A stretch of 64,000 bases of DNA from assembly GCF_035084215.1 (NCBI RefSeq), contig NC_090350.1, positions 33,728,001 to 33,792,000 on the forward strand, in the 5' to 3' direction. The notes under the pieces are model-generated. The model was given only the letters and a program-made list of their open reading frames with translations. It did no database searches and was not told the origin of the DNA. The stretch comes from Heptranchias perlo. Lineage: Eukaryota. Both the position numbers and the translations under genes were made by a program. Positions 1 to 64,000 of this stretch are shown piece after piece. Numbering within the stretch: the first letter of the stretch is position 1; every line of letters begins with the position of its first letter.

Positions 1-79
1 TTAATTTCATTAATTAGAACCCAAGGTTGCTGAATGTGAAAACAAAGGCAATTGGTAGCTTACTTCCAAATACACCAGA

Positions 80-1226
80 TCAACAACAACTTATGTTTAT
101 ATAGCACCTTTAACGTAGTAAAATGTCCCAAGACACTTCACAGGTGTGTAATCAGACAAAAAAAATTGACAGAACTAAAGGAGACATTAGGGCATGTGAC
201 CAAAAGCTTGGTCAAAGAGATAGGTTTTAAGGAGCATCTTAAGAGAGGTGGAGAGGCAGGGAGGGAATTCCAGAGCTTAGGGCCCAGACAGCTGAAGGCA
301 CAGCCGCCAGTGGGGGCGTGAAGAGGCCAGAAATGAAGGATCACAGAGCTCTCGGAGGGATGTAGGGCTGGAGGAGGTTACAGAGATAGGATAGGGCGAG
401 GCCTTGTTGGGATTTGAACACAAGGATAAGAATTTAAAATTTGAGGCATTGGTGAATTGAGAGCTAATGTAGGTCAGCGAGGGTTTATGGAGGGTGGAAG
501 GTGAGAGGCCGGCCATGGAATAGTCGAATCTGGGGGTAACTAAAGCATGGATGAGGGTTTCAGCACCAGATGGGTTGAGGCAGGGGCGCAGACAGGCAAT
601 ATTATAGAGATGTATGTTGGTGGTCTTGGTGATGAAGAGGATATGGGGTCGGAAGCTCAGCTCAGGGTCAAATGGGATGCCATGGTTGCAAACAGTCTGG
701 TTCAGCCTGAGACAGCGGCCAAGAAGGGGGATGGAATCGGCAGCTAGGGAAAAGTTTTTGCCGGGGGCTTCAGTCTTCCTAATGTTTAATTTGAAGAAAT
801 TTATGTTCATCCAGTACTGGATGTCGGACAAGCAGCCTGACACCATGTAAGCGGTGAAGGTGGCGAGGCGGAGCTGGGTGTCGTTTATATATATATGTGG
901 AACCTGACCTGTTTTCTGTTGATGTCACCGAGAGGCAGTATGCAGATGAGAAATAGGAGGGGGCCAAGGATAAACCATTGGGGGACCCCAGAAGTAACAG
1001 TGCAGGAGCAGAAAGAGAATCCATTACAGGAGATTCTCCGGCTATGAGTGGATAGATAAAAATGGAACAAGGCGAGGGCAGTCCCATCCAGCTGGACAAA
1101 GGAGGGGAGGCGTTGTAGGAGGGTGGTTTGATCAACTGTGTCAAAGGCTGCAGACAGGTTGAGAAGGATGAGGAGGGATAGTGCACCACGGTCAGTGTCA
1201 CATAGGATTATCAGGATTTCAGACAT
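80..1226 (-). mobile_element. L2-type LINE, 3' part with RT remnant, degenerate (DNAJC8 intron 2)
   Basis: Frameshifted ORFs 885-1226 (LSAAFDTVD...GVPQ..ILGPLLF) and 277-846 (CLSDIQYWM...LNIRKTE; AETLIHALV); 3' tail GCTATATAAAC...(GTT)n near 80-110. Confidence 0.85.
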
Positions 1227-1269
1227 GCTTCAAATAAAAAAAAACTGCAAAAGTTGGAAATGGACTTAC

Positions 1270-1371
1270 TTCAAATGGATTTAAATTGATGTAAGTAGAT
1301 CCAGGTCTCGTCAGTCTTTCAATTTGCTGTTTTGGGGTTAGAACAGAGTCCCTCTTTTCAATCTGCTTAAC
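1270..1371 (-). CDS. DNAJC8: DNAJC8 coding exon 2 (34 codons)
   Basis: ttcttacag/GTT acceptor, GAA/gtaagt donor; VKQIEKRDSVLTPKQQIERLTRPGSTYINLNPFE. Confidence 0.96.
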
Positions 1372-4300
1372 CTGTAAGAACATAAAGATCGCATTTACCG
1401 AGGATGTTCCTTTAAATTATTAACACTTACAAATATATCTTTTATAGATAAGAGATAAAACAAATCGACAACTAAGGAGGACACTAGTATGCCCAGCCAT
1501 CTTTGAAAATGTATGACTACGTACAAAATAGATTGCAGTGATATTAACAAGAAATAATCAGTTTGAAATACTGCACTGTTGTGTCAAAGCATTATACTTA
1601 ACGTACTAGGAAAACAGAAGGGCAGATGAGAAGGGAAGATCGAAAGGCTCTTCTGGTTGGAACACATATCCATAAGGAATAAAAAATGAAGTGCAATTAA
1701 CCAGCGCAGCATCCTAATACTGAAGCAACATAACATTGTAACAGACTGAATGGGTCAAGAATAACAAGTTCAAAATAGATGACATAATTACAATGTTCGG
1801 CCAGACTGCTGAGATTCAGGAGGTACCAAGAGCAAAGGCTAAAAAAAGCAATAATGTTTCTTTCCTCATCAATCAGGAAGCCAATCACTGTGCTGAGGTT
1901 TTTTCTAATTTTATATCATATTTATAGATACACATAGATTAGATACATTTTCCAAATAAATATCTGAAGAGAAGATCACTGTATACCATATCTATGGATT
2001 TATATCAGTTTTGCTGACTTCCATCAAGAAATTGCCAAATGTACCTTGGGTGGTGAATTTGAAGGAAAAAAACCCTGAAATTTCCCATTGCTTAAGTGTA
2101 CATAACATCCATGATATCAGTGTGTATGTTACGTGCTGTGCGTGCCGTTCTTACGTCACAGTTGTGATATGCATGCAACCTCAACCTGATCTTCGGTGGG
2201 AAAGAAAGGAAAGCTCTGCAATATAGATCTTTTTGGATCTGTTTAAGGTCCTACTGTAAGAACTATATTCTATATAGTGCAGTAAACATCAGTCGTTCAT
2301 TCCTAGTTAGGTGAAAAGCAAGGAGAGCCAGTGCTGGACACCATATCCTAAAGTACCTGTTTGACTAAAATTGCATTAAGCAGTGTCTATTAAAACAAAA
2401 ACCAAAATGTTGGAAATACACAAGTTAGCATTTTTAAAGAGACACAAAAACATCTCAACTATTGATGGCTCAAGTAATAATAAAATGATCGTTTTTTAGT
2501 CCTAAGACACCAAGATTACTTGACTGATACCAACTATGCCAAAAGGTTTTGCATCATGCACGTGTTTCAGATTCTGTAGTGAACAGCTGCAGACAAAAGC
2601 CAGTCAAAATCTAAACGAAGGCAACAAAAACACTAGGTGGCAGTTCTGACGAAAGGTCTTCGACCTGAAACGTTAACTCTGTTTCTTTCTCCACAGATGC
2701 TGCCTCATTTGCTGAGCTTTTCCAGCATTTTCTGTTTTTATTGTGCAACAAAAACACTATGCTACTTCTAAACAACAGGAAGATACATCACGGTTGACAT
2801 TTGCCAAGCCTCTAGAACATCCAGTCAAAGCACCATAATGCCTTGCCCAACATTCCAACAGCACAAAATTCCTGGGTGGTTGAAAACCTACTATCACGGC
2901 CAGGGCCGGTGTGGGTGCAGGGGACGGGGGTGCAGGGGACAGGGTTTACAAATTTAAGCTAAAAATTAATAATGCCCTTTCCAATGCTCAGACAGTGAAA
3001 CTCCATCCAATCAAATGCCTCACAAATAAAACTCTAAATTCACTTGGGAGGCAGGCCTCCCATCTTTTCTGTAAATAAATAATCTGTAGTCCACTTACTA
3101 AATCCTGTTTGACCTGAAAGTTGGATTTTCTTCCTCAACAGCCCTACATAAGCCAACAAAGGACCAACCGGCCCTCTGTAGGCATAATTCAGCATATAAT
3201 AAAAGAACTGGTCAATTTCACAGATGTGCAACTGAATGCTTTTTTAAAAATTACAACTGTCCTGATGTTGCTCCATCAACTGATCTGCCAGCTCCGCCAC
3301 AAATAGTCTATGAAATCAATTAATGAAACAATTAGATTACTAGAACCTAGATAGCTTGACTCACAATGGCACGCCCACCTCGGAGTCAGAATTTTCTGGA
3401 TTCAAGCCCTACTCCAGAAATTGAGCACATAACCTAGTGGGCATTTCAGTCCAGTGTTGAAGGAGTACTGCGTTGTCAGAGGTGCCATCATTCAGATTAG
3501 ATATTAAACTCAGGCTCCATTTACCTGTTCAGGGGCAAATGGTCCCAATGAACTATTCAAAGAGGCAGAGTTTTGCCACTAACCTGGCCACTATCCACAC
3601 CTCAACCACTACCAAGAACAGAGTAATTAGTCATTCATCTCATTTGCTATTTGCAAACTCGCTGCTGCGTTTGCCTCTGCAAGAGCGACAGCAGTTCAAA
3701 AGTAAGTCAGTGATTGTGAAGACTTTAGGGCATGATGAAAATGTGATACGGTGCTACGTAAATGCACGTTCTTATTATTGTGGGTGGGTGCATGGGGATC
3801 TGTGAGACGGTAAATTAAATGATGGATCAGCCATTACAACCATCATCAACTGCGCTGGTAGGAATCTTGCCTGATGAAATCAGAGCTGCCATTTATAAAA
3901 TTGACAAGAAGAGCTCTCAAATAACCTCTGGAGACTTCTACTGGTAAGATATCACAATACTGCATTTGCTCTTAAAAATTGCTTTGCACATTGAAAATTA
4001 TGAGTCAGAAGGTTGTGGGTTATGTGCTTAAGTCCCTCTCTGGGACTTAAGCACATAGTCTAGCAACCAAACCATCACAATATTGAGGCAGGATCACACT
4101 GTCAAAGGTCCCTTTCTAAATCTCCCCTGCTAATTCAATCCAATTCATTGCATACATATGAGAAACACAATATTAGACAGTGTAATAATTTAACTAGTGT
4201 TAAATGGAACTTGACATTCATCTTCCTAACTTCATAGCCAATCTAAACCCTTCTGTAAATCCTTTGCTGAGTCAGTCTCCCCTACTTTTTGTTTGTCAAA

Positions 4301-5250
4301 TTTGACAAGCCTGTATTTGCTTTTGATAACCATGCCGTTAGAAGCAACAGATGACCAAGCACTGACACCTCAAACCCACTCCCCAAACAGAGCTTTGTTC
4401 AATACCTTCATCCAGTCAGACATTATACCTCCCACATGATGCTATTAGTTTATGACCTGTGATGGGTCTTCGCACTGCCACCCATAAGGTCAGGCCTGTA
4501 ACCACCAATACTCCAGCCTAATGCAATATGGATGAAAAGATCTCCAAGCACAATGCAAATCTGAAAGAACAAAATCTAGAAATATTCAATACTATCCTCA
4601 CCCAACACCCATACGCAATCCAGGAGATATCACTGGACAGTGATCAGGAGTGCCAATCCTTGTTGAATTCTCCCCTCCTCAGCCTGGGACATGGAAGTGA
4701 ATTTTAGTGCCCCAACTGGGATCAGTGGAAACCAAGGATCGATCCCAAAATTGCTCTGCACCTCTGGTTTACCCACTAAGTTGTCAAACGCTTTCGAGAT
4801 GCACTGTATAAAAAAAGCCACATTTGATAAAGATCTAACCTGAATGTCTCTTGACTCGAGTGTCTGGGTGTTATATAAATTATACAAAATGTTACTCAAA
4901 ATGAGCTATCAGTTTGCATTTAAAAGCACACTGGGCAAAATAAAGTAATTACTCGGCAAGGAAATCACACAGAAAGAGAGAGGTGCTTCTATTCCATCAC
5001 AAACATGAACAACTCAAGTCCAGTCCAGGGCCTAGGCCTCAGGCTACAATCGCGTTTTCCAAGGAAAACGTTTGTCACGTCGGCCGGGCCGGCGCCACGA
5101 AGACTCAGCCGCACCCCTCCGCTGTTCAGACAGCGCCGTTTAAAAGCGGCAGCCTTTTACCTCGGTAAGAAACACTTTAAAAGCCTCCTCTCCGCCGGAA
5201 TCCACCCCGGGGGCCGGGCTGCCTAACGCCGCTCCACTGTGAGTCGCCAT
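1270..5250 (-). CDS. DNAJC8: DNAJC8 (DnaJ homolog subfamily C member 8), 5' part; gene continues beyond the left edge of the window
   Basis: Exon 1 (5250-5161) and exon 2 (1371-1270) splice in frame to MATHSGAALGSPAPGVDSGGEEAFKVFLTE/VKQIEKRDSVLTPKQQIERLTRPGSTYINLNPFE, matching the vertebrate DNAJC8 N-terminus (EEAF..F..EVKQIEKRDSVLT...RLTRPGS.Y.NLNPFE). Canonical GT/AG sites; head-to-head with ATP5IF1 as in human. Confidence 0.95.
2636..2744 (+). mobile_element. Short Penelope-type retroposed element with 15-bp TSD, containing a hammerhead ribozyme
   Basis: Flanked by identical GCAACAAAAACACTA at 2621-2635 and 2745-2759; body CTGACGAAAGGTCTTCGACCTGAAACGTTAACTCTGTTTCT...CAGATGCTGCC...TTCCAGCATTTTCTGTTTTTATT. 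Confidence 0.85.
2642..2678 (+). ncRNA. Minimal type I hammerhead ribozyme motif
   Basis: Helix I AGTT/AACT; core CTGACGA(+A); stem II AGGTC-TTC-GACCT; GAAA; palindromic mini helix III (AACGTT); NUH triplet GUU at 2672-2674. Confidence 0.8.
3360..3775 (+). mobile_element. tRNA-derived Deu-domain SINE (SacSINE1/AmnSINE-like), diverged
   Basis: B-box-like GGATTCAAGCCC; Deu-type core GTCAGAGGTGCCATC..TTCAGAT..GATATTAAAC; L2-like tail GCTACGTAAATGCACGTTCTT. Confidence 0.7.
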
Positions 5251-5400
5251 TTCCCCCAGTAAAGCACGTGACCCGCTCCACCGCCAACCTTTGAGTGGCG
5301 CTCGCGGGCGGCGCAGCCTCAGTTGATTGACAGGAGCAGAGGCGCCACAGTGACTGCTCTCAGCTGCAGCTCCTTTGCTGGTCGTAGCTTCACCTTACTT
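5040..5400 (-). promoter_or_regulatory. DNAJC8 CpG-island promoter
   Basis: CpG-rich; E-box/CLEAR-like GTCACGTG (5265-5272, minus); PBX-PKNOX/MEIS decamer TGATTGACAG 5324-5333; YY1-type AAATGGCG overlapping the ATG. Confidence 0.7.
5161..5250 (-). CDS. DNAJC8: DNAJC8 coding exon 1 (30 codons)
   Basis: AAATGGCG start context (cat at 5248-5250); donor GAG/gtaaaa at 5161/5160; lies in a CpG island. Confidence 0.92.
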
Positions 5401-5479
5401 TCCAAAAAAAAAGGGCCAAATAAATTATATCATTAAACACTTCACCCCGCCAAGTAAGCTCAAACATCAAACTATTTGA

Positions 5480-7600
5480 ACAGCAACTTGCATTTATGTA
5501 GCGCCTTGCCTTTAATTTTTTTTCATAAAATATACTTTATTCATAAAATTTGCAGCAATACGTACAATACAGTTCTCATATCACATTCCAAACGTACACA
5601 ATACAGATTACACAATTTGCAGGTTACATCAAGTGCAGTTCAATAACACATTGTAGATAATTACAGTTCATGACACTCTGGGGTGTCTCATTGCATTACA
5701 CTCAATACAGATTATTGATTACAGATTCAATACAGGTACATTACATCAATTTGAATTTTACATTCTGTCCGGGGGGTGGTTTTCCCTGATTGCAGCCCCT
5801 CGGTATACAATGGCGGGAAGGCTCTAAATGGTTGCCTTTCCTTGCCTTTAATGTCTCAAGCACACCAAGCCAAAGAGGGAGAGATTAGGAGAACTGACTG
5901 AAAGCTTGGCCAAAGAAGTAGGTTTTCAGATCAACAAGAGGGAGGGGGAGGCGGGCGAGGCAGAGGGGTTTAGAGAGGATATTACAGCACGTGGGGCCTA
6001 GGCGGCAGAAGGAACAGCTGCCAATACCGGGGCAAAAAGAGAGGCAATAGATTGTATGGGAGGGGATGTAGGGCTGGAGGAAGATTTATGGAGGGGTGAG
6101 GCCACAATGGGATTTAAACACAAGGATGGGGATTTTAAATTTGAGGAGCCAAAGAAGGCCAACGAGAACACGCATGATGGATGAGCAGGATTTGTTTAGG
6201 ATTCAGGCAGCAGAATTTAGGATGAGCTGAAGTTCGTGGAGGATGGGAAGCCAGTCAGGGGAGCATTGGAGTATTCAAGTCTAGAGATGACAAAGGCATG
6301 AATCAGGGTTTCAACAGTGGAAGTAATGCAGTAGGGGCAGAGGCAGGTAACGTTGGAGTTAATAATTGTAAGGAGTTGGAAGTAGGCGATCTTTGTGATT
6401 GAGAGAATATGAGGTAGGAAACTCAGCTCCGCATCAAACAGGCTCCCAAGGTTGTAAACAGTCTGGTTCAGCCTGAGACAGTGGCCAGGGATGGGGAAGT
6501 TGGTGGTGAGAGTACAGAGTTTGTTGCAGAGACCAAAGATGATGGCTTCAGGATGCTACGGCTCATCCAAGACTGGCTGTGAGATAAGCAGCCAGATAGC
6601 ACAGATGCAGTGGTGGAGTCAGGAGGAATGGTGAAAAGGTAGAGCTGAGTGTCATCAGTATATATGTGTAAGCTGACCCCATATCTGCAGATGATGTTTC
6701 AAGAGGCAGCATGTAGATGAGGAAGGGGAGGGGGACTGAGGAAGGATCTTTGGGGGACTCCAGAAATGACGGTGCAGGGGTGGGAAGAGAAAACATGTTG
6801 GTCCAGGTTATACTCCAACCATGGGTCCAAAATAATGAAGAGGAAGAAGTGGAGAGACGGAGAGGTAATGGAAGGGAGTTCCAGAGTTTAGGGCTGGATG
6901 GCTGAGTGCATTGCTGCCAATGGTGGGGCTAAGCGAGAGGGGAATGTACAAGAGGCCGGTTGGAGAAGCACAGAGTTCTTGAAAGATTATAGGGCTGGAG
7001 AAGGTTACAGAGATAGGAGGGGCGAGACCAGGAAGAGATTTAAACACAAGGATGAAAATTTTAAATGTGAGGTATTAGAGGACCGGGAGCCAATGTGGGT
7101 CAGTGAGCACAGTGGTGATGGGTGAGGGGGATTTGGTGCAGGATAGGATACAGGCAGCAGAGTTTTGGATGAGCTGAAGTTTATTGAGAGTGAAGGATGG
7201 GAGGCCAGCCAGGAGAGCGTTAGAATTGTCAAGTCTGGAGATGACAAAGGCATGGATGAGGGTTTCAGCAGCAGATAGGCTAAAGCAGTGGCGGAGATGG
7301 GCGATGTTACCGAGATAGAAGTAGGCAGTCTTTGTGATGGAGAGGACATGAGGTTGGAAGCTTGGCTTGGGGTCAAATAGAATGCCGAGTGTGCGAACAG
7401 TAGTTTAACCTGAGACAGTGGCCAGGGAGAGGGTTAACAACAGTAGCAAGGGTATGGAGTTTATGGTGGGATTTGAAGATGATGGATGAATTGGAGGAAA
7501 TTGTGGCTCATCCAGCACTCACAAGCTGTGGCGGGGTCGAGGCATCAGTGTACATGTGGAACCTGACCCCATGTCTTCAGATGATGTCACCAAGAGTCAG
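5480..7600 (-). mobile_element. Two adjacent degenerate L2-type LINE fragments (about 5480-6775 and 6860-7600)
   Basis: Same family as 80-1226 (GTAGGGCTGGAGGA, GGTTCAGCCTGAGACAGTGGCC, GGCATGGATGAGGGTTTCAGCA); L2 tail CAACTTGCATTTAT at ~5484. Confidence 0.8.
5517..5839 (-). mobile_element. 5'-truncated L1/Tx1-type LINE 3' end nested in an L2 tail
   Basis: 13-bp TSD CCTTGCCTTTAAT (5504-5516, 5840-5852); minus strand ends in AATAAAGTATATTTTATG-poly(A); 5' end reads KATI*, like a Tx1-family ORF2 C-terminus. Confidence 0.75.
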
Positions 7601-7859
7601 CCGCATAGGCTCTGTCTTTGGTTTGATATCCTTCATGGTTGAATAGCCTGCTAAGCACACAGATGAGTAATGGCCACTTGGACAAGGTACTGGAATGCTT
7701 GTGGAACCGTACCCCAACAAGATTCAACACCTTCAGCAGTGAAAAGGAAACAAATAAACTGGAAAGTCCAATGCTTCAATTTCCCCTTAACCTGGGTGCA
7801 AAATTCCAAGTTGTATAAATAAATATGTTTTATATATTTTACCCGAGGTGGGGGAGGCA

Positions 7860-8110
7860 CTGGGTTAAATATTGGATTTTCACCTCAGGGATCCTGATTC
7901 AAATCCACTGAAAGTCTCCTCTGTCTGCAGTTGTGTGCGTCCCACGTGAAATGAGTTTGCCAGTCTCAATCCAAGTCTTACTGGACATGGATCCAAACGG
8001 AAAACTGTAATATCACAAGGAAATCACAGAATGGTTGGTGTGGAAAATGGAAAAGTGTCACACTGTTCATTTCGGGGTGCTCTTCTGAGACTAGTGCTGA
8101 AGCACATTGT
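7860..8110 (+). mobile_element. LF-SINE-like tRNA-derived SINE, degenerate
   Basis: Collinear blocks TTTCACCTC.GG..TTCAAATCCA..GAAAGTC..GTGAAATGAGTT..GTCTCA.TCCA..TGGACA resemble the LF-SINE 5' half as recalled; not aligned. Confidence 0.5.
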
Positions 8111-8117
8111 TGGGGCG

Positions 8118-8156
8118 TTCACCTGACGAAGGAGGAAGCCTCCGAAAGCTTGTGGA
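8118..8156 (+). ncRNA. Minimal type I hammerhead ribozyme motif
   Basis: Helix I TTCAC/GTGGA (one G:U); CTGACGA+A; stem II GGAGG-AAG-CCTCC; GAAA; palindrome AAGCTT; NUH triplet CUU. Confidence 0.75.
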
Positions 8157-8244
8157 ATTTAAAATAAATTTGTTGGACTATAACTTGGTGTTGTAAAATT
8201 GTTTACAATTGTCAACCCCAGTCCATCACCGGCATCTCCACATC
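8118..8244 (+). mobile_element. Penelope-type terminal repeat fragment with hammerhead ribozyme
   Basis: Same family as 60138-60266 (CACCTGACGAAGGAG..CTCCGAAAGCTTGTG..AATAAA..TTGTTGGACTATAAC.TGGTGTTGTAA). Confidence 0.8.
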
Positions 8245-9649
8245 GTGTTTAAGTTTGTCAGACAGTTGTTACACAGGCAGATGTGCCAGAAATAGCATAA
8301 TGGAAAAGGTGTGACAAATGCTCCCCCAACCAACACCATCAAAAACAAGTTTAACTGGTCATTTATTTCATCTACTGTTTGTAGGATTTTGTGTGTGCAA
8401 ATTTACTGCCATGTGTTCTACATAAAAACAGTGACTACACTACCTAGATTCCTACAAGCAGTACTTGAGCAGTGGTCTTAAAGATTAGCCGTTATACATC
8501 ACAACCAGACTTGAGACGTCAGACTAACTATGAGCAATGCCATGGGAGATCCATTTGGAACACTAATAAATTCAATACCTAATAGCCAGTGGATTGGCTG
8601 CCTTGGTAATAGCATTCTGTGTTCCAGCCATATTTGGTATTCAATCATTTCTTGGCTTGACCACTTGATGGAGCTCTACACAGTAGAAGAAACACAAAAA
8701 ATCAGTCTTCATGCCAACATGTCATCTATCAAACTGATCGTAAACCAACAGTTTTAGACTTACTCGTTTTAGGTAATAAAATGTGTCTCACAGTTTGAAA
8801 AGAAGCACATTTGGTACTCGAGTGTAGCCTGCACAGATTTGCAGTTTGCTAAGTTTTACAATGCATTTTTCAATTATTAATTTTAGATATCACTTAAAAA
8901 TTCACTTGGAGTGCATATAATCCACAATGAAATAATGTCATTATGATGACACATTCTGTACAATTACTTATGTATTACAGTAGTTAAAGTACCAGATAAA
9001 TGAAATTGCAAATTATCTCTTTTTGGAAATTTCCTTTCTCCTATCCTGACGAGGCTGACTCATGTCGAGTCCGATCAGGTGTGAGAACTCTGGTTGATTT
9101 TATTTCATCCCTCGATCAAGATCCTAAGGTCAATAATTGTTATAGTTAAAAATAAACTAATTCTGGAAATCCAGGGGAAAAAAAACAGAAAATGTAGGAA
9201 ATAGGTCAGTCAGCATTTAAGAAACAATGTGAGATTAACATTTTGGTAGGATCCTTCATCAGAAGATATTGTTGGTCATAGGTAATCTGTAAATTTTAAT
9301 TCAGCTAGACCATCCCTCTTTCCCTAAAATGTTTATATCGTTCTCCCTTTAAAGCATTGGTTTTCAAATTGGATCCTAACAGGTTGGCAAGGGGATTCCA
9401 GGGAATCTATGAAGTTAACAGATTTCTATCCGTCTGTCATCAGATTTCTGTATTTGTTGACATTCTAATGTTAATTCTATTGCCGCACACTTGTAAAAAA
9501 AATGTTTTCTGCAAATGATCACACTGATTTCCTTTCGCGAGCTAAAATGATCTTTCAGAAGTTATGACAGGAAGCCTCCAGGAGTGTGTCCTGTTTTGTA
9601 CAGATATAGCAATTTATGGATTTGGACAAAATTCATTCCCACCAGAACA

Positions 9650-9995
9650 TCTACAAGTGCCTTTCTGCTCCTGGTCCTGGCCAAGGTGGTCCTCTACAGG
9701 TCTAGGTTGGACACAGCCCATCGGGGTTGTTGCTCCAACTGCCTGCCTCTCCTGCGGTCTTGTCCGCACCCTGGGTGGCCCTGGAGAAGGAGTATGCAGT
9801 GTCCGCTGGTACGCTTGAGGCCTTCCGTGACCGGTGGACACCGAAGGGACTGGAGTGCATAGCAGACATTGGTAATAATATTATTATTTAAGTTTCCATT
9901 TTTTTATGGTTTAGTTCTTTATTAGTTGTGCCCCTCTAAAAGGGGGGCACATTTCTTTGTTTTTTTGTTTGATGACACTGGGGCAACCCAGTGTT
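9650..9995 (+). mobile_element. Tx1-type LINE 3' end (ORF2 C-terminus and 3'UTR), degenerate
   Basis: CTGCTCCTG..CTGGCCAAGGTGG..; GGTACGCTTGAGGCCTTCCGTGACCGGTGG (GTLEAFRDRW), homologous to 14177-15067; 3'UTR hairpins. Confidence 0.8.
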
Positions 9996-10494
9996 TCCTT
10001 ATTGGTTTGGATGGAAAAGGTTACAAGTGCCTTCCCCTTCCTCCCCGAAGCCACTAATAAAACAAACACATGCTTTGTACAAACTAAAATAATGGCAATT
10101 AGTCCAAATAACAATTATTGAATTTCTGTCCATTAAATATTCAGTCCCTTGTGGTCTCCACCATCCGCAGGAGGTTTCTAACAAACCAGTTATACCCCGG
10201 CATGTAAGATCTTATTGGTTGAGGATATCCTGCCTGGCGGGTAAATAGAGTTGAGGTACAGATCAGCCATGATCGAATTGAATGGCAAAATAGGCTCAAG
10301 GGGCAGAATGGCCTACTCCTGTTCCCAAGGCAATCCTACACATCCTGGACTTGTGGATTTCTCTAAGCCTGGGACCAGACCCACCAGGAGGTCCTCCAAC
10401 TAAAGATGAGCCCAATTGGTGAAAAGTGTAGCCAATAATTGAGAAGCAACCCCTTCAGCTATTCAGGAATGCATCCTATTTTGTACAGAATTCC

Positions 10495-11683
10495 AGAGGT
10501 GAGGTGAGAGTGACTGCCCATGATATCAAGGCAGCATTTGACCGAGTGTGGCACCAAGGAGCCCTAGTAAAATTGAAGTCAATGGGAATCAGGGGGAAAA
10601 CTCTCCAGTGGCTGGAGTCATACCTAGCACAAAGGAAGATGGTAGTGGTTGTTGGAGGCCAATCATCTCAGCCCCAGGACATTGCTGCAGGAGTTCCTCA
10701 GGGCAGTGTCCTAGGCCCAACCATCTTCAGCTGCTTCATCAATGACCTTCCCTCCATCATAAGGTCAGAAATGGGGATGTTCCCTGATGATTGCACAGTG
10801 TTCAGTTCCATTCGCAACCCCTCAAATAATGAAGCAGTCCGAGCCTGCATGCAGCAAGACCTGGACAACATCCAGGCTTGGGCTGATAAGTGGTAAGTAA
10901 CATTCACGCCAGATAAGTGCCAGGCAATGTCCATCTCCAACAAGATAGAGTCTAACCACCTCCCCTTGACATTCAACAGCATTACCATCGCCGAATCCCC
11001 AACCATCAACATCCTGGGGGTCACCATTGACCAGAAACTTAACTGGACCACCCTTATAAATACTGTGGCTACAAAAGCAGGTCAGAGGCTGGGTATTCTG
11101 CGGCGAGTGACTCACCTCCTGACTCCCCAAAGCCTTTCCATCATCTACAAGGCACAAGTCAGAAGTGTGATGGAATACTCTCCACTTGCCTGGATGAGTG
11201 CAGCTCCAACAACACTAAAGAAGTTCGACACCATCCAAGATAAAGCAGCCCGCTTGATTGGCACCCCATCCACCACCCAAAACATTCACTCCCTTCACCA
11301 CCGGCGCACTGTGGCTGCAGTGTGTACCATCCACAGGATGCACTGCAGCAACTCGCCAAGGCTTCTTCGACAGCACCTCCCAAACCCACGACCTCTACCA
11401 CCTAGAAGGACAAGAGCAGCAGGTACATGGGAACAACACCACCTGCACGTTCCCCTCCAAGTCACACACCATCCCGACTTGGAAATATATCGCCATTCCT
11501 TCATCGTCGCTGGGTCAAAATCCTGGAACTCCCTTCCTAACAGCACTGTGGGAGAACCTTCACCACATGGACTGCAGCGGTTCAAGAAGGCGGCTCACCA
11601 CAACCTTCTCAAGGGCAATTAGGGATGGGCAATAAATGCTGGCCTCGCCAGCGACGCCCACATCCCATGAACGAATAAAAAAA
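10495..11683 (+). mobile_element. Non-LTR retrotransposon (CR1/L2/Jockey group), 5'-truncated, RT domain and 3' end
   Basis: ORFs 10504-10896 ([25 protein letters not shown] from FADD) and 10927-11622; 3' end GGGCAATAAATGCTGGCC...CACATCCCATGAACGAATAAAAAAA. Confidence 0.92.
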
Positions 11684-11764
11684 CTAATAGGCAGGGACAG
11701 ATTAACACACTGACCTACAGGGCCCGTGCCCAGGGGCCCAAAAATACAGGGCCCCCAGTAAAGA

Positions 11765-12105
11765 TAGGAATATAGGAACAGGCGTAGGCAATTCAGCCCC
11801 TTGAGCCTGTTCCAACATTCAATGAGATCATGGCTGATCTGTATCCTAACTTCATTTACCCGCCTTGGATCCATATCCCTTAATACCCTTGGCTAGCAAA
11901 AATCTATCAATCTCAGATTTAAAATTATTAATTGAGCTGCTTTTTGTGGGAGAGAGTTCCATACTTCTATCACCTTTTGTATGAAGAAGTGTTTTCTTAT
12001 TTCTCTCCTGAATGGCCTGGCTCTGATTTTAAGATTATGTCCCCTTGTCCCAGACTCCCCCACCAGCGGAAAATGTTTCTCTCGATCTACCCTATAATTT
12101 CCTTT
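11765..12105 (-). mobile_element. CR1 (HER1-like) LINE 3' fragment
   Basis: Translates TRGHNLKI...IRKHFF.QKV.EVWNSLP; CR1 3'UTR GATCAGCCATGATCTCATTGAA. Confidence 0.8.
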
Positions 12106-12309
12106 CAAGGAAAGAAAAAAAGGGAAGGTCTGCGATAGGGTGGAGGGCAGGGATGATGAAATGACAAAAGGGATGATGGTGCAATGCAAAAGGAGGGTGG
12201 TAATGGGAGAATAAAGAAACAAAAGATGGGTCCAGAGGATATGTAAATGGCAACAGCAAAACCAGCACTTTATTTTAGATTTCCAGCATTCGCAGTATTT
12301 TGCTTCTGC

Positions 12310-12865
12310 AATGGAAAGCAGGAGTCCTCAATGGAAGGCTTTCTAAGCAGGAGACCTCCCCTGCACCATTGGAGATCTGGGGTGGAGAATGTTGCACGGA
12401 GCAGTGGCAACAAATAGGTTTTTAAACCACTTTGCGGACTTCCAGGCTGCCTGTAATTTTTGCAGCCTGGATGAATCCGTGTATCATGTATACATGGAAT
12501 GTGAGAGGTTGCAGCCCCTCTCCCACTATTTGAAGGGGCTGCTCCTCAACTTCTGGCTGCATTTCAGTCCCTCGCTCCTGATCTTTGGTCGCCCGGTGTG
12601 GAAGGGGGCGGGCAAGTTGGAGGACCTCCTTGTGGATCTGCTCCTGGGCCTAGCCAATGTGGCCATCCATAGGTCTGGGTTAGACATGGCCCGTGGGGGC
12701 AGTCGCTCCGGCTGCCTGCCTCTCTCCTGCGGTTTTCTCCGCACCCGGGTGGCTTGGGAGAAGGGGCACGCGATGTCCACCAGTACGCTTGAGGCCTTCC
12801 GCGACCGGTGGGCACCGCAGGGACGGCAGTGCATAGTAGACACTGCCAACAATATTATGATTTAC
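12310..12865 (+). mobile_element. Tx1-type LINE ORF2 C-terminal fragment (zf-RVT)
   Basis: WRMLHGAVATN...ACNFCSLDESVYHVYMECERL (CCHC), homologous to 14177-15067. Confidence 0.85.
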
Positions 12866-13280
12866 ATAGAAATTACAGCACAGAAACAGGCCATTTGGCC
12901 CAACTGGTCTATACAGGTGTTTATGCTCCGCACCAGCCTCCTCCCACCCTACTTCATCTCACCTATCAACATAACCTTCAATTCCTTTCTCCCTCATGTA
13001 CTTATCTAGCTTCCCCTTAAATGCATCTATACTGTTCGCCTCAACTTCTCTATGTGGTATATATATAGGAGTAGGTGCATAAGTATCATCTCCGGGTTTA
13101 AAATTATACTGAGCGCTATTTTAAACAGTCAATGACCCACTTAAAATAACCAAAAATCGAGAATACAATTATTCAGATACCAGGATACCACCTCAGCCTG
13201 TCCTGCCTCTCTGAAGCTGCTTTTTTCAGTGTACAGGTATGTTTTTTTGTGAAGATACAGGATTTGAGCACAGAATCTAT

Positions 13281-13758
13281 CAACACTCAAGAAGCTCAAC
13301 ACCATCCAGGACAAAGCAGCCCGCTTGATTGGTTCCCCATCCACCACCCTAAACATTCACTCCCTTCACCACCGACGCACCGTGGCTGCAGTGTGTACCA
13401 TCCACAGGATGCACTGCAGCAACTCGCCAAGGCTTCTTCGACAGCACCTCCCAAACCCCTTGACCTCTACCACCTAGAAGGACAAGAGCGGCAGGCACAT
13501 GGGAACAACACCACCTGCACGTTCCCCACCAAGTCACACATCACCCGACTTGGAAATATATCGCCGTTCCTTCATCGTCGCTGGGTCAAAATCCTGAAAC
13601 TCCCTACCGAACAGCACTGTGGGAGAACCTTCACCACACGGACTGGAGGGGTTCAGGAAGGCGGCTCACCACCACCTTCTCAAGGGCAATTAGGGATGGG
13701 CAATAAATGCCGGCCTCGCCACATCCTTCACCACATCCCATGAACGAATAAATAAAAA
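13281..13758 (+). mobile_element. 3' fragment of the same LINE family as 10495-11683
   Basis: Near-identical to 11208-11683, including the ATGAACGAATAAA end. Confidence 0.9.
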
Positions 13759-13817
13759 TCCAGGCCCGACACTTCAGTGCAGCACTGAGGGGATTTGATA
13801 AGTTTCTTTTGTCTTTT

Positions 13818-14074
13818 TTTTTCTTTGTGGGGTGTGCTTAAATACTAAAACCAAACAAACCAAAACCAAGTGTTCAAATTAAAATTTTATTATCCTCGTT
13901 CAGGATGCACTCCAGCCCCTGCGGTGCCCACCGGTCGCGGAAAGCCTCAAGCGTACCGGCAGACACCGCGTGCTCCATCTCCAGGGCCACCCGGGCGCGG
14001 AGCATTCCGCGGAAGAGAGGCAGACAGGCCGAGCGACCGCCCCCATGGACCACGAGCATCCAAGACCTGTGGAT
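13818..14074 (-). mobile_element. Tx1-type LINE copy A (5'-truncated, ~260 bp)
   Basis: ORF 13874-14059 ending GTLEAFRDRWAPQGLECILNEDNKILI*; poly(A) abuts the TCTTTTGTCTTTT motif at 13805. Confidence 0.88.
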
Positions 14075-14088
14075 GTCTTTTGTCTTTT

Positions 14089-15079
14089 TTTTTGTGTATT
14101 AGGCCCCCCTTTTATAAGAAGGGGGGGGTGTGGGGTGTGCTTAAATACTAAAACCAAACAAACCAAAACCAAGTGTTCAAATTAAAATTTTATTCTCCTC
14201 GTCCAGGATGCACTCCAGCCCCTGCGGTGCCCACCGGTCGCGGAAAGCCTCGAGCGTACCGGCAGACACCGCGTGCTCCATCTCCAGGGCCACCCGGGCA
14301 CGGAGCATTCCGCGGAAGAGAGGCAGACAGGCCGAGCGAACGCCCCCACGGACCACGATCATCCTAGACCTGTGGATGGCCACCTTGGACAGGCCCAGGA
14401 GCAGGCCCACGAGAACGTCCACCGACCTGCCCGCCCCCCCCCTCACCGGGCGGCCAAAGATCAGGAGCGTGGGACTGAAACGCAGCCAGAACTTGAGGAG
14501 CAGCCCCTTCAAATAATGGAACAGGGGCTGCAGTCTCGCACACCCAGTGTACAGATGGAACACGGACTCCTCCAGGCCGCAGAAATCACAAGCGGCCTGG
14601 GTGTCCGTGAAATGGCGTAACCGCCGGTTGCACGCGACTGCTCCGTGCGCCACCCTCCACCCCAGATCCCCAAAGTAACACGGGAGGACCCCTGTATAGA
14701 GAGCCTCCCACTGGGGACCCCCGTCTCCGCCGGACGGCAGGATGGCACGCCAGGGCGAGTCCGGCCGAGAGACGAGGGCGAGGAAGTGGATGGTGTGCAG
14801 GAGCAGCCCGTACAGGAAATCCCTCCGCGCGGTGTGAAACGGCACGGAGGGAATTTCCGAGAGACGGCTCAGGTTGTGAGGCGCGGCCCCCCGAGGGAGG
14901 TTCCGAGGTTTGGCGCCGAGGAGGAACTCCGTCCGAACGGGGGTCAGGTCGGACGGGATGGCTCCGCACGCGTGAGCCGCCTCCACACCCCGAGTGGAGT
15001 CAGGGCCGAGCGCTGATTTCAACGCCCGGATGGCGATGGCCGCGTCCCCGGCACGCCACGAGGACATCCGTGCGGCGAG
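14089..15079 (-). mobile_element. Tx1-type LINE copy B (5'-truncated, ~990 bp, uninterrupted ORF2 C-terminus with zf-RVT)
   Basis: 296-aa open frame 14177-15067 with DLGWRVAHGAV...CDFCGLEESVFHLYTGCARL; CpGs retained; TSD GTCTTTTGTCTTTT at 14075-14088 and 15080-15093. Confidence 0.92.
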
Positions 15080-15099
15080 GTCTTTTGTCTTTTGTAATT

Positions 15100-15800
15100 C
15101 CCTTCATGTTGGGTTGGTGACACTGGGGCAAGCCAGTGCCTCCCAAAGGGGGAATGGAAAAAGGGCCGATTGAAGGCGGGACTTTGCCTTGATTGACAGG
15201 CGTGAGCTGCCGTAATTCCGGGGAGGGGCTGGTCGACCCGCCATTCGGACACAGGAAGGACAGACGCGATGGCGCGCCTGCTGCTTAGAAGTAACTTAAT
15301 TGTCGCCCAGCACCTGCGGGCTTATGGCGACAGCAGCCAGGTAATGGCCTGAAGCCTCGGGGAGGGGGTAGTGGGCCGCGGCTGTGGCTGTGCCCGGTAA
15401 CCCGGGCGGAGTGATACCTGGTTGTTTTCCGAGTGACGCAGCCAGAAGCCTGCGGACGATGTCGGGCCTGGTGAGTGAGTGAGTGAGTGAGGGGGCCGGG
15501 AGACCCGGGCCGGGGGCTGTCGGCATTCCGCCCTGGGCTCAAGGACCCGGGCTTCAGCTACACTTAACTCGGTGCATTTTCCCCAGAAGCTGTTGCTAGG
15601 ATGGGCTGTGCTGGTAGATCTGTGCGGGCCCTGGGTTGGGTTATCTCTTGCCGGCCCTGGGCAACGCTAGGTTGTGCGGGCCCTGGGCTGCGTTGTGTGG
15701 TGCCTCGGTTGGGCCTGCGCCCTGCCGAGCCTTGAGCCCAAGGTCAGCGCTTTGTGGTCGGCTGTGGAGTAAGGCTGGTTTCATGGAGATGGTGGCTGCA
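15100..15800 (+). promoter_or_regulatory. ATP5IF1 CpG-island promoter and first exon/intron
   Basis: GC/CpG-rich; GC-box-like GGCGGG at ~15175; TGATTGACAG at 15190-15199; ETS-like ACAGGAAG at 15251. Confidence 0.65.
15269..15340 (+). CDS. ATP5IF1: ATP5IF1 exon 1 (mitochondrial presequence)
   Basis: gcgATGG Kozak context; Arg/Leu-rich 24 codons; CAG/gtaatg donor, phase 0. Confidence 0.88.
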
Positions 15801-18800
15801 GGTTAGATGTGCAATGGGGCTCGACACACCAAGCGCTTGGTCAACGAAGTGAGGTCGCAAAGGTGGGCGGAAATGAAGGGAATTCCATAACTGGGTAGGG
15901 GGCTTGGGGGGGGGGGCTGAAAGTTTTGCTCTCGGGAATTCCTTCTTTACACCCTTTTGTCTCAGCCGTAAGTATAGGTATCAGTTGTGATATTGCGTTG
16001 TATTTATTTCGTTTTCCAATAACTGGTTTTTACAAATATATTTGAACTTTGTTTAGGGTGAGGTGGACTTGATCACTTGGGTCGTTGAGTGAAAAGTGAT
16101 TGGGGAAGGGGAGCAAATTCAGTCTGTCTGTTCATAGAACCATTGAAAATTTACGGCACAGAAAGAGGCCATTTGGCCCATATTGTCTGTGCTGGCCAAA
16201 AATGAGCCACCCAGCCTAATCCCACTTTCCAGCACTTGGTCTGTAGCCTTGTAGGTTATGGCACTTCAGGTGCGTATCCAGGTACTTTTTAAATGAGTTG
16301 AGGGTTTCTGCCTCCACCACCCTTTCAGGCAGTGAGTTCCAGATCCCCACCACCCTCTGGGTGAAAAAAAAATCCTCAGCTCCCCTCTAGTCCTTCCACC
16401 AATGTCTTTAAACCTATGCCCTTGGTTATTGACCCCTCTGCTAAGGGGAAGTAGGTCTTTCCTATCCACTCTATCCAGGCCGCTCATAATTTTGTACACC
16501 TCCATTGAACTTCCCCTCAGCTTCCTTTGTACCAAAGAAAACAACCCCAGCCTATCCCAATCTTTCCCCATAGCTAAAATTCTCCAGTCCTGGCAACATT
16601 CTCATAAATCTCCTCTGTACCCTCTCTAGTGCAATTACATCCTTCCTGTAATGTAACCAGAACTGTACGCAGCACTCAAGCTGTGGTCTAACTAGTGTTT
16701 TTTACAGTTCTAGCATAACCTCCCTGCTCTTATATTCAATGCCTCAGCTAATAAAGGAAAAATATTTCTTCAAATTGATTATACCTTTATCGATTTGGCA
16801 AGAAAGGTAGTTTGAAAACGAGCCTGTGTGGACAGTTTTTTTTGTTACGTGGCTTGTGGTTTTTAGGTTTGCTGATCTGTAGTGGAAAATGAAATGAGGG
16901 GCTGCAATTCCTTATTTCAAATTGGTCCTGTTTGGTTCCCAGTTGATGCAGGCAATGGTGCAGGGAGTGACCTGGCTCATTTGAGCTAATGGTGTAGAGG
17001 CTTACCGGGGCTGTCTTGGAGCAACTCTAACTTCCTCATAAGATGGTGTTTGTTCAAACTCCTGAGCAATTTGACTGTCCAAGGGTTTGCTTTGGATGCA
17101 GTCACAATGTTGGTGAGATGTAGTACTGTTCAATTTGCACATAATGTTGTTCAAAAGGAAATGTAAGTTTTTCCAAAGTAACTTGGATAATGCTGTGCAT
17201 GCACTTCTAGCACTAAAGACTACAATACTGTTTTTGTTTCAGCTGGGAGAACTGGGCAAGGGAGCTGGAAAAGGAGGTGGTGGTGGAGGATCCATTAGAG
17301 AAGCTGGAGGTTCACTTGGTGTAAGAGAAGCAGCACTGGAGGAGAAGTACTTCAAGTAAGTGGATTTTTAGGTTGTGGACTACAGTATGCCCGCCTGATG
17401 ATTTTGATTGCTTGGTTATTTACATTAATTCAGGCTAAGTGGGAATTTACTGATTAAAAATCTAATCGTCCTTTGAATTGAGGAACTCTGAATTGAGAGG
17501 AGCAGATTCTTTGGAATTGAGAACCTTTGCAACAGTTAATTCAGGTCTCTATAAATGGTCTAAAATTTTTCTGGTGTTCATCAGCAAGAGTGATTAACTG
17601 TTTGGGTATGTATTAAAATTCCAAATTGATGGATCAAAGTGAATGTTTGCATTGTAATTGCATTCTTTTTGTACTTGCATTTATTATACTGATGCTTTGG
17701 CACAAGACTAATGCAGACCTTCAATGACATGAAGATAAGATAAAAGCAGATGAATGGTGTGCTTTCATACAGCAAATAATTTCCTTGCTGCAGCTATTGC
17801 CATCTGTTTGTGTAGTGTACCTTCCAAATATTTTATGCAGACAGGAATTAAAGCCACATATCATGGAAAGTTACAGCACAGAAACAGGATATTTTGGCTC
17901 ATCAAATCTATGGTGCTGTTTTTCTCCATTTGAGCCACTTTCCTTGCTCTCTCCTTATATCTAACATTATTTTTCAAGCAACTATCTAATTCCCCTTAAA
18001 GAATTTATGGACTCTGTCAACAGTTTGTGGCATAGAATTCCACATTTCAACAACCCTCAAAATAAAAATTCTAACCTTTTTAAATGTTTGCAATTATTGT
18101 TGTCTTGGGCACCAATGGATATCACATTTACTTTATCGTAACCCTGCAAAGCCCCTAGTAGGCCACCCCTTAACTGTGTCAACTAGTAAAGGCCCAACTT
18201 CTGAAGTGCCTCCATAACTATAACCCCTCATCCTGGGTATCATTTCACTGGATCTACGTTGCAACTTTTCCATTGCTTTTATATCCTTCCTACAATGGGG
18301 TGCCAACAACTGCAACCTAACGAAGATCTTGTATAACTTCAACACTATGCCGTTGCTTTTCATTTGCCTCTTTATTGTCATAATTACTGACACTGCTATT
18401 TTTCATGACCTGTGTATCTTCTTGCCAAGGCCTCTGCAAAAATTTTAAAATCTTATCATTCACAATGTATTTTCTTTCAAAATGTCATGCTTTGCACTCC
18501 ATCTGCTGCTTATCTACAGCCTCCTGTAGTTATTCACAATCCTAATTATAATTTGCTGCAGCCCCCAATTTGTGACATCAGCAAATTGAAGATCCCTCAA
18601 TTCACAACTAGATTTTATAGAATATGTCCACATCCAGGACAGACCCTTGTGGAACACCACTTGCTACATCTTTCCAGTCTGAGAAATTTCCCTAACCTTT
18701 AACCATTGCTTTTTGCCCTCTGGCCACTTGGAGCAAGAAAGTTATATACCCTTTTATTCCATATGCCACATCTTTGCTGCAAGTCTTCTGTGTGGCACCT

Positions 18801-21800
18801 CATCAAATGTTTGTTGAAAATCCATGTAATCCACGTTCACTGTTTCTTTTTCTATCTTGTTTCTTCTAAAACATTTACATGGATCGTCAAGCATGACCTC
18901 CCTTTTAGAAATCTACGCTGACAGCCTCTGATAGACTTGTTTCCCCAACTGCTTAATAATTAGTTCCATATTGTAGACTTTAGTAATTGAAGTAGGGCTG
19001 TCTAACCTATAATTCTCTGGTTTATTCTTGCCTCCCTTTTTGAAAAGGGGTGTTGTATTTGCTATCCTCTAGCACAGTTTTACTTTCCATGGAATTTTGG
19101 CAGTTTCTAGTCTGAACCTTTGTTAGTCCTTCCCTGGTTTTCCTCAGATTTAAAAAAAAACTGATCCGAGTGATTTGTCCATTTAAGGTTTAACTAACTA
19201 ACCACTTATGTCCATTAGTTGTTAAGCATCCACGTCCCAGTCCCAATACTCCTCCCCACTCCCTCTGAAAGTGGAAACCAAGGACTTATTTCGTATTTGC
19301 CATTCCCTTGCTCTCTCTGACCAGCTTGTCTGCATCTTATGAATCTACCCCTGCCTTGGTTTTCTTTTTATGACTAATGTAATTTATAAGCTGCCTTATT
19401 AATCTTTTTTTTGCTCATTTTCTCAACTTCCTCTTCAGCATTTTAATTTGTTTTAACTTTCCCATATTTTTGTCCTGGATCTCATTTTTGTTATCTGCCC
19501 TGTAAGTGCTGAATGTAGTAAGTTCTAAAAAGGGGTGGCTGCAGAGATAGTGGATGCATTGGTTGCTATCTTCCAAAATTCCCTAGATTCTGCAGTGGTC
19601 CCAGTGGATTGGAAGGTAGCAGATGTAACACCATTCAAGGAAGGAGGGAAGAGAGAAAACGGGGAACTACAGGCCCGTTAGCCTGACATCAGCTGTCAGG
19701 AAAATGCTGGTAACATGGCACTTAGAAAACCATTATATGATTAGGCAGAGTCAACATGGTTTTATGAAAGGGAAATCCTGTTTAACAAATTTATTAGAGT
19801 TCTTTGAGGATGTAACTAGCAGGGTAGATAAAAGGGAACCAGTGGATGTAGTATATTTGGATTTCCATAAGGCATTCGATAAAGTGCCACATAAAAGGTT
19901 GTTACACAAGACATGGGCTCATGGGGTTGGGGGTAATTAACATGGATAGAGGATTTGTTAACGAACAGAAAACAGAGTGTAGGGATAAATGGGTCATTTT
20001 CAGTTTGGCAGGCTGTAGCTGGTGAGGTGCTGCAAGGATCAGTGCTGGGGCCTCAGCTACTTACAATCTATATTAATGACTTAGATGAAGGGACCAAGTG
20101 TAATGTATCCAAGTTTGCCTACAATACAAAGGTAAGCTGTGAAGAGGACACAGTCTGCAAAGGGATATAGACCAAGGTTAAATGAGTGGGCAAGAAGGTG
20201 GTAGATGGAGTATAATGTGGGGAAATGTGAGGTTATTCATTTGGTAGGAAGAATAGAAAAGTTGAATTTTTTTTATATGGTGAGAAACGATTAAATGTTG
20301 GTGTTGAGAGAGATCTGGGTGTCCTCGTACAAGAAACACAAAGTTAGCATGCAGGTACAGCAAGCAATTAGGAAGGCAAATGGCATGTTGGCCTTTATTG
20401 CAAGGGGGTTGGATTACAAGAGTAAGAAAGTCTTACTATTGTACAGGGCTTTGGTGAGACCACACCTGGAGTACAGTTTACAGTTTTGGTCTCCTTATCT
20501 AAGGAAGGATATACTTGCCTTTGAGGCGGTGCAACGCAGGTTCAGTAGATTATTTCCTGGGATGAGAGTTCTCCTATGAGGAGATTAAGTTGAATGGGCC
20601 TATACACTGGAGTTTAGAAGAATGAGAGGTGATCTCATTGAAACATATAAGATTCTGAGGGGGCTTGACGGGGTCGATAGAGGTGGTTTCCGCTGGCTGG
20701 TGAGTCTAGAACTAGAGGGCATAGTCGCAGGATAAGGGGTCGACCATTTACGACTGATATGAGGAATTTCTTCACTAAGGGTTGTGAATCTTTGGACTGC
20801 TCTACCCCAGAGGGCTGTGGATGCTGAGTCATTGAGTGCGAGAGAGCGACTCTTGGGGGATATGGGGATCGGGCAGGAAAGTGGAGTTGAGGCCAAAGAT
20901 CAGCCATGATCTTATTGAATGACGGAGCAGGCACAAGGGGCTGCATGGCCTACTTCTGCTCCTATTATATTTTAAACTTAATTTTCAAATTTTATTTAGT
21001 CTCCCTATTCATCCATGTAACCTCTTCTATTACTGGAATATATCTGATTTGTATCCTTTCACCTCATGTTGAAATATTTCTATTGACCTATTTGCCAATT
21101 TTCCTTTCCATTTAATCTGGGCAAGGTCACTTTATCTTGCTCTAACTTTTTCCTAATCAAGTGCTTTTTTCTTAATTACACTTGAGTAATGCAATATGAA
21201 TGATGTGCAACAAGGTTGTGATGTACTGTGTAGGTTAACCTACAATCGCTGACAGATTGCTAAGTAATTCACCTGAAGTTCTGATGTAAACTACAAGATC
21301 ACGCAGTTTCAAGTCAACAGCCACACCACCCTGAAATGTGTACTCTTGTAGTCTAATGAGCAAATTAGTAATGGACTCAACTGCATTTATTATACCTAAG
21401 GTGAATGGGCAACGTGTGATGTAATACCGAAGGCACATCCCCACATGCAAGACTTGTTTTGCATAAATTATTTGAATGTGAGTCCTGAGCAATATCCCTT
21501 CCAAAGTCCCTGAAGCTACACATTCATAGTTCTAGAATATACTAGATTGTCCACTTGTGTTTATAACTCAAGGGGGTGGGTGGCTAAACAGTTATCGGTG
21601 AATGCCTCAGCCTTACCAGTCCTTTTCGTTTCTGCATTTGGCATGCAAGTACCCGAAGTGCAGCGTGCATTCCTGCTGGCTCTTGGTAGAAATAACAGTA
21701 TTCTTACTAATATTTAAAAGTTCCACAGAGCCTAAAAACTTAAACTAGATCATGATATATCATTGAAAGCAGAAGGGTATGTATGTTTTGTATTTTCAAC

Positions 21801-22403
21801 CATTCTTAATGAAAGATTTTAGAAATAATAATTAAAGCTCGCACTCATTCCAATAAAGAAGACCTTGTTAGTGTCCTGATAACGTGACGTACTTTATGGA
21901 AACTAGACAGTTACTGTTCCGCGCTGAGATGTTTAAACTGTTTGTAGCAAACTCCGCAAAAGCAAGCTGCATGCTTTGTAACAAAACACATTGTCAGCGT
22001 GTACACCGAAGGTCAATTATAGCATGGAACACAAAGTTCTCTGTAATCTATTCCCAACAGTGAGATTGCCAATACAGTGCCAGATTAGGGGCACTATTCT
22101 GTGTCCCCATGCCCATTTGGAGCTGGATTGAGTGCCCAAACTTTCCATGGAGGAGTCTTAAAACCAGCAGATAGAGGAGACATTAATCTTAAATCCCAGA
22201 GTTTACATAACGCCTACCAGGCAATTCAATTCAATACAATTCTATTTTGTTGCAGGGAAAAGGAAAGGAAACAGATTGAAAATCTGAAGAAGTATCATAA
22301 AGAGGAGATTCAACACCATGAAGATGAAATACAGCGTTTACAGGATGAGGTTAAACGCCACAAACACCAGATCAAGAAGCTGAAGCAAAACGATGATGAC
22401 TAG
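15269..22403 (+). CDS. ATP5IF1: ATP5IF1 (mitochondrial ATPase inhibitory factor 1), complete, 3 exons, 110 aa
   Basis: Exons 15269-15340, 17243-17355 and 22256-22403 total 333 nt: [110 protein letters not shown]; IF1 signature [16 protein letters not shown] plus His-rich coiled coil. Confidence 0.97.
16135..16760 (-). mobile_element. CR1 (HER1-like) LINE 3' fragment, ATP5IF1 intron 1
   Basis: Translates [28 protein letters not shown]; HER1-type 3'UTR. Confidence 0.85.
17243..17355 (+). CDS. ATP5IF1: ATP5IF1 exon 2 (inhibitory segment)
   Basis: tttttgtttcag acceptor; AA/gtaagt donor, phase 2. Confidence 0.97.
17860..19190 (-). mobile_element. Highly degenerate CR1 LINE, ATP5IF1 intron 2
   Basis: Remnant motifs [25 protein letters not shown] and CTTTTTGAAAAGGGGTGT; many indels. 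Confidence 0.6.
19530..20965 (+). mobile_element. CR1 LINE RT region to 3' end, frameshifted
   Basis: [23 protein letters not shown]...[16 protein letters not shown]; [17 protein letters not shown]; [17 protein letters not shown]. Confidence 0.92.
22256..22403 (+). CDS. ATP5IF1: ATP5IF1 exon 3 (dimerisation coiled coil, stop)
   Basis: ttttgttgcag acceptor; TAG at 22401-22403. Confidence 0.96.
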
Positions 22404-22450
22404 GGTTTCTAATGTTGCTATGTGGCTCTACATATATAAATCATGGAGTT

Positions 22451-22456
22451 AATAAA
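22451..22456 (+). terminator. Candidate ATP5IF1 polyadenylation signal
   Basis: AATAAA 47 nt after the stop codon; ATTAAA also at ~22498. Confidence 0.6.
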
Positions 22457-22614
22457 TCTATATGTAATCATGTGCTTGGATGTACATTGCATTATCAATT
22501 AAAAATACACTATCTTAATATTTTGACTTATTTACTGGTTTGTAGACAAATCATGCAAGATACTACAGGTGCATGCCTATATTGGGGTTTATCTTAACTT
22601 TGTGTATAACCAAC

Positions 22615-41329: not shown

Positions 41330-42250
41330 CAGGGAAGGGGAAAAAAGGGGGAGGGGTGACAGTATTGATCAAAGATACTGTTACAGCCCTTGAAAGGGAT
41401 GATGTGCTAGAGGATTCAAAATAGAATCTATTTGGTTAGAATTAATGAACAATGGAGGAGCTATTACACTGCTGGGTGTATACTATAGACCACCAAATAG
41501 TGGGAAGGAGATGGAGGAGCAAATCTATGAGCAAATTTCAGAAAGATGTAAAAACAACAGAGTAGTTATAATGGGGGACTTCAATTATCCTAATATAGGC
41601 TGGGGGAGGGGGTAAAGGGCAAGGAGAAGAATTCCTAAAATGTGTACAGGGGCAATTTCTTTTGGAGTATGTTTCCAGCCAACAACGAAGGAAGCCATGC
41701 TGGACCTAGTTCTGGAGAATGAAGTGGGGCAAGTGCAGCACGTTTCAGTAGGACAGCATCTGGGAAACAGTGATAACAATATTAGGTTTAGAGTAGTTAT
41801 GGAAAGGCACAAGGAACAATCAACGATGGAGATACTCAACTGGATGGGGGCTAATTTCAGTGAGTTGTAAAGCGATCTGGCCCAGGTGGAATGGAAATAA
41901 AAGATTGGTAGGTAAAGCAGTAAATGAGCAATGGGAGGCCTTCAAAGAGGAAATAGTTCAGGTACAGACTAAACACATTCGCATGTGGGGTAAGGAAGGG
42001 TATGCAAAGCTAGAGCTCTCTGGGTGACTAAAGAAATTAAGATTAAAATGAAACAGGAAAAGGAGGCTTATGAGAAATGTTCAGTTCATAATACAGTAGT
42101 GAATCAAGCAGAATACAAAAAGTGCAAAGCAGAACTGAAAAAGGAAATAAGAGGGGCAAAGAGTGCATATGTCACAGTAAAGGAGGAGGGTGTAGAGAAA
42201 TGGATAGGATAAAAATAGATAAAGATGCAGTACTTCGGGAGAGATTAAGG
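41330..42250 (+). mobile_element. CR1 LINE endonuclease-region fragment
   Basis: GVYYRPPNSG; IMGDFNYPNI.W; PT.KEAMLDLVL.NE; HLGNSD.N. Confidence 0.85.
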
Positions 42251-43074
42251 AAACTGGGATGTCTTTTTAGAGCAGTGAAGGCTACGAGATTTAATAGTGG
42301 TGTTCAAAATTATGAGGGTTTTTTTGTAAGAATAGATATGTTTTTACATTATTCTAATATGGAAAAGCTAATGTAGACAGAATTGGTTTAAACTGTGCAA
42401 TCACAATTTCTATCTTGATCACAGTGATGCTGATAACATTGGAGAGGATGAATTTCAGGGCCGAAGACCTTGTACTGTAAGGATAGGCGCATGTAGATTA
42501 TAAAATAAATAAGTTAATTAGCATTAATGATATAATATGAAGCTAAAATGGTTGTTAGCTTAAGAAAGGTTAGGCTTTTGAAAAACAGGATTTTGATCAC
42601 AGCAGTGAGGAGTGTAAAAGAAGGAAATTACAGAAGTATATGGGAATAGGTTCCTTTCACTAGAGATTGCAAGGGGTAAGATATCAAAGGCTATGGTTCG
42701 GGAAGAGCAAAGATAGCAACGGTACAATGTGACAGGATATAAGGCCCCCCATCATTATCTAACAATCTGTTCTACGGGTCATAAAACACCCAGTAGAGTG
42801 GAATCCAACAAGACTAGACAATGAAAGAAAATGGTATAAAAAGAAGTCCAATGTTTCACTTAGTGGGAACTTTGACTACCTTCAAGACCAAGTAGCGTGA
42901 ACAGGCTTGGATAAGCAATGCGATTCCCGCGAAGTTCTCTACACATTAGGCTAATGTATACTATTCTGTATGAAGTTTTAAGATGAATGTTTTGAAACAA
43001 TAATAAATGAAGTCAATTGTCAGACATATTACTGTCTCTAGCTTTTCAAATCTATTACAAGGAATTATCTAGCA

Positions 43075-44545
43075 GTTTTGATAGAGTAAATAAGGATAAA
43101 CTGATTTCACTAGCGGGTGGGTAGGTATCCAGAGGAAACAGATTTGAGATAATTGGCAAAAGAACCAGAGGGGAGATGAGATATTTGTTTTACACAGTGA
43201 GTTGTTAGGATCTGGAATGCGCTGCCTGAAAGGGTGGGGTAAGCAGATTCAATAGTAACTTTGAAAAGGGAATTGGTTTTATACTTGAAAAGGAAAATCT
43301 TCCATGGGCTGTGGGGAAAGAGCGGTGGAGTGGGACTAATTGGATAGCTCTTTCAAAGAGCCAGCAGAGGCACAATGGGCCAAATGGCCTCCTTCTGTAC
43401 TCTTTGATTCCACTTTAAAAAGATGGCAGCGCTCAAAGTAGAAAAATCACTCGGTCTGGATGGGATTCATCCTAGGTTGCTGAGGGAAGTAAGGGAGGAA
43501 ATAGCAGAGGCTCTGGCCACAATCTTTCAGTCCTTTTTGGAGGGTTGCAAATATTACACCCTTTTTCAAAAAGGGGAGAGGGATAAACCCAGTAACTACA
43601 GCCTAACTTTGGTGTTGGGGAAACTTCTAGAGATCATAATCCAGGACAAAATTAATTTTCGCTTGGAAAAACATGAGTTAATTAATGACAACCAACATGA
43701 ATTTGTTAAAGGCAAGTCGTGTCTGACAAACTAGGTTGAGTTTTTCAATAAAAATAACAGAGAGGGCTGATGAGGGTAGTGCAGTTGATGTTGTGTATAT
43801 GGACTTTCAAAAGGCATTGGAGAAGGTGCCACATAATAGACGTTAGCAAAATTGAAGCCCATGGGATTAAAGGGGCAATAGCAGCATGGATACGAAATTC
43901 GCTAAGAGACAGAATGCAGACATTGGTGGTGAACGGTTGTTTTTCAGACTGAAGTACACCGTGGTGTCCCCCAAGGGTCAGTATTAGGACCACTGCTCCT
44001 TTGGATATATATTAATGACCTGGATTTGGGTATAGAGGGCAACAGTGAGGATAATAGTAGACTGTTGAAATGGACAGACACATGGGCAGATGAAATTTAA
44101 TGGAGAGAAGTGTGAAGTGATGCATTTTGGGAGGATGAATGAGGAGACACAATATAAACTAAATGGTACAACTTTAAAGGGGGTGCAGGAACAGAGAAAT
44201 CTGGGGGGGTTCACATACATAAATCTTTGAAGGTGGCAGGACAAGTTGATAAAATTGTTTAAAAAGCATATGGGATCCTTGGCTTTATAGAGACATAGGG
44301 TACAAAAGCAAGAATAGTATGCTAAACCTTTATAAATCATTGGTTCGGCCTGAGCTGGAATATTGTGTGTTTAGGACAGATTTAAAGTCCTTGGAGAGAG
44401 TGCAGAGGAGAATTACCAGAGATGAGGGACTTCAGTTACATGGAGAAACTGGAGAAGCTGGGATCGTTCTCCTTAAAGTAGAGGTTAAGGGGAAATTTAA
44501 TAGAGGTGTTCAAAATTCTGAGCGGTTCTGCTAAGAGTAAATAAG
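43075..44545 (+). mobile_element. CR1 LINE fragments (3' end 43075-43410; RT region 43420-44545)
   Basis: KSLGLDGIHPRLLREVREEIAEALATIFQS; [13 protein letters not shown]; LNLYKSLVRPELEYCV. Confidence 0.88.
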
Positions 44546-44680
44546 GTCACTCTATCTGTCCCTTATCCATACCTTCTCTGTGCCCACCTCCCAATCTCCT
44601 CTATCCCTTCTTTCTCTCCCCCCTCCTCCTCCAAACCTCCTTTCTGTCCCCCCCCCAAACCTTCTTTCTGTCCCCCCCTC

Positions 44681-45102
44681 CTGTCCCTTCTTTCTCTCCT
44701 CTTCCCCACTCCTCCTGTCCCTTCTTTCTCTCCTCTTCCCCACTCCTCCTGTCCCTTCTTTCTCTCCTCTTCCCCACTCCTCCTGTCCCTTCTTTCTCTC
44801 CTCTTCCCCACTCCTCCTGTCCCTTCTTTCTCTCCTCTTCCCCACTCCTCCTGTCCCTTCTTTCTCTCCTCTTCCCCACTCCTCCTGTCCCTTCTTTCTC
44901 TCCTCTTCCCCACTCCTCCTGTCCCTTCTTTCTCTCCTCTTCCCCACTCCTCCTGTCCCTTCTTTCTCTCCTCTTCCCCACTCCTCCTGTCCCTTCTTTC
45001 TCTCCTCTTCCCCACTCCTCCTGTCCCTTCTTTCTCTCCTCTTCCCCACTCCTCCTGTCCCTTCTTTCTCTCCTCTTCCCCACTCCTCCTGTCCCTTCTT
45101 TC
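44681..45102 (+). repeat. 34-bp polypyrimidine minisatellite, 12 perfect copies plus a partial copy
   Basis: Unit CTGTCCCTTCTTTCTCTCCTCTTCCCCACTCCTC starts at 44681, 44715 ... 44851 ... 45021, 45055, 45089 (partial); degenerate units at 44550-44680. Confidence 0.97.
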
Positions 45103-45119
45103 CCTTTCCTCTGGGTCCC

Positions 45120-45364
45120 TCCACCCCTGTTGCCGCTTCTCCCTCTTGGCAGCGCGCGTTGCTGGCCCTCTCCTATCCCGGCCTCCCATTGGCTGGCGGT
45201 GTCGTTGCTGTGCAGCCGGGGCCGCTCCGTGCAGGTGATGGTGGGAAACCCCGTGCCGCGCCGGGAGCGGGATCCATGAGGCGGCCGCAGCCATTTTATT
45301 GACAGCTTCACATTAAATTAATCAGACCGGGGCAGAGCCGCTGCGCCGTTAGCCCGGAGACACG
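45120..45364 (+). promoter_or_regulatory. HNRNPR CpG-island promoter and putative non-coding exon 1
   Basis: CpG-rich; CCAAT box (ATTGG at ~45188); YY1 site GCCATTTT at 45290; donor ACG/gtaaga at 45364/45365; next acceptor at 50420 precedes the ATG exon. Confidence 0.7.
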
Positions 45365-47343
45365 GTAAGAACTCGAGGTGCGCCTATAGCCCGCACTGAG
45401 GTGGGCCTGGGAGCATACACTTTAACCCCTGCTGTGGGCAAATTGAACTTGTCGAGCAGCGCAGTTGCGGCATGGGCGTGAGGCGGCTGGGCTGGGCAGT
45501 AGGCCTCAGTGCATCACTTTGTCTCCCCCCCCCCCCCCCCTTTGGCTTGCAGAGCGCACGATTTTTGGGCTAAAATTTTGTGGCTCTAATGGAAATAAAT
45601 CCGATTTGCAATGTTTTTTTTGATGCAAATATGATTGCGGCAAATACGCGTGTGTTTGCGCTGCCGGAGTTTATACGTTGCGTTCGAGATAGTTCAAATT
45701 TAATGTTGCCTCTGTGCAGAGAGGCCTCCTGTCTGCGACTATCAGCAGCTTCTGAGTAGCAGTGAGCTGGTTCGAATTGCACTCTTACTCGAAACGAGCT
45801 TTGAGAGCTTTTGATCTAATTTGTAACACTTGATTTTTATTTTGCTTGCAAAAACAATCTTAAAAATCTAGATGTATTGTTTTTATGACTCTACCTTTGT
45901 TCTTTAGTTATTTTAAATTTATGCAACCTCGATCGAATGGAGTTATTTACCTTCAATTTTCTGATTTTTTTTCTCTCTCCAATTGTAACATGGGTACGAA
46001 AAACGGCGCGTTTTTTTGGCACATGGGTTCTGAGTTGTGATACATTGTCAATGTTATTTTTAGTCTTGTCTCGTAGTAGCAAATCCAGGAGTGCCGTAGT
46101 ATCAATTTGCCTGGTTGATGTTTTCCATTGACATTTTCTTTAAAATGCACGGGAAAACGCATTTTTCTCCCTTTGGCGGAGAATATTTGAAAAACCGGAT
46201 TCTTTGAGTCTTAAACGTACTTTTTAAATCAAGGATACTCTGAGGATTGAATATTTAACTACATTTTATATGTTTAGCTAAATTTGTCGCTTATTAGAAT
46301 ATAGTTTCTGCATGATCGACTGTTGATGCAACATGTGGCTTGTCCTCATTGTTGTGCAGAGTTGACGCATGGGCAAACTGGATATTTTAGTACACGTGGA
46401 TTAAATAGCATAGTTTTGTTTGGTGATAAGAGTGTGAGTGGCTTTTTGGTCATAAAAGCGCTGAGAGAATGATTTGTAGCTTACATGGGAACTTTATATC
46501 CACATGCTTTGGAGTTTCATGAAGCTTAAGGGGTGTAATTTTTACCATGAAGTTTATAAATTTACTACTGAGCTTTAATGTTCAGAAACACCTTTATTTG
46601 GGAAAATGTATTGTTAGTCTAAATGTAGTTTCTATCTACCTGGGATATATACTTGACCAGTAAAGGAGTTTTGCAAGTGGTGATATGGTATAACTTACAT
46701 AATGGATCTTGAGCTTTTGCATAGCAGTTTATATTTTTCATTAGTGCTTTAAAATTTATTGATGGGCCATATACTTTTTGTATTTCAGTTAGCTTAGGCA
46801 CTGGATACATCTTTCCCAAGCATTTAAATTGATATGTATGTGACGTTACCTATATGTATGGTGTTTAAGTTTGAAGCTTTAATGCGGGTCATATTGTCTA
46901 ATCGAAATGTTTTCTTGAAGTGGTGCCACTTGAAACTGGCAGCAATTATTCTTGTTAAATTACTACATAATTGGAGGTGAAACTTTTGTAATTTGAGCTG
47001 CATTACTGATATTTTAGTGCTCAAGGCTGGCTTATCATTTGAAAGAATTTGCTTTCTGCCCTGAAAGTTTAATCTTAAATACCACGCAATGTGTGATTGA
47101 TAATTACTTAAAGATTTAATTTAATGCATGTTTTTGAACTGGATTGTGTAAATTCCATGTTATGTGTTTCATTTGTGATGGTACATTTTGCTATTTATTA
47201 AGTTTCAGAAAATTGTGCACTTGATACCACAGCTTGAAATAGAAGTATACACAGTTGAACATTCAAATTGGCATAATTTGAAATGTTTTTAAAAAAAAAC
47301 ATGTGGCTCTCATGGCATCCCTGCCTTCCCAGACAGTAGTGAT

Positions 47344-47345
<2 letters not shown>

Positions 47346-47386
<41 letters not shown>
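47346..47386 (+). repeat. (GT)20 microsatellite
   Basis: Read directly from sequence. Confidence 0.95.
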
Positions 47387-47389
<3 letters not shown>

Positions 47390-47834
47390 AAGAATTGGAA
47401 ATCGCTCCATATTGTTTTCCCTACATTACTAGTGTCTATGTGTCAAAAGTAACTAATTGGCTATGATGCCCTTTCAGACATCGAGATTGTAAAAGGTGCT
47501 ATATAAACGCAAGCTTTTTTTTCCTACAATATTGGTAATTTCCAACTGCTTGTTAAAAATGGTCACTAGATGATATGAATCCAAATTTACCCCCTGTTGT
47601 ATTTACATAATCAGGTAGAGGGAGGTGATTTCGTTCATGAAAAGACTTCTCAAACCAGGTTTCATTCCTTAATACGCACTAGTAGTTATATTTGGTTTAT
47701 GCAACAAAAAACACATTTTCCCCTCCCAGGTGATCAACATTGTCATTTGCCTACTATACAATCACATTTTATTTTGTTGGTGTGTCAAGTTATATTTTCC
47801 TCGATTCATTGTTGTATTATGGTATTTGATCATA

Positions 47835-47921
47835 TAATCTTACAGCACAGAAGGCAGCCATTCGGCCCATTGTGTCCTCATCCCAGATTTTCTTTTCCTC
47901 GCAGCCCTGCAAGTTTTTCCT

Positions 47922-47952
<31 letters not shown>

Positions 47953-49500
47953 ATACTATTGAATCTGCTTCCACTACCCTTTCAGCTAGTGCATTCCAGA
48001 TCATAATTTGCTGCGTAAAAAAAATTCTCCTTCGCTCCCCTCTGGTTCTTTTTCTAGTTATCTTATATCTGTGTCCTCTGGTTACCGACCCACCCGCTAG
48101 AGGAAACATTTTCTCCTTAATTACTCTTATCAAACCCACTCATAATTTTGAACACCTGTACTAAATCTCCCTTTAACCTTCTTGTCTCTAAGGAGACAAT
48201 CCCAACTCTGTAGTCTCTCCACATAACTGAAGTCCCTCATCACTGGTATCATTCTGGTAAATCTCTGCTGTATCCTATCCAAGGCCTTGACATCCATCCT
48301 AAAGTGTGGTGCCCAGAATTGGACACAATACTTCAGCTGGGACCTAGCCAGTGATTTATAAAGGTTTAGCATAACTTCCTTGCTTTTGTAATCTATGCCT
48401 CTGTTTATAAAGCCAAGGCTCCAATATGCCTCGTTAACAGTATTATCAACTTGTCCTGCCACCATCACGGATTTGTGTATGTGAACCCCCAGGTTTCTCT
48501 GTTCCTGGATCCCCCTTAATATTATACCACTTAATTTATATTATTTCTCATTCTTACTCCCAAAATGCATCACTTCACACCTGCATTAAATTTCGTCTGC
48601 CTATTTCACCAGTCTATGTCCTCCTGAAGTCGACTACTATCCTTCTCACTGTTTACCACATTTACCAGTTTTGTGTCATCTGCAAACTTTGAAATTGTGC
48701 CCCCATACCCAAGTCCAGCTGATTAATATATATCCAAAGGAGCAGTGGTCCTAATACTGACCCCTGAGGGACATGACTGCATACTTCCCTCCAGTCTGAA
48801 AAATAACTGTTTGCCACTACTTTCTGCTTTCTGTCTCTTAGCCAAATTCATATCCATGCTGCCACTGCTTCTTTCATCCCATGGGCTTCAATTTTGTTAA
48901 CAAGTCTATTATGTAGTATTAAATCTAATGCCGTTTGAAAGTCCATATACACATCATCAACTGCACAACCGTCATCAACCATCTCCATTATTTCATCAAA
49001 GAACTCAATCTAGTTTGTCAGACACGACTTGCCTTTCGTGACCTGTGTTGGCTGGCGTTAATTAACCCAGGCTTTGCCATGTGAAATTTAATTTTGTCCC
49101 GGATTATGGTCTCTAGAAGTTTTTCCATGACTGACGTTCGGCTGACTGGCCTGTAGTTACTGGGTTTGTCCCTCTTCCCCCTTTTTGAACATGGATGTAA
49201 CATTTGCAACCCTCCAGTACTCTGGCACCACACTCATTTCCAAGGAGGATTGATAGATTGTAGCCAGAACCTCTGCTATTTCCACCTGTACTTTTCTCAG
49301 CAACGTCTGATGCGTCCCATCTGGACCGGGTGACGTTTTTACTTTGAGCGCTGCCAACATTTAAGTACCTGTTTATCTATTTTTATCCTCCTTTACTGTG
49401 ACATTGGTACTCATTCGTTACCTCAGCCATGCCCGCTGCTTATGCAAGATGATTTCCTTTTTGGTCCCTAATCGGCCCCACCCTTCCTTTGACTATCCTT
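47835..49500 (-). mobile_element. CR1 LINE RT region to 3' end, degenerate; contains (GT)14 at 47924-47952
   Basis: SPGPDG.H..LLRKV..EIAE.LATIYQSSL; NYRPVS.TSV.EKLLETIIRD; LNLYKSLAR.QLKYCVQFWAPH. Confidence 0.9.
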
Positions 49501-50432
49501 GTAGACTGGTTTCTGTCTTAATTATATTATTCTCTGGTGTATGCACCGTTCAAAAATAACAGATGCACAACTGCGGTTTGTGTGAATTTTTGGTTAGCTG
49601 CAAGTAATGTGGTTGTTCAGAAATACTTGTTTTAAGGTTTGGATATTTGTTTTTTTTTATTCATTCAAGACAAGTTTTTTGAAATAGAGAAGCATTCATT
49701 CAAAAATATGCTTGTGCTTTGATTTGGAATTAGATTTTCTGAGGTGAAAGGAGTAAGGTTCTGCTGTCCAGGAAACTGACATTATTTACACTGCCAGTGT
49801 GTTAGCTTTTGTGAATTTTTGCTCAATAGATTGTGCTTATCAATATGAGTGATCACAGTAGGGGCTGATCAAGTTTGTTTAAATTATTACTAAAGTGTAA
49901 AATAACTGCTCTGGATAAATCTTTGCCGAGATAACTCGGTACTGGAAGATTTTCCTCTGTACCAAGTACCAGCATCAAGCACCATCAGGTCAGGCATAGT
50001 TCCAGTTAGATATGTAGCATAGAGCCCACTCTCCGCAGATTTAATAAGGTGCCTGAATTCCAAGCTCAGGAGAGCACCCCTACTGAACCAGCGTGACATT
50101 TCCATTTCCTACACTAGCCATCTCTGTTTCTGAGTGGTGAATAGTGGGCAGTTTTTGCGTTGTGGACTTAAGCCCACTGGGAAATGCCCAAACTCATTTC
50201 ACTTAGGACCTTTAAATGCTTTAGGACAGAAGAAACTTTCATCTCGTTTGTCTGGGCTAGATTTAAACTCTGGTCCCAGAGGTGAAGGAACAGTGTTCTT
50301 GCCCACTGTACCGCCCCAAGTCCCCGTGTTTACGTAGCATTTTGAAATAAAGCCTTGTGACAATTTGATATGCAGAGGATAAAAAAATGGTCTTAAATAG
50401 TATTATTTTTTTCATTCCAGCTGTAATTAGAA

Positions 50433-50592
50433 ATGGCTACTGAGGTGAATGGAAATGCAGCGCAGGTGAAGGAGGAGGAAGAACCCATGGATACCTCATC
50501 TGCTGTCACCCATTCAGAACACTACCAGGTGCTAATAGATGCTGGCTTGCCACAGAAAGTAGCAGAAAGGCTAGATGATATCTTTCAAACAG
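50433..50592 (+). CDS. HNRNPR: HNRNPR coding exon 1
   Basis: [54 protein letters not shown]; acceptor at 50420. Confidence 0.96.
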
Positions 50593-53500
50593 GTATAATA
50601 TGCCCTGACCTGTGGTTTTAGTAGTCCAAACTATTGCTTTAACCTGAAAATGATATGTAACTGGCAAAGTCCTGATTTGCTGTGTCAAATTTGAGAGAGA
50701 TGGATTTGATACTTGATGTATTTGTTGAATTCAAAAGATATTGCTGTTTATTATTTCTGCCAGCATTTGTAGTGGTATTGGTAGTGCATTATTTTGTGTG
50801 TCATTAATTTGTGTAGGGCTCAAAATTAAAGCAACGGAACCACTGGAGGGCAGGAGCAATAGCTGACGGTAGTCACTGTCCGCTGAGTTAAATGCTTAAA
50901 ACAAGCTTGGTGTATTTTCACAGGTGTTTGAAAGTTGTGTGCACAAAAAGCATACACAAAACATATATGATACGTTTGGTAGGCAGTTATTGTGAAAAAT
51001 TTTGTTTATATGTACATGTGCTTATAGCTGCATTGTTAAATGCATTGATCTTAGTTTAGTACATTTGCTAATTTTGAGCCCTACCTAAACTGCTAATGTC
51101 TATTATTGCATACAACCATAAAGTGGAGATATGCAATATGTTTTTAGCGCCTGCTGAAGGCAAGTAATAGTTTTGATGTGCTTCTGGTATTACAGTACTT
51201 GTTTAACTTAGTTTGTGGCATCACATCAAATATCCAGAGGGGTTGAGTGACTGCTCTATGTCATACTCTAATTGCATCATATTTTCCTCAGAGATTGAGC
51301 TAAGTCAGTTGAATCGCATTTCAAATTAAGTTAATTTGATATTAAGTCCACAATAACGCATGTGTAAAAAACATTAAAATATCTTCAGAAGGTGTTCGCT
51401 GTGGAATATTGCTTGCAAGTGAGGAGAATGGAACAATTCAGAAATGTAAATATATAATTTTAAAGCATGGGGGGGTGCTTTAATAGCTTTATGTAAGTGG
51501 CTTTCACCTCTACAACATTCTGTTTCCCATTTTGAAAATCCTACTGCTGAAAATTAAAGTTGCCCTGGTTAGTTACTGCTGCAGGAGCTGTATATATTAA
51601 CTTGTTATGCAGTTTAGGTTTCCAGCTTGCCACCGTTTTAATGCTGAATGCTTACAATTGAAGTTTGTTGCAGTGATAGAAATTTGAAGTACGGCTAAAT
51701 CCTAAATATTCAAATAAATGTTGTTTTTAGAACATTAGCTAAGGTGGTCTTAGGGGCTGAGTTGAGTGTAAGATGGATTTCCCTCCTGATGAGATATAGT
51801 TAAATTAAACTAATCAGTTCACAAAAGGTACATATGGTATATGAAAAAGAGTTTGTGTGCATGGATGCTGCATGTATTATATCCAATAAATTGAATTTGT
51901 ATCTGGTTTCTTTGTATGTGTGTTGCAGGTTATTCCTGTATTTTTCATAGTATGTTAAAATATGCAAATACCTAATGTGGGCATCAGAAGCTCGTGTTAT
52001 CACTCAGAACACAGTGGTTCAAAGATTAATCAGTTTATGGAAACTTAGTCAGAAGCTGCAAATGATGTGGGCGGTAAGTTAAAACGTGCCTAAGAATTTC
52101 CACACAGCTCTGAAGACATGGATAAAGCAGAAACCCAGTTAATGTCATTGCATTTTTTTTTGTATTTTTTCCTCTGTTCCTAACCTTAACTTGAAAGCAG
52201 TTGTATAAATTTTCGATATAGGTCATGAAATTGGTACACTTGTACGAATTTATAGACACTCAAAAGTGCAATATTTAATTTGACTATTATTAGCAAACGA
52301 TTGTAATTATGCTTTTAATTTTGTTTTCAGGGATAGTATCTTATGCTGATCTTGATGAGAGAGCCATTGACGCCCTCAGAGAGTTCAATGAAGAAGGAGC
52401 ACTGTCCGTATTGCAACAGTTTAAGGAAAGTGACCTATCACACGTGCAGGTAATATAAAATGCAAATTTGCTCTGCTGATATGTTGTAGTGGTTAGGGAA
52501 CAATTTGCACTTTTTTGGCAATTGAGAAATTAAAAGGAGCATTGATTTTGGTTTTCCTTCAGTTTCATACAGTTGGAAGGAAGATGTAAAATGTCAAAAG
52601 GAAAACTCAAATCAAAAAATTTTGAAAGAAAAACTGTAACTAAAGAGAAGAATGGCAGGAAATGTAGACAAAAAAATGAGGGGGCGCAGTTTATAACATT
52701 TGATGTCATAAAACAAAATCTTCTGTATTTGACTCTTAATTTCAAATAATGCTTTCAACCAGTGTTGCAATTTCACATTATTGGTACCAATCTTTCCTTT
52801 TAGAATAAAAGTGCCTTTCTGTGTGGAGTAATGAAAACCTACAGGCAGCGGGAGAAGCAAGGTAGCAAAGTACAGGATGCTACCAAGGGTCCCGATGAGT
52901 CAAAAATTAAGGTAAAGGTGTTTTTGAAAATAAATGGGTTACAGTGGAAATATGCCAGATGGGTTTGTGTTTGCTTCTGATGGGTATGGCAGGGGAAAGG
53001 CGGATAAACAGTGTGGAAATAAATTCCAAATAAAGTCTACAAAAGTCTCTATATTTGGATTAATTAATTGCATAAAGCATCATAGTATTGCTGTAGTTTT
53101 GGATTCCATATATTTAACACAGAAATGATGCTCTGTTCTTTGCAAAAGGGTTGGCTATCCTCTTTCAACCAGCCAGTTGACTAGTATTAGCAACGGGGGC
53201 TTGTTAGAGTTCCCCTTTTTGCTGTTTTGCCACCTATTAAGAACATGGAGGACACTTTAATAGCTCCTGTGTCTTTGTGTGAAGTGATTTTCACCTCTCC
53301 ATAAAGTATTTTGCCTGCAGTCCTGAAAGCCTTGTTAGATTAAAAACACTACATTTTGCACATTACATGTCTGCAGTTCTTCTTCATATGTTCAGTAAAC
53401 GACCCAAGAATTGTGTGTACACATGCTCTCTGGAAATCTTGAGTGTAATGAATGAAGTGCCACTAGCAAGGTCTTGTTCTGAAGGTGTGCTTAGCTTTTC

Positions 53501-56500
53501 ACAATGGACACTAGTTACCCTGTCATGTGATTGCATTATAAAATGTTATCAACTTCTGTATGTTCAAAAACAACTTGCATTTATAGAACGGCTTTCGTGT
53601 AGCAAAAATGTGCTAGGGTGATTCACAGTTGGGGGAAGGGGTCAAATCACAGTAAGATTTGGGGAGGGAGTCTAAGGATGAGGTTATAATGAGACTTTTG
53701 ATGGTCTGGAGAGAAAAAGCAACGTAGGGGAGGTTGAAGAGAATTTGGGTGTAGATGACTGACGGCTTTGAGACCTTAAATATATTTGCTTTGTGCAATT
53801 GAGAAATAATGATGAAAGGTCAATGCCCATCGTGTAGGACATCCCTAAAGTTGCTACAGTGTCCATGAAAAGTTGATGAGATATTTAAAGTACTCTTTGG
53901 AGTATCGTAAACCTGTCTGGATTCAGGGAGACATCTGAGATGTAGCAGTGTGGAAATTCTCACATCACTATCATCTTTGTGTCTCTTTTAGGAGAGACAA
54001 AGGCAGTTAGATTGCTCAACTGGTTGTAATTATATGTTGACTCTTAATTACGTGTGTTTGCAATTTTACCTATTTTGTATTTCTCCTAGGCAAAAAAAAC
54101 AATAAAATACTAATAACATTCTTCAAATATTGGTATAGAATTCACATGAGTTGTTAATACATTATTTAGGCATTGCTAGAACGGACAGGCTACACTTTGG
54201 ATGTAACTACAGGGCAAAGAAAGTATGGTGGTCCTCCTCCTGACGGTGTGCATTCAGGTCCACAGCCTGGAATCGGAACAGAGGTTAGTAATTTACTATG
54301 ATAAGGTATCAATACTATAAATTGTTGAACTGGTTCAACTTAGAACATGCTCACATGAGGGCATTTGTTCTGAGCTTCAGTTGTTAAGTTTAAAAAGAGA
54401 ATAGGTGTACAAAGAATTCATGAATGTGAAATCAATATGTAATGTTTTGGAAGGTTAGAATCAGTGCATCTGACAACAACTTCACTGTCGCCAAATTCAT
54501 CCTGTGTACTTTACTATGGCGCATCTTTTATGTAAGCCGTTAGTTTATTTTCTTATTCCAAAATTATTTAATTTGAATTATGTTAATAATTCAGATCATA
54601 AAAGAAAACGACACCTTTGCTGTTTTATTAAAATAGCTTAATTCGAACTACTGGATCATTAGAATTTTTGAGGATAAACCCAAAATTGAATTAACAGCAG
54701 TAAACTGTACCAGCAGGATACAACTCACTCAAAATACATGCACTTGTAACTTTTTTTTGTTGAATCATTACTGTCTTTCAAGGAAAGGAACCTGCAACCC
54801 CTACCTAGTCAAGCTTACACATTACATTAGTAAACAGACTAGGGCTCTGATAGAGGTCTTTTAAGATAATGAAAGGGTAGATGTAGAGGAAATGTTTCCA
54901 CTTGTGGGTGAGTCCAAAACTAGAGGTGATCAATAAGATAGACACTTACAAATCCAATAGGGAATACAGGAGAAATGCCTTTACCTAAAGAGTGGTAAGA
55001 ATGTGGAACGTGCTACCACAAGGAGGTAGTTGAGGCAATAGCATCGATGCATTTAAGGGGAAGCTTGATAAGCACATGAGGGAGAAAGGAATAGAAGGGT
55101 ATGCTGATAGGGGGGAGGAGGCTCTTGTGGATTATAAATGCCGGCATAGATCAATTGGTCCGAATGCCCTGTTTCTGTGCTGTAGACTCGATGTAACATC
55201 GTGGTTGATTCTTAATGTCCTCTGAAGTCATTCTGTTGTACAGACAGTTGCTTAAAGGATGAGCAGCCTTGCCAGCATCACCCACATCCTAACACCAAAT
55301 AAAAAATAAGTTTTGGGTAGTAATAAATGCACTTGCACGATGCAACAACCGAGCTATACAGGCTAGAGAGGGGCAAAGTCAGGCAGGGTTCCCTGATGGA
55401 AAGACGAAAAAAAACTTGCATTTATGTAGTGCCTTATGATGTCTTCAGGATATTTCAAAGAACTTCAGTTAGTGAATTATTTTTGAAGTGCAGTCACTGT
55501 CTTGTAGACCAACAGCAGCCCATTTGCGCACAGTAAGGACCCACGAGCTTTTTGCTGATGGCACCTCTCACTGTAGCACTCCTTCACTGTCAGCCTAGAG
55601 TATATGCTGAAATCTTGGAGTGAGGCTTGAATCCACAAACTTGTAACTTGGACGAGAGTGCTACCAACTGATCCAAATTGACGCTGTTTTGTCGTTGTGT
55701 GGCTGTCGGTGAGGACAGGATTAGGTTTAGCTGTAATGTGCACATGGTCAAATAGCCTGATGATGCTTGCTACCTCAGTGTGCCCATGAAGAATGGCTAC
55801 TTGGAAGACATATGAGGGCTGCTTTCACCCATGGTACTGCTCATCAGCATAAGTCAACCTTTAGAGGAGAAGGGCAGAAATTGAATTGGAAATCTTCACC
55901 TTTTTCTGCAAATGTGACATTACATGTACAATAAAGACAATTTCCCATAGCCCAAATTATCTGAGTATGTACGTAAACACCGTCTGCTGCCTGCATCCCA
56001 ATCCACATTGACGTATATAAATTGATTTTGTCATCTAAGTGGCCGCTGCATAGATCAAACCCCAAATTTCTGACAGCAGATGGAGGATGTTAAGGTAAGA
56101 GAGAAAAGGAAGGAGGGAGAGTTGACTTTTTGTACATGCACATATTAATTTGGACTGCTTACTTCATACCCTGGGGATTACTAAGTGTAACTGTTAGTAA
56201 TTGTTCCTTGCTGCTTCTCACTAAGGTTCCAAGTCTCTTGAATGTGGAATCGGAGTGCGTCGACTGCAAAGCATGTGTTTCCTTGTTAGCTGTCTTCCAT
56301 ACAGGATTAATCCATAGCTGAAGGCGACTAACTGACCTTGTTTTGTTTTAGCACCAAAACATACTTTTACCTTGTTGGTTGAGTAACATACTGAGATTCA
56401 CAAACTTAATTTACATAGAATTACAGCACAGAAACAGGCCATTCAGCCCAACTGATCTATGCCAGTGTTTATGCTCCACACAAGCCTTCTTCCACCCTAC

Positions 56501-59500
56501 TTCATCTAACCCTATATGCATAAACTGTTCCTTTCTCCCTCATGTACTTACCTAGCTTCCCCTTAAATGCACCTGTGCTATTATTTCTAATCTTATTTGA
56601 GAGTTCTACACTGTTAACATTCTGAAGAGGAGTGAAAGATTATATTAGATAGGTTATGGCATGGGCAAATATTCTCAAGTTGCATTTACAATTTGATTGC
56701 TTTGGTACCATAGGTATTCGTTGGGAAGATACCCCGGGATTTGTATGAAGATGAATTAGTTCCATTGTTTGAAAAAGCTGGTTCTATCTGGGATCTGCGA
56801 CTAATGATGGACCCTCTGTCTGGTCAGAACCGTGGCTATGCTTTTGTGACTTTCTGCAACAAGGATGCAGCACAAGAGGCTGTCAAACTGGTAAGAATCA
56901 TTTCTATTTTAATACTAGAATTCCAAAATCCATGCATAAAAACAGATATAAAATTTAGACTATACTGCAGTTTTTTTTGGACGTGTCAGTTTTTCAAAAA
57001 ATCTTTTCTACCCAAAGTGCTGCAATAAAGGTGAGAGTTTCCATTGAAAATCACAGTGCCTGATATATCTGGATTGGGAAGGACCACTGCACAAATGTTA
57101 ACACAAGTTGAATCTCTACATCTTTTCTTTTGTAGTGCGATAACTATGAAATCCGTCCTGGTAAACACATTGGAGTTTGCATTTCTGTGGCCAACAACAG
57201 GCTGTTTGTCGGTTCCATTCCAAAGAACAAGACCAAGGAAAACATAATGGAAGAATTCAGCAAAGTCACAGGTTAGGACAGAGGACACCCAGATGGCAAA
57301 AAACAATGTATACCTTTTTTAAACTATTATGAGTTTTTAAAAATCTGTGGATGTGCATCTCAGGGCTGGATGGAACTTCTGTTCCTTTAATTGTGATCCA
57401 CCACTTCTGTTCCTTGTTTAGAACTCAAAATAACTGCTGTGCACACTTTCTTCACAAAACAGTGACACTTTTTTTGTTTGCAAATTATTACTTATTACTT
57501 TCTGGAGCTCCCTGTATTTTGCAGCATGTATATGTGGCAAACACACACTTGCATTATTCACTTCAGTGCTGCGCTATAAGAGGTGCTATGCCGTCTTTCA
57601 GATGAATGTTAAACCAAGGCCCTGTCTGCCCTTTCAGGTGGATGTAAAAGATCCATGGCACTATTTCGAAGAGTAGCAGGGGAGGACCCCGGTGTTCTGG
57701 CCAATATTTATCCCTCAACCAACATCACTAAAACAGATTGTCTGGTCATTATCTCATTGCTGTTTGTGGGAACTTGCTGTATGCAAATTTGCTTGCGCAT
57801 TTGCTTACATTACGACAATGACCACACTTCACCGGCTGTAAAGTGCTTTGGGACGGCCTGGGGTTGTGAAAGGTGCCATATAAATGCAATTTTGTTTTCT
57901 TTTACAGATTTCAGTTCTTAATATATACAGTTCTTAATATACTTAATCATTGTGCTTCTACTTCAATATTATCTTACAATCACTACTGTTGTAAATTTCC
58001 CTGTTCACGAGGCATTGAGAGTGCGATGCATGCTCTAAATATTTGGACAGTCTGATTTTGAACGGAGTAACATTTAAATTTTTTTTTGGTGTGAATTTCT
58101 TCGTGCGCATTTTCAAATTAAGCGATGTTTGTGGTGGGGAATGGAAGATGTAGCATTTTGGGCATCTAGTGCCAACATGAATTCTATGATTCTATGAAGT
58201 ACAGCTAGCTGGTCAAGTATAGCAAATGGTGGCTCTAACTGGAATAATTTCTAGAACAAAATGCTAGTGTCCTATGTAAATCGCTGCTGCCCAAACACAA
58301 GCCAGAATGTTTTGTCAATGCAGAGCAAGTTTTTTGCTATGTATTAAAATATAATAAATGCCACTTAGATTTTTTTTCTGCAAATGAAATTTCCACCAAC
58401 TCCAACATTGTGGTGATGTTGAATAGTGCATGACTCCAACATTGAATATTTTATGATGCAAATTAGTACCAAGCTATGTATGGAGTGTTGGAGGTTATTG
58501 CATCTTTTGGAGCTAACAGTGACTGGATAAGAAGTTAAAGATCAAAATGCAGACTAAATTAAGCATGAGATACCACAATTCTGATTTTTTGGCTTCGGAA
58601 CAATGTTCGGTATCTGTTCAATGACTGTCGAAGAATTGGTATTGCTGGGCAGCCAACAAAGTATAAAGAAATTTATAGATTTGGAAGAAATATCCAAGAT
58701 AACCATAGAAAGGTTGCCATCTGCCACCTTCAATGATTTGTGCCCATATACCCTCAGAGTAAGAGTTGGAGGATTGTTATTTATCTTTGTGATTCAAGTT
58801 GTGATCTCATTTCTGATATTTTAATCACAATGGTGTTAATTGCCTTGTAACTTTTGGTTATGTGATTGTTTTATGGTGTTATGCCCACTTGAACTTCATG
58901 ATACATTGGGATGTATTGCAGATGAGGTGGAATTAACTTTTGGATGATGGATTCTAACTTGTCCTTCTGTTGGTTAGCACAGATTTGTTCTGTCAAATTA
59001 ATTTTTCTTTTCCTCTTCTGCAGAGGGTCTCACTGATGTTATCCTTTATCATCAGCCTGATGATAAGAAGAAAAACAGGGGCTTCTGTTTTCTAGAATTT
59101 GAGGATCACAAATCTGCTGCTCAGGCCAGGCGAAGATTAATGAGTGGCAAGGTTAAAGTGTGGGGAAACGTAGTCACTGTGGAATGGGCAGACCCGGTAG
59201 AGGAACCAGATCCGGAGGTGATGGCAAAGGTAATGTGTCCAAAAGCAAACGGAAAATTATTTTTTAGCAAGAGAATAATGCTCATATTTAAATGGACAAA
59301 AATGTTCCACAAGATGCCAAGTGGCCTATGGTTTGGTTTTGTTGTGGACAAAACCTGGAGCCAACATATCTTGTCATTTTATGTACTACAGCATTGTAAC
59401 AGTTGTACTGGCATCTATTAACAAGCTACTTGAGTGCACAGTTTAGCAATGAAAATTTTTCAAAACAATTCAGATTTCCTTCTAATGCACAAAGTAAATT

Positions 59501-62500
59501 GCAAATGTCATACTTAGTTTTTTATCTTCCAGGCTGCACTGAAGCTGTTCAGAGGTCTAGATTGGATCCAAGTTCTAGCTCTATTGCTTTAATCAACTTT
59601 TTTTCTGATGTCTTGTTCATATTCAATGTCACGTTGATTTAATTAACTGTATTTGGTGATTTGCCATCGAGTACAAGGGATTTGCCAATTTATTACTGGA
59701 TGCATTTGGTACTAGTGCAGTATTGTGTTTCAGCATTTGGGTTTGAAGTCATAGTTGGCATTGGCCAAATTTGTTTTCTGTTTCCCCCCCCCACCCCATA
59801 CAGGTCAAAGTGCTGTTTGTAAGAAACCTGGCCAGCTCTGTAACAGAAGAAATACTAGAAAAGACTTTCAGTCAGTTTGGAAAACTGGAACGGGTGAAAA
59901 AGTTGAAAGATTATGCTTTTGTTCATTTTGAGGACCGGGATGCAGCAGTAAAGGTTTGTGCAAGTTCAGCTGTATAATCTATTTCAGTTGACAGCATAGC
60001 TACATACTTCGGTTAGTGGCACAAAGTACCACATTCATAGAGATTACCATGATGTTTGCAAATTTAGTGATGAATGAGGTTTTTGCAATATAAATTCATT
60101 GAAAAAGGTTGTCACCCTATTGCATGTTTAAGGTAAATGTAAGGAATCTTACAACACCAGGTTATAGTCCAACAATTTTATTTGAAAATCACAAGCTTTC
60201 GGAGATTATCTCCTTCGTCAGGTGAGTGAGTGAATGAGAGGTTCTCAAATCGCATATCTTACACTTCATGTTTAAGGTAAACTAACAGATTCGTATAAAG
60301 TTCAGAATTAATAATTGGACCATTTTGTGTACAACCCCAGGGCATGTGCTTGTAACCTGCCTGAATGTTGCTTTTTAGTAACACCATATTCTTCATTTGA
60401 TTTCCCCTTCCCCAAAACACAATTCCAGTGGAATAATGTATTCCATTTAAAACATTCATATTATTTGAACAGATTGCAATATAATTGGCATGCAAGATTC
60501 CAAATAAATTAAAAATCTAACATCTGACATTTTTACTTAAGTTCCCTCCACTTTTCAGTCACTGACCTTTCAAAACTGGGAACATTTGGAACTGTTTGCA
60601 TGTCTTGTTTGTGCTTTAGCAAGAAGCAAAATGATACTTCACCTGCAACCTAGATGGATTTCTCTAGAGGATAACCAAACTTTATGAACCAAATTTTGCT
60701 GTAGCAGGGCATCCAATGGCGTCTGCCATTGGTTAAACTTGTCTGTGCACGTCTTAGTTTTTAAATTTTTTGCATGGCAAGTTGATGAAAGTGCAAGCTG
60801 ATGACATCACAGTGAGGGAAACAGGGCATCTGGGACCTGAATGAACAGGGCAAGCAACTGAGCAACTCCTTAACCAATCAGCTTGAAGGATTGTGAAATG
60901 AACAGTGCAAGGACTGAGAAGGAAGTGTAAATTCGAGTGGGTGAATTCAATGTCGAATCAGGTACAGAAAGAGAAATTGAGAGAAACGAGGTAGAAAGGA
61001 AAAGTTTAAAAAAATTAATTAAATTTACATTTTTAAAATCTTCAACATTCAATGTCAAATCAGGTACAGAAAGATAGAAATATAGATGGGGAAAGAAAGA
61101 TTGGATTAAGAAAAAGAGAGAAAAGTAAAGTAAAACTTTTAAATTTTACTTTTTTGAAATCTCCAACAACAATTAAAACCTGAAGGAATGAGATTCCACA
61201 CTTGTAATAGTTAATTTTCAGTGCTAGAGGTTGATTGGCAGTAATTAACACTTATCACGTCATTAAAAGTATACTTAAACTGGAATGGACAAGACGTAAC
61301 TTTCTGTAACGAGGTTAGTTTGTATCTACCGCGCAAGTACAGCAAATACATTTCAGTGGTGAGGCGGTTTTCATAAAGCTAACGGTGGAGCAGCGCAGCT
61401 TGGACAGCAACTTTTGGATATTTGAATTTAACCGTGCATGTGACCCTCACCTGAAGTTGCTGTACCATTTGCACATAAATAGCAGCAAGTGCCATTAGCC
61501 TCACCGTTATTTTGACAGCAAAATCTGGGCCAATGTATGTCATCCTTCACAAAACGTGCCTTCTGAGAGTAGTGCATGCTTTGAACTACATGTGCTTCAT
61601 TTTTGTATTTGTAAAAAAAAAGTCACCTCACCAACGTAAAAATTTATTTATGAATTAACTTCAGTTATACTTCTTTAGAAAATACGCATAATGGGAATCA
61701 ACAATGCTTTGTCTTACTGAACTTTCTGTACTTGAACATTAATTTGATACATTAGAAACTTTCATAGGCATGTGAGTAAAATTGATTAGTGAATATGGCG
61801 AATTAAATTTTTGTTTTCTTTTAATTCTGAATGTATTTGGAATATATATCATAAAAGTGGTGCTTTAGTGCATAACACATTATATCATGGTGTAACATGA
61901 CGTGGAATCATTACTGCCCGTTTCCTAAACAGCAAGCTCACGTTATCAGTCCTGCTATCAGGATAAAATCCAGTTAAGGTTGGAGGGGCTTTCCCTCTGG
62001 GCTGAGAGAGAAAATCATAATTCCAGGCCATTAACAAATTAAGTACAAGATACTTTACATTTATATTGAAACCAAGTAATCAGTGACAGAGTTAGTAAGT
62101 TTGCAGATGACACCAAGATTGGTGGCATTGTGGATAGTGAAGAAGGTTATCCAGGATTGCAACGGGATCTTGATAAATTGGGCCAGTGGGCCGATGAATG
62201 GCAGATGGAGTTTAATTTAGATAAATGTGAGGTGATGCATTTTGGTAGATCGAATCGGGCCAGGACCTACTCCGTTAATGGTAGGGCGTTGGGGAGAGTT
62301 ATAGAACAAAGAGATCTAGGAGTACAGGTTCATAGCTCCTTGAAAGTGGAGTCACAGGTGGATAGGGTGGTGAAGAAGGCATTCAGCATGCTTGGTTTCA
62401 TTGGTCAGAACATTGAATACAGGAGTTGGGATGTCTTGTTGAAGTTGTACAAGACATTAGTAAGGCCACACTTGGAATACTGTGTACAGTTCTGGTCACC

Positions 62501-64000
62501 CTATTATAGAAAGGATATTATTAAACTAGAAAGAGTGCAGAAAAGATTTACTCGGATGCTACCGGGACTTGATGGTTTGACTTATAGGGAGAGGTTGGAT
62601 AGACTGAGATTTTTTTCCCTGGAGAGTAGGAGGTTTAGGGGTGATCTTATAGAAGTCTATAAAATAATGAGGGGCATAGATAAGGTAGATAGTCAAAATC
62701 TTTTCCCAAAGGTAGGGGAGTCTATAACGAGGGGGCATAGATTTAAGGTGAGAGGGGAGAGATACAAAAGGGTCCAGAGGGGCAATTTTTTCACTCAAAG
62801 GGTGGTGAGTGTCTGGAACGAGCTGCCAGAGGCAGTAGTAGAGGCGGGTACAATTTTGTCTTTTAAAAAGCATTTGGACAGTTACATGGGTAAGATGGGT
62901 ATAGAGGGATATGGGCCAAGTGCAGGCAATTGGGACTAGCTTAGTGGTATAAACTGGGCGACATGGACATGTTGGGCCGAAGGGCCTGTTTCCATGTTGT
63001 AAACTTCTATGATTCTATTCTATGACTTCCTTTTGCTTGGCAAAGGATTTTAGGCCTGGGTGGATGGAAGGAATTGAGGTAAAGGCCTGGAGATGGGAGG
63101 ACTTAGGAATAAGTAAAATCACATACTTCGGTGACTGTACCTAGTAATATTATTGATGCGATCTATATAATGGAGAAATCAGGAAAACAAAATTAGGTAT
63201 TTTGAAGTATGTTATAAAAACTAGTTGATTCTACTTGAGTATACATGCCTAGCCTAATTTAGTCGCATGAGAAGGACCATGTTGTTTTGATATGAATTCT
63301 TTTGCATAACATTTGTGCTTCCCATCAATCTTGCAATTGATTTATAAGTTGAAAATACTATTGCTTCCTTTACATTATTTTTCAATGGTGCTTGGACCAT
63401 TTGAGACCATCCAGATCAATTGTGTTTTTAGCATACTCATAAATGTGAACTGGAGGTCATTTTTTAAAATTCCTGTTTTACCAGAACAACCTCTACAAGA
63501 TATGTTCCGCAGTTTCTAATGTAAAAGATTTAAACATTAACTTAGGTTGATGACTTGGTCATTGCATGGATATGTTGCCCTCTGGTAAGTTGTTGGAGAT
63601 AGTGACATCAATAGTAATTAATAAAAATTGAAATAACTGATGCCCAGTCTGTGTTTTGGCCTCTAGTCCATATTCCAATATTCCAAAATTTCACCAGTAA
63701 AGTCTATTCAAGGAAAAAGATGCATTTGGTATATAAAATTATTAACATTGGGCCTTCCTATCCTTTTCTATCAACATTTGTAATTACATTTTTACAAATC
63801 TTTTGGGTTTTTAAAATCCCGATGGGTTTAAAATACAAACTGTTTTCAGTTGATGCCTTAGACCCATTTAGAATCAAAAGATTGGTGACTGAGGAGGGGA
63901 GATGTGTAGGGTCTGAGTGGATGAGCTGAGATGGGCCGAATGGCATTCCTCTTGTGTATCTTGTACTCATGTGATTTTTTTTGCATAGGCGATGGATCAA
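50433..64000 (+). CDS. HNRNPR: HNRNPR (heterogeneous nuclear ribonucleoprotein R), truncated by the right edge of the window
   Basis: Coding exons 50433-50592, 52331-52449, 52804-52911, 54170-54283, 56714-56890, 57136-57271, 59024-59229, 59804-59953 and 63989-> splice in frame (acidic/NURR domain plus RRM1-3). Residues diagnostic for R rather than SYNCRIP: [72 protein letters not shown]. Confidence 0.97.
50813..51084. mobile_element. MITE with perfect terminal inverted repeats (PIF/Harbinger-like)
   Basis: GTAGGGCTCAAAATTA (50813-50828) and TAATTTTGAGCCCTAC (51069-51084) are exact reverse complements; AT-rich non-coding interior. Confidence 0.75.
52331..52449 (+). CDS. HNRNPR: HNRNPR coding exon 2
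   Basis: [39 protein letters not shown]. Confidence 0.96.
52804..52911 (+). CDS. HNRNPR: HNRNPR coding exon 3
   Basis: [36 protein letters not shown]. Confidence 0.96.
54170..54283 (+). CDS. HNRNPR: HNRNPR coding exon 4
   Basis: [38 protein letters not shown]. Confidence 0.96.
54850..55195 (+). mobile_element. CR1 LINE 3' end fragment
   Basis: GATAGAGGTCTTT.AAGATAATGAAAGG; GAGTGGTAAGAATGTGGAAC; 3'UTR CCTGTTTCTGTGCTGTA. Confidence 0.75.
56714..56890 (+). CDS. HNRNPR: HNRNPR coding exon 5 (RRM1)
   Basis: [59 protein letters not shown]. Confidence 0.97.
57136..57271 (+). CDS. HNRNPR: HNRNPR coding exon 6
   Basis: [45 protein letters not shown]. Confidence 0.96.
57560..57900 (+). mobile_element. 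Deu-domain SINE (SacSINE1-like), 5'-truncated
   Basis: GCCGTCTTTCAGATGA..GTTAAACC.AGGCCC.GTCTGC..AGGTGGATGTAAAAGATCC.ATGGCACTATTTCGAAGA..GGCCAATATTTATCCCTCAACCAACATCACTAAAACAGATT plus L2-like tail. Confidence 0.85.
59024..59229 (+). CDS. HNRNPR: HNRNPR coding exon 7 (RRM2)
   Basis: [68 protein letters not shown]. Confidence 0.97.
59804..59953 (+). CDS. HNRNPR: HNRNPR coding exon 8 (RRM3)
   Basis: [50 protein letters not shown]. Confidence 0.97.
60138..60266 (-). mobile_element. Short Penelope-type retroposed element with 15-bp TSD, containing a hammerhead ribozyme
   Basis: Identical CATGTTTAAGGTAAA at 60123-60137 and 60267-60281; homologous to 8118-8244. Confidence 0.88.
60189..60225 (-). 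ncRNA. Minimal type I hammerhead ribozyme motif
   Basis: Minus strand reads TCAC CTGACGA A GGAGA-TAA-TCTCC GAAA GC TT GTGA: helix I TCAC/GTGA, 5-bp stem II, palindrome AAGCTT. Confidence 0.8.
60686..61531. mobile_element. Non-autonomous DNA transposon (Harbinger-like), ~845 bp, with an internal tandem duplication
   Basis: Imperfect TIRs GAACCAAATTTTGCTGT / ACAGCAAAATCTGGGCC; internal ~100-120 bp duplication starting ATGTC.AATCAGGTACAGAAAGA at ~60950 and ~61052. Confidence 0.6.
62092..63024 (+). mobile_element. Young CR1 (HER1-type) LINE, 5'-truncated, open ORF2 C-terminus
   Basis: SKFADDTK runs into the uninterrupted ORF 62130-62939; tail TTCTATGATTCTATTCTATGA. Confidence 0.95.
63989..64000 (+). 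CDS. HNRNPR: HNRNPR coding exon 9, first 4 codons
   Basis: ttttttttgcatag/GCGATGGATCAA = AMDQ, the expected continuation (AMD.MNG). Confidence 0.8.

What the first reader, a model, noticed from the sequence alone, without database searches (positions are those of the whole stretch)
2636..2744. 109-bp mobile unit that is little more than a hammerhead ribozyme, with a perfect 15-bp TSD
Seen: an exact 15-bp direct repeat (GCAACAAAAACACTA) brackets an insert that starts 6 nt before a complete hammerhead core (AGTT-CTGACGA-A-AGGTC/GACCT-GAAA-CG-TT-AACT). Established: Penelope-like elements carry minimal type I hammerheads with a palindromic helix III in their terminal repeats, and these are thought to work as dimers. 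Inference: this is a retroposed ribozyme-bearing mini-element, either a 5'-truncated Penelope terminal repeat or a non-autonomous retrozyme-like SINE. I do not know of a functional description for this shark family.
Basis: partly seen in the sequence, partly recalled or inferred. Interest (0 to 1): 0.72.

Follow-up and report, generated by a model that had tools for sequence, protein, structure and literature searches.

The report
Hammerhead-capped stub of Penelope-like retrotransposon
This is a short, ribozyme-shaped end piece of a common Penelope-like jumping gene, inserted between a 15-base duplication; thousands of such stubs begin at the same few bases, likely because the element's enzyme starts copying near the front of its own RNA and runs off the end.

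Summary
In detail: an exact 15-bp repeat brackets 109 bp containing a complete minimal type I hammerhead motif. It is not an independent mini-element. Bases 2641-2742 are the terminal-repeat end of a 3.1-kb Penelope-like retrotransposon (RT, CX4CxxC linker, GIY-YIG; Neptune type by motif) with about 9,000 exact motif matches in the genome. Such hammerheads are published for fish Penelope-like elements. Short copies share haplotypes with long ones and form no clade or tandem arrays. 5' ends pile up at the first bases of the hammerhead (15 of 100 within 4 nt, p about 1e-8), 30 nt below a TATA-like box, and not at the cleavage site (1 of 100). A second hammerhead family shows a similar pattern. 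Likely mechanism: priming in the 5' repeat of an uncleaved transcript, then run-off at its start. Cleavage and transcription start are untested.

The parts
2621..2635 (+). Target-site duplication, left copy (15 bp)
   Evidence: Exact repeat; empty site not seen
2636..2640 (+). 5 extra, non-family letters at the 5' junction, ending in G
   Evidence: Family copies carry a different upstream sequence
2641..2742 (+). Terminal-repeat (pLTR) piece of a Neptune-type Penelope-like retrotransposon, family positions 0 to +101
   Evidence: 97-99% identical to the best genomic hits, 18 of 28 distinct ones extending upstream in family sequence
2641..2644 (+). Family-wide pile-up of 5' ends; inferred transcript start (Inr-like; also resembles a 3' splice site)
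   Evidence: 15 of 100 unbiased copies end here; about 28% of 9,022 motif matches
2642..2678 (+). Minimal type I hammerhead motif: 4-bp stem I, CUGACGA core, extra A, 5-bp stem II, GAAA, loop-less palindromic helix III
   Evidence: Sequence; same 37-nt architecture with changed helix letters in a second family
2674..2675 (+). Predicted self-cleavage site (after GUU); not a preferred 5' end of genomic copies
   Evidence: Inferred from hammerhead consensus; 1 of 100 copies starts exactly here, 5 within 4 nt upstream of it
2735..2742 (+). 3' end at the first of two family 3'-end sites; the optional ~35-nt tail is absent in this copy
   Evidence: 49 of 100 copies end at +94..+112, 43 at +129..+152
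2743..2744 (+). 2 extra, non-family letters at the 3' junction
2745..2759 (+). Target-site duplication, right copy (15 bp)

Best explanation
The insert is a 102-bp terminal-repeat piece of a Penelope-like retrotransposon carrying a minimal hammerhead motif, likely made when the parent's RT/GIY-YIG protein nicked the target, began copying inside the 5' repeat of an uncleaved transcript and ran off the RNA's 5' end about 100 nt later. Shown: family membership, the parent ORF, two 3'-end sites, the 5'-end pile-up at hammerhead positions 0 to +3, and the scarcity of ends at the cleavage site. Inferred: the pile-up marks the transcription start (TATA-like box about 30 nt upstream, Inr-like sequence at +1); priming at the same two sites in the 3' repeat gives the long, randomly truncated copies. 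The stub lacks the upstream box and any ORF and is probably inert. In the parent, the hammerheads of the two repeats would pair through the ACGU palindrome and cleave slowly or with protein help, and cleavage is probably not part of making these insertions.
For: Parent: family runs upstream into RT/GIY-YIG sequence; L073 has two direct hammerheads 3,096 bp apart around an ORF; DKG, PKIH, YIDD, CX4CxxC and CCHH GIY-YIG motifs in genomic copies; relatives carry RVT_1 and GIY-YIG. 3' ends: 49, 43, 2 (into ORF) and 6 other, of 100, matching two RT initiation sites that bound the tail (PMC11167929, main text read). 5' ends: 15 of 100 at 0..+3, 0.052 per nt against 0.010 (+4..+19), 0.006 (+20..+34) and 0.004 (-60..-8); binomial p 4e-8 and 8e-9; 0 of 20,000 scan simulations. 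Genome-wide exact counts: 1,312, 1,171 and 872 of 9,022 matches lose the family letter at +1, 0 and -1; 64 of 90, 27 of 30 and 41 of 60 sampled are true ends. An ORF-bearing copy (L084) also starts at +2. No stable structure upstream to block RT (-3.5 kcal/mol over 80 nt). Second family: 31 of 58 copies end within 12 nt of the core, and a TATA-like box lies 36-46 nt upstream in 14 of the 15 long copies selected on that block.
Against: No raw RNA reads, CAGE or RACE: the start site is not shown. The cap signature is weak: G precedes 29 of 64 ends at +2 (p 0.008 before allowing for A-to-G decay), 10 of 27 at +1, and is not enriched at 0 (about 130 of 570). The peak has a shoulder: 14 more of 100 end at +4..+19. 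The same bases read as a 3' splice site. Drosophila Penelope has a TATA-less internal promoter with its start upstream of an intron (PMC2377424, passages), so the layout is not universal. ViennaRNA does not favour the active fold: monomer -5.9, dimer -9.7 against -22.9 kcal/mol for the dimer's best fold. A duplication of 9 bp or more was found next to only 9 of 44 short copies. The empty site was not seen.
Confidence: 0.62

Rival explanations
1. Same parent, but the 5' pile-up is a stop signal on a longer RNA: RT primed in the 3' repeat stalls or is released at the hammerhead's edge, through RNA structure, bound protein or splice-acceptor factors.
For: A raised rate of ends across the whole 5' half of the hammerhead (14 of 100 at +4..+19). 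The upstream sequence reads as branch point, pyrimidine tract and AG at +1/+2; in D. virilis the intron end maps to the 5' end of helix I (PMC4209133). 16 of 44 short copies have an inverted partner, so junction repair may shape ends.
Against: A structural block should stop RT at the 3' edge of the helices, where 0 of 100 copies end at +35..+42; upstream RNA is predicted unstructured. No shared upstream exon precedes the junctions, and duplications often abut +1/+2 directly. No intron-type joint among the 15 joints shown of 161.
Confidence: 0.22
2. An independent non-autonomous mini-element (SINE or retrozyme) that amplifies from its own short master, possibly through a circular RNA.
For: Thousands of copies of similar length; allele frequencies differ somewhat between short and long copies (position 68: C in 49 of 105 short, 15 of 67 long). 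A head-to-tail joint of 133 nt in two RNA-guess runs, not listed in the DNA run (letters between unknown).
Against: All common haplotypes of long copies occur in short ones; 26 label changes on a 90-row tree against 30.5 +/- 2.6 shuffled, where one clade would give 1. At most 1 head-to-tail neighbour among 398 loci with hits. A circle made by cleavage would join at +34, not +6. No tRNA-like head. Short copies lack the upstream TATA-like box.
Confidence: 0.08
3. Ordinary random 5' truncation; the boundary at the hammerhead is chance.
For: Penelope-like insertions are mostly 5'-truncated (PMC8557442, passages); 46 of 100 copies end upstream of -60 at scattered places.
Against: End rate at 0..+3 is 5 to 14 times the neighbouring rates in copies picked only on a downstream 22-mer, and genome-wide counts agree.
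Confidence: 0.06
4. A chance motif and chance repeat, or an assembly artefact.
For: No Rfam hammerhead hit; folding z-score only -1.59.
Against: Descriptor 15 hits against 0 in 10 shuffles; second family with the same architecture; run contigs cross both junctions without differences in X1 (same sample as the assembly).
Confidence: 0.02

Closest known systems
[quoted passage not shown]
   Same: [quoted passage not shown]
   Different: No cartilaginous fish in the text I read; 5-bp helix II closed by A-U rather than G-C; U at position 17; positions of 5' ends were not analysed in the parts read.
Poseidon of Anolis carolinensis, PAc (Frangieh et al. 2024, PMC11167929)
   Same: Two 3'-end sites bounding an optional 30-40 nt tail; uncleaved RNA as the main template; few or no ends at the cleavage site.
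   Different: PAc is Poseidon clade with its start codon in the hammerhead; this parent has the CX4CxxC linker of Neptune/Nematis and its long frame lies downstream. A 5'-end pile-up is not described in the main text read.
Neptune clade of endonuclease-bearing Penelope-like elements (as defined in PMC8557442)
   Same: Single RT plus C-terminal GIY-YIG ORF, DKG motif, Zn-finger-like linker, CCHH motif, partial tandems, inverted 5' pieces, tail.
   Different: Neptune against Nematis not resolved by a tree here; no bias for (TA)n targets was evident in the flanks viewed (not counted).
Animal non-LTR retrozymes (bioRxiv 10.64898/2026.07.22.740005)
   Same: Derived from Penelope-like pLTRs; type I hammerhead; solo monomers exist.
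   Different: Retrozymes are defined by tandem units each with a hammerhead; this copy is solo and the family shows no arrays in 398 loci.

Membership tests
Minimal type I hammerhead (Penelope type) | CUGANGA and GAAA-UH core with helices I and II | tested here: met
Minimal type I hammerhead (Penelope type) | Extra nucleotide after A9 and palindromic 15.2-16.2 positions | tested here: met
   A2653; ACGU here, AGCU in the second family
Minimal type I hammerhead (Penelope type) | Compensatory changes in helices | tested here: met
   9 of 11 pairs change on both sides, but only between two families, and rows were picked by a descriptor that demands pairing
Minimal type I hammerhead (Penelope type) | G10.1-C11.1 closing pair | tested here: not met
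   A-U here, G-U in some copies, G-C in the second family
Minimal type I hammerhead (Penelope type) | Self-cleavage as dimer or with protein help | not testable with these tools
   Needs an in vitro assay; predicted energies do not favour the active fold
Endonuclease-bearing Penelope-like element | One ORF with Penelope-type RT and C-terminal GIY-YIG | tested here: met
   P0001 alone had no Pfam hit, its relatives did
Endonuclease-bearing Penelope-like element | Partial tandem pLTR-ORF-pLTR and inverted 5' pieces | tested here: met
   L073, L090; 81 head-to-head pairs in 398 loci, some counted twice
Endonuclease-bearing Penelope-like element | Optional 30-40 nt 3' tail | tested here: met
   43 of 100 with, 49 without
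Endonuclease-bearing Penelope-like element | Retained spliceosomal intron near the 5' end | tested here: inconclusive
   Three acceptor-like sites by eye; no intron-type joint among 15 shown of 161 in contigs
Neptune clade | CX2-5CxxC linker and CCHH motif | tested here: met
   shared with Nematis per PMC8557442
Neptune clade | Placement in the RT phylogeny | not tested
Non-LTR retrozyme | Head-to-tail tandem units each with a hammerhead | tested here: not met
Non-LTR retrozyme | Circular RNA from self-cleavage | tested here: inconclusive
   One back-joint in RNA-guess contigs, not at the cleavage site
SINE | Own lineage and structured-RNA-derived Pol III head | tested here: not met

The most novel reading that the evidence does not exclude
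Penelope-like elements in this genome place the hammerhead at the very start of their transcript, and internal priming at the 5' repeat routinely yields 100-135 bp 'run-off' inserts. About a quarter of hammerhead-bearing copies would be such by-products, which would explain the thousands of solo minimal hammerheads in fish and amphibian genomes, let transcription starts be read from DNA alone, and suggest the ribozyme acts by removing the cap-bearing first 33 nt rather than by making the insertion template.
Probability: 0.45. Interest if true: 0.62.

Novelty: new member of a known kind. Interest (0 to 1): 0.4.

Why it matters
The locus itself is ordinary: one of thousands of inert stubs of a known class. 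The family statistics add something. What Penelope hammerheads do is open (PMC8557442, PMC11167929). The end map extends two-site internal priming from one lizard Poseidon to a Neptune-type element, argues that cleaved RNA is rarely the template in vivo, and predicts a transcription start to within a few bases, which one 5' RACE or CAGE experiment can test.

Tried and rejected
Rfam: no hammerhead family hit. Pfam on three broken ORF pieces: nothing. Empty site: none in X1 and X4, which are the same sample as the assembly; another organism's run covered only 2853-3024; no related genomes are held. No RNA holder was listed for the window stretch. RNA-guess contigs cover the family, with higher summed depth over hammerhead and tail than upstream, but contig depth is no measure of expression or starts, so it was not used. 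An early impression that G precedes copies starting at position 0 (8 of 10) was a selection effect and vanished in genome-wide counts. One own-genome search returned nothing because common words are skipped. One search viewed a wrong coordinate for the second family's minus-strand copy, which is at 60189-60225. The end-calling script misplaced a few ends (for example L395, L417) and three of the 100 loci (L386-L388) look like one local duplication; none of these is in the 0..+3 peak. Earlier findings: none similar. Literature searches showed no paper on this family or on a 5'-end pile-up; Repbase, subscription journals, figures and bioRxiv supplements could not be seen, and a search of three text supplements of PMC11167929 found none of the terms.

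Full report
Observation. The exact 15-mer at 2621-2635 and 2745-2759 brackets 109 bp. Positions 2642-2678 form a complete minimal type I hammerhead motif: 4-bp stem I, CUGACGA, an extra A, a 5-bp stem II with a 3-nt loop, GAAA, the palindrome ACGU in place of helix III, and U at position 17. Rfam gave no hammerhead match. A descriptor of my own found 15 such motifs in 464 kb and none in 10 shuffles; 2 belong to this family and 13 to a second family of the same length and core with different helix letters. Across 10 rows of both families, 9 of 11 pairs change on both sides. The rows were chosen by a descriptor that demands pairing and represent two lineages, so this shows a shared architecture and not many independent events.

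What it belongs to. The own-genome search gave 40 scored hits of 729 candidates at 97-100% identity. In 18 of 28 distinct other loci the family continues upstream, in some for over 1 kb, and in many it continues 3' by about 35 nt. Following this led to a 3.1-kb unit: L073 has two direct hammerheads 3,096 bp apart around an ORF. Genomic copies encode DKG, PKIH, GVAMG and YIDD motifs, a CX4CxxC linker and a GIY-YIG domain with the CCHH motif. The best protein relatives are from cartilaginous fishes and carry RVT_1, some also GIY-YIG. By the definitions in PMC8557442 (passages read) this is an endonuclease-bearing Penelope-like element of Neptune or Nematis type; Neptune is the one reported as widespread in vertebrates (bioRxiv 10.64898/2026.07.22.740005, part 1 and passages). 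No tree with named references was made. Exact motif counts are 8,719 and 9,022, lower bounds on copy number.

Not an independent element. Short and long copies share haplotypes. On a tree of 45 short and 45 long copies the label changes 26 times against 30.5 +/- 2.6 when shuffled; 26 of 500 shuffles were as low, so there is at most slight structure. Among 398 loci with hits, 4 same-strand neighbours were flagged, 3 of them split alignments of one copy, against 81 head-to-head pairs, some counted twice. There is no tRNA-like head.

End map. I took the first 100 matches on one contig of a 22-mer lying downstream of the cleavage site, which is blind to the 5' side. Numbering window 2641 as 0, 3' ends fell at +94..+112 in 49, +129..+152 in 43, into the ORF in 2 and elsewhere in 6. 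This matches the two RT initiation sites that bound the tail in the lizard element (PMC11167929, parts 1-2 of 4 read). The window copy ends at the first site. 5' ends fell at 0..+3 in 15, +4..+19 in 14, +20..+34 in 9, +35..+42 in 0, -7..-1 in 6, -60..-8 in 10, and further upstream in 46. The rate at 0..+3 is 0.052 per nt, against 0.006 over +4..+42 and 0.005 over -60..-1 (p 4e-8 and 8e-9; 0 of 20,000 scan simulations). One copy starts exactly at the cleavage site and 5 at +30..+34. Genome-wide, 1,312, 1,171 and 872 matches lose the family letter at +1, 0 and -1; 64 of 90, 27 of 30 and 41 of 60 sampled are true ends (the last after re-reading 3 script calls by eye), giving about 2,560 of 9,022, or 28%. 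Loose ends of whole-genome contigs at 2642-2644 agree (same sample as the assembly).

Mechanism. In long copies a TATA-like run begins about 30 nt upstream of +1 and the bases around +1 fit an initiator consensus (consensus recalled). The upstream 80 nt are predicted nearly unstructured, and an ORF-bearing copy, L084, starts at +2. The simplest reading is that the transcript starts at the hammerhead's first base. It then holds the priming region twice: use of the 3' one gives long, randomly truncated copies, and use of the 5' one gives 100-135 bp run-off inserts such as this one. The second family fits: 31 of 58 copies end within 12 nt of the core, and 14 of the 15 long copies selected on a TATA-like block have it 36-46 nt upstream; head-to-head partners are not independent, and upstream subfamily diversity may shorten the called extents. 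TATA and Inr-like motifs are described in rotifer pLTRs (PMC3846280, passages), whereas Drosophila Penelope has a TATA-less promoter (PMC2377424, passages).

Against this reading. The start site is not observed. An extra G marks full-length L1 junctions (PMC11702581, one passage); here G precedes 29 of 64 ends at +2 (expected 30%, p 0.008 before allowing for A-to-G decay), 10 of 27 at +1, and shows no excess at 0, so the cap signature is only suggestive. The same bases resemble a splice acceptor, as in D. virilis where the intron ends at helix I (PMC4209133, parts 1-2 of 4 read); no shared upstream exon and no intron-type joint was seen. Ribozyme activity is untested. Predicted energies disfavour the active fold, in line with reports of weak dimer-only or protein-assisted cleavage (PMC4209133, PMC11167929). 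The empty site was not found.

Verdict. A real retroposed insertion and a hammerhead motif with comparative support, but a new member of a known kind: a pLTR stub of a Penelope-like element. I put family identity at about 0.95 and the run-off explanation at about 0.6. The added value is the end map, which my searches did not find in print and which gives a precise, cheap test.

Noticed in passing
window 8119-8155 (+) and 60189-60225 (-): A second, unrelated minimal-hammerhead family, more frequent in the sampled DNA (13 of 15 descriptor hits), often as head-to-head pairs, with a TATA-like box upstream in long copies; its parent ORF was not sought.
   Followed up: partly
window 12108-12308: Head-to-head piece of the same Penelope-like family: minus-strand 3' UTR segment abutting a plus-strand tail segment.
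   Followed up: no
window 9160-9209 (-) and about 2386-2425 (-): Older, diverged fragments of the same terminal repeat.
   Followed up: no
L073:6862-6994: A back-joint of 133 nt (family +138 to +6) in RNA-guess runs X7 and X8, not listed for DNA run X1 of the same sample; letters between unknown. Could be a tandem copy or a circular RNA.
   Followed up: no
L073:6820-6870 (family +135..+180): The parent's long frame has no in-frame ATG near its start in most copies; some copies have one C fewer, which puts an ATG in frame. A further acceptor-like site lies just before it and another at window 2697 before a short upstream ORF.
   Followed up: partly
window 10432-10893, 12347-13006, 62070-62936: Reverse-transcriptase fragments of other retroelements (RVT_1, zf-RVT); no host-gene domain was found among 11 long open frames tested.
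   Followed up: no
window 13805-14325, 44600-45100, 47346-47390: Tandem duplications and simple repeats (about 303-bp and 34-bp units, GT run).
   Followed up: no
window 4021-4057: Perfect 16-bp inverted repeat with a 5-nt spacer.
   Followed up: no
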